Assembly: GCA_031255735.1 (NCBI GenBank)
Contig: JAIRRY010000026.1
Coordinates: 13,524 to 77,523, forward strand
Reading direction: 5' to 3'
DNA: 64,000 bases
Origin: Candidatus Nomurabacteria bacterium
GTDB lineage: Bacteria; Patescibacteriota; Saccharimonadia; Saccharimonadales; Saccharimonadaceae
A program made the translations under genes and the position numbers. Within the stretch, counting starts at the first letter, position 1; the number at the start of each line of letters is the position of its first letter. Positions 1-64,000 of this stretch are shown here, piece after piece. The notes beneath the pieces were generated by a model that saw only the letters and a program-made list of their open reading frames with translations, ran no database searches and was not told the origin of the DNA.

Positions 1-65
1 CGATTGCGAAGACAGCAAGTGCGCCAGCTACACTTTACGCACCACCCTAGAGCGCGAAGACGACT

Positions 66-806
66 TTATAAAGAAGAGTCGGCATTAATAGTTGCGCCTG
101 GGCCTGATACATTATTGGGCATGTTTTTCTTGCGCACGCCTTCAACAATTTTAGTGATAGCTTTCACCTGCTCGTCTGGGTTGGCCACAAAGCTGAAATG
201 GTAAGTGGTTTCATCACCGATTGTAGAAAGACGAATCTCGCCATAATCAAGAATGTGCTCAAAAAAGTTAGACTGCGTATAGCTAATATCTTCTATCATG
301 ACCAAGTTTATAGTTTGCACCGTTTGATCGAATAGCCCACGCACAATGTGTTGTTCTACTTTTTTATTAGTTACTAGAAAATGGTTGCTAAGATACAGGT
401 TTGAGGCAATATAACCAGAAACAAAAGCCAGCGCCAACACCGCCATGACAGCTATAACTATATAACTCGTGGCGTCGTCGGCTATCGCGAGTTTTAGCAT
501 GCCATCGCCGAATAATAGAACGATTATCGACACAATAAGCGCTACAACCAGCGCCCCAACCACAAACCAGATTAAAAACAGGCCAACCACGTGGCGAGTC
601 ACTGAAATCATGATATATTCATCATCATCGAGCTTAGAGCAAGGATACTCTTTCAGCGAGCGATCATGTTTAAGTTTCACTAAGGCGACGTCAGCTTTGA
701 CCTTTTGGCCATTCTCATTTTTTACACGCGCTTTAGGATCACCATTTCTGTGATACAGTGGCTTTCCTTCTGCATCGTATGCTACGATCTGATCATCCTC
801 GTTCAT
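66..806 (-). CDS. membrane protein with C-terminal bacterial PH-like (YdbS/YdbT, bPH_2-type) domain
   Basis: 246-aa ORF. It has two adjacent hydrophobic helices (VVGLFLIWFVVGALVVALIVSIIVLLF and SYIVIAVMAVLALAFVSGYIA) followed by a soluble domain. The architecture is typical of bPH_2 proteins. The family call is from memory of that architecture. Confidence 0.5.
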   Translation of the reverse strand: MNEDDQIVAYDAEGKPLYHRNGDPKARVKNENGQKVKADVALVKLKHDRSLKEYPCSKLDDDEYIMISVTRHVVGLFLIWFVVGALVVALIVSIIVLLFGDGMLKLAIADDATSYIVIAVMAVLALAFVSGYIASNLYLSNHFLVTNKKVEQHIVRGLFDQTVQTINLVMIEDISYTQSNFFEHILDYGEIRLSTIGDETTYHFSFVANPDEQVKAITKIVEGVRKKNMPNNVSGPGATINADSSL

Positions 807-873
807 ACGCGCTCTCCCGCTTACGTTTTCGCCATTGTATCAGACAGCGCTAATCTGGTAAACCCCAAAACAG

Positions 874-1896
874 TTAAAATAAATTATCTTGCGTAGTGTG
901 ACCCAGATGTTTGAGCGCTTTGTTAGTAATCTTACGGCCGCGCGGCGTACGCTCAATAAGGCCAAGTTGCATCAGATACGGTTCGTAAAAGTCTTCAATT
1001 GTACTGGCTTCGTCGCCCGTTATAGCCGCCATCGTGTTTAGCCCAACGGCTTTAGTGCCGTAAGTGTTTATCATGCTAGCTAGCAAGTTGCGATCGCCCG
1101 CGTCAAGCCCGAGATTGTCGATCTCGAGCAGCTGCAAGGCCTCGGTTGTAATTCGCTCATCAATGGTGCCATCACCGTTTACATCAGCATAATCGCGGAC
1201 GCGCTTCAATAAACGGTTAGCAATGCGCGGCGTAAGGCGCGAACGAGTTGAGAGCAGCTTAGCCGCCATAGGCTGAATTTCACTTTCTAATATTTTTGCG
1301 GCGCGATTAATAATCTTCACGATTTCGCCCTCGTTATAAAATTCCAAGCGATGAATGTGACCAAAACGATCACGTAGCGGTGCAGCTAACGCACCCGTGC
1401 GAGTAGTAGCGCCAATTACTGTGAACTTTGGCAGATCGAGCCGCACACTACGCGCCGCTGGCCCTTTGCCAATGACAATATCAAGCTTGTAATCCTCCAT
1501 CGCTGAATACAAAACTTCCTCTACAGCACGATGCAAGCGGTGGATCTCGTCGATAAATAATATGTCGCCATCAACTAGGTTTGTTAGAATACTCGCTAAG
1601 TCGCCAGCGCGCTCAATGGCAGGGCCACTTGTAACCTTAAAACCCGTGCCCATTTCGTGCGCAATCACGCCAGCCATAGTGGTTTTACCCAAGCCTGGAG
1701 GGCCGTAAAGTAACACATGGTCAATCGGCTCACTGCGTTTTTTAGCGGCAGCAATCGCCAGCTTTAGATTGTTTTTTAGTCGCTCTTGACCAATATACTC
1801 TTTAAAACTTTGCGGCCTTAACGTAACCTCAATTTTTTGTTCTTCGTCGGAATCATGCGCGTCGATATCCACTATGCGTTCAATAGCCATACACAT
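874..1896 (-). CDS. ruvB: Holliday junction branch migration helicase RuvB
   Basis: 340-aa ORF with Walker [10 protein letters not shown], Walker [12 protein letters not shown], and C-terminal [14 protein letters not shown]. It lies directly downstream of ruvA on the same strand. Confidence 0.95.
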
Positions 1897-1987
1897 ATTA
1901 TATCATCATTAACTCTCTGCTCGGGATCGGCTTCAAGTTTCATAGTATAGCGACAGTATTCGCATCGGTCTTTAGAACATGGACCTG

Positions 1988-2548
1988 CTACTTTTTAAGT
2001 GCTAAGGTAACCCTCTGGTTAGTTGGCAGATCGCGTGGCACAGAGGCTAGAGCTTGGCTGGCGTCGTTCAGGCTATAGCCCAACGCCATAAGCGCCTCAA
2101 GTGACTCGTCGCCCTTTGCAGGTACTGTACCTGCAAAGCCAGTGTCGGGTAGACCAACCTTGTCTTTGAGATCAACAATGATGCGTTCAGCCGATTTTTT
2201 CCCAACTCCAGCCGCTTGTGAGATATAAGCCACATCGCCACTAGCAATGGCGCTGCGCACAGCCTCACTTTCACCTATGCTTAGCACCGCCATAGCAGCT
2301 TTCGGGCCAACACCCTGAACCGTGATCAATAGTTCAAAAAGACGTTTCGCCGCTAAGTTAGCAAAGCCGAACAACTCCTCGCTTTGTTCACGTATATGGT
2401 GATAGGTTTTCAGCTCAACTTCTTCGCCCACACCAATTTTCTCGTAATCATGCGCTGCTACGATAACCTCGTAACCCACACCGTGCACATCAACAACCAC
2501 GCTTGAAGCGTATTTTTCGACAACCTTACCAAAGATATGAGCAATCAT
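1988..2548 (-). CDS. ruvA: Holliday junction DNA-binding protein RuvA
   Basis: 186 aa. The N-terminus MIAHIFGKV is followed by helix-hairpin-helix motifs (ITVQGVGPKAAMAVL, ISQAAGVGKKSAERII). It is adjacent to ruvB. Confidence 0.9.
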   Translation of the reverse strand: MIAHIFGKVVEKYASSVVVDVHGVGYEVIVAAHDYEKIGVGEEVELKTYHHIREQSEELFGFANLAAKRLFELLITVQGVGPKAAMAVLSIGESEAVRSAIASGDVAYISQAAGVGKKSAERIIVDLKDKVGLPDTGFAGTVPAKGDESLEALMALGYSLNDASQALASVPRDLPTNQRVTLALKK

Positions 2549-2552
2549 TCTA

Positions 2553-4040
2553 TTAATAGTGTATCATGACGCGCGTGCCGATAGGTGCAAAGTTGTAAAT
2601 AAATTCGGCAGCTTCGTAGGTCATGTTGATACAGCCGTGGCTCATGGGCGTGCCGAAATTGTTGTGCCAGTAGGTGGCGTGAAAAGCGCGGCCGTCGGCA
2701 TCGAAATAACTAATCCACTCAACGTTTGGCACATTGTAAGGAACGCCCCCGATCACCCCTTTCATAGTTTGCACGCGGCGCTTGTGCCAAACCTTAAACT
2801 CGCCTGGCAAAGTGGGCGTAGCGGCAGTGCCAGATGAAATACGCCAGCTGGCGATGGCAGTACTACCAGTCCAGGCCGTGGCAGTTTGAGCGCTAAGGTT
2901 CACCTCTACCCAATGCTCGCCCTCGCCAGCCTTAATAGTCACACGGCTATAGCCAGTTTCCTCAACGTCGAGCTCTTTGCTCATATTCGTGCCACTTCTA
3001 ACCGCCTCAGCCAGCGCACCAGCAACCGCCGCATCATCACGAATTTTATAACCATTCTGCCCAGATGTTAACACGGCTCGTACGTTACCGCCGCTATCAA
3101 CCAAAACTTTCTCGTCGATTGGCGCACTAGCAATATAAGGCGCAACCGTGCCATTTAGAAACCGCTTAATTTCGTCGTGGTTAAAAGTTAGCTCGATTGC
3201 GCCGTCTTTGGGTGTAGCCACCACCCACCTAGCTATATCGGGCGGGTCGGCGTAATAAACTAGCCTGCCCCTGTAGGTTAAATCTAACCTTAGCCCGAGG
3301 CGAGCGTTCATAAATTCGGCAGCCTCTTCGGCAGCCTTATTAGTGATAGTCGGCAACGATTCAGCAGGAGTTAGCTTAACTTTCACCGCCCGCGGATTTT
3401 TTAGCATGCTGGTAATTGTGGCTTCCATATCGACTGGCGTAAGTTTAGTGCCAGGCTTGGCATCGGTCACATTAAAGTGGTTAGCGCCCACATCGTACTG
3501 AATACCCGCTTCTTGCACCCAAACCAGTTGGTCAACAAACGTGGTATTTAAGTATTCCTGTAGCTTCTTGTCGCTGCGAGCCACCACCAGCTCGGCTGGG
3601 TCGCGCGCTAGGTAGTTTAAAGCCGCAATTGGGTGTGTGTCTTTGTAATCCAGTATATTATTTACGGTTTTTTTAACGTCAACCGTAACACCTAGGTCTT
3701 TAGCCGTAGCCGTGGCGGTTTTATCGCCCACAGTAATTTTAGCCTTCATGGCTTTTACCATGATTTCAACGGTTTTAGTAAGTTCAGCGCGATCTTTACC
3801 CGAAACATTAGTGCCCGCCAGGCTGAAACCAGGTAAAACCTTACCGCGAAAAGCCAGATGCGTGAATACAAACAGTCCTGTTGTAATAATTACAACAGAT
3901 GCCACAACCCACAAGGCTAGTTTATGATGTTTACTAAGCCTCCCACGAGGCTTGATATCAATATCATCAAAACTATGCAAAGTATAAACGGGTGCGTAAA
4001 CGCCCGGGTTATAAACATGCTGATGAGCAGTCTTGGCCAC
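2553..4040 (-). CDS. L,D-transpeptidase (YkuD domain) with N-terminal membrane anchor
   Basis: 495 aa with one N-terminal TM helix. The C-terminal YkuD signature is FHATYWHNNFGTPMSHGCINM (catalytic His/Cys). Confidence 0.85.
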   Translation of the reverse strand: MAKTAHQHVYNPGVYAPVYTLHSFDDIDIKPRGRLSKHHKLALWVVASVVIITTGLFVFTHLAFRGKVLPGFSLAGTNVSGKDRAELTKTVEIMVKAMKAKITVGDKTATATAKDLGVTVDVKKTVNNILDYKDTHPIAALNYLARDPAELVVARSDKKLQEYLNTTFVDQLVWVQEAGIQYDVGANHFNVTDAKPGTKLTPVDMEATITSMLKNPRAVKVKLTPAESLPTITNKAAEEAAEFMNARLGLRLDLTYRGRLVYYADPPDIARWVVATPKDGAIELTFNHDEIKRFLNGTVAPYIASAPIDEKVLVDSGGNVRAVLTSGQNGYKIRDDAAVAGALAEAVRSGTNMSKELDVEETGYSRVTIKAGEGEHWVEVNLSAQTATAWTGSTAIASWRISSGTAATPTLPGEFKVWHKRRVQTMKGVIGGVPYNVPNVEWISYFDADGRAFHATYWHNNFGTPMSHGCINMTYEAAEFIYNFAPIGTRVMIHY

Positions 4041-4214
4041 ACTGAAGAACCATTCTTCTCGCGATTAGTATTTATTTTGCACTCTACTCTGATTAGTATA
4101 TCACCATACACTATAACTGGACAATAGAAAATAGCCTAAGAACTTATCCGGGTTTTTTGCGAATCTGAACCACGATGGAGAATATAAGTTAGTGATTTAT
4201 GCTATAATTTGAAC

Positions 4215-4301
4215 ATGAAGGTATATTTTGTTAGACACGGGCAAACTGATCAAAACCTTGATATGGCCGCTGGTAAGGACATGGAAGAATACGAGATATA
4301 A
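4215..4301 (+). pseudogene. N-terminal stub of a histidine phosphatase (phosphoglycerate-mutase family) gene
   Basis: ATG preceded by TGCTATAAT. The translation is MKVYFVRHGQTDQNLDMAAGKDMEEYEI followed by a stop. The RHG motif opening is typical of the family, but the ORF ends after 28 codons, exactly where composition turns AT-rich. Confidence 0.45.
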
Positions 4302-4711
4302 TCTACGATTTCACTGTGTATTTTACCCATGTAAATCGCAGCAATTAAGCCGCATTTTAAGTAAAAAATAACAAAATCATAAAAATAAACCGAATCTTGC
4401 ACTGGGTTTTAATAGAACTCTAACAATCTAAAAGACTTGAAAAACGTAACATAAACCAGGGTCGGCCTGCTTTCTTAAGTTTCAACAATTTGCAAATAGC
4501 CAAAAACCGCCATTTCTATGGAAGGCTTGCTGGCAGTAAGAGTAACTTCGGGTTATGCAACGTTGGTTTTATCTTGGCCATGCATTAGCTCAACGGTATA
4601 CTTGTAGCATTCCGGATTTTTCATATATGAAAAACTGCCCGACATAGTAAAAGCCCCCGACACACTGCATTTCTACAGGGTATCAGGGACTCGTTTTACC
4701 TACTCTTGAGC

Positions 4712-5632
4712 TTAAGATTTTTTAGCTTTCACCTCCTTTTTTACCATTTTGCTGAGGATCTCCCTTTCAGCCATGGCGATACTCCTCTTCAAGTGGAAAA
4801 CCATTTTCGCAATCTGCTCCTTCGTTGCTGGAGCAGCTTCTCCTTCGTTATCTAATAATTCAATGCCTGTTTCCGGGCTGATTGCTATATCAATATCAGA
4901 ACCACCATCAACGGTGTAACATAGAGAGACAGTCCAGTCACTGGGATTACTTTTTCCGCACCAATAGTCCACATCGGTAAACCCGCCCTCATCACCTCGT
5001 TCGGCGTCATTCCATCCGCTCGAGTGATAGGTGAGACACTCCGCACAATTACAAAAATTGGTATTAAAAATATCGGTTGCCAGAGAAACCTCGTAAGAAT
5101 TGTCAGACAGATCATACTCAATGCCTAGCCTTACTTTATCTACGTACGTGGCAGGCTCAGCTAGGGATATCCTATCGTTGCCGAAAGGATTTACTACATC
5201 CTTATACTGCGCTAGCACCTCCTGCAATTTTTTAAGATCTAGATCTACAGGAACTGCACATAAAGGCGCATTCGAGTCACGCAACGCGTGCTTGAGAAGC
5301 TTTTTGTAAATCGTATTAGTTAGACGATCAATGAATTTCTGATCATACTCGCGCTTTAGTAATGACACGAGTATGATCAACCCTTTTACGGAATGGATTT
5401 CTCCACTCCAAAAGTTATCACCGCCCTGGCCGCGTTCGCCTACTATCGCCATGGCAGCATTGTATATCCAATATGGAACCCCTTCCTGGACTACGTAATA
5501 CGTGCCAGAGTGGGTGAAAGTTACCCCTTCCACCTTAAAACAGGGCAGGGTCTTATGCCCCGGCCGATCTTTAATGCGATGAGTAAAAAGTGACCTCATC
5601 GTTATTTCGAACTCCTTAATCGAAATAGCCAT
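4712..5632 (-). CDS. hypothetical protein (island-encoded, Cys/Trp-rich C-terminal half)
   Basis: 306-aa ORF with a strong RBS (AGGAGGGAAGGAAAG before the ATG). I recognise no motif. It lies in the AT-richer island. Confidence 0.6.
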   Translation of the reverse strand: MAISIKEFEITMRSLFTHRIKDRPGHKTLPCFKVEGVTFTHSGTYYVVQEGVPYWIYNAAMAIVGERGQGGDNFWSGEIHSVKGLIILVSLLKREYDQKFIDRLTNTIYKKLLKHALRDSNAPLCAVPVDLDLKKLQEVLAQYKDVVNPFGNDRISLAEPATYVDKVRLGIEYDLSDNSYEVSLATDIFNTNFCNCAECLTYHSSGWNDAERGDEGGFTDVDYWCGKSNPSDWTVSLCYTVDGGSDIDIAISPETGIELLDNEGEAAPATKEQIAKMVFHLKRSIAMAEREILSKMVKKEVKAKKS

Positions 5633-5829
5633 CTTTCCTTCCCTCCTAAAAAATAAATAATTCTATCCCAGGCGGTTATTCGCCATAGGAATAATCAATA
5701 AAATTAATTAATACATTAATTTAATTCATTGACTATATGCTATGGCGGATTAATATATAAGAAAGTCTGTTTTTAGAGTAGGTTATTAAAGTGCAAGACA
5801 ATTAAGGCTTACTGAGTTTTTTGTGAAAA

Positions 5830-5940
5830 CAAAAAACTCCATCTAGATGGAGCAAACAATTTACACTGTTCACGCCCACCGTGATATCAAACTAATCATC
5901 TATACAGAATCTTAGTCATTGTCATATAACTTAGATTCTA
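5830..5940 (-). ncRNA. candidate small RNA / leader transcript, copy 1 of a duplicated module
   Basis: Minus-strand TTGACA (5969-5974), a 17-nt spacer, then TACTAT (5946-5951). About 100 nt follow. A perfect 16-nt palindrome CTCCATCTAGATGGAG (5837-5852) plus U6 then forms an intrinsic terminator. The core is nearly identical to 39500-39560. Confidence 0.3.
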
Positions 5941-5974
5941 TTATCATAGTAGCACACATTTTGGTAATTGTCAA

Positions 5975-6120
5975 GAGGGTGGTAATATTAGTGTTTTATA
6001 ATGAAAAATAGCAGTATTTCTAGGATATATAATTACATTAGAAAGGTTTTGGTGGGTTCTAAGTGGAGTGAAAAATGGATAAAAAAGGGTAGTATATTTT
6101 TAACGGTCTGAGCTGGTTAC
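5975..6120. repeat. left copy of an imperfect direct repeat of about 145 bp bracketing the island cassette
   Basis: It aligns by eye with 14299-14446, for example TAGTGTTTTAT, AGGATATATAATTACAT, GGTTT-GGTG and CTAAGT-GAGT-AAAAA. The right end is a decayed version of the tRNA-Pro 3'-end-like segment. Confidence 0.7.
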
Positions 6121-6349
6121 TTTAGATGTTCCATAGCAATAAGGTGTCGGAAGAGGCATGGTAAACCTAGGATAAAGAGTGAGCAAGGTGAGCAACTTTC
6201 TTAATTGTATGTTTGATGATTTTGCTAATGTTTGTGCTATAATTAGAAAGTCCAAATCTGTAAAGCCGTCGTTTTCGACACTTTACTTATTCAAACAAGA
6301 AAAGGGCACTGTACTCGAAGCTTGGTTTCAATAAGAACTTTGCAGGTTT

Positions 6350-6375
6350 GGACACCTAGAGCGGGTGTCCTTTTT
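6350..6375 (+). promoter_or_regulatory. terminator-like hairpin in the leader of the 1656-aa gene
   Basis: Stem GGACACC (6350-6356), a 7-nt loop, stem GGTGTCC (6364-6370), then TTTTT. It lies about 27 nt upstream of the ATG at 6402 and downstream of a TGCTATAAT box (6235-6243). Confidence 0.35.
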
Positions 6376-6401
6376 CTGAGGCGGCCGTTAGAAAGCAAAG
6401 T

Positions 6402-9400
6402 ATGATAGATAAAGAACCAAATATTAGCTCGTCTGAGGCGGTCGGCGAAGAGCTGCAAGATAAAGTGGATGCAACGATTATCGCGGCTACTTCGCTTAAA
6501 AAGACATTACTACCAAAGCGCAAAATCGAGGAATTCACTACGCCAGAATATGTACCAGAATACATTCCGTCGCCGAATGATAGGCACGATCAGCTCCCCA
6601 AACGAATACGAGCGACAGTCGACAAATACTTAGCTCATGTGGGCGAGAATCCACAGGAGGAAGATCATTCGGAAAACTATGAGCAAAATGTTCGTACTGC
6701 TGCAGCGCTACTTGAATTTTTCTCTGGAAAGCCCGGTAAAATTCGTCGAACTGGTAGCACATACAGAAATGAGCAATATGACAATAAAATTATTGATACG
6801 ATGATGCGAGCCATCGAGCAACAAAAACCAATAACAATTTTTGGTTTGTCTTTTTCGCCAAAATATCGTAATCCCAACTATTCTAATGGGAATCTGTTGC
6901 CGGATATGGCAAATTATCTCGCCATGTCTAATCTGCAACAGATTGCTCATGGAGCAAATGCGATTTATCCTCAAGGCGGGGTTGACTTTGTGGTTGGTTA
7001 TGAGGGTAAGATTTATCAGCAATTGGGTAAATATTCTGATGACGATGTAAGAAAAACGCTCGAAACAATCAATTTACTCAATGACCAAGCGAAGATGAAG
7101 GTAGCTAATGATGGCTCACCGAATCGCGTTCGCGTCGTCGATACAAGTGATTTAGTACACGAGTGTCTGCTTAATAATCAGTCAGAAGATTCAGAAGATT
7201 TTCGTCGCACCTTGGTCAGAAAACGTCGAGCGATACGTGAAGACTATGAAACAGGATACGAAACACTGATTTCGGAATTATCTGATGAGGGCGAAGATCG
7301 AGAGGTAGTGTTGCAGCGTATCGACAACTTGAAGCAAGATCGCATATTATCAAAAACAATTCGAGGCGCAGTTCAAGGGCTAGAGCAAGCAAAAGCGTCC
7401 CTATTGGAATCTGATGAGATGAAGGGCGAAACAGAAAGCAAGATTGATAGCAAAGTCAAAACTTTATCGACCTATGCTGAAATTGAAGCATGGAAAAACT
7501 TTTGGCTGACAACTACTTCCCCAGATATGTTTGCAGAGGGTGAGGATCCGGAACAGTATGCTACGAAAACTGCCATTGGCTATAAGGCGTTTAATGAAAT
7601 TAAGTATGAAGGCGGGAAGGGTGGTCGTGGTATTTTAGGTTTCTCTTCTAAGATTTTACCAATAACGGTAAACGGAACAAACCGAAAAATGAATTTCCAA
7701 TTAGTCCCAGAGTGGAATTATTATCCTCATCATCGTATGACAGCTAGAATAATGGATGCAAAATCGCAACGATACGCCTGGAAACCAATCAGCCAACAAG
7801 AAATGAATGATTTAAATACAGTATTTGTCCCTAGATTTATAGAGGGGTATAATTACCCATTCTATTATGAGCAACTTGTACCAGACACAGATATGTCGTC
7901 GCGAACTTCAATGGGCGCATCCGCAGAGCTACTTAAGTCTGAGGATGGCGGACGTTATATTGCTAAAACAGCCCTGTACGCAAATGGTGCCGAGCACTTA
8001 CTAAAACAAATATCAAAGATGCAAGCGATGAGGGAGGCTGGGATAGACATTATTCCAGAAATAATGGAAAGCAATATCAAAGAACACGGAATTAGGTATC
8101 TAATGCCGTATTTAGGCGATAAGGCACTAGATGGAGCAATGTTGTCAGAAAATCCATTATCTAACACCGAGGGACAGTTCCCTCAACTTCTGAATGGTCT
8201 TTATGGAAAACTATGGTCAATTGGGGAGAGAAAAACCGGCCCCACTAATTTTAGTGAATGCCACATGCGTTCGGTAGAAAAAGGTCTTCAGGCAGTAGAA
8301 CAATCTGATGACTTATGGCTGAATGACAATGAGCTTATTTTAGTGAATGGGAGACAGCAATTTAACCTGAAGATTGCTCTGGACTTATTAAAAAAATCTA
8401 ACCTGAACTTGGATAAGGTCTTTTCTGCTTCTATTATCCCTGAGTTTACTCATGGAGACCTGCATCTTGGAAACATTTTTATGGATGGCGACAATTTGCA
8501 GCTGATAGATATCAACGGTAATACTGAAAGAGATAACGTATCCATAGAGTTTGAGCTTTCGCGTTTGGTCTTAAGCTATTATCGGCAGATAATTCGTGAC
8601 GGAGAATACTCAATCGTCACTGACGAAAACGGCAATGATAATATTATTTACACCGAGAGAGGTAAAGAACTATTAGACGCACGAGAAAAGGCTCTTGAAT
8701 CTATTATGCAAAACCCCAATCTAAAAGAAGTGTTGACTGAAGAATCACTGATGAAAATTAAACTCCTTGAAGCATTAGATATCGCAAGCGTGTTCAATAA
8801 GCGTCCAGATGAACAGAAAGAAGGAACATATTTGATTGGTACGTCACTATTAAATGAGGTAATTCGTGATGGTGGGTTTGCGGATGACGCAATCTTGAAC
8901 TTAATGAGGCAAAAAATTAACGTTGACAATTATCGGGATGCTGAAGTTTACTCAAATATGGAAACTATCTTTCAGCAGTACTTGGGCGACAGATGGTCTG
9001 GCTATTCGATATCGCACATGTTTGATCAGTTTGTGCTGAGTGGGATCGCCAAAGATGGCAAGGTTGAAAGTTTTCTAACAGACAATAATATTCTGCCAGA
9101 TGAAATTAATAGAAACTATACTGGAGAAGAAAGTGCTTCGGGCGAGCGAATTATTAAGCAAGGCAATCAAGGATTATTACTGGCTTGGCAACAAATAAAC
9201 TTCCCTGAAAATGATCCAGGCAAGCTATTCCCATCCTTTGCTATTGAAGAACGTGCCATTTGGGATGCTATAAACAGTCATGAACCGTTACTTGTCGGTG
9301 ATCAACAATATTCCGTGGAAGGTATGTTGGGTTTAGGCAAAGAATCAAAAGTCTTCGCCGCCAAAACACCTGACGGAAAGTCGGTGGCAATAAAAATTGG

Positions 9401-11372
9401 GCTACAAAAACTTGATCCAGAATTTAAATATGCCGAAGATTTGAAAACGAGGTCAGGAGAGATTGCCCATCGATTCCCTGAATATCTCTCATACGATTCC
9501 GAAAAAAATATTATTGCTATGGAATTGATAGGTGGAAGCCCAGCTGAAGATGTTGTTCATTCGCTCGAAACACCTGACGAATGGGTAGATTTCGTGTCAA
9601 ATATGTCTGGCATAGTCAGTGACATCGCCACGCTAAACGAAAGAGGCATTTTTGCTGGTCAATTTAACCTTCGTAATGTCATTGTCGATGATGACGGAAA
9701 TTATCGTATAATCGATCCGTTATTTGAGGGTAGTCAAGATGTCTACGAATCAAAGCAAATTCTTCGCATAATGGGCGTACTAGTCCAGAAGATATACCAA
9801 ACAGACCCTGGCCGTTTCCCGCTGGACGTAAAGTCAGCGAATTCTGATATTGAACTCCGCAACCTGCGATATCCGGACGGCATTCTTCAAACATTATTAG
9901 AAAAAGAGATTAATATTCCAGAACCAATCAACAGTGAGCTCATCAAAACGTTTACGAAATATCTGCAAAATGGTATTGCGACTAAAACATTAGAAGATGC
10001 ATCCTCCGATTTTCGAGGTATTAGACGGTTGTGTGAAATTTATCAAAACCCCGATCGTGCGCCTAAATTTACCGGCATTCCTAGCGCACTAGCAGTAGAT
10101 CTAAATGGCACATTAGAAGAAGGTGGCATAATCAATGCCCAAACTGTGAAATCCATAAACCGTCTTTCTGGTCGTGGAATTCCTGTTGTTGTCATTTCCG
10201 GCAAGAACATAACTGGTATTGCCGAATTGCTGCAGACAAACGGCATTAGCCCCGCATCAATAGATATTATTTCTGATGAAGGTGCATATTACGTAAGTTC
10301 TGGTGAGGTCGTAAATAATATAACGATAGAAAATGTCGAAGGATTAACGGAAAATATTCGTTCCTATCTCAATAATCAAAACATCTTATCGACAGTTAGG
10401 AATAATGAACGTAGAATAAACATTCTACTTCCCCAAATCGATGAAACTGTGTTGTCTGCCATTTCGCAATATGCATTCAGTCAAAATTTAAACGTATCAT
10501 TAAATAGAGAAGTAGGACAAATTGACCTTACCGCTAAAGGGACGAATAAACAATCAGGTCTTTTGGCGGTCGCCAGTCGACACGGCATTGATCCGAACGA
10601 CATTGTTCGCGTAGGCAACGAACCAGATGGCAACGATAAAGAGATGTTATTTGACGAAGACGGCAACCGCAGAGATAACGCTTTCATGGTAACAAACTCA
10701 GCTGAAACAACGGCTATAATTGAATCTCTGACTGATACTATCGGCTATGGTGGCAAATATCGTTCTGGCGAAATGCCTACCCAGTTTGGCAGCTTTGACG
10801 ACTATGCCACAGCGACTGACTTTGAGGTTGAGCGCTTACGAACATCGGCAAAAACATCATCAAATATCTTCTATCCATATTCCGCACTAGAAAAGCGTTT
10901 TGACAAAAAAGACGAGAAAACTGTTGATTATAAATGGATACTTCGAGATTCTGAGTCGAATCCAATAGGTTTTACATCGATTAACGCAGTCGGCGGCAAT
11001 GGGTATTACAATATCAGCGGAATTTATTTAACGCCCGAAACGCGTGGGCATGGGGTGGCTTCTAAGGCAATGACTCAATTGAAGAATTTTGCTAGCAATA
11101 ATATTACTGGATTTCAAGGCTTTCGGGTCCGAATAGCTGAGGCAAACTTACCTTCTCGTATGTTGTTTGAAAGATCTGGCTTTGTACCGACAGAAGTGCT
11201 AGAAGATGACTATACGCTTATAGTCGATGGTAAAGAGCAAAGAGCAAAAACGATTGTTTATGAATATTCTCCAACTTCCCAAGTTCAAGGTATAAATCTA
11301 GCGCAGAATGACGTTTTGACTGGCGAGCAACTGAGGATAGTGTATAACGAGCAAAAAGAATTGAAAGCATAA
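6402..11372 (+). CDS. 1656-aa multidomain fusion: DIT1/PvcA-like (isonitrile synthase family) + APH-type kinase + degenerate protein kinase + HAD-IIB hydrolase + GNAT acetyltransferase
   Basis: Uninterrupted ORF with these motifs:
- aa 143-205: PITIFGLSFSPKYRNP...LLPDMANYLA...IYPQGGVDFVVGYEGKIY (PvcA/DIT1-like core).
- aa 684-705: HGDLHLGNIFMDGDNLQLIDING (APH Brenner motif).
- aa 976-1000: GLGKESKVF...VAIK.
- aa 1084-1106: FAGQFNLRNVIVDDDGNYRIIDP (catalytic HxD lost).
- aa 1231-1237: AVDLNGT, and aa 1405-1415: GNEPDGNDKEM (HAD motifs I and IV).
- aa 1545-1556: PETRGHGVASKA (GNAT motif A). Confidence 0.8.
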   Translation: MIDKEPNISSSEAVGEELQDKVDATIIAATSLKKTLLPKRKIEEFTTPEYVPEYIPSPNDRHDQLPKRIRATVDKYLAHVGENPQEEDHSENYEQNVRTAAALLEFFSGKPGKIRRTGSTYRNEQYDNKIIDTMMRAIEQQKPITIFGLSFSPKYRNPNYSNGNLLPDMANYLAMSNLQQIAHGANAIYPQGGVDFVVGYEGKIYQQLGKYSDDDVRKTLETINLLNDQAKMKVANDGSPNRVRVVDTSDLVHECLLNNQSEDSEDFRRTLVRKRRAIREDYETGYETLISELSDEGEDREVVLQRIDNLKQDRILSKTIRGAVQGLEQAKASLLESDEMKGETESKIDSKVKTLSTYAEIEAWKNFWLTTTSPDMFAEGEDPEQYATKTAIGYKAFNEIKYEGGKGGRGILGFSSKILPITVNGTNRKMNFQLVPEWNYYPHHRMTARIMDAKSQRYAWKPISQQEMNDLNTVFVPRFIEGYNYPFYYEQLVPDTDMSSRTSMGASAELLKSEDGGRYIAKTALYANGAEHLLKQISKMQAMREAGIDIIPEIMESNIKEHGIRYLMPYLGDKALDGAMLSENPLSNTEGQFPQLLNGLYGKLWSIGERKTGPTNFSECHMRSVEKGLQAVEQSDDLWLNDNELILVNGRQQFNLKIALDLLKKSNLNLDKVFSASIIPEFTHGDLHLGNIFMDGDNLQLIDINGNTERDNVSIEFELSRLVLSYYRQIIRDGEYSIVTDENGNDNIIYTERGKELLDAREKALESIMQNPNLKEVLTEESLMKIKLLEALDIASVFNKRPDEQKEGTYLIGTSLLNEVIRDGGFADDAILNLMRQKINVDNYRDAEVYSNMETIFQQYLGDRWSGYSISHMFDQFVLSGIAKDGKVESFLTDNNILPDEINRNYTGEESASGERIIKQGNQGLLLAWQQINFPENDPGKLFPSFAIEERAIWDAINSHEPLLVGDQQYSVEGMLGLGKESKVFAAKTPDGKSVAIKIGLQKLDPEFKYAEDLKTRSGEIAHRFPEYLSYDSEKNIIAMELIGGSPAEDVVHSLETPDEWVDFVSNMSGIVSDIATLNERGIFAGQFNLRNVIVDDDGNYRIIDPLFEGSQDVYESKQILRIMGVLVQKIYQTDPGRFPLDVKSANSDIELRNLRYPDGILQTLLEKEINIPEPINSELIKTFTKYLQNGIATKTLEDASSDFRGIRRLCEIYQNPDRAPKFTGIPSALAVDLNGTLEEGGIINAQTVKSINRLSGRGIPVVVISGKNITGIAELLQTNGISPASIDIISDEGAYYVSSGEVVNNITIENVEGLTENIRSYLNNQNILSTVRNNERRINILLPQIDETVLSAISQYAFSQNLNVSLNREVGQIDLTAKGTNKQSGLLAVASRHGIDPNDIVRVGNEPDGNDKEMLFDEDGNRRDNAFMVTNSAETTAIIESLTDTIGYGGKYRSGEMPTQFGSFDDYATATDFEVERLRTSAKTSSNIFYPYSALEKRFDKKDEKTVDYKWILRDSESNPIGFTSINAVGGNGYYNISGIYLTPETRGHGVASKAMTQLKNFASNNITGFQGFRVRIAEANLPSRMLFERSGFVPTEVLEDDYTLIVDGKEQRAKTIVYEYSPTSQVQGINLAQNDVLTGEQLRIVYNEQKELKA

Positions 11373-11373
11373 A

Positions 11374-13590
11374 ATGGAGTTTACTGAACTAAAAACAGCT
11401 GACCCATTCGTCGAGCAAACCTCCGAACGACCCGTTATTAGGCAAGAATTAGTGGGACCAGAAGAAGATATTGAGCGAAATCCACTACAACTCAGAGAAA
11501 TTACATTGGAGGATTACAACCACGATCTATCAAAAGAACGGGTTGAAACAGCTCAAAATATTCTGCAACAAGAAATGAGCAATACCAGATATGATTCATT
11601 CTTGCTCCTCAAGCAAGCGGCATCATATCAAGACATGCTACAAGCATCACAAAGTCCACATATTGAAGATGTGTTTAGGGGCAGCCAGGGTCTTACTTGT
11701 GTCCAGATGGCAGAACTAATGAAGGCAAGGTTTGCTGAGCATGGGCTAAAATCTCATTTTGTCTGTTTCAACACACAAGGGCAGATTAATTCCCCTGGGC
11801 ACGACTACTCTCCTATTGGTCATATCGCAAGTGCGGTTCCATTCGATGACAGTGGGCAGAAGCAGTTTCTCCTTGCTGATTTGGGTCTGGCTGTACCAAA
11901 AGTTATGACATTCCCAGAAGGCGGCTCATCGAAAGAATATCACTATGGTGATAAAAAGTGTCAAGTAATATTTACGAACACCGACGAACAAAAGCCCTAT
12001 GAAATAGTTATATCTTCTTACGATCCTAAAGCCCAAGAGTATCATATTGCTGACCGTGCTTCATTTGACCCTTTTACTGCCCTAGAGAATCCCAGCGTGG
12101 TCACGAATGATAATATGCGTACTCTCCCCGGTTTCCGCACCACAAAATATGACACTGACGGCAGGGTTCTCGCTAATATTTCCGCCGATCTAAAAAAGAG
12201 ATCCATCAAGCTTAAAATAATGGGTGATGACGGTGAGTATATCACCAAAATACTGTCTTCCAACGACGACATTAATACGCCTGAGATAACGCAGTTGTTG
12301 TCTCGCGCTTCTAATTTTTTAGGGGAAACGGAAGAAGATCTTTTGGGTGATTTGCAAGTTTTTCGTGAACATGGCGAAGAATATTATGAAACCGTTATAG
12401 CTCCTTCCGTTAAGGAACAGATCCGACAAGAACAGATACTCAGCAAAGAAAAATCAGAAGCGACAGATACAAATCTCAAACTGTTCGTCAAGGATGTTCT
12501 TTCAGATTTTGTCTCTGGTGAAATAGATTTTCATGAGCACAAATATAATGTTCGGTTCAATTTAACCGGCACTTCTGGCGAAGAAATATTAGCCACACCA
12601 CAACAGCCAATAAGGCATTCTTCTGCATATGGAGAAGTCGTTCCGACGCTAAGAATTACAGATATAGCGAAAATGTCACATGCCATAGATAGTTTTCTGG
12701 CAGCTTGTTCGCAATACCAAAATCTGCTCTGGGTAAAAAGTCGCATGAATCATAGTCCCGAGCAAATAAAGAAAAACCTCTTAACTCAAATATGGTTTAA
12801 CGCCACAGAAGCCGATTTTGCAAATCCAGAGGATTTTATTAATAGACAAGAGCGATTTGTCCGAGATGATAAATTGGATGATTATAACAGGCAACATCTT
12901 TCAGCACCGATCCCGTCTCTTGAAAATTGCCGATTATCTACTGTGAGGGCAGAGCAAAGCGGTAGCAACGAGTCCCCTTATATGTTAAATTTTGCGCTAA
13001 ACAGCGAAACTGCCACCTATAATCTTCCTAGCATTAGATATGCTACTGATGGCGACGCTGCCTATATTTTTTCCATCCAAAAACCTAAAAATATCGATCA
13101 AACCGATGAAGACCGACTTCTCGCCAAAAAGCTCAATCGCCGTTTCTTTAAACTGAACAAGGGGGTATTAGATGCGGAATCAGACGAGTTTAAGGAGTAT
13201 CAGCGACTACGCTCTGACGACGCATTGATCGGGGATGAGCCCTACCCAGAGAACATCAGTGATGTCACACCGGCTTCACTAATAAGTTTACTGTCAACAT
13301 TGGACGCCATGAAGAGTAAGGGGATTATAACTATTAAAGTCCCGTATTTCTGTCCATTACGCTATCAAGCACATGCGCGCCTCGGGCTAGAAGAGCAAGA
13401 ACGAATCCAAGACAATGTCAGTAATAAATTTCTCCGTACTTTTCGACGCTTAGCATTTCACTTTGACAGTATAAAAATGTCCAATATAGATAAATCTGGT
13501 TATACCGAAATTGACATTTATGCTCTAGATATCGGTAATTCCGATATTCTAAATGAAGTTATTTCGGCAATAAAAACACCTGAAAGTTAG
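11374..13590 (+). CDS. 738-aa protein with N-terminal arylamine N-acetyltransferase-like / transglutaminase-like Cys-His-Asp region
   Basis: The start is 2 nt after the stop of the 1656-aa gene. Candidate triad: GSQGLTC(109)VQMAELMKARFAEHGL, then PIGH(150)IASAV, then FLLAD(169)LGLAVP. This mirrors the NAT pattern (GGxC..., H, D-x-G). The C-terminal 400 aa are unrecognised. Confidence 0.65.
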   Translation: MEFTELKTADPFVEQTSERPVIRQELVGPEEDIERNPLQLREITLEDYNHDLSKERVETAQNILQQEMSNTRYDSFLLLKQAASYQDMLQASQSPHIEDVFRGSQGLTCVQMAELMKARFAEHGLKSHFVCFNTQGQINSPGHDYSPIGHIASAVPFDDSGQKQFLLADLGLAVPKVMTFPEGGSSKEYHYGDKKCQVIFTNTDEQKPYEIVISSYDPKAQEYHIADRASFDPFTALENPSVVTNDNMRTLPGFRTTKYDTDGRVLANISADLKKRSIKLKIMGDDGEYITKILSSNDDINTPEITQLLSRASNFLGETEEDLLGDLQVFREHGEEYYETVIAPSVKEQIRQEQILSKEKSEATDTNLKLFVKDVLSDFVSGEIDFHEHKYNVRFNLTGTSGEEILATPQQPIRHSSAYGEVVPTLRITDIAKMSHAIDSFLAACSQYQNLLWVKSRMNHSPEQIKKNLLTQIWFNATEADFANPEDFINRQERFVRDDKLDDYNRQHLSAPIPSLENCRLSTVRAEQSGSNESPYMLNFALNSETATYNLPSIRYATDGDAAYIFSIQKPKNIDQTDEDRLLAKKLNRRFFKLNKGVLDAESDEFKEYQRLRSDDALIGDEPYPENISDVTPASLISLLSTLDAMKSKGIITIKVPYFCPLRYQAHARLGLEEQERIQDNVSNKFLRTFRRLAFHFDSIKMSNIDKSGYTEIDIYALDIGNSDILNEVISAIKTPES

Positions 13591-13667
13591 TGCATTTTGA
13601 TAATATTCTTATATTTTTACTAATCACCAATAACAGAGGTATAGACCCGAGCATGTCTCTAAACTAC

Positions 13668-14159
13668 TCAAAAAACATTCGTCTTTAAAAACTTGAGGAA
13701 CGATAGGGATTTCAACTGTTCGTTGAAGTTTAACATTATGTTCGCTAGATAATCTATCGCCGACCCCACGGTGCCATCACTGCCACGTTCTACACTCCCA
13801 GATAACCCGCCACTAGACCCACCTCTATCTCCAAAGAAACCTGATGGAACTTTACCAACTATAATATTTGGCTTTTGAGGTTTATTTACCTCTTGAACAC
13901 CAACCATGATTACTACACAGGTCAAAGCGTCAACGATACCATCGTGTTTCTCAATTCCAAATCCTACTAGCTGAGTCAAGAGATTTTTCGTCTTGTCTCT
14001 AGGAAACAGTATCTGTCCATTCTTAATTCGGCGCGAAATCATACTCAACCTAGCTCGTTTATCTTGGTTTGGCTTGTAACACCTAACGTCTATGTAGTAA
14101 TTAGATAATGCCCATATTGAAAGGTTTGAACACTGAGAGAAGAGTGTATTAGTCAACAT
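13668..14159 (-). pseudogene. phage terminase large-subunit C-terminal fragment (prophage remnant)
   Basis: 163-aa ORF. The segment DKRARLSMISRRIKNGQILFPRD...LLTQLVGFGIEKHDGIVDALTCVV matches the conserved C-terminal nuclease tail of large terminases (...v.fP...L..el..F...HDD.vDAl). The ATPase part is absent. Confidence 0.45.
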
Positions 14160-14171
14160 ATGAGTTCATAA

Positions 14172-14285
14172 CTAACGCTTAGTGGTATTACTAGGACGTT
14201 AAACAAATTACTTGACTATTACAATAATGAGCGATTACACTTAGGATTGCAGTGTACGACACCTCAGGAGATGTTGCTAAGGTAG
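14172..14285 (+). mobile_element. C-terminal tail of an rve (DDE integrase-core) IS transposase, remnant only
   Basis: The translation LTLSGITRTLNKLLDYYNNERLHLGLQCTTPQEMLLR then a stop carries the YNxxRxHxxLxxxTPxE tail typical of rve-family transposases. No upstream catalytic part is present. Confidence 0.55.
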
Positions 14286-14298
14286 GGGGATTTGTACG

Positions 14299-14446
14299 TA
14301 GGGTGATGGTAACCTTAGTGTTTTATGATGTAGAATAGTAGTCTTTATAGGATATATAATTACATAAAAAGGTTTGGTGACTCTAAGTAGAGTAAAAACG
14401 ACTAAAAATGGCTTTACATTTTGAATGGTCGGGGTGCTTGGTTGAG
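14299..14446. repeat. right copy of the direct repeat of about 145 bp; contains a duplicated tRNA-Pro(UGG) 3' end plus terminator flank
   Basis: It aligns with 5975-6120. Positions 14418-14436 (ATTTTGAATGGTCGGGGTG) are identical to 22082-22100. That segment covers the last 11 nt of tRNA-Pro(UGG), including CCA, and the 8 nt beyond it. Looser similarity extends over 14393-14436 versus 22056-22100. Confidence 0.75.
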
Positions 14447-14469
14447 GTTTTAACCAGCCTTTAACAGAG

Positions 14470-14492
14470 CAAAAACAGCCTCAAATGGCTGT
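14470..14492 (-). terminator. intrinsic terminator after tRNA-Pro(CGG)
   Basis: The minus strand reads ACAGCC-AUUUGA-GGCUGU-UUUUG, immediately 3' of the tRNA. Confidence 0.6.
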
Positions 14493-14503
14493 CACATAAT
14501 CCA

Positions 14504-14580
14504 TGGTCGGGACTGGCGGATTTGAACCGCCGACCTCACCGTCCCGAACGGTGCGCGCTACCAAGCTGCGCCAAGCCCCG
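14504..14580 (-). tRNA. tRNA-Pro (anticodon CGG)
   Basis: The reverse complement folds as a cloverleaf. Acceptor CGGGGCU/AGUCCCG, anticodon stem CACCG/CGGUG with loop UUCGGGA, T-loop GGUUCAAAUCC, encoded CCA. Confidence 0.9.
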
Positions 14581-14594
14581 ATATTACGATTATA

Positions 14595-16220
14595 TCACTG
14601 CCCAACCAGATTGCGCCGATGCCAAGCAAGAGCGCCAAGTAGGCCGAACACCACAGCTGCTAACAAGCACCACGCCAGCGGCGCTACAGTTATATCGTTA
14701 GCCGGCGCTACTGCAAAATGGCGCATTATAGACGTGTTCATGACCCATTCGTCGAGATTTAGTAGCGGCCCAAGCCAAGACATAAAAGCCACCCAACCAA
14801 AATAAACCCAAACTACTAACCCCGCTATGCGTGGCAAAACGCCAAACATCAACACATAAGCACCTATAAATACTAATAGCAGCGGCCAATAAGATAACCC
14901 TGCTAAACCGTAGCTTAAAATGTCTACTGAAAAATCTGAGCAGAGGTTTACACAGATAGCCAGAGCGGCCCCACAAGCAACCAACATAAATGCGCCGCAC
15001 AAAGCCACAGTTGCAGTATGTAAGACCAGCCACTTGGTGCGCGTTAACTTAGTGGAGAGTAAGCTTTCAAGATGTCCGCTCGACTCTTCGCTGCGTAATC
15101 TGCCCATAGCTTGCACAACATAAGCCAGCACCATTACGGTTGCAATAGCCAACATAACGCTTAGAAAAGTAGGGATCATAGCGCCTGTTCCGCCCATTGA
15201 TTTGATTAGCAGGCGCGTAGTTTCGGTTGTTTCATAAACATGGCTCATTTGCGGCACTAGCACACCAACCGTCACGATAAGCGCCAGCGAGCCGATTAAC
15301 CAACCAATAAAAATGTTCTTTTGCAGATACCAAGTAAGGCCAACCGGCGTTCGTAGTAACCTGCTCGCCCGTGCGCGACCCTTGCGGCTAGGCAGTAAAC
15401 CCGCACCAATGTCGCGATGCATGAGTAGCACGAAAGCCAGTGGGATCACTACAAGCACGAAGGCAATCGGGATAAGTAGCGGCCACCATTCTGGAAAAGT
15501 AATGCTACGCAAGGCTTGCATCCAGCCAAACGGGCTTAGATAACTCAGCCAAGCTGGTTGCAGCAAACCATCAGCGCCAACTTTGCCCGTAAAATCACCG
15601 ATGCCGCGTGCTAGAAAAGTTGCGCCCACTAAAACCGCCATGAAACCGCTACTTGAGCGCGTTGACTGAAAAAGCTGCACCACGACAGCCGCAATAGCTG
15701 CCCACACAAAGCCGAACAACCCCATACCCAGGCCGTAGAGCCACGAGCCTTCAACAGTAATATCGGCGCACAGAGTATGCATGCCAAAACCTAATCCAAC
15801 CGCGATAAGTGCGTTAGCCAAAAACGCCACGATCAGTACCGCAATCAGGCTAGTGCCACGATGTGTGCGGCCGCTCAAAATCAACTCTTGCGCGCCCATT
15901 TCCTCATTCTGACGCGTGTGGCGCACCACCAAAAACGCGTTCATAAACGCCACAGCCAATCCCCACCATAAAAGCGTTTCGATGGTTACCAATGCACCAA
16001 AACTCGGCTCATCCAGAAAACCAGTTAATAGCAGCCCAGCAGCATTAGTTTTGAACGCCTCGTAGAGTGTAGTTAAACTCGCCGCATCGCCGTAAGTTTC
16101 TTTCAATATCGGCAGCATATAAAGCAACGTCACCACAATACTAACTATCCAGATCGGCAATTTAATACGATCGCGCCGCAATATGAGCTTAGTTAACGGC
16201 CAGATTCCAGCAAACATCAC
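14595..16220 (-). CDS. ABC-2 type exporter permease (about 12 TM)
   Basis: 541-aa highly hydrophobic ORF. It overlaps the upstream ATPase gene by 4 nt. Confidence 0.7.
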
Positions 16221-16969
16221 TCCTCCTCGTATTGACTTAAGAATATCTTTTCGAGATTAGTATGCTCATGCTTTAGTTCGGCGAGCGAATAGTCGGCCAC
16301 GGCCTTACCTTCACGGATGATAGTAACACGGTCGCACAAAGCCTCAGCCTCGCTTAAAATATGGCTGGAAAGTAGAATAGTTTTACCCTGCTCTTTGAGC
16401 GCTCGCACTTCATCTTGGAAAACCTGCTCCATAAGTGGATCGAGACCACTAGTAGGCTCATCTAAAATATAAAGTGGCACGTCGCTAGCTAACGCCGCCA
16501 CTAACGCCACTTTCTGGCGATTGCCCTTGCTGTAAGTGCGAAACTTTTTAGTTGCATCAAGCTCGAAAACCTTGAGAAGCTCTGCTCTGCGCTGTTCATT
16601 TAAGCCACCCCTTAGTTCACCCAGTAGGTCGATAATCTCGCCGCCAGTGAGGTTTGGCCAAAAGTTCACGTCGCCTGGCACGTACGCCAGCTTTTTATGT
16701 AGCTTAACAGACTTACCCCATGGGTCTTCGCCGAACAGCCTTGCTTCGCCACTCGTTTTCTTGAGTAACCCAAGTAACATGCGAATAGTGGTACTCTTAC
16801 CTGCCCCATTCGGCCCTAAAAAACCGTGTATCTCACCTGGCCCGACTACCAAGCTTAACCCGTTTAAAGCTTTTGTACTACCAAAATATTTGTGCAAGTT
16901 TCTAATCTCGATAATTGGCCTTTGTTCGTTTGGCACCACATCCTCCTTTATAAACGCTAGTGCTTTCAT
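16217..16969 (-). CDS. ABC transporter ATP-binding protein
   Basis: 250 aa with Walker [10 protein letters not shown], signature YSKGNRQKV, Walker [13 protein letters not shown] and H-loop SSHIL. Confidence 0.9.
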
Positions 16970-17049
16970 TGTAACATAGGCCGCACCAAGCCACGCATGG
17001 AGGTTACAAGATTTAGCATTACCGATATATGATAAAATAGCAAGAAGTC

Positions 17050-19041
17050 ATGCCACACCTAATTAAAAAATCATCCGGCCGCATTGTCCATCCGTGGGCA
17101 CGGCAGAATTTAGTGATTCTAGCAGTTTGCTTGCTGGTCATTTCCGCCATGTCAATTAGTTATGCTGTACTTGGCACAACAATTAATATTGGTGGCCAAG
17201 CTTCAATTAAACAAACTGAACCAATCCGCATCACTGCCGTTCAACCATCCAGCTCGCAGCCTGCTTGCGCTTCTGCAACTTATCCCCCAACTTGGAGTGA
17301 TACAGCCTTCCAAGTAGACGGCGCGCTAACTGCTTTAGATTGTAAATTAATTTTTGACTTAAAAATCAAAAACGAAACTAACGACATGGTTTATATAAAA
17401 CAGATCTTGGAAGATTCTTTTAATAACTCTGCCAACATGCAATACTCTTTTTCATTCACACTTAATACGCCCAGTTCAGTCATAGCCGCTCAAAGCGAAC
17501 AGCAATTTTCATTAACTTTGAGCTATAAACCAAGTTTGTCGTCACTACCAGCGCTGACTAGCTTTATGGCCAGTTTTCGTTTAGTGATTGACGTTGTTAC
17601 GCCACCAATTTTAGTGGTCAACAATAGCGCACGCAATTTCGAAATTTTTCGCGGCGAAACTAGCTTCACGCCGGCTAATCTTACTAGTCGTTTATCAGCA
17701 TTAGACGATATAGAGGGTAATATTACAAACCAAATCACCAGAACTTGTAGAAAAGGTAACGTCAATATTGCTTGCCCTTCATCATGGTTAGATTGGGATG
17801 CTGGCAATTACACTATCACGTACAATGTTAGTAATTTATTTGGACTAGCAGCAACTCCAGTTACTATGCACATTGAAAACTGGCAGTTTATCAAAATTGC
17901 TAGTGGCCAATATCACGGCATTGCGCTAGGTTCTAATGGTTCTGTTTGGACGTGGGGGTATAATAACCGTGGTCAACGCGGGATTGGTGTGAACGGTCTT
18001 GCCAATACTATCAACAGCGGATCTCCTTCGCTAATTAGTAAAAATGAGTTTGGTGACCAACGCATTATCGACATCGCCGGCGCTCATAATACATCGTGTG
18101 CTGTGGCGGCCAATGGCCGAGCTTATTGTTGGGGTAGCGATGACGGAGGTGCACTTGGTAACGGTGGTAGTAATGGCGATACTAACTCACCATCGGCTGT
18201 CGCAATGCCAAGTGGCATAACTTTCAAGCAAATCTCTGGTTCACATGGCACAAGCTCGGATGCTACATTTGGTGCGCTAGGCTCGGATGGTAACGTTTAT
18301 ACATGGGGAACTGGTTCTAGCTATCGATTAGGCACCGGTAGCACTAATAATGCAACTACTCCGACCCGAATCACCTCAAGTGGCGATATCGTGCAAGTTT
18401 CGCAAGGTAATATAGGAGGCAGCGCCGTAACTGTGTCAGGTGAGGTTTACGTTTGGGGAGCAAATGGGCAAGGCCAGCTAGCGCGTGGCAATATCACAGC
18501 GTCCAACGCCACCACCAGCAAACCTAGTCTGGTCAGCGGCCTGTCTGGCGTTAAACAAGTGAGCTACGGCGGTTATGGTGGTAGTGGCTTTATTGTTTCT
18601 TGCAAAACCGATGGCACAGCCTACGCTTGGGGTTGGGCATGGGGCGTGAGGGGCAATATCCCATCTACTGAAGTATCAAAACCATTACAAATTGCAGGAC
18701 TGAGTGGTGTTCGCTTTGTGACGGCTGGCGTGGATTACGCTCATTATGTGGTGGGCAACGATGTTTGGAGCGTTGGGTATTCTAACTACGGCGAAACTTT
18801 CACTGGCACAGCCACTCGCATCACTCCTATAAAATCTACTTTAAACAACGTCACCGGTAATGTTGGCACAACAAGTGGCGGATGGGATAATGCCTACATA
18901 CTAAACGCTACTGGTACTATGGTCTACTCCATCGGTTATAATAATGGTAATGATCGCGAACTCGGTAGCTCAATAACATCTACAATATCAACCGGCGCAG
19001 TTGTGCCGTGGACACCGACCATTACAATGTTGGAATGGTAA
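17050..19041 (+). CDS. secreted chimeric protein: TasA-like N-terminal module + Ig-like domain + RCC1-repeat beta-propeller
   Basis: 663 aa. The N-terminal anchor/signal region AVLGTTINIGGQASIKQ parallels AALGANLLVNGTASIQS of ORF 21342-21905. Multiple RCC1-type repeats are present (GQYHGIALGSNGSVWTWGYNNRGQRG, AGAHNTSCAVAANGRAYCWGSDDGGALG, VYVWGANGQGQL). Confidence 0.75.
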   Translation: MPHLIKKSSGRIVHPWARQNLVILAVCLLVISAMSISYAVLGTTINIGGQASIKQTEPIRITAVQPSSSQPACASATYPPTWSDTAFQVDGALTALDCKLIFDLKIKNETNDMVYIKQILEDSFNNSANMQYSFSFTLNTPSSVIAAQSEQQFSLTLSYKPSLSSLPALTSFMASFRLVIDVVTPPILVVNNSARNFEIFRGETSFTPANLTSRLSALDDIEGNITNQITRTCRKGNVNIACPSSWLDWDAGNYTITYNVSNLFGLAATPVTMHIENWQFIKIASGQYHGIALGSNGSVWTWGYNNRGQRGIGVNGLANTINSGSPSLISKNEFGDQRIIDIAGAHNTSCAVAANGRAYCWGSDDGGALGNGGSNGDTNSPSAVAMPSGITFKQISGSHGTSSDATFGALGSDGNVYTWGTGSSYRLGTGSTNNATTPTRITSSGDIVQVSQGNIGGSAVTVSGEVYVWGANGQGQLARGNITASNATTSKPSLVSGLSGVKQVSYGGYGGSGFIVSCKTDGTAYAWGWAWGVRGNIPSTEVSKPLQIAGLSGVRFVTAGVDYAHYVVGNDVWSVGYSNYGETFTGTATRITPIKSTLNNVTGNVGTTSGGWDNAYILNATGTMVYSIGYNNGNDRELGSSITSTISTGAVVPWTPTITMLEW

Positions 19042-19085
19042 GAGTGCGTATTACCTTTTTTATCAGACAATTACTCTTTCCCTGC

Positions 19086-20165
19086 CTACTTTTTGCCTTT
19101 TTGCTGCAAAGATTTCGCCGACAACACATAAGCATAAACCATACCCTGATCTTCAATAGCGAAAACGCTGCGATCGTCGCCAATCCTAAGATGCAAAATT
19201 GGTTGCTGTATAGTATCACGTGCGTCTAATAATTCATTAAAGTCAGTAACTTCAATCAGCTTGTCACGCGATGTTTGTGGCATGTGCTCAACGTTAACTA
19301 TTATCTGATTATACTCATGTAAAATGTGGCCTAATGTCTTCTCATAAGTGGTTCGCTTGGCCTTACGTCGAACAAGTATGGTGATAGATAGCGCCAGCAC
19401 GATTAGAAATACTAAGCCGCTAACACCAGCAGCAATCACAAATAGCAAGTTTTTAGACAGGTCGCGGACTTTTTCCTCAATAGTGCCATCACGATTCAAT
19501 TGATCAGATTCAACCATGATATTAATAGTTCGCTCCGACAACGGAATTTTCAGAGCAACAGCTTGCCTAGTTTCAATCGGTTGAGAAAAGCCGTCATAGG
19601 TTGCTCGCACTTTGACATTTAAAACCACATCAACACTGGCTTCAATCGTTAGCCCATAATCTGAGCGAAAGGCGTTTACTAAATTATTATATTTGCCATA
19701 GTCAACATCAATATTTTCGTGAATACTAAAGCCCCGACCAGATTGGTTCTGAATAGTTCGGCTAGGCTTCAAAACCTCTTCATCTTCGTACAGAATTTTC
19801 TTAGAATCGTTCGGTTCTGTGGCAAGCAGTTTCGCTACTATATCGTAAGTATATTCATACTCTACAGAGTCATCAGCTTGGAAACTATAATTCAATTCGG
19901 CTTTTAAACTATCAATTAGGGATGCAACGTATTGTTTTTTCGAAGGTTGGCACGACTCGGTAAAATAGCTATTTGGCTTTAAACAGACTTGGTAATCAAT
20001 ATTGCCGCTCTCGTGATAAGCAAGCGTACGCGCATCAACATTTAATACCAAAACTGCGAAAGAATAAGCAAAGACAGCAACAGAGACTGCCAATATAATC
20101 ACCCTGGAAACGAAATGACCATCTTTGTTGCTTTCTTTAGTATGTGCTTGTGCTAGGCTTTTCAT
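19086..20165 (-). CDS. 2-TM membrane protein of the SipW operon (possibly DUF5305-like)
   Basis: The ORF track gives 19086-20219. I prefer the ATG at 20165 (MKSLAQ...), which overlaps the upstream TGA by 1 nt and suggests translational coupling. One TM lies near the N-terminus, followed by an extracytoplasmic domain of about 220 aa, a second TM and a cytoplasmic tail. The DUF5305 assignment is from memory of that architecture and its frequent SipW neighbourhood. Confidence 0.55.
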   Translation of the reverse strand: MKSLAQAHTKESNKDGHFVSRVIILAVSVAVFAYSFAVLVLNVDARTLAYHESGNIDYQVCLKPNSYFTESCQPSKKQYVASLIDSLKAELNYSFQADDSVEYEYTYDIVAKLLATEPNDSKKILYEDEEVLKPSRTIQNQSGRGFSIHENIDVDYGKYNNLVNAFRSDYGLTIEASVDVVLNVKVRATYDGFSQPIETRQAVALKIPLSERTINIMVESDQLNRDGTIEEKVRDLSKNLLFVIAAGVSGLVFLIVLALSITILVRRKAKRTTYEKTLGHILHEYNQIIVNVEHMPQTSRDKLIEVTDFNELLDARDTIQQPILHLRIGDDRSVFAIEDQGMVYAYVLSAKSLQQKGKK

Positions 20166-21316
20166 CACAACGCCCTGTCCAGCCAAATAGTTGGCCAACC
20201 AATCAAAGGAATCTTCCACCGAACGACGCCGACCAAATCGTCCTCACGCACTACCCATGCGTCGTTGGCACTGTTATTATCGCCTTTAGTCTGGATTTGC
20301 AAACCGCTAACGCTATTTTTTGTCTCGACTAAACGATGTGTAACTATTTTACCATCATGCCGAAAAGCGACTACCGAACCAAGCTGGATATCTCGTGCCG
20401 CGCCGTAAGTTTTGTCAATAATCACTACATCACCAGTGTTGATTCCGGGTCGCATTGAATCAGAACCGATCGCCATCGCCCAATAACGAAAAACGCCCGA
20501 TACCAATACGACCACTACTACTAATCCGACCATAATAGGCGCCGTAGCCAGAATTTGGCCTGAGCGCTTGTGGCGCCCAGGAATAGGTCGCTTAGTGACA
20601 AAGAATTCATTAAAACGCATAAGTAATAATGTAGGTAGCAAAATAGCCAATATTGAATAAATAAACGGGCCTAGGTCTGGAATTATCGGCGCTACAATCG
20701 GATAAATCGCCATGATCAGCGCGTAAGTTACGGCTGGGCGCCAATCAGATTTATATGACACGAAAGTTAGCATGACGTTCATTGCAATACCACCGAGCAC
20801 CAAACGTCCAACCATTTCGAATATCTCCAGTGGCGCGCCAAGACGGTAAGTTTGTAAACCAACTAAGATAGTAAGTACGCTAAACGCTAGCATCACACCA
20901 ACTAACGTCATTTTATGATTGCCGATTCGTTTTACTAGGGCATAACGCCACAACTCTGTCAGTAACGTCACGCCCGCAACTGGCAATACATTATAGACAA
21001 TCATCAACGGTTCTAAGCTATAGCCATTCCGTAAAAATCCTGTAATCAACCCTAACAGATAAATGAGCACCATATAAAGCAAGATGTAGACTACCACTAT
21101 TTGCGTAGCCTGACCACCGTCAACGCTTCGCCGCAAACGAAACCCAACCACCAACCAAGTTACTACCAAGCAGGCTGCTAGAAATCCTAAATACCACAAG
21201 CTCGATGGGTGAAATACTTTATACACAAAAGTGCAAATCGTAACTACAAACAACGCTAACAGCAGCAACAGTGTTACCTTCACCAAGTTAACTTTTGACG
21301 TGCCACCCTTACTCAC
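20165..21316 (-). CDS. polytopic membrane domain fused to SipW/Sec11-type (S26B) signal peptidase I
   Basis: 383 aa. The N-terminal 250 aa or so contain about 7-8 predicted TM helices. The C-terminus carries the ER/archaeal-type motifs GSDSMRPGINTGDVVII (Ser), KIVTHRLVE (His) and TKGDNNSANDAW. Confidence 0.8.
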   Translation of the reverse strand: MSKGGTSKVNLVKVTLLLLLALFVVTICTFVYKVFHPSSLWYLGFLAACLVVTWLVVGFRLRRSVDGGQATQIVVVYILLYMVLIYLLGLITGFLRNGYSLEPLMIVYNVLPVAGVTLLTELWRYALVKRIGNHKMTLVGVMLAFSVLTILVGLQTYRLGAPLEIFEMVGRLVLGGIAMNVMLTFVSYKSDWRPAVTYALIMAIYPIVAPIIPDLGPFIYSILAILLPTLLLMRFNEFFVTKRPIPGRHKRSGQILATAPIMVGLVVVVVLVSGVFRYWAMAIGSDSMRPGINTGDVVIIDKTYGAARDIQLGSVVAFRHDGKIVTHRLVETKNSVSGLQIQTKGDNNSANDAWVVREDDLVGVVRWKIPLIGWPTIWLDRAL

Positions 21317-21341
21317 GGTGCTTAGTTTTCCCCGTATTCAA

Positions 21342-21905
21342 TTATTGATTGGCTTGCTCATAAGGCACAGCAATACTATAAGTCAAATTATTGATGCCGC
21401 TCGACACCGTTTGTCCTGTATATGTGAAAACCAACTTATAGCCTTTACTGCTGGCCGCCGACAATATATCTCCCTGAGCCGGCGCGCTATTATCATCGTA
21501 AGTTAACGTAGTCGTTATATTATTACTGGATAAGTTATTGATAGTTGGAGCAATTACACCCAATTTAGCGTTCAAAGAGCCTGTGTTAGTTGCCGTGAAG
21601 GTGCAGCTTACAGTATCGCCCCCGGTCTTAAATGACGGCGATATAGTAATCGTATCATTTGCTGAGCTAGATTGACTTACCACTGGTGTTGAGACCGTTG
21701 CCTCACCAGTAGCCGTGCAGGCTGGTGCCGGACTAGTAGTTTCCCAGTGCACCGACCAAGAGGCCGACTGAATACTTGCCGTACCATTAACCAGTAGATT
21801 CGCGCCTAATGCTGCGAACGCTACGCCTAAGCTCAAAACACCGACCACTAAAGAAGCGATCGCGATCATGCGCGTTTTTTTATGATGCTGATTAACTTTA
21901 ACCAT
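21342..21905 (-). CDS. TasA/camelysin-like secreted protein with SipW-type signal peptide
   Basis: 187 aa. The N-terminus is KKTRMIAIASLVVGVLSLGVAFAALGANLLVNGTA. The mature part is Thr/Ser-rich beta-type sequence with FTATNTGSLNAKL. It is the first gene of the SipW operon. Confidence 0.55.
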   Translation of the reverse strand: MVKVNQHHKKTRMIAIASLVVGVLSLGVAFAALGANLLVNGTASIQSASWSVHWETTSPAPACTATGEATVSTPVVSQSSSANDTITISPSFKTGGDTVSCTFTATNTGSLNAKLGVIAPTINNLSSNNITTTLTYDDNSAPAQGDILSAASSKGYKLVFTYTGQTVSSGINNLTYSIAVPYEQANQ

Positions 21906-22054
21906 GTGATTTACTCCATGTTTACTGTTAGTATTATAAAGTAATCATAACATGATGATAAGCATATTGGCAAAGCTTATTTAAAGTTATAATTTTATTG
22001 AAGCAGCTTATTTCCAGCGTTAACACCTTATTTTTCAAGATCGCGCCCAACATA

Positions 22055-22078
22055 ATAAAAACGACCCTAAAAGGTCGT
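22055..22078 (-). terminator. intrinsic terminator after tRNA-Pro(UGG)
   Basis: The minus strand reads ACGACC-UUUUAG-GGUCGU-UUUUAUU, starting 11 nt after the CCA end. Confidence 0.65.
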
Positions 22079-22089
22079 TGTATTTTGAA

Positions 22090-22167
22090 TGGTCGGGGTG
22101 AGAGGACTTGAACCTCCGGCCTCTGCGTCCCAAACGCAGCGCGCTAATCCAACTGCGCCACACCCCG
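22090..22167 (-). tRNA. tRNA-Pro (anticodon UGG)
   Basis: Reverse complement CGGGGUG...CUGCG-UUUGGGA-CGCAG...GGUUCAAGUCC...CACCCCGACCA. The cloverleaf is regular. Confidence 0.9.
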
Positions 22168-22275
22168 AAATGGTGTCTCGGCTCGGAGTTTAGTATATCA
22201 AAAAGGAACACTAAACACAACGGAGCTAACCGACTGATTACATATTAGCATAAGTTAATTAAAAAGTCAATAGTT

Positions 22276-22352
22276 TGGTCGGGGCAGCGAGATTTGAACT
22301 CACGACCTCACGGCCCCCAGCCGTGCGCGCTACCAGGCTGCGCCATGCCCCG
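22276..22352 (-). tRNA. tRNA-Pro (anticodon GGG)
   Basis: Reverse complement CGGGGCA...CACGG-CUGGGGG-CCGUG...GUUCAAAUCUC...UGCCCCGACCA. Confidence 0.9.
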
Positions 22353-22363
22353 CAAATACGCTT

Positions 22364-22402
22364 CGCTCGTTGAGACAAACCTACGGTTTGTCTCAACGAG
22401 CG
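22364..22402. promoter_or_regulatory. perfect 17-bp inverted repeat, part of a module repeated at 51216-51310
   Basis: CGCTCGTTGAGACAAAC-CTACG-GTTTGTCTCAACGAGCG. It is followed by GCTCTTTTCCCTT and TGTTATAAT (22451-22459), upstream of ORF 22500. Confidence 0.5.
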
Positions 22403-22499
22403 AGCAACTGGTAAAGCCAGTTCGTCCGTCTGCTCTTTTCCCTTCTGGGCTGTTATAATTAATTCTATCGAATTAATGTAACATTGGGTCGCCTCGGTC

Positions 22500-24026
22500 A
22501 TGAGAATAAAATTCTCGTGGCTCTCATCTCGCCAATGTTATAATCATAACATGTTTAAAGACTTTATTAGAAATCACCTGTTTATGTTTAGTATAATTGG
22601 CGCAGTCGTAGCGGCATCTTTACTGTGCCTGTGGCTGGCTACTGGCCAACAACTTTGGTTCGATGAATCGTACTCGGTGGTGATAGCCAAAAAATCACTA
22701 GGTGACATCATCAGCCTTACTGCCGTAGACGCTCATCCACCGTTTTTTTACACCTTGCTGCATTTTTGGGGCGCGTTGGTCGGCTGGAACGAGCTGGGGC
22801 TACGCGCACTAAGCGTTATTTTTTACGCCGCATCAATTGGCCTAATACTGCTACTAATTAGCAAGCTTTTTTCCAAAAAAACTGCTATCTATTCTGCGCC
22901 CGTTCTAGCCCTTGCGCCGTTTATTATGCGTTACGGCTTTGAAGTGCGCATGTATAGCCTAGCCTCGCTGATAGTTGTAGGTTCGGCTTTCGCGCTTTAC
23001 TACGCCATGAAAACTAACAAAAACCGCTACTGGATCATCTACGGACTACTGGTAGCACTTGGTGTCTGGACGCTGTATATGACATTTATCGTATTCTTGG
23101 CGCAGCTTATCATTCTAGTTATGCACACGCTCAAAAAGCGCGGTAAATGGTTTAAGCAAAAGTGGGTCCTCGCCTACTTTGGGGCAGTTTTACTTTACTT
23201 GCCGTGGATACCGAATGCTCTGCACCAGATGAGCGGCGGGGCGCTGAGCGGCGCTAACGTTACGTTTGGCTTCAGCCAATTACTTAATGTATTTTCGTTC
23301 GGCCTGATATATGAACCCAGCAACCAGTGCGATGTTATCTATTGGATTTTGCTAGCTTCAATACTGCTGGCAACCGCTGTGCTAATAAGAAATGTGCTTA
23401 GGAAAAAGAATACCGACGCCAAAAACTTGTGGTTTTTGATGCTACACTTTGCGCTACCGCTCGCCATCTTCATGATCATCGCTTCACCGATTTTCGGTTG
23501 GAAAATTTACCTTGAACGCTACTTGGCGCAATTTATCATTTTCGGTTATGCCAGCCTGGCCGTAGTTTTTGCGTCGAACATTTTTGCCAACAAAAAGCCA
23601 ATTTACAGCGCTTATTTTGCGGTGCTAATTGTACTGTTAATTGGCGTAGCCAACCTATCCCAAACTGGCAATTTTAACTACCAGCGAATGGATAAACCTG
23701 CCAACCACGACATTGCTAATATCGTGAGTAAATATTGCAAACAGTCGATTGTGGTAGACGACCTTTATTTTTATATTGAGCTTGCGCCGTACATGAGCAG
23801 CGATTGCAACTACTACTTTTCGTCGCCTGGCGAAGTTGATTTTGTGGGTGGCTATGCGCCGCTGCATGCTTCCAACAGACGCATCGCAAAACCAAGTGAG
23901 ATTAACACAAAGCAATTAGTTGTAGTAGATGTAAAACCTAAGGCCAATTTTAAACCGAGCGCGGCATACAAGAAAATCTCCGAAAAAGAGATGACTTGGC
24001 GCAGGTTTACTGTTTATTCTCGCTGA
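22500..24026 (+). CDS. GT39/ArnT-like (PMT_2-type) membrane glycosyltransferase
   Basis: 508 aa, polytopic. The first-loop motif is WFDESYSVVIAKK...DAHPPFFY, typical of the dolichyl/undecaprenyl-phosphate-sugar transferase family. The start is uncertain, and the ATG at 22551 is an alternative. Confidence 0.7.
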   Translation: MRIKFSWLSSRQCYNHNMFKDFIRNHLFMFSIIGAVVAASLLCLWLATGQQLWFDESYSVVIAKKSLGDIISLTAVDAHPPFFYTLLHFWGALVGWNELGLRALSVIFYAASIGLILLLISKLFSKKTAIYSAPVLALAPFIMRYGFEVRMYSLASLIVVGSAFALYYAMKTNKNRYWIIYGLLVALGVWTLYMTFIVFLAQLIILVMHTLKKRGKWFKQKWVLAYFGAVLLYLPWIPNALHQMSGGALSGANVTFGFSQLLNVFSFGLIYEPSNQCDVIYWILLASILLATAVLIRNVLRKKNTDAKNLWFLMLHFALPLAIFMIIASPIFGWKIYLERYLAQFIIFGYASLAVVFASNIFANKKPIYSAYFAVLIVLLIGVANLSQTGNFNYQRMDKPANHDIANIVSKYCKQSIVVDDLYFYIELAPYMSSDCNYYFSSPGEVDFVGGYAPLHASNRRIAKPSEINTKQLVVVDVKPKANFKPSAAYKKISEKEMTWRRFTVYSR

Positions 24027-26454
24027 GTTTGGCAATGTCTTTGGCGCTCAAAGCCCTGCTGACATCTTCTTCCGTAATGGTTATTGTACTACCACCCGCC
24101 GCCTCGCCCGACAACACTTTTTTAGCCACTTGGTTCTCTACCACGCGTTGCACCACGCGGCGCATCGGGCGAGCGCCCAAGCGTGGGTCGTAACCCGCTT
24201 CAACCAATAGTTCCTTCGCGCCTGCGTCTACCACAACTTTAATTTTCTGGTGCGCCAAAGTTTTATTCACGCCTGCCACGATAAGATCAGCAACTTGTAA
24301 TAATTCTTCTTTGCCTAGCGGCTTAAACAGTACGATTTCGTCGAAACGGTTGAGAAATTCGGGACGGAATTGCATAGAGTCTATCAGCTCGTTTATAAAT
24401 TCGTCTTCGAACTTGTCGATGTCTAGCCCGCGATTAATATATTCGCGAATTCTGTCTGCCCCTGCGTTGCTAGTAGCAATCACGATGCAGTCTTTAAAGT
24501 TAACCTCGCGGTTTTTTGCATCGCGCAAAACGCCTTCGTCAAGCACTTGCAAAAGCGCAGTAAGCACATTGGGGTGAGCCTTTTCAATTTCATCCAACAA
24601 GACCACGCTGAACGGATGCTTCATCACCTGCGCCGTTAAGCTGGTTGGATTATCAGCGCCATCGGCTGTTAAATTGGCTACGTCTTCATTCGTAACATAC
24701 TGGTTAAGATCGACTCGCACTAAGTTTTCTTCGCCATTAAAATAAACCGCCGCCAGCGACTTGGCCAGCTCGGTTTTACCCACGCCAGTTGGCCCTAGGA
24801 ATAAGAATGTACCGATAGGCTTGTCTTGGTTGCGAACACCCGTACGAGCGCGGCGCAAAGCGTCACTCACCACTTCAACGGCGTGCACCTGGTTTATCAT
24901 GCGCTTATGGATTAGGTCTTCGAGATTTAGCAACTTTTCTCTTTCGTCGTCTGCCTTGGCCACACCAACTTTCACACCCATGGTGCTTTCAATGGCTTTT
25001 TCAATCGAAACAGCTGTAACAAAACCTTCTTCGGCGTGAGTGGCCGCCATTTCCAACAGCTTAATAGCCCGGCCAGGCATTACTAGGTCGTAAACATAAC
25101 GATCAGCTAGACGATAAGCTTCTTTCAATGCCTGATACATATAAGTTACACCGTATTGGCGTTCAAACAGTAGTACAGAATCTTCCATAGCAGCCATCGT
25201 TTCTACCCTGTCGGACTGTTGAATATTAATGCGGTTCATAGCGTGCACAATGCCTGGGTTTTGCTGCCCAATTTGTAGCAGGCGCTGCTCATCGAGCGTC
25301 AGCACCATGCGCACCTGCCCTGCCTCTAAAATAGGCAGAAGCAGGTTGGTTAAATTAACTGCGCCAATGCCATCTTCAAAAAATAGATGCGCGTTGTCTA
25401 AACACAAAATAACGTTTTTTGCGCTATAAGCTTCAACTAAAACTCGGTTCACTAGGGATTCCACTTCACCACGACCAGGCGCTACCGCGATAATCGACGA
25501 TGCGTCTAGCAAGAAAACTTGACGATATTTTAGATTACCTGGGATATGGCTTGTACCATCTATAATCCTCTCTGCAAAAGCCTGTACCACCGTAGTTTTA
25601 CCAACACCAGCGTTGCCCACCAAAGCCACATTTTGCCGCCCGCCGCTGCTAAAAGCTTCCACCATTTGATCAACCACACGCTCGTGTGTTGGTATGTCGG
25701 CCGTCATGCGGCGACCATAACCAATCGAGTATGATAAATTACGCCCCATGCGATTGAGCAGCGGCGTAAAACCAAAAGACCAGTCGCGCGCTATGCCGCC
25801 CGTACGTATCGGGTTTTTCGCGCCAGTTGCCAAAATATAGATGTGATCAAACCACTTCACACCATCCATCATGTCGTCCATATCAAGCTGCAGATGCGCC
25901 AGAAGCTCCTTGTGTTGTGGCAAAGTTTGCAAAATGGCTAAAGCCAGCACGCCACCAGATATAACTTGCACCCCTAACTTATCACGCACCTTAATAGCGT
26001 TTTGCCAGACTTCGTCGGTGTGCTCGTGCGAATCGGCAGCGATTTCTTGCAAAAAACGCGTGCCCATGCCAAAGCGCCGAGCCAAAAACCGCCCAGACGA
26101 CACCCGCCCCACAGCGAGCGCAATATCTTTCGGTGCGGGATTACGTGGCAGAAAACCCAACACACTACTGCTTATAAGCTCATCAATATGTGTAGAGTCT
26201 GGATGCGCCACATCCAGCCGATACAACTCGCGGTGATACCATACCAAAATGACAACTGGTGCAGCCGCCAGCCCAATCGCCAGCCAACCCAGCGATAAGC
26301 CAATATATAGAAGCAGCAACCCAGCTAGCAGCAAGGCTATCGTGGTGAGAATTAACAAAATACGCGCAAGCTTATCAATGCGCGCCGCAAAACGCGCCTT
26401 AACGGCTCTGGCGCTATGATAGTGAAATTCTAAAACGGCCACTTCGGCACCCAC
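24007..26454 (-). CDS. membrane-anchored ClpA/B/C-type double-ring AAA+ ATPase
   Basis: 815 aa. Two N-terminal TM helices are followed by D1 Walker A GNAGVGKTT with Walker B ILCLDNAH (Glu replaced by Asn). D2 has Walker A GPTGVGKTE, Walker B VVLLDEIEKAH and the small-domain motif GARPMRRVVQ. Confidence 0.85.
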   Translation of the reverse strand: MGAEVAVLEFHYHSARAVKARFAARIDKLARILLILTTIALLLAGLLLLYIGLSLGWLAIGLAAAPVVILVWYHRELYRLDVAHPDSTHIDELISSSVLGFLPRNPAPKDIALAVGRVSSGRFLARRFGMGTRFLQEIAADSHEHTDEVWQNAIKVRDKLGVQVISGGVLALAILQTLPQHKELLAHLQLDMDDMMDGVKWFDHIYILATGAKNPIRTGGIARDWSFGFTPLLNRMGRNLSYSIGYGRRMTADIPTHERVVDQMVEAFSSGGRQNVALVGNAGVGKTTVVQAFAERIIDGTSHIPGNLKYRQVFLLDASSIIAVAPGRGEVESLVNRVLVEAYSAKNVILCLDNAHLFFEDGIGAVNLTNLLLPILEAGQVRMVLTLDEQRLLQIGQQNPGIVHAMNRINIQQSDRVETMAAMEDSVLLFERQYGVTYMYQALKEAYRLADRYVYDLVMPGRAIKLLEMAATHAEEGFVTAVSIEKAIESTMGVKVGVAKADDEREKLLNLEDLIHKRMINQVHAVEVVSDALRRARTGVRNQDKPIGTFLFLGPTGVGKTELAKSLAAVYFNGEENLVRVDLNQYVTNEDVANLTADGADNPTSLTAQVMKHPFSVVLLDEIEKAHPNVLTALLQVLDEGVLRDAKNREVNFKDCIVIATSNAGADRIREYINRGLDIDKFEDEFINELIDSMQFRPEFLNRFDEIVLFKPLGKEELLQVADLIVAGVNKTLAHQKIKVVVDAGAKELLVEAGYDPRLGARPMRRVVQRVVENQVAKKVLSGEAAGGSTITITEEDVSRALSAKDIAKLSENKQ

Positions 26455-26849
26455 CCTATAATAAACATGATAATACCCAACACTGGCAGCAACGGTAGTA
26501 ACAGATACCCCACCGTAGTAAGCAAGCTACCCACGAATTGAGCCACCAGCACCACGATGCCAACTAGCAGCACTAAAGTGCGCATGAAAGCTCCGATAAT
26601 GCGCGACAACAGCTTATCGAAGAACATCTTAATCTGAATGTCTAGCGGCGCTTGCACGGCAGTAGTGGCGTCAATCTGGCGAAACGGTGCAAACAAGGTT
26701 TTTAACAACAGCCCAATCGAGAAAAAGTCCATGCTAGCGCCCATGGTGCGCATTAAATAAATAGCCTCTTTCTTCAAACCATCTGTATACCACCAAGAAA
26801 ACAAGCTCATTAAAAGCATATACTTATTGTAGCGCATTTTATCGGCCAA
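26430..26849 (-). CDS. small membrane protein (hypothetical), overlaps the Clp-like gene start
   Basis: 139 aa with about 3-4 hydrophobic segments. A 25-nt overlap with the downstream Clp-like ORF suggests co-translation. Confidence 0.5.
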   Translation of the reverse strand: MADKMRYNKYMLLMSLFSWWYTDGLKKEAIYLMRTMGASMDFFSIGLLLKTLFAPFRQIDATTAVQAPLDIQIKMFFDKLLSRIIGAFMRTLVLLVGIVVLVAQFVGSLLTTVGYLLLPLLPVLGIIMFIIGWVPKWPF

Positions 26850-26874
26850 GTCACTTTTGCGCTATACTAGAAGC

Positions 26875-28119
26875 ATGACAAGGAAATCTTCGATTGCGAT
26901 CGGTAAATTCGTCCGCAAAGTGGCTAGGCTACGCGGCGGCGGCTCAGCTCTGCCCGGCCTAGTTATCGAGAAGATCGACCGCAGTTTCGTGCGCGACTGC
27001 CTAGGCCAATTACCAAAAGGCGTCGTAGTGATTAGCGGCACTAACGGCAAAACCACTACTACAAAAATCGTTACCGAGCTACTAGAAAGCCAAGGGCTTA
27101 AGGTTTTTACCAACAATACTGGCAGTAATTTTATGCGTGGCGTGGTTGCTGCTTTGTTAGAAAACATCAACTTACGCGGTGAGCTTAAAGCCGACATAGC
27201 TGTGCTTGAGCTCGACGAAGCCCATGCCGTAAAATTCGTACAGGCCGTGCAACCCAAGTACTCACTACTACTCAACGTAATGCGCGACCAGCTAGATCGT
27301 TTTGGTGAAATTGACCACACAGCTCAGCTGCTCAGCAAAGTTGCCGACGCCACAACTGAAACGGTGGTTATTAACCGCGAAGACAAGCGCCTGGCTGGCC
27401 TAAGCACCGCGGCACGCCAAGTTTACTTCGGGCTAGGCAAAGAGTTAATTAGCGAATTTCCCGAAGACGACGAACTACTGAGCCGCAGTACTAAAAAGCA
27501 GCCTTCAAGCCTAAGTGCAGACGTAGTATTGTCGTCGATAGACGATAACGTAGCTGAATTTTTGGTTGATGGCAAAAGATATAGCACGCCACTCGCACTG
27601 AAGGGCAGCTATAATATTTTTAATTCGGCAGCCGCACTGGCGCTCGTTAGGCAGGTGCTGCCAAGTGCTATGGTTCAGGCGTTGGTTGACGGACTGGCTA
27701 GCATAGAATCAGCTTTTGGGCGCGGCGAATCGCTCACCGTTAACGGCCAACTGCTCGAATTATTCCTAGTTAAAAACCCTAGCGGCTTCCAGCTGGCGCT
27801 CAACTCGTTCGCGGCTGGCGAGCACGACACCATGATAGCCATCAACGACAATTACGCCGACGGTCGCGATATGAGCTGGCTATGGAATGTTAGCTTTATA
27901 GGCCTAAAATCAGTTCAGATGGTAAGCGGCGTGCGTGCCGCCGACATGGCCCTAAGACTCAAATACGACTGTGTGGAACTTGTTAAAGTTATAGAGCCAA
28001 ACTTATCTGTTGCAACCCATGATTTTTGTACAAATTCTACGCGTCCGAAACGCATTTTTGCCACCTACACCGCCATGCTGGAAATACGCAAAATCCTGAA
28101 AGGCCGCAAGATACTATGA
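26875..28119 (+). CDS. murT: lipid II isoglutaminyl synthase subunit MurT (Mur ligase family)
   Basis: P-loop ISGTNGKTTTTKIV, and C-terminal DUF1727-like DGRDMSWLWNVSF. The ATGA overlap with gatD is typical. The ORF track starts at a TTG at 26857. I prefer the ATG at 26875. Confidence 0.8.
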   Translation: MTRKSSIAIGKFVRKVARLRGGGSALPGLVIEKIDRSFVRDCLGQLPKGVVVISGTNGKTTTTKIVTELLESQGLKVFTNNTGSNFMRGVVAALLENINLRGELKADIAVLELDEAHAVKFVQAVQPKYSLLLNVMRDQLDRFGEIDHTAQLLSKVADATTETVVINREDKRLAGLSTAARQVYFGLGKELISEFPEDDELLSRSTKKQPSSLSADVVLSSIDDNVAEFLVDGKRYSTPLALKGSYNIFNSAAALALVRQVLPSAMVQALVDGLASIESAFGRGESLTVNGQLLELFLVKNPSGFQLALNSFAAGEHDTMIAINDNYADGRDMSWLWNVSFIGLKSVQMVSGVRAADMALRLKYDCVELVKVIEPNLSVATHDFCTNSTRPKRIFATYTAMLEIRKILKGRKIL

Positions 28120-28832
28120 AAGAACTAACCATCCTACACCTATACCCCCACGAAATGAACTTGTACGGCGACCACGGCAACGTGTTAACTCTTAAGCGGC
28201 GCTGTGAGTGGCGCGGCATTAAAGCAAATATCGTGGCTTATGAACCTGGCGACAAGCTCCCAAAAAATATCGACATCATATTCGGCGGCGGCGGCCAAGA
28301 CTCTGGCCAAAGCGTCATTCAAGATAGTTTGCACCAACTAGCGCCTACACTAAAAAGTCTGGTTAGCGCTGGCACACCCGCCTTGGTCATCTGCGGGCTT
28401 TACCAATTGTTCGGCAAGTTCTTCAAAACTTTTGACGGTGAAACTATTCCTGGCATCGGCATATTAAACGTAGAAACTATTGGCGGTGCTGAGCGGCTAA
28501 TCGGCAACATCGTGTGCGAAAGCGAAGAATTCGGCGAAATTGTAGGCTACGAGAACCATAGCGGGCAAACTTTCCTGAGTAAAGGCGTTCAGCCCTTAGC
28601 GCGCGTAGTGCGTGGTGCAGGCAATAATGGCCAAGATGGTTTTGAAGGCGCTAGACTGAACAACCTGATTGGGTCATACTTGCACGGGCCAATCCTGCCT
28701 AAAAACCCGCGGCTGGCCGACTTTTTGATTAGTAAAGCTTTGGAAAATAAATATGGTGATGGCGCACTTGAGCCGCTTAGCGACGCAGCCGAAAATCTAG
28801 CACACCAATCTTCAGCCAGTAGGCCAAGATAA
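28116..28832 (+). CDS. gatD: glutamine amidotransferase GatD (CobQ/CobB type), partner of MurT
   Basis: MKELTILHLYPHEMNLYGDHGNVLTLKRR, catalytic Cys context LVICGLYQLFG, and His context YLHGPILPKNP. The start is chosen at the ATG overlapping the murT stop. Confidence 0.8.
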   Translation: MKELTILHLYPHEMNLYGDHGNVLTLKRRCEWRGIKANIVAYEPGDKLPKNIDIIFGGGGQDSGQSVIQDSLHQLAPTLKSLVSAGTPALVICGLYQLFGKFFKTFDGETIPGIGILNVETIGGAERLIGNIVCESEEFGEIVGYENHSGQTFLSKGVQPLARVVRGAGNNGQDGFEGARLNNLIGSYLHGPILPKNPRLADFLISKALENKYGDGALEPLSDAAENLAHQSSASRPR

Positions 28833-28854
28833 TCTGCGCGCCTTGGCGCAACTT

Positions 28855-29874
28855 CTAAGCTTCTTCTAAGGGGTCAAAAAACACCGATATAATGGCACAC
28901 ACAATGCCGCCAATTGGGAAAACCGGCCACATCCAACCCCATGTAGCGAAAAATAGGCCGCTGCCGACATAAACCGCCGTTGCGGTCAACATAGTGATCG
29001 CGCACAACTTACCAACTAGGTCAGTTTTTCTTTTTTGTTCACCAGTTAATTTCGCTAGCTTCTCGGCTACTTCCGCCTCAGCGATGCTGCTTTTTTGTAT
29101 GCCACCGTATATAAACAGGTAAATAGCCAGACTCAACACGATGAATAGCCCCATAACAGGCAGCGTTGAATACATCGGCACCATTTTCAGACCGTAAGCC
29201 ATGATCAGGCTCACAATGCCGACAAGCACCAAGCAAACGCCGACTGCAATTTGCAGTGGGAAGTCGCGGTTAATTTTGGTTTTAAGCTCTGCTGGCACTA
29301 ATCGGTCTTCCTGGTTCGTACCTTTTCTGATGGTTCCGTATTGAATACCCAATATTATATAGAATGGTACTGCCAAGATTACCGACACGAATAACACCGC
29401 TGTACCCATCAGCACGGCAGTATCGTCGTACTCGGCTTTGGCTAACTTACTAGTTGTGCACTCGCCTATTTCTTTCTGGCCACTGTGTTCTGCTTCGCAC
29501 TGCGCAACTATCTCATACTTAGTTTTGATCAGCGGTGATTCGTTAATGCAGAACATCATGCTAGCCAGGCCTAATAAAATGATGCTGGTTGCAAAAGCTA
29601 TGCCGCGCGCAAAAGTTTTTCTGAATCTATGATACTCTCGCTGCTTTGGCGACTCATCAGTTCGGCCTGTCTTAATATCAATATTTACATTAGTTAGTTC
29701 ATTTACACTAACACCAAAAATCTTAGCTAGCTCTATCAAGTTCGCCATTTTGGGAATATCGATGTCGTTCTCCCAGCGTGCTATTGAGCTACGCGTTACG
29801 CCCATCTTTTCGGCCAGTTGCTCTTGAGTTAACCCAAGCCTTGTGCGCAACCTACCAATATTTTTTCCAAGCAT
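28855..29874 (-). CDS. XRE-family HTH regulator fused to a multi-TM membrane domain
   Basis: N-terminal HTH_3 (LGLTQEQLAEKMGVTRSSIARWENDIDIPKMANLIELAKIFGVSVNEL) followed by about 6 hydrophobic helices. Confidence 0.8.
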   Translation of the reverse strand: MLGKNIGRLRTRLGLTQEQLAEKMGVTRSSIARWENDIDIPKMANLIELAKIFGVSVNELTNVNIDIKTGRTDESPKQREYHRFRKTFARGIAFATSIILLGLASMMFCINESPLIKTKYEIVAQCEAEHSGQKEIGECTTSKLAKAEYDDTAVLMGTAVLFVSVILAVPFYIILGIQYGTIRKGTNQEDRLVPAELKTKINRDFPLQIAVGVCLVLVGIVSLIMAYGLKMVPMYSTLPVMGLFIVLSLAIYLFIYGGIQKSSIAEAEVAEKLAKLTGEQKRKTDLVGKLCAITMLTATAVYVGSGLFFATWGWMWPVFPIGGIVCAIISVFFDPLEEA

Positions 29875-29988
29875 CTTTTTCTCCTTGCTGATTAGTTATC
29901 GCTCAGTTCCTTATGTAAGAACCTTACAACTATATTATGCCCTATGCAAACCATTATACATATAGCATCACAAACCAACTCGCTACAT

Positions 29989-30041
29989 ATGTATCGTTTC
30001 GCGAACATTTTAAGATAAGCTGATGTATCGTTTCGCGAACA
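29989..30041. promoter_or_regulatory. two identical 19-bp direct repeats (candidate operator) upstream of the XRE regulator
   Basis: ATGTATCGTTTCGCGAACA occurs at 29989-30007 and 30023-30041. Each copy contains the palindrome TTCGCGAA. The centre-to-centre distance is 34 bp. Confidence 0.55.
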
Positions 30042-30050
30042 GCTGTAGTT

Positions 30051-30530
30051 TTATAATGCCCTATTCATTAAGTTATGTGTGATAGCAGTGGCCAGAGCGT
30101 CGGCTGCATCGTCTGGCTTCGGGATAGCCTTTAAGCCCAGGTGTAACTTCACCATTTCTTGAACCTGCTTCTTATCGGCGCGGCCATAGCCCGTTAACGT
30201 TTGTTTAATCTGCAAAGGTGTATATTCAAAAATTGGCAACTCGGCTTGTGCCGCTACCAACATAGCCACTCCGCGAGCGTGTGACACACTGATGGCTGTA
30301 GTGATATTCTGCGCAAAAAATAGTTTTTCAATCGACACTATATCGGGTGAGGTTTCCGCGATAACCTCTTTTAACCCATCATATATTTCTACTAGCCTTT
30401 CATGTAGAGGAGTGTGGGCTGGCGTGCGCACCACTCCAGCTGTCACAATTTTAGCTTTCTTACCTTCTGTAAACTCTACCACGCCAAAGCCTAAAATGCC
30501 CGTGCCTGGGTCTATACCAAGCACTTTCAT
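30051..30530 (-). CDS. ruvC: crossover junction endodeoxyribonuclease RuvC
   Basis: 159 aa, N-terminal MKVLGIDPGTGILGFGVVE, C-terminal acidic residues (DDAADALATAITH). Confidence 0.9.
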   Translation of the reverse strand: MKVLGIDPGTGILGFGVVEFTEGKKAKIVTAGVVRTPAHTPLHERLVEIYDGLKEVIAETSPDIVSIEKLFFAQNITTAISVSHARGVAMLVAAQAELPIFEYTPLQIKQTLTGYGRADKKQVQEMVKLHLGLKAIPKPDDAADALATAITHNLMNRAL

Positions 30531-31183
30531 CTACGCGCCTTTCTGAGTAGCTCCACACGGCGGCCGCACACCAACAAGCTATCGCCGTCGCGGAGTTTAA
30601 TAACCTTCTTGCCGGCTTTTGTAATTTCACGAACAGCTTGCTTGGCGTACGGGCCGAACCAATCCGTGCCATAGTGCGGCACAATGTATTCGCGGATGAT
30701 GCCTAGGCCGTCCATGATAGGCCAAGTATCGTAGCTCTTAGGTGTTTCGGTCGGGTCGTCATCGGGATTAATATAATACTGTAAATCTTTGCACATAATT
30801 ACCGCCCCCGCCGAACCGCCGCCATAAACGTACTTATCAGCTTTTAGGTCAGCCTCTAAAATACCGTCGAAGCCGCTTTGCTTAAAAGCGCGGCGCAGGA
30901 TAAATGTATTGCCTCCTGCTGCGTAAATTAAACTTGGATTAGCCGTTTTGATAAACTTTTTTAGTTTACCCTTACGGTCGAAGAACTTGCGAAGGTCTAG
31001 TTCGTGATATTTAAAACCAGCTTTAACCCAGCGCACACGGCTTTTTAGGCTCTTCCAAGTGCGTACTAAACTGTTTTTGCGATCACTGGCATTTAAAATA
31101 ACCAGTACATTTTTATTATCGCCAACTAGTTGGTGTAGCTCACTCAAGTGCCCACCCCACATCGATTCTAGAAACAATCTCAT
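30527..31183 (-). CDS. peptidase S51 (dipeptidase E-like)
   Basis: AAGGNTFILRRAF and GGGSAGAVIM (nucleophile Ser context). It overlaps ruvC by 4 nt. Confidence 0.7.
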   Translation of the reverse strand: MRLFLESMWGGHLSELHQLVGDNKNVLVILNASDRKNSLVRTWKSLKSRVRWVKAGFKYHELDLRKFFDRKGKLKKFIKTANPSLIYAAGGNTFILRRAFKQSGFDGILEADLKADKYVYGGGSAGAVIMCKDLQYYINPDDDPTETPKSYDTWPIMDGLGIIREYIVPHYGTDWFGPYAKQAVREITKAGKKVIKLRDGDSLLVCGRRVELLRKARR

Positions 31184-31205
31184 GGCTATATTATATTACT
31201 TATGG

Positions 31206-32798
31206 CTACTTCTTACCAGTGATGTGCAATATCTTTTTAGTTATGCCAACTATCTCGTGATGAAATTCAAAACCCACGTAACCTAGCCCTGCTAGCACTA
31301 CGCCGCCAAAAGCTAGCCAGCCCACAAAACTGGCTGGGTTGCTCTGCTGGCTTGATTTAACACCGTAGCCTGCGCCGTCGTTCACCCTGATTTTACGGCA
31401 ACGATTAGTTTCGGGGTTACGCTCGTAGCCAGCTTGACACGGCTTAAGCTCCGAACTTTCGGCAGCAATTTTCTTGCACCTGTTAGTTTCAGGATTACGA
31501 TAATAACCATCAGCACACGGCGAATAGGCGGCCGCTAAACTCGCTAAGCTTTTACAGCGGTTAGTTTCCGGGTTGCGATACTTACCTTCGCCGCATTCTG
31601 CCAGCACAGTCGCAGATTCAACCACTACTTTGCGACAATAACCAGTTTCGGCGCGATACCAACCTGCAGCGCATGGCTTGTACTGCTCGTATTCGTTATC
31701 TACGCCTGGCGTTGGCTTAAAAGTTTGCCGCCAATCGCTACCACCAAACCAGGCCCACGACGTGTCGACCGCTAGATCTTTGTAAGTTTGTGCGTCGCGC
31801 AGGTTGCCGTTGGCGCCATAAATATACACCGTACTTGATGTGGTTTTATGCCAACTCAGCCCAAGGTCGGCGGCGTAGAAATGAATAATTTCGCCGCTGC
31901 TTAGCACTATATCGTCAAACACATATTCGCTGTTATTGTCGCTGGTTGCCAACTTGCAACCAGTAATATCCAGCTCACTCTCAGTCGTGTTGATAACTTC
32001 AATAAATTTTTCGCTTAAGTTAGCGCCAATCTCGTTTATTCTCAGCCCGATACATTGGTTGTAATCGTCGTCGCTCGGACACTTTATGCCTAGCCCTGGA
32101 GTGGTATATTCGTAATTTTTAAAGTCATTAGTGTTGCTACCCGTATTGGTAATAGCGCCGGGCACAGTTTCGCAGCGCTGCACCGACTTACCTTTCAAGC
32201 TAGCGGCGCTAAGTGGCGCGTTAACCTGGGTAGATATTGAACCATAACCCAAGGCGTCGACCGTTTCACCGCTATCGTCTACTATCCTGATATACCCTTG
32301 GGTAGCATTAGTTTGAATAACGTTAATTTGGAAGTCATCATCTTCAGCGCCGCCAAAAACTACATATTCGTGCGGGGCAAATTTTAGGTTTAAACTAGCC
32401 ATTAACCGCTCGGCGCCAAAGCCTTTGTCGTTCGACACCACATATTGCAACTGCCAGTTTTCTACTTCTAGGTAATCGTCTGAATTGTTGTAAACTTCAA
32501 CAAAATAACCTGGTTCTACGCCATCTCTACCCGAAAGTTGAAACTCGCTAATAAGCAGTCGGTTCAGATTTTCTACGTCTAGCTCATGGTCGCCAGTTTC
32601 TACCTCAAGCTCTTCAACTTCTAACGTATCGCTTTCGAGCTCTGGACTAGTTAACTCAAAGCCTGAAGCTTCTAAAGATTCTGCACCTTCAATAGCCACT
32701 TCTGGCTCAACTATCGATTCATCAATTGCCTGCACCGGCAAGCCGGCCAACAGAACCGTGAAACCCAACAACACTAGGCCAACGCGCACCCTGCACAT
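31206..32798 (-). CDS. secreted protein with two lamin-tail-like domains, four Cys-rich YRNPETNRC repeats and a C-terminal TM anchor
   Basis: Signal peptide present. LISEFQLSGRD...FVEVYNNSD and LRINEIGANLSEKFIEVINTTE resemble LTD starts. The repeats are C-x3-G-(Y/W)YR-x-PETN(R/Y)C(K/R)K. Confidence 0.65.
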   Translation of the reverse strand: MCRVRVGLVLLGFTVLLAGLPVQAIDESIVEPEVAIEGAESLEASGFELTSPELESDTLEVEELEVETGDHELDVENLNRLLISEFQLSGRDGVEPGYFVEVYNNSDDYLEVENWQLQYVVSNDKGFGAERLMASLNLKFAPHEYVVFGGAEDDDFQINVIQTNATQGYIRIVDDSGETVDALGYGSISTQVNAPLSAASLKGKSVQRCETVPGAITNTGSNTNDFKNYEYTTPGLGIKCPSDDDYNQCIGLRINEIGANLSEKFIEVINTTESELDITGCKLATSDNNSEYVFDDIVLSSGEIIHFYAADLGLSWHKTTSSTVYIYGANGNLRDAQTYKDLAVDTSWAWFGGSDWRQTFKPTPGVDNEYEQYKPCAAGWYRAETGYCRKVVVESATVLAECGEGKYRNPETNRCKSLASLAAAYSPCADGYYRNPETNRCKKIAAESSELKPCQAGYERNPETNRCRKIRVNDGAGYGVKSSQQSNPASFVGWLAFGGVVLAGLGYVGFEFHHEIVGITKKILHITGKK

Positions 32799-32933
32799 AA
32801 CCAGCCTCCTAATTTAAACTAACTCAATTTTATCGTAAAAGTTAATTAAAACACAAGCACTTTTTGGTAACTATTTAGTAGCTGCTTGAAGTTATGCCTA
32901 CGTGGTACCAACATATCATATGGGGTTGCTACT

Positions 32934-35000
32934 TTATTTCCAATTACTATTCACTGGTGTAATATTAGTGCCATAGTAGGTTTGGCGATCACTGTTAGGC
33001 GTGCCTATACTAGATAGCGGCGTATCGTCTTCAAATGTGGGTTCAACAGAGTTATCAGTTTTGGTACCGTAGAACATTCGATAGAACGAATTACTAACCT
33101 CATAGACCGGGGTGGTGCTCTGTTTAATAGTTTTAATCCAGTTAGGAAAGATGGTTTGGCCATTCAGCACCAAATTAGTGTTATCACCATGAGTACTATT
33201 TAGAAAGTGGCTTAAGTTAGTGACGCTTTCGTTATCCTTGAACCAGTCTTTAAGTGGAATGAGATTTATAGGCTGAGTTAAACCTGTGTTACTAGAGTGG
33301 GTATTATAAAGGAAACCGCCTAAGTTAGTAACGCTTTCATTATTCTTAAGCCAATCTTCAAGGGGTGTAAGATCTATAGGCCTAGTTAAACCTGTGTTAC
33401 TAGAGTGAGTGCCGTAAAGAAAGCCGTCTAAGTTATTAATGCTTTCGTTGTCTTTGAACCAATTTTTGAATGGGGTGAGATCTATAGGCTGAGCTAGGTT
33501 AGAGTTGCCACTATGAACGCTACCCAGAAAATTACTCAAACTTATGATGCTTTGGTTGCTAGTGAACCAATCTTTTAGCGGAGTGAAATCTATGGGCCGA
33601 GCTAGGCCGGAATCACCACCATGGAGGCTAACCAAAAAGTGACCTAAGTTAGTAATATTTTCGTTGCCACTAAACCAATCTTTGAATGGGGTGAGATCTA
33701 TAGGCTGAGTTAAACCTGTGTTACCAAAGTGGGTGCCAACCAGAAAATAACTTAGGTTAGTGATAGTGCTGGGTAGCACATAATTACCCAGAAAGGTGGC
33801 TGGAGCAGTAAGATTTATACAATCACGAAATATGTCTGAAAACATAAGCGAAGCATTAGTAGTAGATTCGGAAGTTTTAGGAGCAAAAGCCAAAGTGGTT
33901 AATGGGGCATCTATAGAAATCAGTTTGGCCCTATTAACAGCAGCGTTAGCAACACCAACAACGACACTTGGGTGCCCAAAAGCATTACCCCAACCTGGCA
34001 AAGAAGCGCCTTCGTGAGCAGTGATTTTAATTTGATGTTGGCCGTTAGTAAGGTTAGTTAAAGCTATGCCATCAGCATTAGGAAGGGTAATGCCGCTCGT
34101 TCCCTTACAGTTTCCATCAACACAAGGGCCTGATAGTGTTGCGGCGTTGCTAGCTGTTACTGGTTGGTTATCAACTTCTACATCCCAATCATAAACGTGG
34201 TTCATGTTAGCTACTCGCCCACTGGTTGGAATATTATAGTTGCCATCCGTAGTATTGATAGTAAAGAGGATTTGCTCGTTGCGGTAGTCATATTGAACCT
34301 GATAAACCAACTCTACAGTGTAATCACCAATTGGAGTTTCGCTATTTATAACAAGACTAATAGGTAAAGCTAGCGCGTTTGTACCAGTAGTGGCGCCAGA
34401 GTTAGTATAGATGTCTTGGGCAGTTGAGGTTAGTGAAACCTCGTTAACTACTAATTTTATATGCTGGCCAAAGATAGGGTTAGGGTTATTTAACCAAGAG
34501 GCCAAATAATAAGGAAGAGCTAAGTCGTTTTTAGTGTTTAGGCTAGCACCTAGGGAAGCCGTAATATTGGTGCCGGAAGCGCCCGATTGATTCTTGTCTA
34601 TGGTAACGTTTATAGTGCTGTTATTTACCGTTACACAGATAGGCTCTGTGCAGGTATCATCAGCAAAAATATTTGTAGACACCAAAAAAGCTGGAGTGAA
34701 GATTAGGGCAGCTATACCACCACGAACTAACCTACTAACAGTTGGCGGTGGCGAAAAGCGCCCAAGTTTCAAAGCCATAGGTAGGCGTTTACAACTTAGC
34801 TTTCGGATAAGCCACGGAGTAAATTTAAAAGCTACCAGCAGAGAGATAGCAAGTAATATAGCAGCTAGTATAATGCTAGTGATATTGCCAGTTAGCCAGT
34901 TGGTAGCGTCTGGTATCAGATTACCAGTATTAGGTGAACCCGGAATTTGTGATTCTACAACCTTGATATTGACGTTTTGAGTAGCTTGTTCAAATGGCAT
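32934..35000 (-). CDS. surface protein with 36-aa tandem repeats (LRR/BspA-like)
   Basis: 688 aa with an N-terminal TM. There are five and a half repeats of NLxxFLxxxHxxNxGLxxPIDLTPxKDWFxxNESxT. Confidence 0.7.
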   Translation of the reverse strand: MPFEQATQNVNIKVVESQIPGSPNTGNLIPDATNWLTGNITSIILAAILLAISLLVAFKFTPWLIRKLSCKRLPMALKLGRFSPPPTVSRLVRGGIAALIFTPAFLVSTNIFADDTCTEPICVTVNNSTINVTIDKNQSGASGTNITASLGASLNTKNDLALPYYLASWLNNPNPIFGQHIKLVVNEVSLTSTAQDIYTNSGATTGTNALALPISLVINSETPIGDYTVELVYQVQYDYRNEQILFTINTTDGNYNIPTSGRVANMNHVYDWDVEVDNQPVTASNAATLSGPCVDGNCKGTSGITLPNADGIALTNLTNGQHQIKITAHEGASLPGWGNAFGHPSVVVGVANAAVNRAKLISIDAPLTTLAFAPKTSESTTNASLMFSDIFRDCINLTAPATFLGNYVLPSTITNLSYFLVGTHFGNTGLTQPIDLTPFKDWFSGNENITNLGHFLVSLHGGDSGLARPIDFTPLKDWFTSNQSIISLSNFLGSVHSGNSNLAQPIDLTPFKNWFKDNESINNLDGFLYGTHSSNTGLTRPIDLTPLEDWLKNNESVTNLGGFLYNTHSSNTGLTQPINLIPLKDWFKDNESVTNLSHFLNSTHGDNTNLVLNGQTIFPNWIKTIKQSTTPVYEVSNSFYRMFYGTKTDNSVEPTFEDDTPLSSIGTPNSDRQTYYGTNITPVNSNWK
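33170..33770. repeat. 108-bp in-frame tandem repeat array (about 5.5 units) inside ORF 32934-35000
   Basis: TATAGG recurs at 33267 and 33375 and continues with the same period through about 33700. The units are diverged but alignable. Confidence 0.85.
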
Positions 35001-35186
35001 GCTAGGCGTAGCCCTCCTTTTTCCTCGCTATGATATATAATGATATGTTAGTTTCTTATTACGCACTCTACTAACACTAAGTATACCCTACTCATATTGA
35101 GGGTGTAATAGAAAGGTGTGAAAAACCTGTTTAGTTGGTAAATGTGAAAGGGTGTGACGAATTGCCCACCTCATTTATAAAGTCGT

Positions 35187-35897
35187 TTAGTCTAGTTTCG
35201 CATTAGTGTGTACATTAGTTACGTCGTCTAGATCGTCGAGCGCGTCTAAAATCTTCAAAATCTTGTTTTTGGTTTCTTCATTTGCAACTTCAACTTCGCT
35301 ATTCGGTACATATTGTAGCTCGGCGTCTTTAACTTTTAAACCAGCATCGAGCATTTTTTTGCGTACGGGCATAAGTTCTTTGTCGATGGTGTAAACAATC
35401 GTGTCGCTACCCTCTTCTACTGCGTCTTCGGCGCCAGCGTCTAGAATGGCAAGGAGCGTATCTTCGCCGCCACCTTCAACGGTTACCACGCCCTTACGAG
35501 TAAACTGAAACATCACGCTGCCAGGGTCGGCAATGCGACCGCCATTTTTAGTAAGCGCCGTGCGAACCGCGGGCATAGTGCGGTTTTTATTATCGGTAGC
35601 AGTTTCTACAATAATACCAACGCCACCAGGGCCGTAGGCTTCATATATATCTTCAGTGAGCGTAGCAGCATTCTTATCGGCCACGCGAGCGATAGCGCGT
35701 TCAATATTGGCATTCGGCATATTAGCCTGACGCGCTTTTTCAATGATCATAGCCAAAGTTGGGTTCATAGTAGGGTCGATGCCACTACGCGCAGCGATGG
35801 CAATTTGGTTACCAATTTTAGTAAAAACTGCGCCACGTTTAGCATCGGTAACAGCTTTTTGACGTTTGATGGTTGACCATTTGCTATGTCCAGACAT
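35187..35897 (-). CDS. YebC/PmpR family DNA-binding regulator
   Basis: MSGHSKWSTIKRQKAVTDAKRGAVFTKIGNQI is the family-defining N-terminus. Length 236 aa. Confidence 0.9.
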   Translation of the reverse strand: MSGHSKWSTIKRQKAVTDAKRGAVFTKIGNQIAIAARSGIDPTMNPTLAMIIEKARQANMPNANIERAIARVADKNAATLTEDIYEAYGPGGVGIIVETATDNKNRTMPAVRTALTKNGGRIADPGSVMFQFTRKGVVTVEGGGEDTLLAILDAGAEDAVEEGSDTIVYTIDKELMPVRKKMLDAGLKVKDAELQYVPNSEVEVANEETKNKILKILDALDDLDDVTNVHTNAKLD

Positions 35898-36000
35898 AGT
35901 AAAACCCTTTCTCTATTGACTTTTTATGGCGTTTATGCTAACATAACAGCATGCCTTAAGCGGCCGCTTAGTTTAGTGTTGCCGTAAAATAAAAACAATG

Positions 36001-36077
36001 TGGTGGGGCTAGTAAGACTTGAACTTACGGCCTCACGAATGTGAATCGTGCGCTCTAGCCAACTGAGCTATAACCCC
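36001..36077 (-). tRNA. tRNA-Val (anticodon CAC)
   Basis: Reverse complement GGGGUUAUAGCUCAGUUGG...CACGA-UUCACAU-UCGUG...GUUCAAGUC...UAGCCCCACCA. Confidence 0.9.
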
Positions 36078-36109
36078 GCGCTCACATCGCCGCTACCATC
36101 TTACCACAA

Positions 36110-36127
36110 TTACAGATACCGCGTCGA
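36110..36127. repeat. 18-bp direct repeat, left copy (displaced copy of the dinB 3' end)
   Basis: TTACAGATACCGCGTCGA is identical to 37128-37145. Confidence 0.9.
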
Positions 36128-36160
36128 GTTATAAACAGATCCGCTTATGCTTGATAATTA

Positions 36161-36169
36161 CCCCCCCCC
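36161..36169. repeat. C9 homopolymer tract
   Basis: Nine consecutive C residues lie just downstream of a TGATAAT box (36152-36158) and upstream of the ATG at 36235. Confidence 0.9.
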
Positions 36170-36234
36170 GTGAGAAGATTCTAGGGTCAGATATCGGTAT
36201 CGTATTTTTACATCGAAAGGAAGGTGGAATACTT

Positions 36235-37038
36235 ATGTCAAATATCCTAAGCCCTAAAGACCGCATCGTGGTAGCCCTTGACTACAAGGACCCCAACGAT
36301 GCCAAAGCAGTTATTGACCAACTTACAGCTGGAACTTTCTTCAAGATCGGCATGCAACTCCTATTCGACGTCGACCCCGTGACTGGTGTAAGCCAAGGCT
36401 TCGCACTGGCGCACTACGCTAAAGCCCGGGGGTCTAAGTTGTTCATCGACGTTAAATTCGGGAAAGACACGCCGGAAACTATCAGAGGCGCAGCGTACAA
36501 TCTCTGCAAAATTGCAGACTTCATCACTGTACATGCGCGCTCAGGAGTTGACTACCTGAAGAACGTTCAGGAAGGCATTGCGTCGTATGCCGCAGACAAC
36601 CCTGACATGCCAGTTCCCACAGTTCTTGTTGTCGTCATCTTGACGTCGGAGACTGAGGAGAGCCTGCACAGTCAAGGCTACACTGGAACATACGATGAGA
36701 TTTTCGACGGTTTCTTCCGTATTGCCATTGAAGCCGGCCTGAGCAACTTCATCTCGCCAGCTAACCAGATTGCCAAGATTCGAACAAAGCTGGACAAACT
36801 TGGCAAAGACGGCGTGATCATCTCGCCGGGCATGAAATTGACAGGCGGGAAGGCTAATATCGGCCAGGTGAGCACCGGCACATTCAGGGGTGCAATCGCC
36901 GCTGGAGCCGACTATGCCGTAGCTGGTAGTGGCATAAAACCAGAGAGATCTGGGCTACCATCGTTCCAAGACGGCCTAGACGCGGCTGTAGAAGAAGTTA
37001 GGCAAGGCTTAGCAGACCTAGGAGGTGACAAGCGGTGA
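36235..37038 (+). CDS. orotidine-5'-phosphate decarboxylase family protein (divergent PyrF/KGPDC-like)
   Basis: Motifs IVVALDYKD, FKIGMQLLF, FIDVKFGKDTPETI (D-x-K-x-x-D), ITVHA, IISPGMK and AAGADYAVAGSGI. RBS GAAAGGAAGGTGG lies before the ATG at 36235. The track ORF starts at a TTG at 36151. Confidence 0.65.
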   Translation: MSNILSPKDRIVVALDYKDPNDAKAVIDQLTAGTFFKIGMQLLFDVDPVTGVSQGFALAHYAKARGSKLFIDVKFGKDTPETIRGAAYNLCKIADFITVHARSGVDYLKNVQEGIASYAADNPDMPVPTVLVVVILTSETEESLHSQGYTGTYDEIFDGFFRIAIEAGLSNFISPANQIAKIRTKLDKLGKDGVIISPGMKLTGGKANIGQVSTGTFRGAIAAGADYAVAGSGIKPERSGLPSFQDGLDAAVEEVRQGLADLGGDKR

Positions 37039-37097
37039 GTCGACCTCCACCCTAACCATTCTACGGTATAGATACCAGAATGTCCAACGCACCTTGC

Positions 37098-37129
37098 GCG
37101 GGCCCCTTTACGGGGCCCGCTTGCTTTTT
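37098..37129 (+). terminator. intrinsic terminator at the end of the inserted cassette
   Basis: GCGGGCCCC-TTTAC-GGGGCCCGC followed by TTGCTTTTT. Confidence 0.7.
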
Positions 37130-37145
37130 ACAGATACCGCGTCGA
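37128..37145. repeat. 18-bp direct repeat, right copy (encodes the last residues and stop of dinB)
   Basis: TTACAGATACCGCGTCGA. The reverse complement encodes STRYL followed by the stop. Confidence 0.9.
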
Positions 37146-38399
37146 ACCGAAGGGTATTTTGGCCTTCACTCGCACATTAGTTTGCAAAGTTTCAGCCGAG
37201 TGGATGGTGCGTGCGCCAAAACGTAAGTTAATATCGTCAACCGCCGACGTGACTAATTGCTCACGTGCCAATTTATCGCCAAATAGGCTAAGTTGCTCGT
37301 CGGCCGGCTGGCAAATACCATAACAGGTTACGCCAATTTCGCGAATATCACCTGGTGCGTTTGCAAATAGCTGCTTGGCAATATGCCAAATTGTTTGGGT
37401 AGTATAAAACGGTAGCGAAGCCATGTGACAGCGGTGCCAGTAACCGTTACAGTGAGTTTTGGCGTAGACATACACGCCACGTGCCTGCCTGTTCTTCAGC
37501 CGTAATTTCGTACCAACTTCTTCGGCTAAATGGAGTAACCGCTGTAGAACCTGTGTGTAGGTTAGGTGCCTACTTTCCAAAACATATTGCCGCCCAACTG
37601 ATTTAATGTCGCTTTCGTAATCGTCTACTTCCCAGCCACGAAGACGTTTGAACCATTGCGTTCCACAAACACTTCTAAACACTACTTTACGCAGCGCCTC
37701 TTCGCTAGCTTCCAGAAATTGCAAAGGCGTAAAAATACCAACTGCATTTAACTTAGCAGCGTTAGCCGCTGCGATGCCCGTAAGATCGGTGAGCTTTAGC
37801 GACGCATAAACCTCGCGTAAATTGGCAGGTGTAATTTCGTCCATCCCATCGGGCTTATGCAGCCCAGCCGCAATTTTAGCCAAAAAGCGATTGGTGCTGA
37901 TGCCCACGTTGCAACGCATCCAACAACCAATTTCATCTTTCAACCGACGCTTAATTTCATGGCCAACTTCCCGCAAACTTTTTGCAGGTACCGTACCTGC
38001 AAAAGAGGGCGCGTGGCTGAAGTCTATAATACCTTCGTCGATACTTTTCATCGTCACTTTGGCCGAATAATCGTTCATTATGTTTAATAACTTGTTGTAA
38101 ACGTAGCGATATTTACTCGGCTCGGCTTCAATAAAAATCAGTTCGGGGCAAACCACCAAGGCTTCCAACCGCCGCATTCCAACCTTCACGCCGCGCTCCT
38201 TAGCTTCGTAGCTAGCGGTGATAATTGCCGAGTTTTTGCCAGCTCGATTGCTAATAGCTACTGGCCTGCCGCGTAGCATCGGCCGCGCTTGTTGCTCACA
38301 GGTGGCGAAGCAGCTATTTAAATCTATATGCATGATAAGCGGAGTTGACGCGTTAAATTCGCCTGGCGAACTTTTCGCAGGCTTACTCATAGCGGTCAC
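37128..38399 (-). CDS. dinB: Y-family DNA polymerase (DinB/Pol IV-like)
   Basis: IMHIDLNSCFATCEQ (first catalytic Asp), KSIDEGIIDFS (DE pair) and an HhH-like LTGIAAANAAKLNAVGI. Length 423 aa. Confidence 0.85.
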   Translation of the reverse strand: MTAMSKPAKSSPGEFNASTPLIMHIDLNSCFATCEQQARPMLRGRPVAISNRAGKNSAIITASYEAKERGVKVGMRRLEALVVCPELIFIEAEPSKYRYVYNKLLNIMNDYSAKVTMKSIDEGIIDFSHAPSFAGTVPAKSLREVGHEIKRRLKDEIGCWMRCNVGISTNRFLAKIAAGLHKPDGMDEITPANLREVYASLKLTDLTGIAAANAAKLNAVGIFTPLQFLEASEEALRKVVFRSVCGTQWFKRLRGWEVDDYESDIKSVGRQYVLESRHLTYTQVLQRLLHLAEEVGTKLRLKNRQARGVYVYAKTHCNGYWHRCHMASLPFYTTQTIWHIAKQLFANAPGDIREIGVTCYGICQPADEQLSLFGDKLAREQLVTSAVDDINLRFGARTIHSAETLQTNVRVKAKIPFGSTRYL

Positions 38400-38649
38400 C
38401 CTCGGCCGTTAAGCGCCACACCAACGTTTCGCTATCAAATTCCAGGCGATAATCGGCCGTGCCGTCTGTTACGTCAAAAATATGTCGTGTTTTCAAACCA
38501 TCGTTTTTAGGATGCACTAAACCGACCTCGGTTATAGTCACTTCTCGCCCACTTTTCCGCTTGAATTTAAGTGGCCTGCACGAATGTGCGCCGATTTCAA
38601 AAATCGCCAACACCACCACGCGCTCATCTAGTCTTTCATATTCCATCAA
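38383..38649 (-). CDS. hypothetical 88-aa protein overlapping the dinB start
   Basis: The ORF overlaps dinB by 17 nt. No motif is recognised. Confidence 0.45.
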   Translation of the reverse strand: MMEYERLDERVVVLAIFEIGAHSCRPLKFKRKSGREVTITEVGLVHPKNDGLKTRHIFDVTDGTADYRLEFDSETLVWRLTAEGDRYE

Positions 38650-38817
38650 AAATCTCCAAAGTTAAATTAGAGAAACGCTTTTTGATGTGTCGTCGGTGTT
38701 TTTAGCCCGTTTCTTAGCCAAAAACCTAGGCGACAATTACAGAATCAATGCCAGTGACCGAAGTGTGACAAGATACAACCATTATATCACAACGAATATG
38801 GTATAATACGCTTACGC

Positions 38818-38894
38818 GGCACCGTAGCTCAGTTGGTTAGAGCGCAGGACTCATAAGCCTGAGGTCACAAGTTCGATCCTTGTCGGTGCTACCA
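38818..38894 (+). tRNA. tRNA with CAU anticodon (elongator Met-like)
   Basis: GGCACCGUAGCUCAGUUGGUUAGAGC...loop CUCAUAA...GGUCACAAGUUCGAUCC...CGGUGCUACCA, preceded by GTATAAT. The body resembles elongator tRNA-Met. Confidence 0.85.
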
Positions 38895-39125
38895 AATTAG
38901 AATTTTTGGCGGATTTATCCGTCGATTTATTTGCTTACAGATAAGATTCTATTGTTTCGATGGTTCCGTATCCGATTTTAAAATTATAAAGAATTCTATT
39001 AGAAACAGAAACTGTTGTATTATCTTTAAACGTGGGTAGATGCGCAGTTATGGGAGTGTTCCATGTCTTTTATAAAATTCTTAGCTTTCTATATGGCTTC
39101 ATCAAATATGCGAGTTAATTTAGGC

Positions 39126-39176
39126 AAAACCCCCAACCTTATCCACACTAGTTGTGTGGGGCTGGGGGTCTTTTTT
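39126..39176. terminator. bidirectional hairpin terminator
   Basis: AAAA-CCCCCAACC...CCACAC-TAGTT-GTGTGG...GGCTGGGGG-TCTTTTTT. Confidence 0.55.
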
Positions 39177-39181
39177 GCAAG

Positions 39182-39298
39182 CTAGACTTTGTACTTCTTC
39201 GCAGCCGCCTTACGGAAGGCGGCCGCGAGGGCCGTTCTTTTTTTGTTGGCAGCGATTGCGACCAACAATTTTTTGTCGTAGTTGTTATTGTTTTTCAT
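39182..39298 (-). CDS. 38-aa basic small protein (hypothetical)
   Basis: It falls below the ORF-track length cutoff. AAGGAGAAAAAA precedes the ATG. The translation is MKNNNNYDKKLLVAIAANKKRTALAAAFRKAAAKKYKV. A terminator hairpin lies directly downstream. Confidence 0.4.
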   Translation of the reverse strand: MKNNNNYDKKLLVAIAANKKRTALAAAFRKAAAKKYKV

Positions 39299-39499
39299 TT
39301 TTTTCTCCTTCTAATGCCGACTTGGGGGATTTTCCTCACGCCGGCTTTTGAATACTGTCCTTATGGACAGCGTTGAACATACCGACGATGTGCTCAACGC
39401 TGCCCATAATTGACATTGTACAGAGAAAAAACGATACTAATCTCTTGCTTGCTTATTAATGTGCAAAGACAACTAAGCTTGTATGAGTTTTTTCTTAAG

Positions 39500-39620
39500 A
39501 AAAAACTCCATCTAGATGGAGTAAACAATTTATACTGTTCACGCCCACCGTGATTTCAAACTTTTATACTAATTGCCTTAGGTTCTAGAATCTGTGTTAC
39601 TATAGTGCAACTTTGATTCT
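39500..39620 (-). ncRNA. candidate small RNA / leader transcript, copy 2 of the duplicated module
   Basis: Minus-strand TTGACA (39650-39655), a 17-nt spacer, then TACAAT (39627-39632). About 110 nt follow, then CTCCATCTAGATGGAG (39506-39521) plus U6. The 3' 60 nt or so differ from copy 1 at only three positions. Confidence 0.3.
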
Positions 39621-39790
39621 AAGCCTATTGTATCAAACTTTATTGTTTTTGTCAATAGTTTTTTCATATTATTTACAATTTAGGTACTTTGGGTTGTTGC
39701 TGTAACAGGGGTGATCGTATCTATATATTCCCTTTGACACTCTTATACATCTTATGCTATAACTAAAGGGGGTAGACATAAAATACAAAA

Positions 39791-40498
39791 ATGGACGCGT
39801 TACTTAATTTCAGCATCGTAACCTTGGCGGCACTCATCCACGCCAGTTTTCAGTTAAGCGTAGGCTGCCTGATTTTGCTATTTCACCACAGTTTCGCCAC
39901 CGCAAAAACCCGCGCCCGCAACCGCGAGTTCGTAGGTAGCTATATATCGGGAGCAGGGCTAACTATATTTCTAGTACTTTCTGCCACTTGCTACTGGCTA
40001 GTAGAGAGTTTCGGCTGGGAAGCCCCAAGCTTACTACTGTCGATTGAAGCTGGCCTGCTATTCGTACTCGGCATTATCTTGGTATTCTTTTATTACCGCG
40101 GCAGTAAACATACCGAGCTTTACTTACCGCGCGGCCTGGCTAAGTTTTTAACCGAGAGAATCAAAAAAACTAGCAATAATCACGAGGCTTTCATTTTCGG
40201 CGTGTCAAGCGTGTTGGGTGAATTACCCTTCGTGATCGTCGTAGCATTAGTTGGCGCTAGTGGCATAGTGGCCTTACCAGAAGACCTACGGCCACTAACT
40301 GTATTACTCTACGTATTAATATCAATCTTACCGCTAATCATTATCAGTGTGTCGCTTGGTAATTCTCACACCGTAGGCAGTATCCAAAAATGGCGCGTGC
40401 GCAACAAAACCTTCTTAAAAATTATGGCTGGCTTAGGTGCATTAGTGTTAGGCGCTTATCTGATAGTATTTAAATTGGTGCCTTTGATTGGAATGTGA
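39791..40498 (+). CDS. 6-TM membrane protein (hypothetical)
   Basis: 235 aa, hydrophobic, with Cys residues inside predicted TM1 and TM3. It overlaps the next ORF by 11 nt. Confidence 0.55.
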   Translation: MDALLNFSIVTLAALIHASFQLSVGCLILLFHHSFATAKTRARNREFVGSYISGAGLTIFLVLSATCYWLVESFGWEAPSLLLSIEAGLLFVLGIILVFFYYRGSKHTELYLPRGLAKFLTERIKKTSNNHEAFIFGVSSVLGELPFVIVVALVGASGIVALPEDLRPLTVLLYVLISILPLIIISVSLGNSHTVGSIQKWRVRNKTFLKIMAGLGALVLGAYLIVFKLVPLIGM

Positions 40499-40775
40499 TA
40501 TGGGCCGAACCATAGTTCATCACAACCACAAAAAGCGCGATTTGTTCAAACCTGAACGGCTATTAAACAGCCTGGTTACGTGTGCTTTGGCCAACCGCTG
40601 GCCAGAAGGAAAAGCTAGCGACACCATGACTCACGTGGTGCGCGACGTTGAAAAGTGGCTAGAAAAACGCGCTCTGGTAACCAGTAAGGACATTCGGCGC
40701 GTAGCAGCAAAAAGCTTGGAACGGTTCGACAAAGACTTAGCAGAATCTTATGCTATGGGAGATAAGATAATTTAA
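40488..40775 (+). CDS. stand-alone ATP-cone domain protein
   Basis: The pattern KKRDLFKPERLLNSLVTC...VTSKDIRRVAAKSLERFDKDLAESY fits the ATP-cone consensus (KRdG..e.F...Kl..sl...; t.eeI...v...L......a..Y). Confidence 0.55.
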   Translation: MECDMGRTIVHHNHKKRDLFKPERLLNSLVTCALANRWPEGKASDTMTHVVRDVEKWLEKRALVTSKDIRRVAAKSLERFDKDLAESYAMGDKII

Positions 40776-40783
40776 GGGGATAT

Positions 40784-42154
40784 ATGGTAAAACTAAAGCA
40801 CAATTTTGACCTAATAGTAATTGGTAGTGGCGCGGGCGGCTCAACTGCAGCTGTAGCGGCGCGAAGTGCCGGCATGAAAGTGGCCATCATTGAAGCTGAA
40901 ACATTCGGTGGTTCAGCACCAAACCACAATGATATTCCGCTCGGCGCACTCATTCAAACCGCTCACCTCTACAACGCAGCTCGTCGCGGGTCACGCTTTG
41001 GCATAAGCTCTACCACCTTGCGCTATAACTACCCGGCTATTGCGCATTTTAAAGATATAGTAGTTAGGCGCGGTGGCGGTGGTGGAAACCGCAAGTTTTA
41101 TGATAACCTGGGCATCCAAACTTTACACGGCTTGGCGCACTTTTTAAGCCCTAATGAAATATCTGTTGGCAATAAGCGCTTTAGCGCTAAGTACTTTTTG
41201 ATTGCTACTGGTGCGCGACTTAAGAAACCCGATATTAAAAACTTGGAAAATATTAAACACCTAACTACCAAAGATGTTATTAGTACCACTCGCCTGCCTC
41301 GCAGCCTGTTCGTAGTTGGCGGCGGCCGTACAGGTGTAGAACTAGCGCAATTTTTTGCTATGCTGGGCACTAAAGTTTTGATCGCTGAGAAATCTGCGCG
41401 CCTGGTGCCAACTGAAGACGAAGAAGTTGGCGCAGCACTGAGCAAAGTTTTCAACGACAGTTACGGTATTAAAGTTCTTACCAAAACTAAGGTTGTGGCC
41501 ACAGCTAATGGCTCGGGTGTCAAAAAAGTTACTTTCATGCGTGGTAGTGAAGAAAAAACCATTGCTATTGATGAGGTTTTAATCGCAACCGAGCGCGAGC
41601 CCAACACCGACCTAGGGCTAGAAAACGCTGGTGTAAAGTACAACGCGCACGGTGTACAAGTTAACGAATATCTGCAAACCAGCATGAAAAATATTTACGC
41701 CGTGGGCGATGTGATAAATCCGCATCACTCCACCAGCAAAGCTATGGCGCAGGGCACTTGGGTGGTTGACAACATGCCGCGCCGCGTTAAACAGCCCGTG
41801 CCCACCACTAGTGTGCCAAATATTACACTAACCTATCCGCAAGTTGCCTCGGTTGGCCTAACTGAAGACGATTGTTTGAAGCGCGACCTCAAAATACGTA
41901 AATCTATCGCGCCGCTTAGCGTGATAGCGCGCAGCAACGTATCAGACTTCCGCGATGGTTTTGTAAAAATTATCACTAGCGACCACGGAAAAATCTTAGG
42001 CGGCGTGATTGTTGCGCCAGAAGCCAGCTCAATGATAAGCGAGCTAACTATTGCTGTGAACCACGACCTACTAGCCAGCGACCTAGCCGATCTGCCACAT
42101 GCCTTCATGAGCTGGAGCGAAGCCATAAAAGTAGCAGCTAAGAAAATTGGTTAG
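40784..42154 (+). CDS. class I pyridine nucleotide-disulfide oxidoreductase homolog lacking the redox-active Cys pair
   Basis: FAD motif DLIVIGSGAGGSTAA and NAD motif FVVGGGRTGVELAQ. C-terminal HAFMSWSE corresponds to the His-Glu dyad. Where GGTCxNxGCxPSK is expected, the sequence reads GGSAPNHNDIPLG. Confidence 0.8.
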   Translation: MVKLKHNFDLIVIGSGAGGSTAAVAARSAGMKVAIIEAETFGGSAPNHNDIPLGALIQTAHLYNAARRGSRFGISSTTLRYNYPAIAHFKDIVVRRGGGGGNRKFYDNLGIQTLHGLAHFLSPNEISVGNKRFSAKYFLIATGARLKKPDIKNLENIKHLTTKDVISTTRLPRSLFVVGGGRTGVELAQFFAMLGTKVLIAEKSARLVPTEDEEVGAALSKVFNDSYGIKVLTKTKVVATANGSGVKKVTFMRGSEEKTIAIDEVLIATEREPNTDLGLENAGVKYNAHGVQVNEYLQTSMKNIYAVGDVINPHHSTSKAMAQGTWVVDNMPRRVKQPVPTTSVPNITLTYPQVASVGLTEDDCLKRDLKIRKSIAPLSVIARSNVSDFRDGFVKIITSDHGKILGGVIVAPEASSMISELTIAVNHDLLASDLADLPHAFMSWSEAIKVAAKKIG

Positions 42155-42173
42155 GTTTAGCCAACCTCAAGCT

Positions 42174-42200
42174 AAAAGGCCCGCTATCAACGGGCCTTTT
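42174..42200. terminator. bidirectional terminator between convergent genes
   Basis: AAAA-GGCCCG-CTATCAA-CGGGCC-TTTT. Confidence 0.7.
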
Positions 42201-42206
42201 AGTATC

Positions 42207-43094
42207 TCAGATCTTAACCGTAAAGTACTCAGCATCAATGTTCTGCTGAAACCATTGGAGCAGCGGCACTGCCACTTCACGCATCTGCGGGTGCGCCGCT
42301 TGCGGCGTACGTAGCTTGAGAAATTCTTTCCAACCGACCAGCGAAGACGTCATAAAAATGCGCGCCTTAGTGGACTGCGGCAGAACCGTGCGAGCCTCCT
42401 GCGCCTTGCTGCCAAGCTGGATCAATTTCATATAAGCTTTTTCAGCAAACTCTATGGCCTCTTGCCATACAGCATACTCAGCTTCGCGACCTGGCTCCAG
42501 ATAGAAAAACGGTTCAATCACAGTAATCTGCGTACCCTCTTTCTCACTGGAGTAATTGCAGTAACGCGTGGATTCTTGACTAAACGAATTGCCTGGCCAT
42601 TTGCCGCGATTACGCACAATCTCATGTGTCACACCGCGATCAACAATGAAATCCACTGTCACTAATCGGTGCAGGTCATTCAGCGCTGGCACAAAATAGC
42701 TCACGCCAAGCGGCTCGATTGGCTGATCATTAACTATGAGTTTAAATAACGCATAGGACTCATCATGAATAACGCGTAAATTCGTATAAACTCGATTCTC
42801 CTCAACAACTGAGAAACGACTCCTTCTGACAAAGTCCATTTGCACTGTAGGTTGATCATTTAATTCCAGATAGACCGGCCCATGTTCCAACACTGAACCG
42901 TGCCCTAGTTTTGCCTTTTCCGCCACAAATCGCGGCGCTGAGTTCACCGTGATTTTGCCAACCGAATTGTAACAAACTCGCGCTGGAAACTCCGCGCGTC
43001 TGGCCGCCTGACCGTTAGTCTGTTTGTCATATTGGTCGTAAACCGTAAAACTGCCCTTAATTGCATCCATAAATATCATCTCCTGAGATCTCAA
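42207..43094 (-). CDS. thyX: FAD-dependent thymidylate synthase ThyX
   Basis: The ThyX motif region is THEIVRNRGKWPGNSFSQESTRY (RHR-type motif with SQxSxRY). FLKLRTPQAAHPQMREVA is typical of the C-terminal part. Confidence 0.75.
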   Translation of the reverse strand: MRSQEMIFMDAIKGSFTVYDQYDKQTNGQAARRAEFPARVCYNSVGKITVNSAPRFVAEKAKLGHGSVLEHGPVYLELNDQPTVQMDFVRRSRFSVVEENRVYTNLRVIHDESYALFKLIVNDQPIEPLGVSYFVPALNDLHRLVTVDFIVDRGVTHEIVRNRGKWPGNSFSQESTRYCNYSSEKEGTQITVIEPFFYLEPGREAEYAVWQEAIEFAEKAYMKLIQLGSKAQEARTVLPQSTKARIFMTSSLVGWKEFLKLRTPQAAHPQMREVAVPLLQWFQQNIDAEYFTVKI

Positions 43095-43214
43095 AGTACC
43101 ACCAAGTGACCCAATAATTCTGTCCTCGTTGGCCTAAGGGCTATTAAACACCCACCTCGCGGATTTGTAAACCATATGCAAAATAAAAACTGCTCTAAGC
43201 GAGCAATCCTATCT

Positions 43215-43291
43215 TGGTTGCGGGGGGTGGATTTGAACCACCGACCTTTTGGTTATGAGCCAAACGAGCTACCAGACTGCTCTACCCCGCG
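43215..43291 (-). tRNA. tRNA with CAU anticodon, initiator-like acceptor end
   Basis: Reverse complement CGCGGGGUAGAGCAG...UUUGG-CUCAUAA-CCAAA...GGUUCAAAUCC...CCCCGCAACCA. The C1/A72 mismatch is as in bacterial tRNA-fMet, but the anticodon stem lacks the three G-C pairs. Confidence 0.8.
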
Positions 43292-43357
43292 ACAAACTGA
43301 GCGGACATGCCGCACATCACTGTCATTTTACCACCCCATACCCAAAAACGCAAGGTG

Positions 43358-43810
43358 TTAGCCGTCCATCTTATTTTTGTTAGCACCAAACAAGAAATTC
43401 ATCCACTGCACAAAGTTACTTTGGGTGTCCTCTTCGCCGCTACTCTCCGCTACCACTTCAGTTTTGTATTTGTCACGCGCTTCGGCGCTATTGGGCGCTA
43501 GTGCCAACAACTTCTCGCCTGGCAACGCCAGCCCTAATTTTTCGCGAGCCGCAAGCTCTTGATATTCTTTAGTCTTGTGAAAATTACGCTCATACCTCAT
43601 GGTGGCCGTTTGCAATTCTAACACCAACTGTTGGCGACGTTTATCGTCTACTCTTTTTTGCAATTCATAATTTCTATCCATGGTGGTAATGGCCGACCAT
43701 ACCCAATTTACACAGATCACCGCCGCAATTAGCAGCACTACGTTATTCATGTTGAAAAAATCGTGTTTTAAAACGTATTTTAGTTGGCGGAGTTTTGTTT
43801 TCAAGCCCAT
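43358..43810 (-). CDS. FtsB/DivIC-type septum formation initiator
   Basis: 150 aa with one TM and a coiled coil. The motif EYQELAAREKLGLALPGEKLL is typical of DivIC/FtsB. Confidence 0.6.
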   Translation of the reverse strand: MGLKTKLRQLKYVLKHDFFNMNNVVLLIAAVICVNWVWSAITTMDRNYELQKRVDDKRRQQLVLELQTATMRYERNFHKTKEYQELAAREKLGLALPGEKLLALAPNSAEARDKYKTEVVAESSGEEDTQSNFVQWMNFLFGANKNKMDG

Positions 43811-43854
43811 CGTACTTTAGATTATACCATTTTTCGGGTATAATTAGCTGCGCA

Positions 43855-43930
43855 GGGGGATTAGCTCAGTGGTTAGAGCAGTCGGCTCATAACCGATTGG
43901 TCGCTGGTTCAAATCCAGCATCCCCCACCA
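43855..43930 (+). tRNA. tRNA with CAU anticodon (Met or lysidine-modified Ile2)
   Basis: GGGGGAUUAGCUCAGUGGUUAGAGC...GUCGG-CUCAUAA-CCGAU...GGUUCAAAUCC...AUCCCCCACCA, preceded by GGTATAAT. Identity cannot be settled from sequence alone. Confidence 0.85.
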
Positions 43931-43966
43931 GTCTAGTTAACACTTAAGTACAAAGAAACGCCCGCA

Positions 43967-44422
43967 TCAAGCGGACGTTTTTGTTACGATGTCTTCAAAG
44001 ACCTCTTTGGTTATGGTTTTTTCACCTTCAATCTCATTGAACTTTGTGTCATCGTTCTCACTTAGTAAACGTTCAAGATCGTAGATACCTCCGAACTGAT
44101 CATGATATCTTGGTGAAAAAGCCTGATAAAGCTCTTTGAAATAGTAGGACTTTTCCCTACACCTCAGTCTTTCGATTAAAACCTTGATACCTTTATAATC
44201 GAAGAACCTCTGATGGCTACATGAAAAAGGGACTCTTGGTTTGAAAATCGAATAGTAACTTTTTTTAGAAGATACGCATGGATGACAAGCCGAAAAAAAC
44301 CTCAGATTGCTGACAAGTATGAGCCAAATATCAACGTAAAGAAAACTAATCAATAACGCCACTTTCATAGCTGTCAATAAAAACACCTTCTTTCTTTTAA
44401 TAGTGTAAACCTTATATAACAC
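43967..44422 (-). CDS. hypothetical protein in a small AT-rich patch next to a tRNA
   Basis: 151-aa ORF with an N-terminal TM and no recognisable motif. Local composition is clearly AT-richer than the flanks. Confidence 0.35.
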   Translation of the reverse strand: MLYKVYTIKRKKVFLLTAMKVALLISFLYVDIWLILVSNLRFFSACHPCVSSKKSYYSIFKPRVPFSCSHQRFFDYKGIKVLIERLRCREKSYYFKELYQAFSPRYHDQFGGIYDLERLLSENDDTKFNEIEGEKTITKEVFEDIVTKTSA

Positions 44423-44558
44423 TTCAATTATAACATACTTTTCTTCAAAAGTCTATGTACTACACTATCTTACTTGCCAATGTCAATTTCTAACTCTTTA
44501 AACCAACGTATGGAAGTACCTTCAATTATCCATAGTTGTTTGGCTATTATAGTATTAC

Positions 44559-45482
44559 CTAGGTTATTAGTAAGGTTATCATAATTGGCAATGTTATCAC
44601 ACTCATAACGGTACTGATCGCTACTAGCTCGCTTGACTCCACGGCATCGCCACCGTATTTTTCGGCGAATAGCCCCAAGCTGGTGGCGGTGGGCAACGCC
44701 TGCAATAACACTAGCACGGCTCGCACTTCAGCTGGCACGCCAAGTACAAGCAGCACAAAGTAAGTAATAGTTGGCCCGAGTAGCAGCTGTAAAGCCGCCA
44801 CGATAAACAACTTCCAGCGACGAAACAGCTTTTTAAACTGCGCACGGCTCAACATATACCCAATACAAACCAGGCTAAGCGGCGTCATCAACGCACCTAA
44901 ATAGCTGATACTGGTGTTAACAAAATCAGGTAATTTTAGCGAAAACACGAAGAACACTGTGCCGAGCAGCACCGCTATGATACATGGGTTGAGCGCTACG
45001 TCTTTAATCAGCTGCTTGGTAATTTTGCGCTCGAACAAGTACACGCCGTAGCTAAACAACACCAAGTTAAAGATGAGAATGAAGCCGCAATATGTTAGTA
45101 ACGCGCTTTGCCCAAAAGCGGCCATCACCAACGGGTAGCCCAAAAAACTGGCATTATTAAAGATGAAAGCGAACTGCCCTTCGTAGCTCATGCCGCGCTT
45201 AAAAATCTTCTTGTTGAATATGATTCTAGACAACACTAACATGGCAGCTAGTACCACTACGCCACCGCCCAACCCGAGTAGAAATTCGCCTAGGCGGGCA
45301 TGATCGAATTCTTGCGGAAAAGCCGCAAAAATCGCGCACGGCCAAGCCACCGTCAACAGCAAGTTAATCAGGTGACGGTTAGTCTCGGCAGTTATGAATT
45401 TAACGCGGCCGAGCAAAAAGCCTAACAGAATAATCAGGCTGATGGTAGCCAAATTGGAATAGAAAATGCCGAGATCTATCAT
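44559..45482 (-). CDS. AEC (auxin efflux carrier) family permease
   Basis: 307 aa with about 10 TM. The N-terminus ...LIILLGFLLGRVKFITAETNRHLINLLLTVAWPCAIF is typical of the Mem_trans family. Confidence 0.65.
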   Translation of the reverse strand: MIDLGIFYSNLATISLIILLGFLLGRVKFITAETNRHLINLLLTVAWPCAIFAAFPQEFDHARLGEFLLGLGGGVVVLAAMLVLSRIIFNKKIFKRGMSYEGQFAFIFNNASFLGYPLVMAAFGQSALLTYCGFILIFNLVLFSYGVYLFERKITKQLIKDVALNPCIIAVLLGTVFFVFSLKLPDFVNTSISYLGALMTPLSLVCIGYMLSRAQFKKLFRRWKLFIVAALQLLLGPTITYFVLLVLGVPAEVRAVLVLLQALPTATSLGLFAEKYGGDAVESSELVAISTVMSVITLPIMITLLIT

Positions 45483-45580
45483 TGTGTCTTTATAATATCG
45501 TACTTATCGTAGTCTTCGCCAGTCATTTTTTTGAAGGCTTCTCGGTAGGAAATGTTATGCGCGTCAACCAAGAAGTCGAG

Positions 45581-46588
45581 CTACTTTTCCTGGGCGGCAG
45601 TCATCCAGTAAACCTTCTCGGCTGGCGCTTCAGAGGTTGACTCCGTTGATTCTGGCTCTGGTGGTAGCTCTGGTAATATTGCTGACTCTGGTTCCATTTC
45701 GTCTAGGCCTGAGAGAAGTTCTGCGTCCTCGGCATCTATGTTTGGATCTTCTAGGGCGGTGCCTGGATCGTAGGGAACGCCATCGCGCGCGGCATCTTCA
45801 AGCCGCTGTAAGGCCTGCTCGCGGCGCTCCTCGGGACTATTTACAAACCGTTCTTGGTCTTTATCGCGCGCGGCAGCAGCTTTTTCCAAAGCTTCGTGCG
45901 AAAAGTGAGCGCTAGTGCCAACTCGGCCGTAGCGGCGGTGCCTTTTATGCCTGTGCATTTCAAGCAAATCGGCGAAAGTGAAATCAGTATTGAGGTCATT
46001 AATAGCGGCTTCTAGGTCTTCCTGGAAAACGGTGTCGTAGCGTACGTCTTTAAACATCTCAAAAACCAAACCTTCCCTAGCCTTCGGGTTGCGATCGGTC
46101 TTTTTAAGCGCCATCAGGCTGGGCTGACCCTTACGATATTTATAAAGACCAGAGGCAATGGCTTTCCGGACGGCGGCGTTCTTGTATTTGATACGCCTGA
46201 GTAGATCTTTCTGCTCCTCTACGCCATACCAGTCATGAGTGTCTACTCGCACTTTAGCCCTTTCGGCAGCCCTAGCGTCAAGTAGTATATCAGCCAGAGC
46301 TTGCTCCTGCTCGCTGAGTTCCTTACGCTCGGGCGTTTGGCTGTCAGCTTCAGCAGAATTAGTTAGCTCCAAGGCGGTGGCCGTAGCCTGCGCTAGGCTA
46401 ATTGCTGCCTCGGACGACACCTCCAGAGCAGGCGCAGCTTCGGGTGCTGGGCTAGTATTTTCAGGTGTTAGTATTAGTGAAGCCTTTGAAGATTCTTGGT
46501 TGAAACGCATGAATCCCTGACCATGTTCATCATAGTATATCTGTGGCTCTTTTGAGTCCATATTTTCATTGTAGCACAGATTAGCCAA
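45581..46588 (-). CDS. hypothetical acidic protein
   Basis: 335-aa ORF rich in Glu/Ala/Pro at both ends. No motif is recognised. Confidence 0.5.
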   Translation of the reverse strand: MANLCYNENMDSKEPQIYYDEHGQGFMRFNQESSKASLILTPENTSPAPEAAPALEVSSEAAISLAQATATALELTNSAEADSQTPERKELSEQEQALADILLDARAAERAKVRVDTHDWYGVEEQKDLLRRIKYKNAAVRKAIASGLYKYRKGQPSLMALKKTDRNPKAREGLVFEMFKDVRYDTVFQEDLEAAINDLNTDFTFADLLEMHRHKRHRRYGRVGTSAHFSHEALEKAAAARDKDQERFVNSPEERREQALQRLEDAARDGVPYDPGTALEDPNIDAEDAELLSGLDEMEPESAILPELPPEPESTESTSEAPAEKVYWMTAAQEK

Positions 46589-46716
46589 AAAGTCAAGTTT
46601 AGGCGCAAGTTAAGAAGAAAAGAATCCGCCCGAACTCCACATACGAGCAGATTCTATTTAGCACCTGTTTGTTTTATATTTCAAGTTTAATACATAAAAG
46701 CTTATGTTGCAACCAC

Positions 46717-46750
46717 AAAACCCACCAGATCTTGCGACCTGGTGGGTTTT
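46717..46750 (-). terminator. hairpin terminator after the 68-aa gene (bidirectional shape)
   Basis: AAAA-CCCACCAG-loop-CTGGTGGG-TTTT. Confidence 0.65.
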
Positions 46751-46766
46751 AAAATCTGAATTTAGA

Positions 46767-46973
46767 CTATTTTTTGCGCGAAACGGTCAAGAAACCGTTA
46801 CGTGGGTTTTCGTTAACCTCGCGGTCTGCTGGCAGATCGGTTGGAACGCCCTTTTTATTCTTCTCTACCTTAGCGAAGAAGTAAATTGTTTGTGGTTTGC
46901 CGCCACGCAAAGTTACATCTTGCTTATGCAGGTAATATTTTACACCTTTTGAGTTGGTATGACTGTAAGCCAT
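46767..46973 (-). CDS. small conserved hypothetical protein (68 aa)
   Basis: MAYSHTNSKGVKYYLHKQDVTLRGGKPQTIYFFAKV. RBS AAGGAGGAAAACA precedes the ATG, and a terminator lies directly downstream. Confidence 0.6.
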   Translation of the reverse strand: MAYSHTNSKGVKYYLHKQDVTLRGGKPQTIYFFAKVEKNKKGVPTDLPADREVNENPRNGFLTVSRKK

Positions 46974-47027
46974 TGTTTTCCTCCTTAATACCTTACCCTA
47001 CTAGAGTACCGCCTCTGTTAACAGATG

Positions 47028-47726
47028 TCAATGTTTTTTAGCACTTTTACGATATTTAAGAAGTATAACCCTTAAAGTAATATAGATAATCAGTTTTATT
47101 AACAACAGTATAGTGAGAACTACGCAAGCTAGCATCGCGAAACCTACGAAGTCTGGGGCCCAGATGGGCGAAGCGTAACTACGGTGGTAAAGCGCGGTGC
47201 TGGGCAGCTCAACCGTAAGTGGTGTTTCTGTCGCAGCATTAAAGTTAGCCAATTCGCGAGCGAAACAGTCAAAATATGGCTGCGAATAGCCCCAACCGTA
47301 CCTTTTGGCTAATGGATCGCAGATGTCGGCCACTTGTTTATAAACATTACCATTAGGATTGGTAGCGCCCACCTCAGCGGCTTTATCTAACACCGCTTGA
47401 GCATCGCGCCTATAACTTTCCTCCAGATAAAATGGCCCTGATCCAAAATACATCTTAGTACCCGTACCATCTTGGTCAATCCGCAACGTGACATGAGAAA
47501 AAACGTATTTTTTAAGCTCGAGTAAGCGTTGGTCAAGCTGGTTCTTATTACCGTTCCTATCGGCAGCCAGTACGGCTTCAAGGCGGCTGGTCATAGCAAT
47601 GTTATTGAGGCGCAACAGCGTAGCCGTTACAAACAACATTAAAATGAGCAGTAACAAGAGTTGCCAAGTTTTAACTTTGCGTAAAATCCTTAGTTCGCGC
47701 TTAATTTTTGCTTTACTCACGCCCAT
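47028..47726 (-). CDS. hypothetical protein with N- and C-terminal TM helices
   Basis: 232-aa ORF with no recognised motif. Confidence 0.5.
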   Translation of the reverse strand: MGVSKAKIKRELRILRKVKTWQLLLLLILMLFVTATLLRLNNIAMTSRLEAVLAADRNGNKNQLDQRLLELKKYVFSHVTLRIDQDGTGTKMYFGSGPFYLEESYRRDAQAVLDKAAEVGATNPNGNVYKQVADICDPLAKRYGWGYSQPYFDCFARELANFNAATETPLTVELPSTALYHRSYASPIWAPDFVGFAMLACVVLTILLLIKLIIYITLRVILLKYRKSAKKH

Positions 47727-47768
47727 CCTTATCTGTAAAAATTATAGCATAACTGGTACAATACCTCT

Positions 47769-48995
47769 ATGAATATCTATTTTTCAGGCATCAACGGTAC
47801 GGGCATTGGCCCTTTGGCGCTGCTGGCGGCCGACGCTGGGTTTAAAGTATTTGGTTCAGATCTTAACCGTGGCGCGATTTACGACGACATCGTGGCCAGT
47901 GGTGCTGAGTTCAGAATCGGTAAGCAAGATGAGCAGTTTTTGCAACACGTACATAATACACACGGCGTTGATTGGCTTGTTTATACTTCCGCGCTGCCCG
48001 ACAGCCACCCAGAACTAACGCTAGCTGAGAAATTAGGTATCAAAACTACTAAGCGCGACGATTTAATGAACTATATTATCGAGGAAAAAGGATTGAAACT
48101 TATAGCTGTGGCGGGCACGCACGGAAAAACGACCACTACCGCCATGTTAGTTTGGGTTTTTAAACAGCTCGGCTTACCGCTTAGTTATGTGGTAGGTACT
48201 ACACTGCCATTCGCGAGCAGTGGGCACTTCAATCAAGGTGCTAAATATATCGCTTACGAGTGCGACGAATACGACCGTAACTTCCTGAAATTTAACCCTG
48301 AGCTAGCGCTGATTACCACCGTTTCGTACGATCATATCGATATCTACCCTACCGAAGCTAACTACAAACAAGCATTTAAGCAATTTGAGGCGCAAAGTAG
48401 CAAAGTGATTCAAAGTGCCAAACTTAGCATGAACTCTAGCCTCAACCTACCCGGTAGCCACAACCGCGAAAACGCGAATCTCGTGCTTGCTGCCCTTAAG
48501 CAACTAAACGTCTTGCAGGTACCGTACCTGCAAAAAGCTGTCGATATTTTAAACAAATTCCCTGGTAGTAACCGCCGTTTCGAGCGGCTAATGGATGGTT
48601 TATATACCGACTACGCTCATCACCCAGACGAGGTAGCCGCTACCGTACAGATGGCACTTGAAGTTAGTGATAAAGTAGCCGTCATCTACCAGCCACACCA
48701 AAACACTCGCCAACATCAAGTGCGAGAGGGTTATAAAAACGCTTTTAACGGTGTTAATAAACTATTTTGGTTACCCACTTATCTTGCGCGGGAAGATCCT
48801 AGCCTGCCCGTCATATCGCCCGCCGAGTTTATAGCAGAGCTTAGCAATAAAAGCATTGCCAGGCCAGCCGATATAAACGATGAGCTACTGGCGAACATCA
48901 AACAGCTGATCAACAACGGATACTTAGTACTACTTATGGCGGCAGGCCCAGCCGACAATTGGCTACGCGGCCATTTAGCTGGGCTCAAAAACTAA
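47769..48995 (+). CDS. murC: Mur ligase family protein (MurC/Mpl-like)
   Basis: N-terminal Rossmann motif IYFSGINGTGIGPLALLAADAGFKVFGSD and P-loop AVAGTHGKTTTTAML. At 408 aa it is short for MurC. Confidence 0.65.
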   Translation: MNIYFSGINGTGIGPLALLAADAGFKVFGSDLNRGAIYDDIVASGAEFRIGKQDEQFLQHVHNTHGVDWLVYTSALPDSHPELTLAEKLGIKTTKRDDLMNYIIEEKGLKLIAVAGTHGKTTTTAMLVWVFKQLGLPLSYVVGTTLPFASSGHFNQGAKYIAYECDEYDRNFLKFNPELALITTVSYDHIDIYPTEANYKQAFKQFEAQSSKVIQSAKLSMNSSLNLPGSHNRENANLVLAALKQLNVLQVPYLQKAVDILNKFPGSNRRFERLMDGLYTDYAHHPDEVAATVQMALEVSDKVAVIYQPHQNTRQHQVREGYKNAFNGVNKLFWLPTYLAREDPSLPVISPAEFIAELSNKSIARPADINDELLANIKQLINNGYLVLLMAAGPADNWLRGHLAGLKN

Positions 48996-49354
48996 TCAGC
49001 AATATTGAAAGCTTCGTTACTTAAAGCCTCAGACCTAAAGGCGTCAACACTTTTAATTTTACTTGCACGGGAATCGTACATCGACTCAAAATTTTTAAGT
49101 GTTTTGTCATTAATCGGCCCTGTGCTATCAAACTCATCTGCCCGTACAACTTCAGACTTATCACGAGCGTTCTCATAACCTGGGCGGCTAAGGTCGAGTT
49201 GCGCTGTGCCACTCGCACGGTAAAGTAAAATCGAAATACTCAATAGAACCATCGTAACAGTTAGCGTTACTACCACCAGCAAGACTAGATTATTGTAGCT
49301 GCTTATTTTTTCAGCTACACGGTTTATGATTCGCCTACTGCTCGGCATCACCAC
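48992..49354 (-). CDS. hypothetical membrane-anchored protein
   Basis: 120 aa with one TM. It overlaps the neighbouring ORFs at both ends. Confidence 0.45.
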   Translation of the reverse strand: MVMPSSRRIINRVAEKISSYNNLVLLVVVTLTVTMVLLSISILLYRASGTAQLDLSRPGYENARDKSEVVRADEFDSTGPINDKTLKNFESMYDSRASKIKSVDAFRSEALSNEAFNIAD

Positions 49355-49886
49355 CTTTCAGTACACTATTTAGTTCAGCGCGATAGCGGTCGATTAGTTC
49401 ATTAAGCCGCGTATAGTTAAGCCTCAAAGCACCACGCAAGTTACGGGCCGATTCTAGTTGCCTGTAAAAACTTTCCGGATTTTCGTTGCAGTTAGCTTTC
49501 CGCAAATCGTCGATTTTTTGATCGTAGCTAATGTAATTTTTCCTGAAATAGCCCAAATTGCGATCAAATTCGGCAGCGATTGTGGGCAGTTCGCCTGAAT
49601 CGATGCGGTTGGTGGCTAAGCGCGCGTTCATCGTGTCCATCAGCTTCGTTAAAATACTCTCGTAATTTTGCCCTAGCGTCACGCGAATCGAAGCATCGCT
49701 GGTTTGTAACTGCTTAATTCGCGATTTCATACTGTCACAACTTTGCACGATCGAATCGCGACGACTATCGCTCATATCTTCAGCTGAAGTTTGCACAGCG
49801 AACAGGCACGCCGTAGCCACCACAGCAACACTCACAAAAAGTGCTGCTCGCGCCCAACCTGCTACCTTCTGCCTAACCATATACAT
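49335..49886 (-). CDS. hypothetical secreted protein
   Basis: 183 aa with a signal-peptide-like N-terminus and helical heptad-like sequence. Confidence 0.5.
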   Translation of the reverse strand: MYMVRQKVAGWARAALFVSVAVVATACLFAVQTSAEDMSDSRRDSIVQSCDSMKSRIKQLQTSDASIRVTLGQNYESILTKLMDTMNARLATNRIDSGELPTIAAEFDRNLGYFRKNYISYDQKIDDLRKANCNENPESFYRQLESARNLRGALRLNYTRLNELIDRYRAELNSVLKGGDAEQ

Positions 49887-49887
49887 A

Positions 49888-51198
49888 TTACGGCGTTAGC
49901 CTCTTGATGTCACGCGGGAAAAGCGTGGCTTCTTTGATATTAGCTAGCCCTAAAATCTTCTCAGTCAAGCGTTCCAGCCCCATGCCAAAACCGCCGTGAA
50001 CGGGCATGCCATATTTAAAGGCCATTAGGTAATACTTAAAACCTGGGTCTTCAGGATCGCCGCCAGCTAGCGTTTTAAGCTGCTCGACCAATACGTCGTA
50101 ACGGTTTTCGCGCATACTGATAGTGGCAATTTCTAAGCCACGGAATAGTAGGTCGGCGCGCTCGGCTAGTTTCGGATTTTCGGCATTTTTACGGTGATAA
50201 AACTTCATGCTATCCGCTGGCCAATCCACCACAAACACTGCTTCGCTGCCTAGATTTTTCTTGGCGTAGTCACACACCCAGCGCTCTTCGTCGGGCGTTA
50301 GGTCTTTCTCATCGGTGATAGGCTCTTTGGTTGCCTTGGTGTATTTTTCGTGAATTTCAGCCATGCTCATACGCGGAATTTCAGTTGATAATTTAGCTTT
50401 ACTAGCATTCCAGCGCTTTAGCTCGGTTTCGTACTGACTCCAAGTATCATCTACTACGCGGTGTAAAAGCCCGCCCACTGTGCCCAGTAAGTCATCGAAA
50501 GTGATAAATCCCATTTCAGCGTCAATGGTCATAAACTCCGTCATGTGACGCGGAGTCGCGCTTGGCTCTGCGCGGTAAGTTTTACCAATTTCATACACCC
50601 GCTCAAAAACTCCCACCATTTCCTGCTTGTAGAATTGTGCGCTCTGCGCCAAAGTGGCGGTTTTACCAAAATAATCCATCTTGAAAACCTCGGCACCGCC
50701 TTCTGTCGGCTCTGAAAGCAGTTTTGGCGTGCTCATTTCGGTAAATTCGTTATCGCGGAAGTACTCACGGGCGCTACGCATAATAGCCGCTTGCACCTTA
50801 AAAATAGTTTGCTCTTGCAGGTTGCGCAAACCAATTACACGGTTATCAAATAACGTATCTAAGTTTTCTGATTTATGATCAAGTGGCTTGTCGATTTCAA
50901 TAGGCGGCTCGTCGGTTACGGGCACTAGCACGTTCACTTTCACATCATGCAGTTCTACGCCACCTGGCGCACGCTCATCTGCTACTACAGCACCCGTAAG
51001 TTCAACTACTGTGCCAATCTGTAGACCACGAAGTTTTTCCAACTCATATTTATCTTCGGCCAAGCTTTGAGCAATGCCGCTACGGTCGCGTATGGTTAGA
51101 AAGTTTAGGCCGCCCAACAAGCGTTTTTTGTGTAGCCAGCCCTGAATGGTCGCGGTGCTACCCACACTTTTTGGCAAATCTCTAATAAGTGTTCTCAT
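49888..51198 (-). CDS. class IIb aminoacyl-tRNA synthetase (archaeal-type AspRS or AsnRS)
   Basis: 436 aa with an N-terminal OB fold (TIQGWLHKKRLLGGLNFLTIRDRSG), motif 2 FRAEPSATPRHMTEFMTIDAEM and motif 3 GGFGMGLERL. Asp versus Asn specificity is not resolvable by eye. Confidence 0.85.
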   Translation of the reverse strand: MRTLIRDLPKSVGSTATIQGWLHKKRLLGGLNFLTIRDRSGIAQSLAEDKYELEKLRGLQIGTVVELTGAVVADERAPGGVELHDVKVNVLVPVTDEPPIEIDKPLDHKSENLDTLFDNRVIGLRNLQEQTIFKVQAAIMRSAREYFRDNEFTEMSTPKLLSEPTEGGAEVFKMDYFGKTATLAQSAQFYKQEMVGVFERVYEIGKTYRAEPSATPRHMTEFMTIDAEMGFITFDDLLGTVGGLLHRVVDDTWSQYETELKRWNASKAKLSTEIPRMSMAEIHEKYTKATKEPITDEKDLTPDEERWVCDYAKKNLGSEAVFVVDWPADSMKFYHRKNAENPKLAERADLLFRGLEIATISMRENRYDVLVEQLKTLAGGDPEDPGFKYYLMAFKYGMPVHGGFGMGLERLTEKILGLANIKEATLFPRDIKRLTP

Positions 51199-51280
51199 TC
51201 ATATCTCCTTAAGTTATATTGTACCACTCTTAAAGGGAAAAGAGCAGCCCGAGCATCTGGTTCTACTAGCGCACGGCTCG

Positions 51281-51307
51281 TTGAGAAAAACCGTAGGTTC
51301 GTCTCAA
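51281..51307. repeat. decayed inverted copy of the 22364-22402 hairpin module
   Basis: TTGAGAAAAACC-GTA-GGTTCGTCTCAA. The flanking AAGGGAAAAGAGCAG (51233-51247) is the reverse complement of CTGCTCTTTTCCCTT near 22430. On the minus strand, TGGTACAAT follows upstream of the synthetase gene. Confidence 0.5.
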
Positions 51308-51321
51308 AAGTGTCATCATTT

Positions 51322-52317
51322 TCATACATCAACACCGCCCCGAGGGCGATTATTCGGTTGACGGTTCGCTACGGCTTTTGCGTCGTCATCGGCGTCAAAA
51401 TCGTCACGAAGATCACGGCCAAGCAGCGACTCCATAAGATCACGTAAAGTTAGAATACCCATGGTTTCGCGTTCTTTGTTTATCACCACGAACAGGTTTT
51501 GCTTGGTACGCGCAAAAGCACTCAAGGCGTACTCCAAACTGTGATCTTCGCGGATGTAATAAACCTTTTTTCGCATGGCCTGCTCAGCAGTTAGCGAATT
51601 TTTAATATCGGTGTTCATCAAGTTACGAATCTGCAAAACGCCTACGATATGATTTTTGTCTTTTTTTATAACTGGAAATGTGCCAAAAGTAGTTTGGTGC
51701 AAGCGATCAAGCACCAACGGCCCTAGAACTTCCTTAGCTTCTATGAATTTTACCTTTTCAGCTGGAACCATGGTGTCGTGTACTACCTTATTACTAAACT
51801 GCAAGGCGCTCAGCATAATGGTTTTTTCGCTTTCACTTACAATATCTTCGCCGATCGCCTCAATCTGGTTACGCAGTTCTTCCTTCGACGAAGTTTTTTT
51901 GAAAGTTTCTTCGCTCAGGTCTTCAAAAAAGTTGAAAACAGGCGCTAAGTTTTTTACAAGTTTTAGCAGCGCAGGCTCGATTTTATCATAAAGTTTAGTT
52001 ATCAGCCGCTGGAAAGTTTTAATTTTGCCAATTGGCCCTAAGCAGACCGCTACCAAACCACCAATAAACAACGCCGTAACTATTCCATACAGGTTGATAG
52101 CCACACCAATAAATACTAGTGCCAGAATCAACATAATCAAGCGTTTAAAGAACAGTACACTGGGTAGTAAACGCTCACGCTCTAGTACCTTTTTCGCCGC
52201 TTTATCACCACTACTAGCTCTTCTATCTAGCTCAAACAAGCTCATACTACTACGCGCAGGGCGAACATATCTCAGTAAAACCACTAGCAAAAATAGAGTA
52301 ACCAATAAAACTACCAT
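51322..52317 (-). CDS. CBS-pair membrane protein (CNNM/CorC-like, DUF21-type N-terminus)
   Basis: 331 aa with N-terminal TM helices. Tandem CBS motifs follow (VHDTMVPAEKVKFI...FPVIKKDKNHIVGVLQIRNL and AMRKKVYYIRED...LFVVINKERETMGILTLRDLM). Confidence 0.7.
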   Translation of the reverse strand: MVVLLVTLFLLVVLLRYVRPARSSMSLFELDRRASSGDKAAKKVLERERLLPSVLFFKRLIMLILALVFIGVAINLYGIVTALFIGGLVAVCLGPIGKIKTFQRLITKLYDKIEPALLKLVKNLAPVFNFFEDLSEETFKKTSSKEELRNQIEAIGEDIVSESEKTIMLSALQFSNKVVHDTMVPAEKVKFIEAKEVLGPLVLDRLHQTTFGTFPVIKKDKNHIVGVLQIRNLMNTDIKNSLTAEQAMRKKVYYIREDHSLEYALSAFARTKQNLFVVINKERETMGILTLRDLMESLLGRDLRDDFDADDDAKAVANRQPNNRPRGGVDV

Positions 52318-52363
52318 ATTTATAGTATACAGTATTATGTTAGAATAGATAAAAAGGAGTTAT

Positions 52364-53062
52364 ATGGGAAAAGGTACTTGGATTGCTCTTGGGATTATTG
52401 TCGTGACGTTTATTGGGCTGTTTAGTTGGTCGATTATGAGCAACACAAAAGTGGATGTTTCAGATATTAAAAGCGATCGGGTTTTGCCTGCTAGCGAGTC
52501 GAATGGTGATATCGCCGATCACTATCTTGGCAACAAGGATGCTAAGATAGTAGTTATTGAATACGGCGACTACCAATGTTATGGCTGTTCGCAACTTTCG
52601 CCACGCCTTAACACACTCATGGAAAATTATAAAGACAACGTAGCGCTAGTTTATCGCAATTTCGTGATCGACGGCCACCAAAATAGCCGCTTTGCTATTG
52701 CTTGCGCCGAAGCGGCTGGCTTTCAGGGTAAATATTGGGAAATGCACGACATCATCTTCAAGCAGCAAGCCAGCTGGACAGACGCGTCCATTGAGCAACG
52801 TTTGGGTATTTTTACTGACCTCGCAAAAACCATCGGCTTAAATGTTGATCAGTTCAAGAAAGACATCGAATCGCCGCGCATCAATAAAAAGATTGAAACC
52901 GATATAGCACTAGCCAAAAAGGAGAAAATTGCTGGCACGCCTAGCCTATTTGTGAACGGCAAGTTAGTAAGCAGCGACATTTGGGGCACAGATTCAAAGT
53001 TCAAGGAATATCTAAACGCCGAGTTGAAGAAACTTGGCCTAGAAGTGCCTAAAGAAAAGTAA
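52364..53062 (+). CDS. DsbA-family thiol:disulfide oxidoreductase, membrane-anchored
   Basis: N-terminal TM, active site YGDYQCYGCSQL (CxxC), and cis-Pro loop GTPSLFVNGK. Confidence 0.8.
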   Translation: MGKGTWIALGIIVVTFIGLFSWSIMSNTKVDVSDIKSDRVLPASESNGDIADHYLGNKDAKIVVIEYGDYQCYGCSQLSPRLNTLMENYKDNVALVYRNFVIDGHQNSRFAIACAEAAGFQGKYWEMHDIIFKQQASWTDASIEQRLGIFTDLAKTIGLNVDQFKKDIESPRINKKIETDIALAKKEKIAGTPSLFVNGKLVSSDIWGTDSKFKEYLNAELKKLGLEVPKEK

Positions 53063-53089
53063 GCATTCCAACCCAATGGCTGGTAAAGG

Positions 53090-54256
53090 CTATAGTTTTA
53101 TCATCTTACTTCTTTTTGCTGCTTTTTTTGACATAAACGCTAAACCGCTCACCAAGGCTACTGCAAAACTAGCTCCGCCAGTTACGATACCTGGCTCCAA
53201 GCGCGCCAAACCCGTATCTGGCACTCCTACTACTGGAGGGTTTTCCTTAGATTCATAACCACCTAGCGCTAAGCAACGAACAGATTGACCAAGGCTACGA
53301 ACCCCACCGGAGGTACTAAAATCGTCTGCTCTAATCGCCACTCCAGAAGCAAAACCAGCACGCGCCAATGAAGACCAATAGTCACTGCGGTAACCTTGCA
53401 AGTCGAAACTACTATGCCACCAACCCGACAATATACCTCTAAATGGCCCCGTTACTTGCCAATTGGCATAAAATCTACCGTCTGTGCTAGGCGAAGAAGC
53501 ATCTGGATCATTCATTTTAGCGTTAAGCCAAGCAAATTCTCCACTTGAGCTGCCAGTGGGTAATCTCCACCCCCTAGGACAAATACTGTTAGGTGCTACA
53601 TTATTATTGGTGCCATCGCCCGGCATGGTAGTGGTAGTTTCACCAGCTGTAACGGCACTCCAGTTATAAAGATAACCGTAGTTGGTTGCGCCCACTCCAG
53701 TATCACCCAATACAGGACCGTAAACACCTGGTATGTCATTACTTCTAGCGCCAGTGGTTTGTTTAGCTGGAATATTGAAATTGGCGATGGTATTAAGGTC
53801 GGTATCGGCAGCACTAGCATTGTAGTTATCTATCTTGAGATTGTCTATCATCCAACAGTTATTATCTGGCATTTTGCGAATATCGTATGTTTGGTTGTTT
53901 CTGGTGTCAATAAGGGTTAGTGTGCTTGCAGGATCGGGGTTAGTTTTATCGTAAGCAGGCATACTCGTACAGTACTTCTGCGTCATTTCCTGCATAGTAA
54001 TGGGTTTTGTTGGCGCTAGCGGAGTTATACCTGTACTGATGGCTCCCACCACCTGCCCACCTGTAGCTGAACTAGTACTAGGATTAACATCACTGATCAC
54101 GATAGCCTCAGCGCGGTTAATCGTAAAACTGGTTATAAAAGTACTAATTGTATAAGCCAACACCACGAGCGCGGCGGCCGCTATGAAAGCTTTTCGCCAA
54201 TTTCCAGTTAATGATAAGGTTTTATAAAAGTTGGTTCTAGTTTTAGGTATAAACAT
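53090..54256 (-). CDS. surface protein with Fibrobacter-type (FISUMP) domain and PxTG sorting-signal-like C-terminus
   Basis: IDTRNNQTYDIRKMPDNNCWMIDNL, GYLYNWSAV and ICPRGWRLPTGSSSGEF. The C-terminal VPDTG is followed by a hydrophobic stretch and a basic tail (KKAAKRSK). Confidence 0.7.
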   Translation of the reverse strand: MFIPKTRTNFYKTLSLTGNWRKAFIAAAALVVLAYTISTFITSFTINRAEAIVISDVNPSTSSATGGQVVGAISTGITPLAPTKPITMQEMTQKYCTSMPAYDKTNPDPASTLTLIDTRNNQTYDIRKMPDNNCWMIDNLKIDNYNASAADTDLNTIANFNIPAKQTTGARSNDIPGVYGPVLGDTGVGATNYGYLYNWSAVTAGETTTTMPGDGTNNNVAPNSICPRGWRLPTGSSSGEFAWLNAKMNDPDASSPSTDGRFYANWQVTGPFRGILSGWWHSSFDLQGYRSDYWSSLARAGFASGVAIRADDFSTSGGVRSLGQSVRCLALGGYESKENPPVVGVPDTGLARLEPGIVTGGASFAVALVSGLAFMSKKAAKRSKMIKL

Positions 54257-54394
54257 AAAGAGAATATCACTTTCTCTCTCGCTTAGGTTAATTTATATCC
54301 CGTATTTTTACTCTATATCTTAGTTACTATTTAAACCTAAGGCACTCTATGATACTATCATACAGAGCCTTTCAAAACGTGTCAAGAAATGCTA

Positions 54395-54434
54395 TAAAAA
54401 AGAACCCCTCGGTGCCTTGAGGGGGTTCTTTTTA
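54395..54434 (-). terminator. hairpin terminator (bidirectional shape)
   Basis: AAAAAA-GAACCCCTC-loop-GAGGGGGTTC-TTTTT. Confidence 0.65.
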
Positions 54435-54799
54435 GATTTAATGTCAGCAAAAGTAAAGCAATACCAATGCGGACAGTTGATTACTGTTCGATATACAGTT
54501 GCCATTCGGCAGGCACCACGTCAACTTCAATCTTTTTACTCCTCGAAGGAGCAAAATTGACTGTAATTGGCATGTTCTCCTTTTTGGTTTGGTAACTCCT
54601 TACCAAACACATTTAAAACACACTCCTTGCCGTTCGACCTTCATCATTTAAATTTGACAAAGAGCGATATTAATTATATCAAAACATGTGGCAACAGTCA
54701 AGAGTCTGCGCTGCGTTTAAGCGCTAGTACTTACATACTATACCACTTATACACCTTATGCAAGGCTTTTTTCATAAAAACTTTATTCTGTTGTACTTT

Positions 54800-55315
54800 T
54801 TACAACTCTAAGCCAGTTCCACGCTCATCTTTTGGTAGGCTATATTTGCGTGCGTATATCAAGTAAAGAGAAGTTCCAACACCTGCAACTGCAATTCCGC
54901 CCGCTATATCTAGCGGCGAGTGCACCAGTGCCATAAGCCGCCCTGCCGACACCGAGCAAGCAAGAAGCAGCATCACAACACCCCACTTCTTGTAGCGAGT
55001 CATAAATAGCACCATAAAGGCCGCCGAAAAGGCCAGCAACGTGTGATCTGACGGGAACGGTGAATCATCGGAATGATCAACCAAAGCGGTTTTACCCTGC
55101 TGCTCGTACGGCCGCGAAGTTTCAATTGGCACGAAGTGCAAAGCCTGCCCGATCACAAACGCCACCATGAACGCCGCGCCCACAAAAGCTATTTTCGTAA
55201 TTCGCTGCTTGCTACCTTCAGTTTTGATAAGTTCTAATAAAAACAGTCCGCCAGATACCAGAACCATCACAAAAACCATGTATTCTGCTAAAAACTTGAT
55301 GATCGCTTCCGTCAT
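54800..55315 (-). CDS. PAP2-family lipid phosphatase
   Basis: FPSDHT and SAGRLMALVHSPLDIAGG (PAP2 motifs C2 and C3). Length 171 aa with about 5 TM. Confidence 0.75.
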   Translation of the reverse strand: MTEAIIKFLAEYMVFVMVLVSGGLFLLELIKTEGSKQRITKIAFVGAAFMVAFVIGQALHFVPIETSRPYEQQGKTALVDHSDDSPFPSDHTLLAFSAAFMVLFMTRYKKWGVVMLLLACSVSAGRLMALVHSPLDIAGGIAVAGVGTSLYLIYARKYSLPKDERGTGLEL

Positions 55316-56403
55316 CGCTTAAACAGCCCTGAGTGGCGCTTACCGTCGTAAAGCGTGGTTGGGATCATTTTTACTCTCACCTGTTCTTCCGCCACTTTCT
55401 TGTTATTCTTGATTACGCTGGCCACCTGACTCGATGCGGCCAGATCTTTAATTTCAACCACATCGGCGTCCGAGTAGCCAAATTCCAAGAGCCAACTGGC
55501 TAAAGTTTCTTCTACTTTCGCGCTGTCGTAGGTTTCGTCGCTGTTAAACACATCTTGCCAGTTCTGGTCTTTGTCGTTGTAGCCCGTGAAGATTTTCTCC
55601 ATGATGAGCCAGCTAGTTGGATGAGCTTGACCCTTCAGCGGCTTGTAGTGAGCAGCCACTATGTAACGCGCCACCACGCCAGAGTTTTTGAAGCGATAGC
55701 CGTTGTTGTTGCCTGGGATGGTATATGGCAGAAGCGCCACATTATACCTATCGAAAAATCCGCTCGTTTTTTGGGCGATAAATGAACTGCGACACACAAA
55801 ACAGCCTGGATCGAAAATTTCTAGCGCCACAGGTTTATTGGCATCATACTTGTTATAATAATCGGCCGTTTCAGGCACATAGTCTTTAGCCTCCCAATGC
55901 TGAATGCGGGCTGGGATATCGCTAGCTAGCGTGCCCCATTCGGTGAACCACGCGCCAATACCCGCCCAGAAACCCTTAGTGCTATCATCTTCAACTGCGC
56001 AGAATTCGCTTTCACCAAGCACACAACCCGATGGATTCGACACGTTGCACGTGCCATAAACATACAACGATAAACCACTTTTTACGGCCGTGAGCAAACT
56101 CCACACCGTAACCAACACGATCAATACGGCTACTACCTCAATAGTAATACTAAGTGGCTTAACCCATTTTGGCCTACGCACAATCACTTTTTTGAGTATG
56201 CTGTTTTTAATTTCGTCTTTGAAGGTAGACTCGCACTTTTGCAAAGTGGCGCGTTTGCCTACACAGTACCAAGATTTTTTGAACATTTTGAAATAAGGCG
56301 CGACCAATTTAGCGACTTTCTTGTTGTATCTACCAATAACCGAAAGCGCCAAAACGGGCACTGAAACGATGGCCAAAATTATAAATGCAGCAATACAAAC
56401 CAT
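55312..56403 (-). CDS. membrane-anchored thioredoxin-fold (DsbA-like) protein with extra Cys pairs
   Basis: Two TM helices, CxxC site FDPGCFVCRSSF, and cis-Pro loop MIPTTLYDGKRHSG. Additional Cys clusters are present (WYCVGKRATLQKC, GTCNVSNPSGCVLGESEFC). Confidence 0.6.
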   Translation of the reverse strand: MVCIAAFIILAIVSVPVLALSVIGRYNKKVAKLVAPYFKMFKKSWYCVGKRATLQKCESTFKDEIKNSILKKVIVRRPKWVKPLSITIEVVAVLIVLVTVWSLLTAVKSGLSLYVYGTCNVSNPSGCVLGESEFCAVEDDSTKGFWAGIGAWFTEWGTLASDIPARIQHWEAKDYVPETADYYNKYDANKPVALEIFDPGCFVCRSSFIAQKTSGFFDRYNVALLPYTIPGNNNGYRFKNSGVVARYIVAAHYKPLKGQAHPTSWLIMEKIFTGYNDKDQNWQDVFNSDETYDSAKVEETLASWLLEFGYSDADVVEIKDLAASSQVASVIKNNKKVAEEQVRVKMIPTTLYDGKRHSGLFKR

Positions 56404-57566
56404 TAGTTGAACGTCCTCTCTAGTACTCGCTCGGCTTTTTCGATGTCGGCGTCAGTATTGTGGTGGCCCAGCGAGAACCTAAGCAACGGCGGATAGTGCA
56501 TGGCGTGATTTAGATAGTGGTGGCAGCAGAAATAGCCGCTGCGTGCCATAATACCTTCCGTGCTAAGGCCTTCGGCCAGTAAGTGAGCGTCAATCTTGTC
56601 GTGGTAGAATGCCATAGTAGTACTAGGAGCTTCAGTGGTTAAGTGCACACCTGGCTGGCTTTTTAGGAAACTATGCAGGCGCTCTGATAGTTCATACACG
56701 CGACTTTTCTTTTCAGCTTTTTCTAGCCAATCAATCGCCTCGCCTAACGCTATAATTTCACCCCAAGCCTGCAAACCAGGCTCAAAAATGGTGTAAATAT
56801 GTTGCGGCGAATTGGCTGAGAGCACATACTCGCTCTCGGTTACGTCGTCCACCATACCGCCACCGATAAAAGTGATATTGATGCGCTCAAGCAGGCTTTT
56901 GCAAACCACCATCACGCCTAAACTTGCAGAGTACATCTTGTGCGCCGAGAAACAGATCGCATCAGCCTCAAGTTTTTCAAGATTTTTATGATAGTGCGCC
57001 ATGCTTTGTGCGGCGTCGATAACGATGATACCGCCAGCTTTGTGTACGGCTTTAACAACTGCGTGCGCGTTACCGAGCGCGCGGCCGTCAATGTTTGAAT
57101 TGGTATTAACCACCACTAGCGCGTGATCGAAATCGGCGTTTGCGAGATTGATCGATCCATCGGGCTCACGTTCTAACACTACGCGAGGCATGCCGTGCCT
57201 ACGCGCAAAAGCAATGGTACTGAGAAACGGCGAATTGTGCTCAATATCTGTGGTTACCACTTGCTTAATACCCGCGGGGTCGAGTTGGTTTAAAATCAAG
57301 TTTATGCCATATGTTGTGTTAAGCGTAAAACTGGTGAAATAGTCGCGCGGTGAAAGCTTTAAAAATTTTAAAACCTTATCGCGAGTATCTTCAACGGCGG
57401 TATCAACTTTTTTTCCCCAAGCATATTTAACACGTTCCCCGCAACTATTATATTCACGGTAATATTCGTTTAAGGCTTTAATGACTGGTTCGGGGCGCAA
57501 AGTTTGACATGCGCAGTCTAGATAAACTTCGTCGTCACCTAAGTAGCCAAAACTGTCTGAACGCAT
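56403..57566 (-). CDS. class V aminotransferase-fold PLP enzyme (cysteine desulfurase-like)
   Basis: YLDCACQTLRPEPV, PLP-Lys context FSAHKMY, and C-terminal RSGYFCCHH (candidate catalytic Cys). Confidence 0.7.
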   Translation of the reverse strand: MRSDSFGYLGDDEVYLDCACQTLRPEPVIKALNEYYREYNSCGERVKYAWGKKVDTAVEDTRDKVLKFLKLSPRDYFTSFTLNTTYGINLILNQLDPAGIKQVVTTDIEHNSPFLSTIAFARRHGMPRVVLEREPDGSINLANADFDHALVVVNTNSNIDGRALGNAHAVVKAVHKAGGIIVIDAAQSMAHYHKNLEKLEADAICFSAHKMYSASLGVMVVCKSLLERINITFIGGGMVDDVTESEYVLSANSPQHIYTIFEPGLQAWGEIIALGEAIDWLEKAEKKSRVYELSERLHSFLKSQPGVHLTTEAPSTTMAFYHDKIDAHLLAEGLSTEGIMARSGYFCCHHYLNHAMHYPPLLRFSLGHHNTDADIEKAERVLERTFN

Positions 57567-57645
57567 AGTAAACTCACCTCCTTTATCGCGTTTCTAGTAT
57601 ATCAGTTTTAACTTTGAGATATAAGAGCTTTTGCTAAGAAGCGCG

Positions 57646-60219
57646 TTACGACCTAAGCTTTTTGACAAGTTTAGAAATTGCAGCTGTGACGATAAGTGCC
57701 AAAACCGCAGCGATTCCAGCAAACACTGCTGGTGAATCTCGTACTATGCTGGTGATCTTCCCCAGTCCAGTATTGGGCGTGAGCGGCGTAGTTGAGCCAG
57801 GCCCCCCTGAGCCAACTGATGCACTGGGGCAAAATTCACAAGTTGAACTTGGTTGAGCGTTAAGAGTTTGTGTGGTCAATACGGGGGCACCGCGCACATC
57901 CGTCCAGCTCGATATTAAGCTTTGACCTAACGCTACTAATGCTTGTTGCGTCGCAGGGTCGGTGCTAAGCGCCGATAGGTCTGTCGTCACCATTTGTGAA
58001 ACTAGCCCAAGCCCACCGCTAAGATTACCAAACAAGCTGTTCGACGAGCCGTGAACCGCCACGTGATTGGCTGGATCACTATAACCAGTTTGTAAAGCAG
58101 TGCTACTCGGCACCAACGGAAAATCAGTATTACTTGTGACAGCAAAATTATTAGCTACTGTATAACCGCGTAATGTGTGGCTTACACCAGCACTATCTTG
58201 CACCGTATACCCATTAAGGAAATTTTTATTAAACCCAATGCAACCATTTGAGCTAAGCCCATAATACTCGCTGTATGCAGTAGGAGCATCGCACACGGTT
58301 TTACTCAGAGCCGCCTCAAGGCTGTGCATACTCTGATTTACCTCTGCGCCAGAACCACCAACTAAACCAAATAACTTGCCGATAGCAATTGTAGTATAAC
58401 CAGAAGATGGCGAATACCTACTAAAACTTATCGAGCTATCTTGACTAGTATACGTGGCCTCCCAACTGCGAGTATAATATCCTTCGGTTTGATAGTTTTG
58501 GCTATTATAATTAGGCGTCGACTTCTTTAACTCCCATAAGTTCGTATCCCAGGTTTTGCCTAGGTAACTAGAGGCGCTCAGGTCGTTGTTATAAGTTATA
58601 TCATCACCGCTTTTCCCGTTAACGCGGATCTTGCCCGCATAATAAGTGTTAACAGCCGTATCGTATAAATAACCAGCAATGCCACCAATACCAGTTCGCG
58701 CATAGTCAAAACCAGTATCCAAGTAGCGCATTTCCACGCTGTTAGCAACGCCAAAATCGGTTGGCAAAGCGTACTCATAAGTTACGCTATCAATCATTTT
58801 GATATCGATGTCCGACGATGAATAAGAATTAAGGATGCAAGCCGCGATACCGCGGATATCGTCGCTACGCCCAACCAAACCGCCTATATATAAGTAACCG
58901 TAGGCCGAGGTTGTGCCAAACTCATTTATGAATATCCCGTCCAGGCCACTGATATTTTTGACAGCGTCAACGGCCTTCCCTATATCATCGGTTATTTTTG
59001 TAGCATCAAGGTCGATCTTAGTGCTACTAAAACCGTTCATAATAGCACTGTGATAATTGTCGCCCACTAGACCTCCGATATTGATGCCCAGTTCCATACT
59101 AGCATACTGACGATACGAATAGCCCGACGAGCCTATATAACAGTTGGGCCAAGCACCTTGTTGAGGTGCGCAGCCAAGATGTCCAGTAGGAATATTGCCT
59201 GGATTGACCCGCGGCTCTATTGCAATATGCCCGCCTGCCGAGTGAGCGGAAATTAGATAATTAAAACCCGACAGATAACCTACTAATCCGCCCACCGATA
59301 ACGTTGCAGGGTCGAACTTAATATCAATATTAGGATCACTTACTGAGTTGCCTATGATCATTGAATATCTGGCTGTGCCAATTAACGAGCCAATAATCTC
59401 AATGCGGCGTGTGTTCAGCCAATATGCATTGTTTTTGTAAGCTGGGTCATTACATGATTGTCCAATTGCTACTGAACTGTAGCCAGCAGACATCAAACCC
59501 ACCATAGAACTGCAGATATCAGTTTGCTTGTCGATGATAATTTCTGGTGCAACTAGCTTGAAGTTTGTTACTTGAGCTTTATAAACCTCGCCAAACAAAC
59601 CAACAGCTGCGCCGTTTGTGAAGCCACCCTTATATTCACATTTTTCTAGATAATCTGTGTCACCAGGTTGAATTGAGCCATCACCACAGCCCGCATCGTA
59701 AGCTTCGTTGAATACTAACTTGTTAGCTTCGGTATATGTATTGTAGATTTTCATGCCTTTAATAGCCACGTGGTTGCCGTCAATGTGCGCTGCAACGTCG
59801 TCTAAAAATACCGATCCATTTTCGCTACCGTATAGATTAACTGGTGTCCAATAATGCGCGCTGAGGTCAATTTCGTTCAAAGTTTGGAAACAGTCTGGCC
59901 CAAGTTTAATATATTTGCCCGCTAGCGAGCCATCGCTACCGATCATATTCAGATAAGCTAGCTCAGCGGCACTGGTTATAACATAAGGGTGATCTTTGTC
60001 GCTACCAGGTTTCACTGGATATTTACTATAGCGCGGTAAGTTGGTATTCAACCATTTACCGTCGGCATGGTCGACCCAATTGCCAGAAGTTTTGGCCGCA
60101 GATGTGCTGGTGCGCGGTGCGCTAAACACCAATCCGCAGAAGGTCATTACTGCTATTGCCAACAATACGCGTGTTACATTAAAAAACCTGGTGACTTTTT
60201 TGAAGGCTAGTGATTTCAT
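57646..60219 (-). CDS. large surface protein with GLUG-type repeats and PxTG sorting-signal-like C-terminus
   Basis: 857 aa with a signal peptide. GGLVG-type motifs recur (SVGGLVGYLSG, NIGGLVGDNYH, YIGGLVGRSDD, GIGGIAGYLYD). The C-terminal LTPNTG is followed by a hydrophobic helix and KLVKKLRS. Confidence 0.65.
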   Translation of the reverse strand: MKSLAFKKVTRFFNVTRVLLAIAVMTFCGLVFSAPRTSTSAAKTSGNWVDHADGKWLNTNLPRYSKYPVKPGSDKDHPYVITSAAELAYLNMIGSDGSLAGKYIKLGPDCFQTLNEIDLSAHYWTPVNLYGSENGSVFLDDVAAHIDGNHVAIKGMKIYNTYTEANKLVFNEAYDAGCGDGSIQPGDTDYLEKCEYKGGFTNGAAVGLFGEVYKAQVTNFKLVAPEIIIDKQTDICSSMVGLMSAGYSSVAIGQSCNDPAYKNNAYWLNTRRIEIIGSLIGTARYSMIIGNSVSDPNIDIKFDPATLSVGGLVGYLSGFNYLISAHSAGGHIAIEPRVNPGNIPTGHLGCAPQQGAWPNCYIGSSGYSYRQYASMELGINIGGLVGDNYHSAIMNGFSSTKIDLDATKITDDIGKAVDAVKNISGLDGIFINEFGTTSAYGYLYIGGLVGRSDDIRGIAACILNSYSSSDIDIKMIDSVTYEYALPTDFGVANSVEMRYLDTGFDYARTGIGGIAGYLYDTAVNTYYAGKIRVNGKSGDDITYNNDLSASSYLGKTWDTNLWELKKSTPNYNSQNYQTEGYYTRSWEATYTSQDSSISFSRYSPSSGYTTIAIGKLFGLVGGSGAEVNQSMHSLEAALSKTVCDAPTAYSEYYGLSSNGCIGFNKNFLNGYTVQDSAGVSHTLRGYTVANNFAVTSNTDFPLVPSSTALQTGYSDPANHVAVHGSSNSLFGNLSGGLGLVSQMVTTDLSALSTDPATQQALVALGQSLISSWTDVRGAPVLTTQTLNAQPSSTCEFCPSASVGSGGPGSTTPLTPNTGLGKITSIVRDSPAVFAGIAAVLALIVTAAISKLVKKLRS

Positions 60220-60312
60220 TCGTCGTTAAAACGACCTTTCTCTCTCGCGCGGTTGTATTTTTTCAATCTCTACCAGATTATATTATCTAACCATATTTAC
60301 AAAGTCAACGCG

Positions 60313-62316
60313 TTATGTTTTGGTAACAAACTGCGCTTTATATAACCCGGCATAAAACCCATCGGCTGCCAAGAGTTCCTGGTGGCTCCCTTGTTCAACG
60401 ATACCTCCGTTGTTCATAACAAGTATTAAGTCGGCGTTTTTGATGGTACTCAGGCGGTGCGCAATCACGAAACTAGTGCGCCCTTTTGTTAATTTTTCCA
60501 TAGCATTTTGAATAAGTACTTCAGTGCGAGTGTCAACCGAACTTGTCGCTTCGTCGAGAATTAGCATTGGCGCGTCGGCTAGCATGGCGCGCGCGATAGT
60601 TAGCAACTGCTTTTCACCAACGCTAATATTTTCGCTATCTTCTTCAATTCGCGTGTCATAAGACTTTGGCAAAGCTTGCACAAAATGATCAACGTGAGCA
60701 GCCTCAGCAGCTTTCTTGACGTCGTTACGACTAGCCTTTAAATCGCCGTATGTTAGATTTTCTTTAATTGTGCCGCTAAATAACCACGTATCTTGTAGAA
60801 CCATGCCGAATTTATCACGCACGTCGGAACGTTCCATATCGCGCGTATTAATCCCGTCAATCGTAATCTCGCCACTGTCTGGATCGTAAAAACGCATCAG
60901 CAGATTTACAATCGTAGTTTTACCCGCACCAGTTGGCCCAACAATGGCCACTTTATGCCCAGGCTTAATGCGCGCCGAGAAGTTTTTGATGATCGGCTGG
61001 CCTGGCTCGTAGCCAAAATGCACGTTCTTAAATTCTACCTCGCCTTTCACAATGCTAAGCTTAGTAGCATCCTGCCTGTCGGGCACTTCTTCAGTTTCTT
61101 CAAGAAATTCAAACACTCTCTCTGCAGCCGCCACGGTGGATTGCAACAGATTAGTAATCTGCCCCACCTGCACAATCGGCTGGTTAAATTGGCTAACGTA
61201 TTGTATAAAAGCCTGTATATCACCAATGCTAAGACGCCCGTTCAGGGCTAGCCAGCCGCCCGCCACGGCCGTCGCTACGTAACCCAAGTTACTAATAAAG
61301 TGCATCACTGGCATCATTAAGCCGCTCATAAACTGCGACTTCCAAGTGCTTTCGTAAAGCTTGCTGTTTACCGCGTCAAAATGCTTCTCGGCCTCAGCTT
61401 CGCCCGAGAAGGCTTTAACAATAGTTTGGCCAGCATAGTTCTCTTCAATGTGACCATTTAGCGTGCCAATACGATTTTGTACGTTTTTAAAGTGCTTCTG
61501 CGATTTTTTAGTTATGAAGCCTACAAAACCAAAACTCAGCGGTAGCACCAGTAGCGCAATGATAGTGAGCTGCCAGCTGATAGTTAGCATCATAACCAGA
61601 ATTCCAAACAGCATAATCACAGCCGAAATAGCCTGCCCGAACACCTGGTTAAGCGACTGTCCTACCGTATCGACATCGTTGGTCACACGACTCAGTACAT
61701 CGCCGTACTGGTGGCGGTCAAAATAACTAATCGGCATGCGATTAATCTTAGCGCTTAGATCTTTTCGCATCTTATAAACTATGTTTTGCGTTATGCTAGT
61801 GCCGACCCAGCCGCTTACATAATAGGCTAGTGCGCTAACTAAATAAAGCGCAACGAGCAGCAACGCGATTTGCCCTAGTACCTCGTAATGGAACCTGGGT
61901 TTCTCACTAAGATCAAGGTTCTCAACGAGCTCTTTCTGGGCTTCGGGAACTTCGCTAAACTTGCCCGTGTCGCCCATCTGCTGAGCAAGTTCCTTAACAG
62001 TCGTACCTTTCGGCAATTTCACATCTTTAGGCAACTTTTCGTGCACAGCATCATAAACTTTTGCCGAAATGTAATCGTCAACAATTTGATTTGTCATATT
62101 TCCCAAAATCTTTGGGCTAACAATGTCAAACACAGTAGCGGTAATTGTTAACGCCACCATCACAGCGATAGCACCCAGATTCGGCTTAAGCAGGCCAAGT
62201 AACTTACCTAGTGACTTTTTAAAATGCTTTGGCTTCTCGGCCGTCATCATCACGGGCCCGCCATGGTTTACTGAACCATTTCTTTTGTGCGACTCGTTCT
62301 TCGGCTTGTCCGTCAC
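60313..62316 (-). CDS. ABC exporter, fused TMD-NBD (MdlB/type I exporter half-transporter)
   Basis: Walker A GPTGAGKTT, signature VGEKQLLTIARA, Walker B MLILDEATSSVD and H-loop IAHRL. It overlaps the partner gene by 4 nt. Confidence 0.9.
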   Translation of the reverse strand: MTDKPKNESHKRNGSVNHGGPVMMTAEKPKHFKKSLGKLLGLLKPNLGAIAVMVALTITATVFDIVSPKILGNMTNQIVDDYISAKVYDAVHEKLPKDVKLPKGTTVKELAQQMGDTGKFSEVPEAQKELVENLDLSEKPRFHYEVLGQIALLLVALYLVSALAYYVSGWVGTSITQNIVYKMRKDLSAKINRMPISYFDRHQYGDVLSRVTNDVDTVGQSLNQVFGQAISAVIMLFGILVMMLTISWQLTIIALLVLPLSFGFVGFITKKSQKHFKNVQNRIGTLNGHIEENYAGQTIVKAFSGEAEAEKHFDAVNSKLYESTWKSQFMSGLMMPVMHFISNLGYVATAVAGGWLALNGRLSIGDIQAFIQYVSQFNQPIVQVGQITNLLQSTVAAAERVFEFLEETEEVPDRQDATKLSIVKGEVEFKNVHFGYEPGQPIIKNFSARIKPGHKVAIVGPTGAGKTTIVNLLMRFYDPDSGEITIDGINTRDMERSDVRDKFGMVLQDTWLFSGTIKENLTYGDLKASRNDVKKAAEAAHVDHFVQALPKSYDTRIEEDSENISVGEKQLLTIARAMLADAPMLILDEATSSVDTRTEVLIQNAMEKLTKGRTSFVIAHRLSTIKNADLILVMNNGGIVEQGSHQELLAADGFYAGLYKAQFVTKT

Positions 62317-64000
62317 TCAGCACCTTCCATTTCGACTCTCATTTCATCTTCACTAAGCTGCGATTCAGCAATTTCGCGATAAACTTTACAACTTTTTAAC
62401 AAGCTTTGATGATCGCCAATACCCGCAACCTTACCTTTGTCTAGCACTACAATCTGTTCAGCGTGTTTGATAGTGCCCACGCGCTGCGCCACAATCAGCA
62501 CCGCGGCTTTCTTGGTAACTGGCTTTAAGGCCTCGCGAAGCGCTAGGTAGGTTTTAAAATCTAGCGCGCTAAAACTATCGTCGAAAATATAAACTTCGGG
62601 ATCTTTGGCCACGGCGCGAGCAATGCTAAGCCGTTGTTTTTGCCCGCCGCTCACATTGCTGCCACCCTGCGCAATATGTGCATTAAATTTACCCTCCATT
62701 TTTTCCACAAAATCGTAAGCCTGAGCAATCTTTGCCGCACGTTTTACTTGCTGCTCGCCCGCTTCGTTAGCGCCAAAAGCGACATTGCTTTCAACCGTAC
62801 CACTAAACAGCACGCCCTTCTGCGGAACATAGCCAATCTTACTCATCAAATCCGCCTGATCGTAATCACGAACGTTAACTTCGTCTACCAAAACGCTACC
62901 TTTAGTAGCGTCGTAAAAACGCGGCACTAAATTAACTAATGTCGATTTACCCGAACTAGTCGAGCCGATAAAAGCCGTAGTTTCACCAGGCTTGGCCGTA
63001 AAACTAATATTTTTCAACACGGGCTCATCAGCGCCTTCATAAGCAAACGACACATTCTTGAATTCCACTGTGCCGCGCATGCTATTTTTTGCTTTTTTGG
63101 GCTTTTTCGCAGGCTTAATACTGAGTGGCGTGTCGACAACTTCAGTAATACGCTTCCAACTCACCACCGCACGCGGCACCATAATAAACGCTATCGTAAG
63201 AAACATAAAGCTCATCATTACCTGCATGGCATATTGCATAAAGGCCATCATGTTACCAATTTCAATCGCACCACTGTCTATGAACCCAGCGCCGACCCAG
63301 ATTACCAGCAGCATAGTGAAATTTAAAATTAGCTGCACGAACGGGAACATCACTACCATCACACGGTTAATGAATAAGTTAACGCGAGTCAACTCTTTGT
63401 TGGCAGCATCAAACTTTTTCTCTTCGTGACGCTCATTATTAAAAGCGCGCACCACACGTAAACCAGTTAGGTTCTCACGCGTCACTAAGTTCAGTTTATC
63501 AATTAGCTTTTGCAGAATCTTAAACCTGGGCAACGCCAAAGCAAACACTGTAGCTATAACTACCAGCAAGGCCGCCACAGCCAACATGATAATCCAGCTC
63601 ATGCCAGGCGCGGTGCTCAGGGCTCGCACGATTGCGCCCACACCCATGATCGGCGCCTGACAACTCATACGTAAAACCATGGTTGTAACCATCTGCAATT
63701 GTGTCACGTCGTTTGTGGTGCGCGTAATTAGGCTGGAAGTTGAGAATTTATCAATCTAGCTAATCGAAAAGCTCATTACTGTCTTGAACACATCTTCACG
63801 CAGCCTAAGCGCTAAGTGTGCACCAATACGTGCCGCCAAAAAACCTGCGAGTAGCATGCCAGCACCGCCAACTAATGTGACCACCAACATTGATAAACCT
63901 TGCCGAATAATGAAATCTTGGTCGCCGCCCACAATGCCCTGATTAACAATTTGGCTCATCATGTCGGGCAGTTCTAAACTGCTCCACACCTGTAAGCCTA
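62313..64000 (-). pseudogene. ABC exporter half-transporter (MdlA-like) interrupted by one in-frame TAG; continues beyond the window
   Basis: NBD motifs GSTSSGKST, SGGQKQRLSIARA and VYIFDDSFSALD. The two track ORFs 63756-63989 and 62313-63707 are in the same frame. A single TAG at 63756-63758 separates them (...VMSFSIS-TAG-IDKFSTSSLITRTTNDVTQLQ...). Confidence 0.7.

Follow-up and report, generated by a model that had tools for sequence, protein, structure and literature searches.

Gene organisation at the dinB–tRNA-Val boundary

The window (the whole stretch of 64,000 nucleotides that was analysed) comes from a tiny, Saccharibacteria-like bacterium of the termite gut. Within it a gene for a Y-family DNA polymerase (dinB) and a tRNA-Val gene, both on the minus strand, flank a segment that is bounded by two copies of an 18-bp direct repeat and that holds one complete gene unit on the plus strand, comprising weak promoter-like boxes, a ribosome-binding site (RBS), an ORF of the OMP-decarboxylase family encoding 267 amino acids and a predicted hairpin terminator (Table 1). 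The original prediction, which was made by reading the sequence, had described just such a single gene with its own RBS and a GC-rich terminator between the repeats, and all of these elements could be located. The OMP-decarboxylase-family ORF is the only one in the insert with a family match, no other domain being found, and a Pfam and ORF scan of the insert revealed no recombinase, conjugation or mobilisation genes.

Table 1. Features of the dinB–tRNA-Val region, in window coordinates
Feature	Position	Strand	Basis
tRNA-Val(CAC), downstream neighbour of the slot	36001..36077	-	ARAGORN; same place in the congener G001
tRNA-Val leader and -10-like box TAAGAT (36098-36103)	36078..36109	-	sequence reading; aligns with the G001 tRNA-Val upstream region
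Left 18-bp repeat copy	36110..36127	+	sequence; whole-assembly repeat search
5' non-coding part of insert	36128..36234	+	sequence reading
RBS AGGAAGGTGG	36218-36227	+	sequence
OMP-decarboxylase-family gene, 267 aa, stop codon included	36235..37038	+	Pfam PF00215
3' non-coding part, two hairpins	37039..37127	+	terminator scan; folding
Second hairpin, GCGGGCCCC/GGGGCCCGC, 9-bp all-GC stem, then TTGCTTTTT	37098-37120	+	terminator scan
Right 18-bp repeat copy = STRYL and stop of dinB	37128..37145	+ (dinB on minus)	sequence and ORF reading
dinB, Y-family DNA polymerase IV-like, 423 aa, intact	37128..38399	-	Pfam IMS and IMS_C

The dinB reading frame is preserved, as had been claimed, and the gene is of full length. 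Its best NCBIfam matches are Pol IV models, yet these score under the curated cut-offs, and it is 80% identical to the orthologue of G001, the only congener of this genome (G000), the C-terminal GSTRYL included.

In the 5' non-coding part of the insert there are weak promoter-like boxes (TTATAA-18-GATAAT, with GATAAT at 36153-36158), and a consensus promoter scan of this part returned none at the scan threshold. It also contains a C9 tract at 36161-36169 that on the minus strand reads G9-TAATTA and matches a recurrent G-tract promoter motif of the host genus. The occurrence of this host-genus G9-TA motif counts against an att-like origin of the insert, a subject taken up below. It was considered whether the 5' region might be a remnant of the LysM gene that G001 carries at this position, but only the 19-nt G9 motif matches and, because that motif is a recurrent promoter feature, the match is no evidence of shared descent. 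The 3' non-coding part folds with -37 kcal/mol (z = -3.8), and its second hairpin with the following T-run is a predicted intrinsic terminator facing dinB, the T-run leading into the right repeat copy. No further copies of any part of the insert, or of the same hairpin, occur elsewhere in the genome, nor was there a repeat family among the other genome sequences as a sign of further cassettes; the proposal that other cassettes might end in the same hairpin thus found nothing in this genome.

The 18-bp repeat

The two copies of TTACAGATACCGCGTCGA lie 1018 bp apart at exactly the coordinates originally reported, without a single mismatch, and identity breaks off sharply on both sides. Codon reading of the reverse complement of the right copy (TCG ACG CGG TAT CTG TAA) gives S-T-R-Y-L-stop, which agrees with the earlier assignment of these 18 bp to the last five residues and stop codon of the polymerase. 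The left copy had been placed close to tRNA-Val, which is correct, although the distance to the 5' end of the tRNA-Val(CAC) gene is 32 nt and not 33. On the minus strand the first six bases of the left copy, TCGACG (36122-36127), resemble a -35 box and stand 18 nt from TAAGAT, and the left copy would in this way provide both a -35-like box and the spacer to the tRNA-Val promoter. An alignment of GCGGTATCTGT against GCCGCATCTGT is suggestive of homology between the left copy and the region upstream of tRNA-Val in G001, other alignments being possible.

An important consideration is whether a repeat of this length needs any historical explanation. Exact 14-17-mers do recur in this genome through shared promoter and RBS motifs, and all repeats of this size class that remain are either such motifs or palindromes. 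The 18-mer, however, exceeds in length every other direct repeat of the genome that is spaced by more than 500 bp; it is present in exactly two copies in the whole 652-kb assembly, in which no third site with at least 14 of 18 matches was found on either strand. The number of 18-mer repeats within 6 kb expected by chance over the whole genome is about 0.06-0.2, and far fewer would be expected at these particular positions; shuffled controls of the dinB end reach a maximum of 14/18 matches, and repeats at the relatives' own dinB ends do not rise above such controls. Viral contigs contained no match to the 18-mer, and 185,579 species genomes yielded only eight unrelated matches, close to the chance expectation. 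A chance repeat without historical meaning is therefore extremely improbable, because an exact 18/18 identity falls precisely on both boundaries of a lineage-specific gene unit.

The cargo gene

The protein encoded between the repeats matches Pfam OMPdecase (PF00215) with 86 bits against a cut-off of 27, but scores far below the cut-offs of the NCBIfam pyrF equivalogs PRK00230 (100 bits vs 193) and TIGR01740 (67 vs 92). Its AlphaFold model (pLDDT 81.7) has as best fold match the B. subtilis OMPDC 1DBT (TM 0.78/0.88), all of its listed matches to PDB sequences are OMPDCs and it is the sole OMPdecase match in the whole genome. Of the active-site residues of PyrF, as represented by 1DBT, the cargo has the Lys of FKIG, which is the first Lys of the catalytic Lys-Asp-Lys-Asp tetrad, Asp72 and Lys74 (Asp-x-Lys) and the phosphate-loop Gln211. 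The cargo differs from PyrF in that a one-residue insertion has turned the DxKxxD motif into DVKFGKD and displaced the second Asp, in that the phosphate-gripping Arg has become Ser (VAGS), as it has in some CPR relatives, in its equivalog scores and in the want of a PRTase partner. An activity of the KGPDC or HPS kind, which had been suggested earlier, receives no support: neither enzyme appears among the 60 PDB sequence matches listed or the top 50 fold matches, all the best matches being OMP decarboxylases, and the modelled protein has an OMPDC fold and not a KGPDC/HPS fold. A check for further pyr genes had also been advised, and the cargo proved to be the lone pyr-type gene, with no pyrE, pyrD (DHO dehydrogenase), pyrB (ATCase) or homologue of the relatives' PRTases in the 86.6%-complete assembly. 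The cargo is in itself a small puzzle: its protein is divergent, combines the OMP-decarboxylase fold with a changed active-site motif, and is without a pathway partner in the assembly.

The composition of the gene is atypical. Among 382 genome ORFs its C3 of 37.5% falls at the 97.6th percentile, bearing out the excess of C-ending codons first noticed by eye, its GC3 of 57.7% at the 96th and its codon fit at the 5th, while its GC content is 52.4% against a mean of 46.8%. A search of 5.8 billion clustered proteins and 1.84 billion representative ones gave at best 38% identity, so that the earlier proposal to trace the donor lineage leads to no lineage that can be named. In placement the closest relatives, which include a same-family genome, are 33-36% identical, and the cargo groups loosely with OMPdecases of CPR bacteria and of its own family. 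The gene was not found in G001 or in the 24 same-family genomes first searched, and OMPdecase is patchy across the family, the Pfam cut-off being exceeded in 46 of 401 genomes.

The atypical composition could also be taken to mean that the 1-kb segment comes from a different organism or strain and was attached to this locus in silico during assembly or binning. The genome is a 29-contig metagenome bin, and an independent Logan contig (run SRR14710884) that is 100% identical up to position 36060 breaks inside tRNA-Val and leaves the junction unspanned. Against this, contig ends of the assembly share overlaps of 119 nt, a sign of large-k assembly, and an overlap of 18 bp is shorter than the smallest k of common metagenome assemblers, so the repeat cannot itself explain a mis-join. 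The same 18-mer would moreover be needed at both junctions, and the layout is coherent, with a T-run that enters the repeat and with dinB and the promoter both preserved. Such an artefact is consequently considered very unlikely.

The dinB–yebC interval in relatives and the age of the event

The interval between dinB and yebC holds a different cargo in every relative in which it could be read. It is empty, at 63 bp, in L035, carries a small ORF in G010, a LysM gene and tRNA-Val in G001, and a membrane protein, an OMPdecase and a PRTase in L034. The original prediction had looked to related genomes for an empty site with a single 18-mer; no empty site with tRNA-Val exists among the accessible relatives and, because the congener carries LysM there instead, the slot is to be seen as a variable hot spot and not as one half of a filled-versus-empty pair. 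Neither a second insertion of the OMPdecase unit nor an attP-like third copy of the 18-mer was found. Closer strains were sought by a metagenome scan with dinB, which gave a best match of only 73% identity, and exact look-ups of dinB, OMPdecase and orf88 returned no records.

Similarity between G000 and G001 stops at the dinB stop codon and starts again at about the left repeat copy. The synonymous divergence of the two genomes is high (dS of 1.6 for yebC and saturated for dinB) and, because synonymous sites are saturated, the perfect 18/18 match, in which synonymous positions are included, must be much younger than the split between them. The repeat is a genuine scar left by a fairly recent insertion at a gene-exchange hot spot. 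The earlier interpretation is partly borne out: it finds support as regards a real and young rearrangement, a self-contained unit placed at the dinB stop and an atypical lone gene, and none as regards the empty site, the donor and the KGPDC/HPS activity.

It may be asked whether the OMPdecase arrived with the scar at all. It could be an old neighbour of dinB, the relic of a pyrF/pyrE-like pair, with the repeat produced by some later local rearrangement such as deletion of the PRTase gene or a move of tRNA-Val, promoter included. OMPdecase and PRTase genes lie as a pair beside dinB in L034 (convergent, in the same slot) and in genus g58 (divergent), the cargo sits among CPR and same-family homologues, and monophyly of the cargo with the L034 OMPdecase as its sister is not rejected (AU p = 0.68). 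It had been argued beforehand that an insertion would be contradicted if the gene branched with vertical homologues of its own lineage, and this pattern is seen only in part, in that same-family and CPR grouping and the AU result. The L034 and G000 OMPdecases, however, share only 22% identity, against 73-75% for the dinB and yebC genes on either side of them. The congener does not have the gene, and the composition is atypical. Nor do simple rearrangements copy exactly 18 bp past a resident gene, and no other duplicated sequence marks such an event. Long residence beside dinB is thus judged unlikely, while the slot-mate in L034 and the unrejected monophyly are the reasons why the cargo could be an old resident and not a newcomer. 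The OMPdecase in the same slot of L034 and the same-family relative at 33-36% identity are also observations that count against newcomer status.

Proposed origin

By analogy with integrase-less islets, the origin that we favour, if by no great measure, is that the unit was integrated in trans, either duplicating an 18-bp att-like site or making use of one. The ancestral site would have been the final 18 bp of dinB, doubling as the -35 box and upstream spacer of tRNA-Val. A self-contained gene unit of 1,000 bp would have integrated precisely at the end of dinB, the event putting one 18-bp copy on either side of the insert; because there is one copy per side, dinB would keep its last five codons and stop and tRNA-Val would keep its promoter. 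The likeliest route would be that a circular intermediate of 1,018 bp carried the same 18-mer as the chromosome and recombined with it there, repair of a staggered break being a less likely alternative. Since the insert has no recombinase, the joining would have been done in trans. There are two tyrosine recombinases in the genome, both on other contigs and one of them in an int+xis pair at a contig end, and none of the relatives' dinB loci (L008-L059) has an integrase adjoining dinB.

A less probable, though still appreciable, alternative is a one-off illegitimate event without site specificity, in which a linear or circular fragment from a related bacterium, perhaps acquired by DNA uptake, became attached by one of two routes: homology-facilitated illegitimate recombination with dinB as the anchor, or recombination at short homology independent of RecA. 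The second join would have fallen 18 bp inside dinB by chance. This product would have persisted as the only one in which dinB and the tRNA-Val promoter were both retained. The homology-facilitated route usually deletes recipient DNA and would not be expected to duplicate it. It would also require a donor with a near-identical dinB end, and there is none among the sampled sequences; a Ku gene was searched for and none found, so end-joining (NHEJ) is not indicated. In favour of a one-off event, there are no recombinase, inverted ends, other copies or recurrence of the repeat in relatives, the G9-TA motif in the insert hints at a donor from the same genus-level lineage, and RecA-independent recombination at short repeats has been documented (PMC5426353).

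It is conceivable, though rather doubtful, that the locus is a single-unit case of a Saccharibacteria-wide mode of gene capture, in which recombinase-less cassettes, each a gene with a 3' hairpin module, are placed immediately behind gene ends by an enzyme acting in trans. Were this true, the anchor here would be a protein-coding gene and not a tRNA or tmRNA, the copied anchor end would let both the anchor and the next promoter survive, and the recurrence of pyrF-type genes beside dinB would reflect targeting of the conserved dinB end.

Gene gain in ultra-small, host-dependent CPR bacteria, which have few mobile elements and few recombinases, is poorly understood. The dinB insert offers a concrete and testable case, a clean and young single-gene insertion whose 18-bp duplication is exact and whose slot differs among all relatives. 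Should this junction logic be met again at other loci, an insertion mechanism so far uncharacterised would be indicated for the group.

Comparison with known elements

The structural kind has already been described in other bacteria, and what is reported here is one event in one metagenome bin. Several classes of element can be set aside. The ends of the insert (GTTATAAAC... and ...GCTTGCTTT) form no inverted repeat, and there are no transposase domain and no further copies, which does not fit a transposon, IS or MITE. Xer-dependent integration of an IMEX at dif, which would lie at the replication terminus, does not apply either, as GC skew stays negative throughout the 85-kb contig without switching at the locus, and the repeat has only 18 bp against the 28 bp of dif-like sites, there being no dif site.

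Integron cassettes depend on IntI and attI and on attC sites with paired cores (RYYYAAC ... GTTRRRY). The insert resembles such a cassette in being a single gene with a hairpin 3' element at the junction and no internal recombinase, but differs in having its own promoter-like region and terminator and in belonging to no array. Its boundaries, TCGA|GTTATAA and GCTTT|TTACAG, have no GTTRRRY core, its 3' hairpins are without paired cores, and its neighbours are tRNA-Val, yebC and dinB, with no adjacent integrase or attI.

The recombinase-less H47 genomic island of E. coli moves out of and into the chromosome through RecA-independent recombination of the repeats that flank it (PMC5426353). In common with the dinB insert it lacks a recombinase of its own and is bounded by direct repeats, and it relies on a function supplied by the host, as the dinB insert would. 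H47, however, is 13 kb long, its repeats are long and imperfect with several blocks of homology, and its mobility was proven by experiment, whereas any mobility of the dinB insert is putative.

A further parallel is with the CIMEs of streptococci, decayed integrative elements that have kept attL and attR and lost their recombination genes, and that are found at the 3' ends of rpmG, rpsI, fda and tRNA genes with sizes of 1.2-13 kb (PMC7563491). The dinB insert is slightly below that range, and it differs in being a single gene without tandem accretion, in a CPR host with no conjugation context. A related ICE, IME or other integrase-bearing element with the same att site, as expected for a CIME, was found neither in the genome nor in the fetched dinB loci of relatives. 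Like a CIME, the dinB insert has direct repeats and no mobility genes, the integrase included, and restores a conserved 3' end: the conserved gene stays intact because the flanking repeat includes the end of that gene.

Repeat and insert

The original prediction placed a single-gene insertion between perfect 18-bp direct repeats that duplicate the 3' end of dinB, and this is what was found. The 18-mer TTACAGATACCGCGTCGA occurs only twice, free of mismatches, in the 652-kb assembly of 29 contigs, with no further site reaching 14/18 on either strand, and the match stops sharply at both edges. The right copy, TCG ACG CGG TAT CTG TAA on the minus strand, supplies dinB with its five final codons (STRYL) and its stop, so that the insertion scar has left dinB intact. 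This gene encodes a Y-family polymerase of 423 aa (Pfam IMS and IMS_C) whose best NCBIfam matches are Pol IV models, all under their curated cut-offs. The left copy is indeed close to tRNA-Val, but the distance to its 5' end is 32 nt and not the 33 nt first given. The repeat had also been thought too long for chance; the genome has none longer among direct repeats spaced >500 bp apart, and a chance origin is not credible since an exact 18-mer stands at both edges of one gene unit and, in one copy, finishes with a stop codon. Exact repeats of 14-17 nt are also present, those examined being common promoter or RBS motifs or palindromes. The likeness of TATAGATACC to the 18-mer core may be due to chance.

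A single gene unit occupies the 1,000 bp that separate the copies. The inserted gene was said to be rich in C-ending codons, and its GC (52.4%), GC3 (57.7%) and C3 (37.5%) all fall in the 96th-98th percentile of the 382 ORFs of the genome, with codon fit in the 5th percentile.

Features in the window and in other contigs (C, same genome; L034, L109 and L110, dinB loci of relatives; L075, L076 and L078, loci of the congener G001)
Feature	Location	Strand	Remarks
tRNA-Val(CAC)	36001-36077	minus	
TAAGAT box	36098-36103		putative -10
18-mer, left copy	36110-36127		
G8-G9 tract	36161-36169		
RBS AGGAAGGTGG	36218-36227		upstream of OMPdecase ORF
OMPdecase ORF	36235-37038		OMP-decarboxylase family; Pfam OMPdecase, 86 bits
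3' tail of insert			89 nt; two hairpins, the second a 9-bp all-GC stem, then a T-run
TATAGATACC	37067-37076		in first tail hairpin, 62 nt before right copy; 9/10 match to 18-mer core
18-mer, right copy	37128-37145		
orf88	38383-38649	minus	88 aa, overlaps dinB start
Repeats of ~200 nt	5783-5983, 39453-39662		neither touches the dinB insert
Same, other contigs	C4:267-460, C5:23476-23700, C6:7087-7286, C26:554-755, C26:21384-21643		also several contig ends
Direct repeats of ~145 bp	5975-6120, 14299-14446		~70-75% identical
Other G8-G9 tracts	C3:24159, C10:13015, C14:15620, C24:133; L075, L076, L078		
int + excisionase-like pair	C9:43238-44660		at very contig end
OMPdecase + phosphoribosyltransferase pairs	L034:5336-6807, L109:6036-7388, L110:6101-7461		pyrF/pyrE-like

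The possibility that the arrangement was created in silico during assembly is very slight. Contig ends share overlaps of exactly 119 nt, which indicates a large-k graph, and in such a graph a false join through 18 bp is impossible; a small risk remains.

Two further kinds of repeat were observed. One is a family of ~200 nt, with 12 copies or more across the genome, many of which break the assembly. The ~145-bp direct repeats bracket an 8-kb segment, the second repeat-bracketed segment in the window, with ~55 nt between the end of the right copy and the tRNA-Pro(CGG) 3' end.

The dinB-yebC interval in relatives

The genome is small and of CPR type. In G001, the sole further species of the genus, the dinB product is 80% identical in amino acids and the order tRNA-Met, dinB, tRNA-Val, yebC is retained. 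An empty site had been proposed as a check, but none matching the present arrangement was found among accessible relatives, and in the congener the slot between dinB and tRNA-Val is filled by a different gene, encoding a 153-aa LysM protein. Elsewhere the interval between dinB and yebC is 63 bp without a gene (contig L035), a single small ORF (genome G010), or, in L034 (dinB 73% identical), a membrane protein gene, an OMPdecase-family gene and a phosphoribosyltransferase (PRTase) gene, convergent with dinB. Since its contents differ among lineages, the interval is a hot spot with lineage-specific cargo. Among the relatives' loci examined no integrase was found near dinB, and no second copy of the relatives' own dinB ends rose above shuffled controls.

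Synonymous divergence (dS) between the two congeners reaches 1.6 in yebC and saturation in dinB, while the 18-mers agree even at five or six synonymous sites; judged by this divergence, the pair must be much younger than the split of the two species, or else actively homogenised.

The small orf88 has no Pfam match and is conserved with dinB in another genus (58-60% identity), directly upstream of it in L109 and L110.

The OMP-decarboxylase family gene

The search for a donor lineage yielded none that could be named. Among 1.84 billion representative proteins none exceeded 38% identity to the cargo protein, and only the protein itself fell below 1e-30. In trees it belongs to a small clade (SH-aLRT 92-96) with a JGI protein and a protein labelled Candidatus Nomurabacteria, identical to a gene of the same-family genome G097; genes of two same-order genomes join this clade in the first tree and place elsewhere in the second. 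For P0037/L091 (G097:C32) the NCBI label, Candidatus Nomurabacteria, conflicts with the same-family placement in the species collection.

OMPdecase is patchy in the family, with 46 of 401 genomes above the Pfam cut-off, and represents at least six very divergent lineages. In relatives it nearly always adjoins a pyrE-like PRTase gene. The view that the pyrF-like gene stands alone was borne out within the assembly, in which no match to a PRTase partner, pyrE, pyrD or pyrB was found; as the assembly is 86.6% complete, their full absence is unproven.

At least three lineages carry such an OMPdecase and PRTase pair next to dinB, convergent with it or divergent from the orf88-dinB operon. It is conceivable, if improbable, that the pyrF-type gene is an old resident of the dinB neighbourhood and that a later local rearrangement made the repeat: pairs beside dinB occur in L034 and genus g58, and an AU test did not reject the OMPdecases of this genome and L034 as sisters (p = 0.68), but the two are only 22% identical.

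The cargo protein retains the Lys of FKIG, Asp72, Lys74 and the phosphate-loop Gln; its DxKxxD motif carries a one-residue insertion (DVKFGKD), and the phosphate-gripping Arg is replaced by Ser, a substitution common to some CPR relatives. The best fold matches of its AlphaFold model (pLDDT 81.7) are bacterial OMPDCs (1DBT, TM 0.78/0.88), and the protein may still decarboxylate OMP. A KGPDC- or HPS-like activity, suggested earlier, found no support, as neither structure is among the top 50 fold matches.

A proposed overlap between the dinB end and the tRNA-Val promoter

In the direction of tRNA-Val the left copy starts with TCGACG, a 4/6 match to TTGACA. TAAGAT follows after 18 nt and precedes the mature tRNA 5' end by 20 nt; a consensus promoter scan left this putative promoter unscored. 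Without the insert and one 18-mer, only 6 nt would separate the dinB stop from TAAGAT, and the end of dinB would overlap the predicted promoter. L035 has a comparably compact layout, with a TGTTATAAT box ~20 nt after the dinB stop. An insertion here that did not have the shared 18 bp on both sides would harm dinB or the promoter, and because that sharing would spare both, the overlap may explain why such a product was retained, though not how it arose.

The G8-G9 tract of the insert is one of several lying directly 5' of -10-like boxes, with eight in this genome (for example TTGACT-7-G9-TACAAT) and ~30 in G001 (TTGACA-9-G8-TATACT), several at contig ends. They look like homopolymer promoter spacers and are candidates for phase-variable expression.

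Formation of the insertion

A number of mechanisms were ruled out: a transposon-type insertion (no inverted ends, transposase or other copies), an integron cassette (no core sites, platform or array), a Xer/dif element (no switch in GC skew) and Ku-dependent end joining (no Ku gene found in the genome). Nor were the cassette family and the site-specific or microhomology-mediated capture first envisaged shown; the insert has no other copies in the genome. On balance we favour, with moderate confidence, integration of the gene unit at the dinB end in trans and, within that explanation, by analogy with known islets, prefer recombination of the chromosome with a circle of 1,018 bp through the att-like 18-bp sequence. 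A one-off, non-specific illegitimate join with a fortuitous 18-bp overlap is a less likely origin, though one to be taken seriously. Two tyrosine recombinases are encoded elsewhere in the genome, one as an int and xis pair at a contig end, and no link of either to the dinB site was found. The pair consists of a phage-type tyrosine integrase of 375 aa, whose codon usage is atypical, and a small HTH gene resembling an excisionase; it probably marks the boundary of an integrated element, the att site of which is missing from the assembly.

Structurally the locus is an integrase-less, repeat-flanked islet at a gene 3' end, of a kind already known. It would be of more than moderate interest only if the site proved active or recurrent. 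CIMEs, which are integrase-less islets, are thought to behave by such att recombination in trans (PMC7563491), and the recombinase-less H47 island moves by it independently of RecA (PMC5426353).
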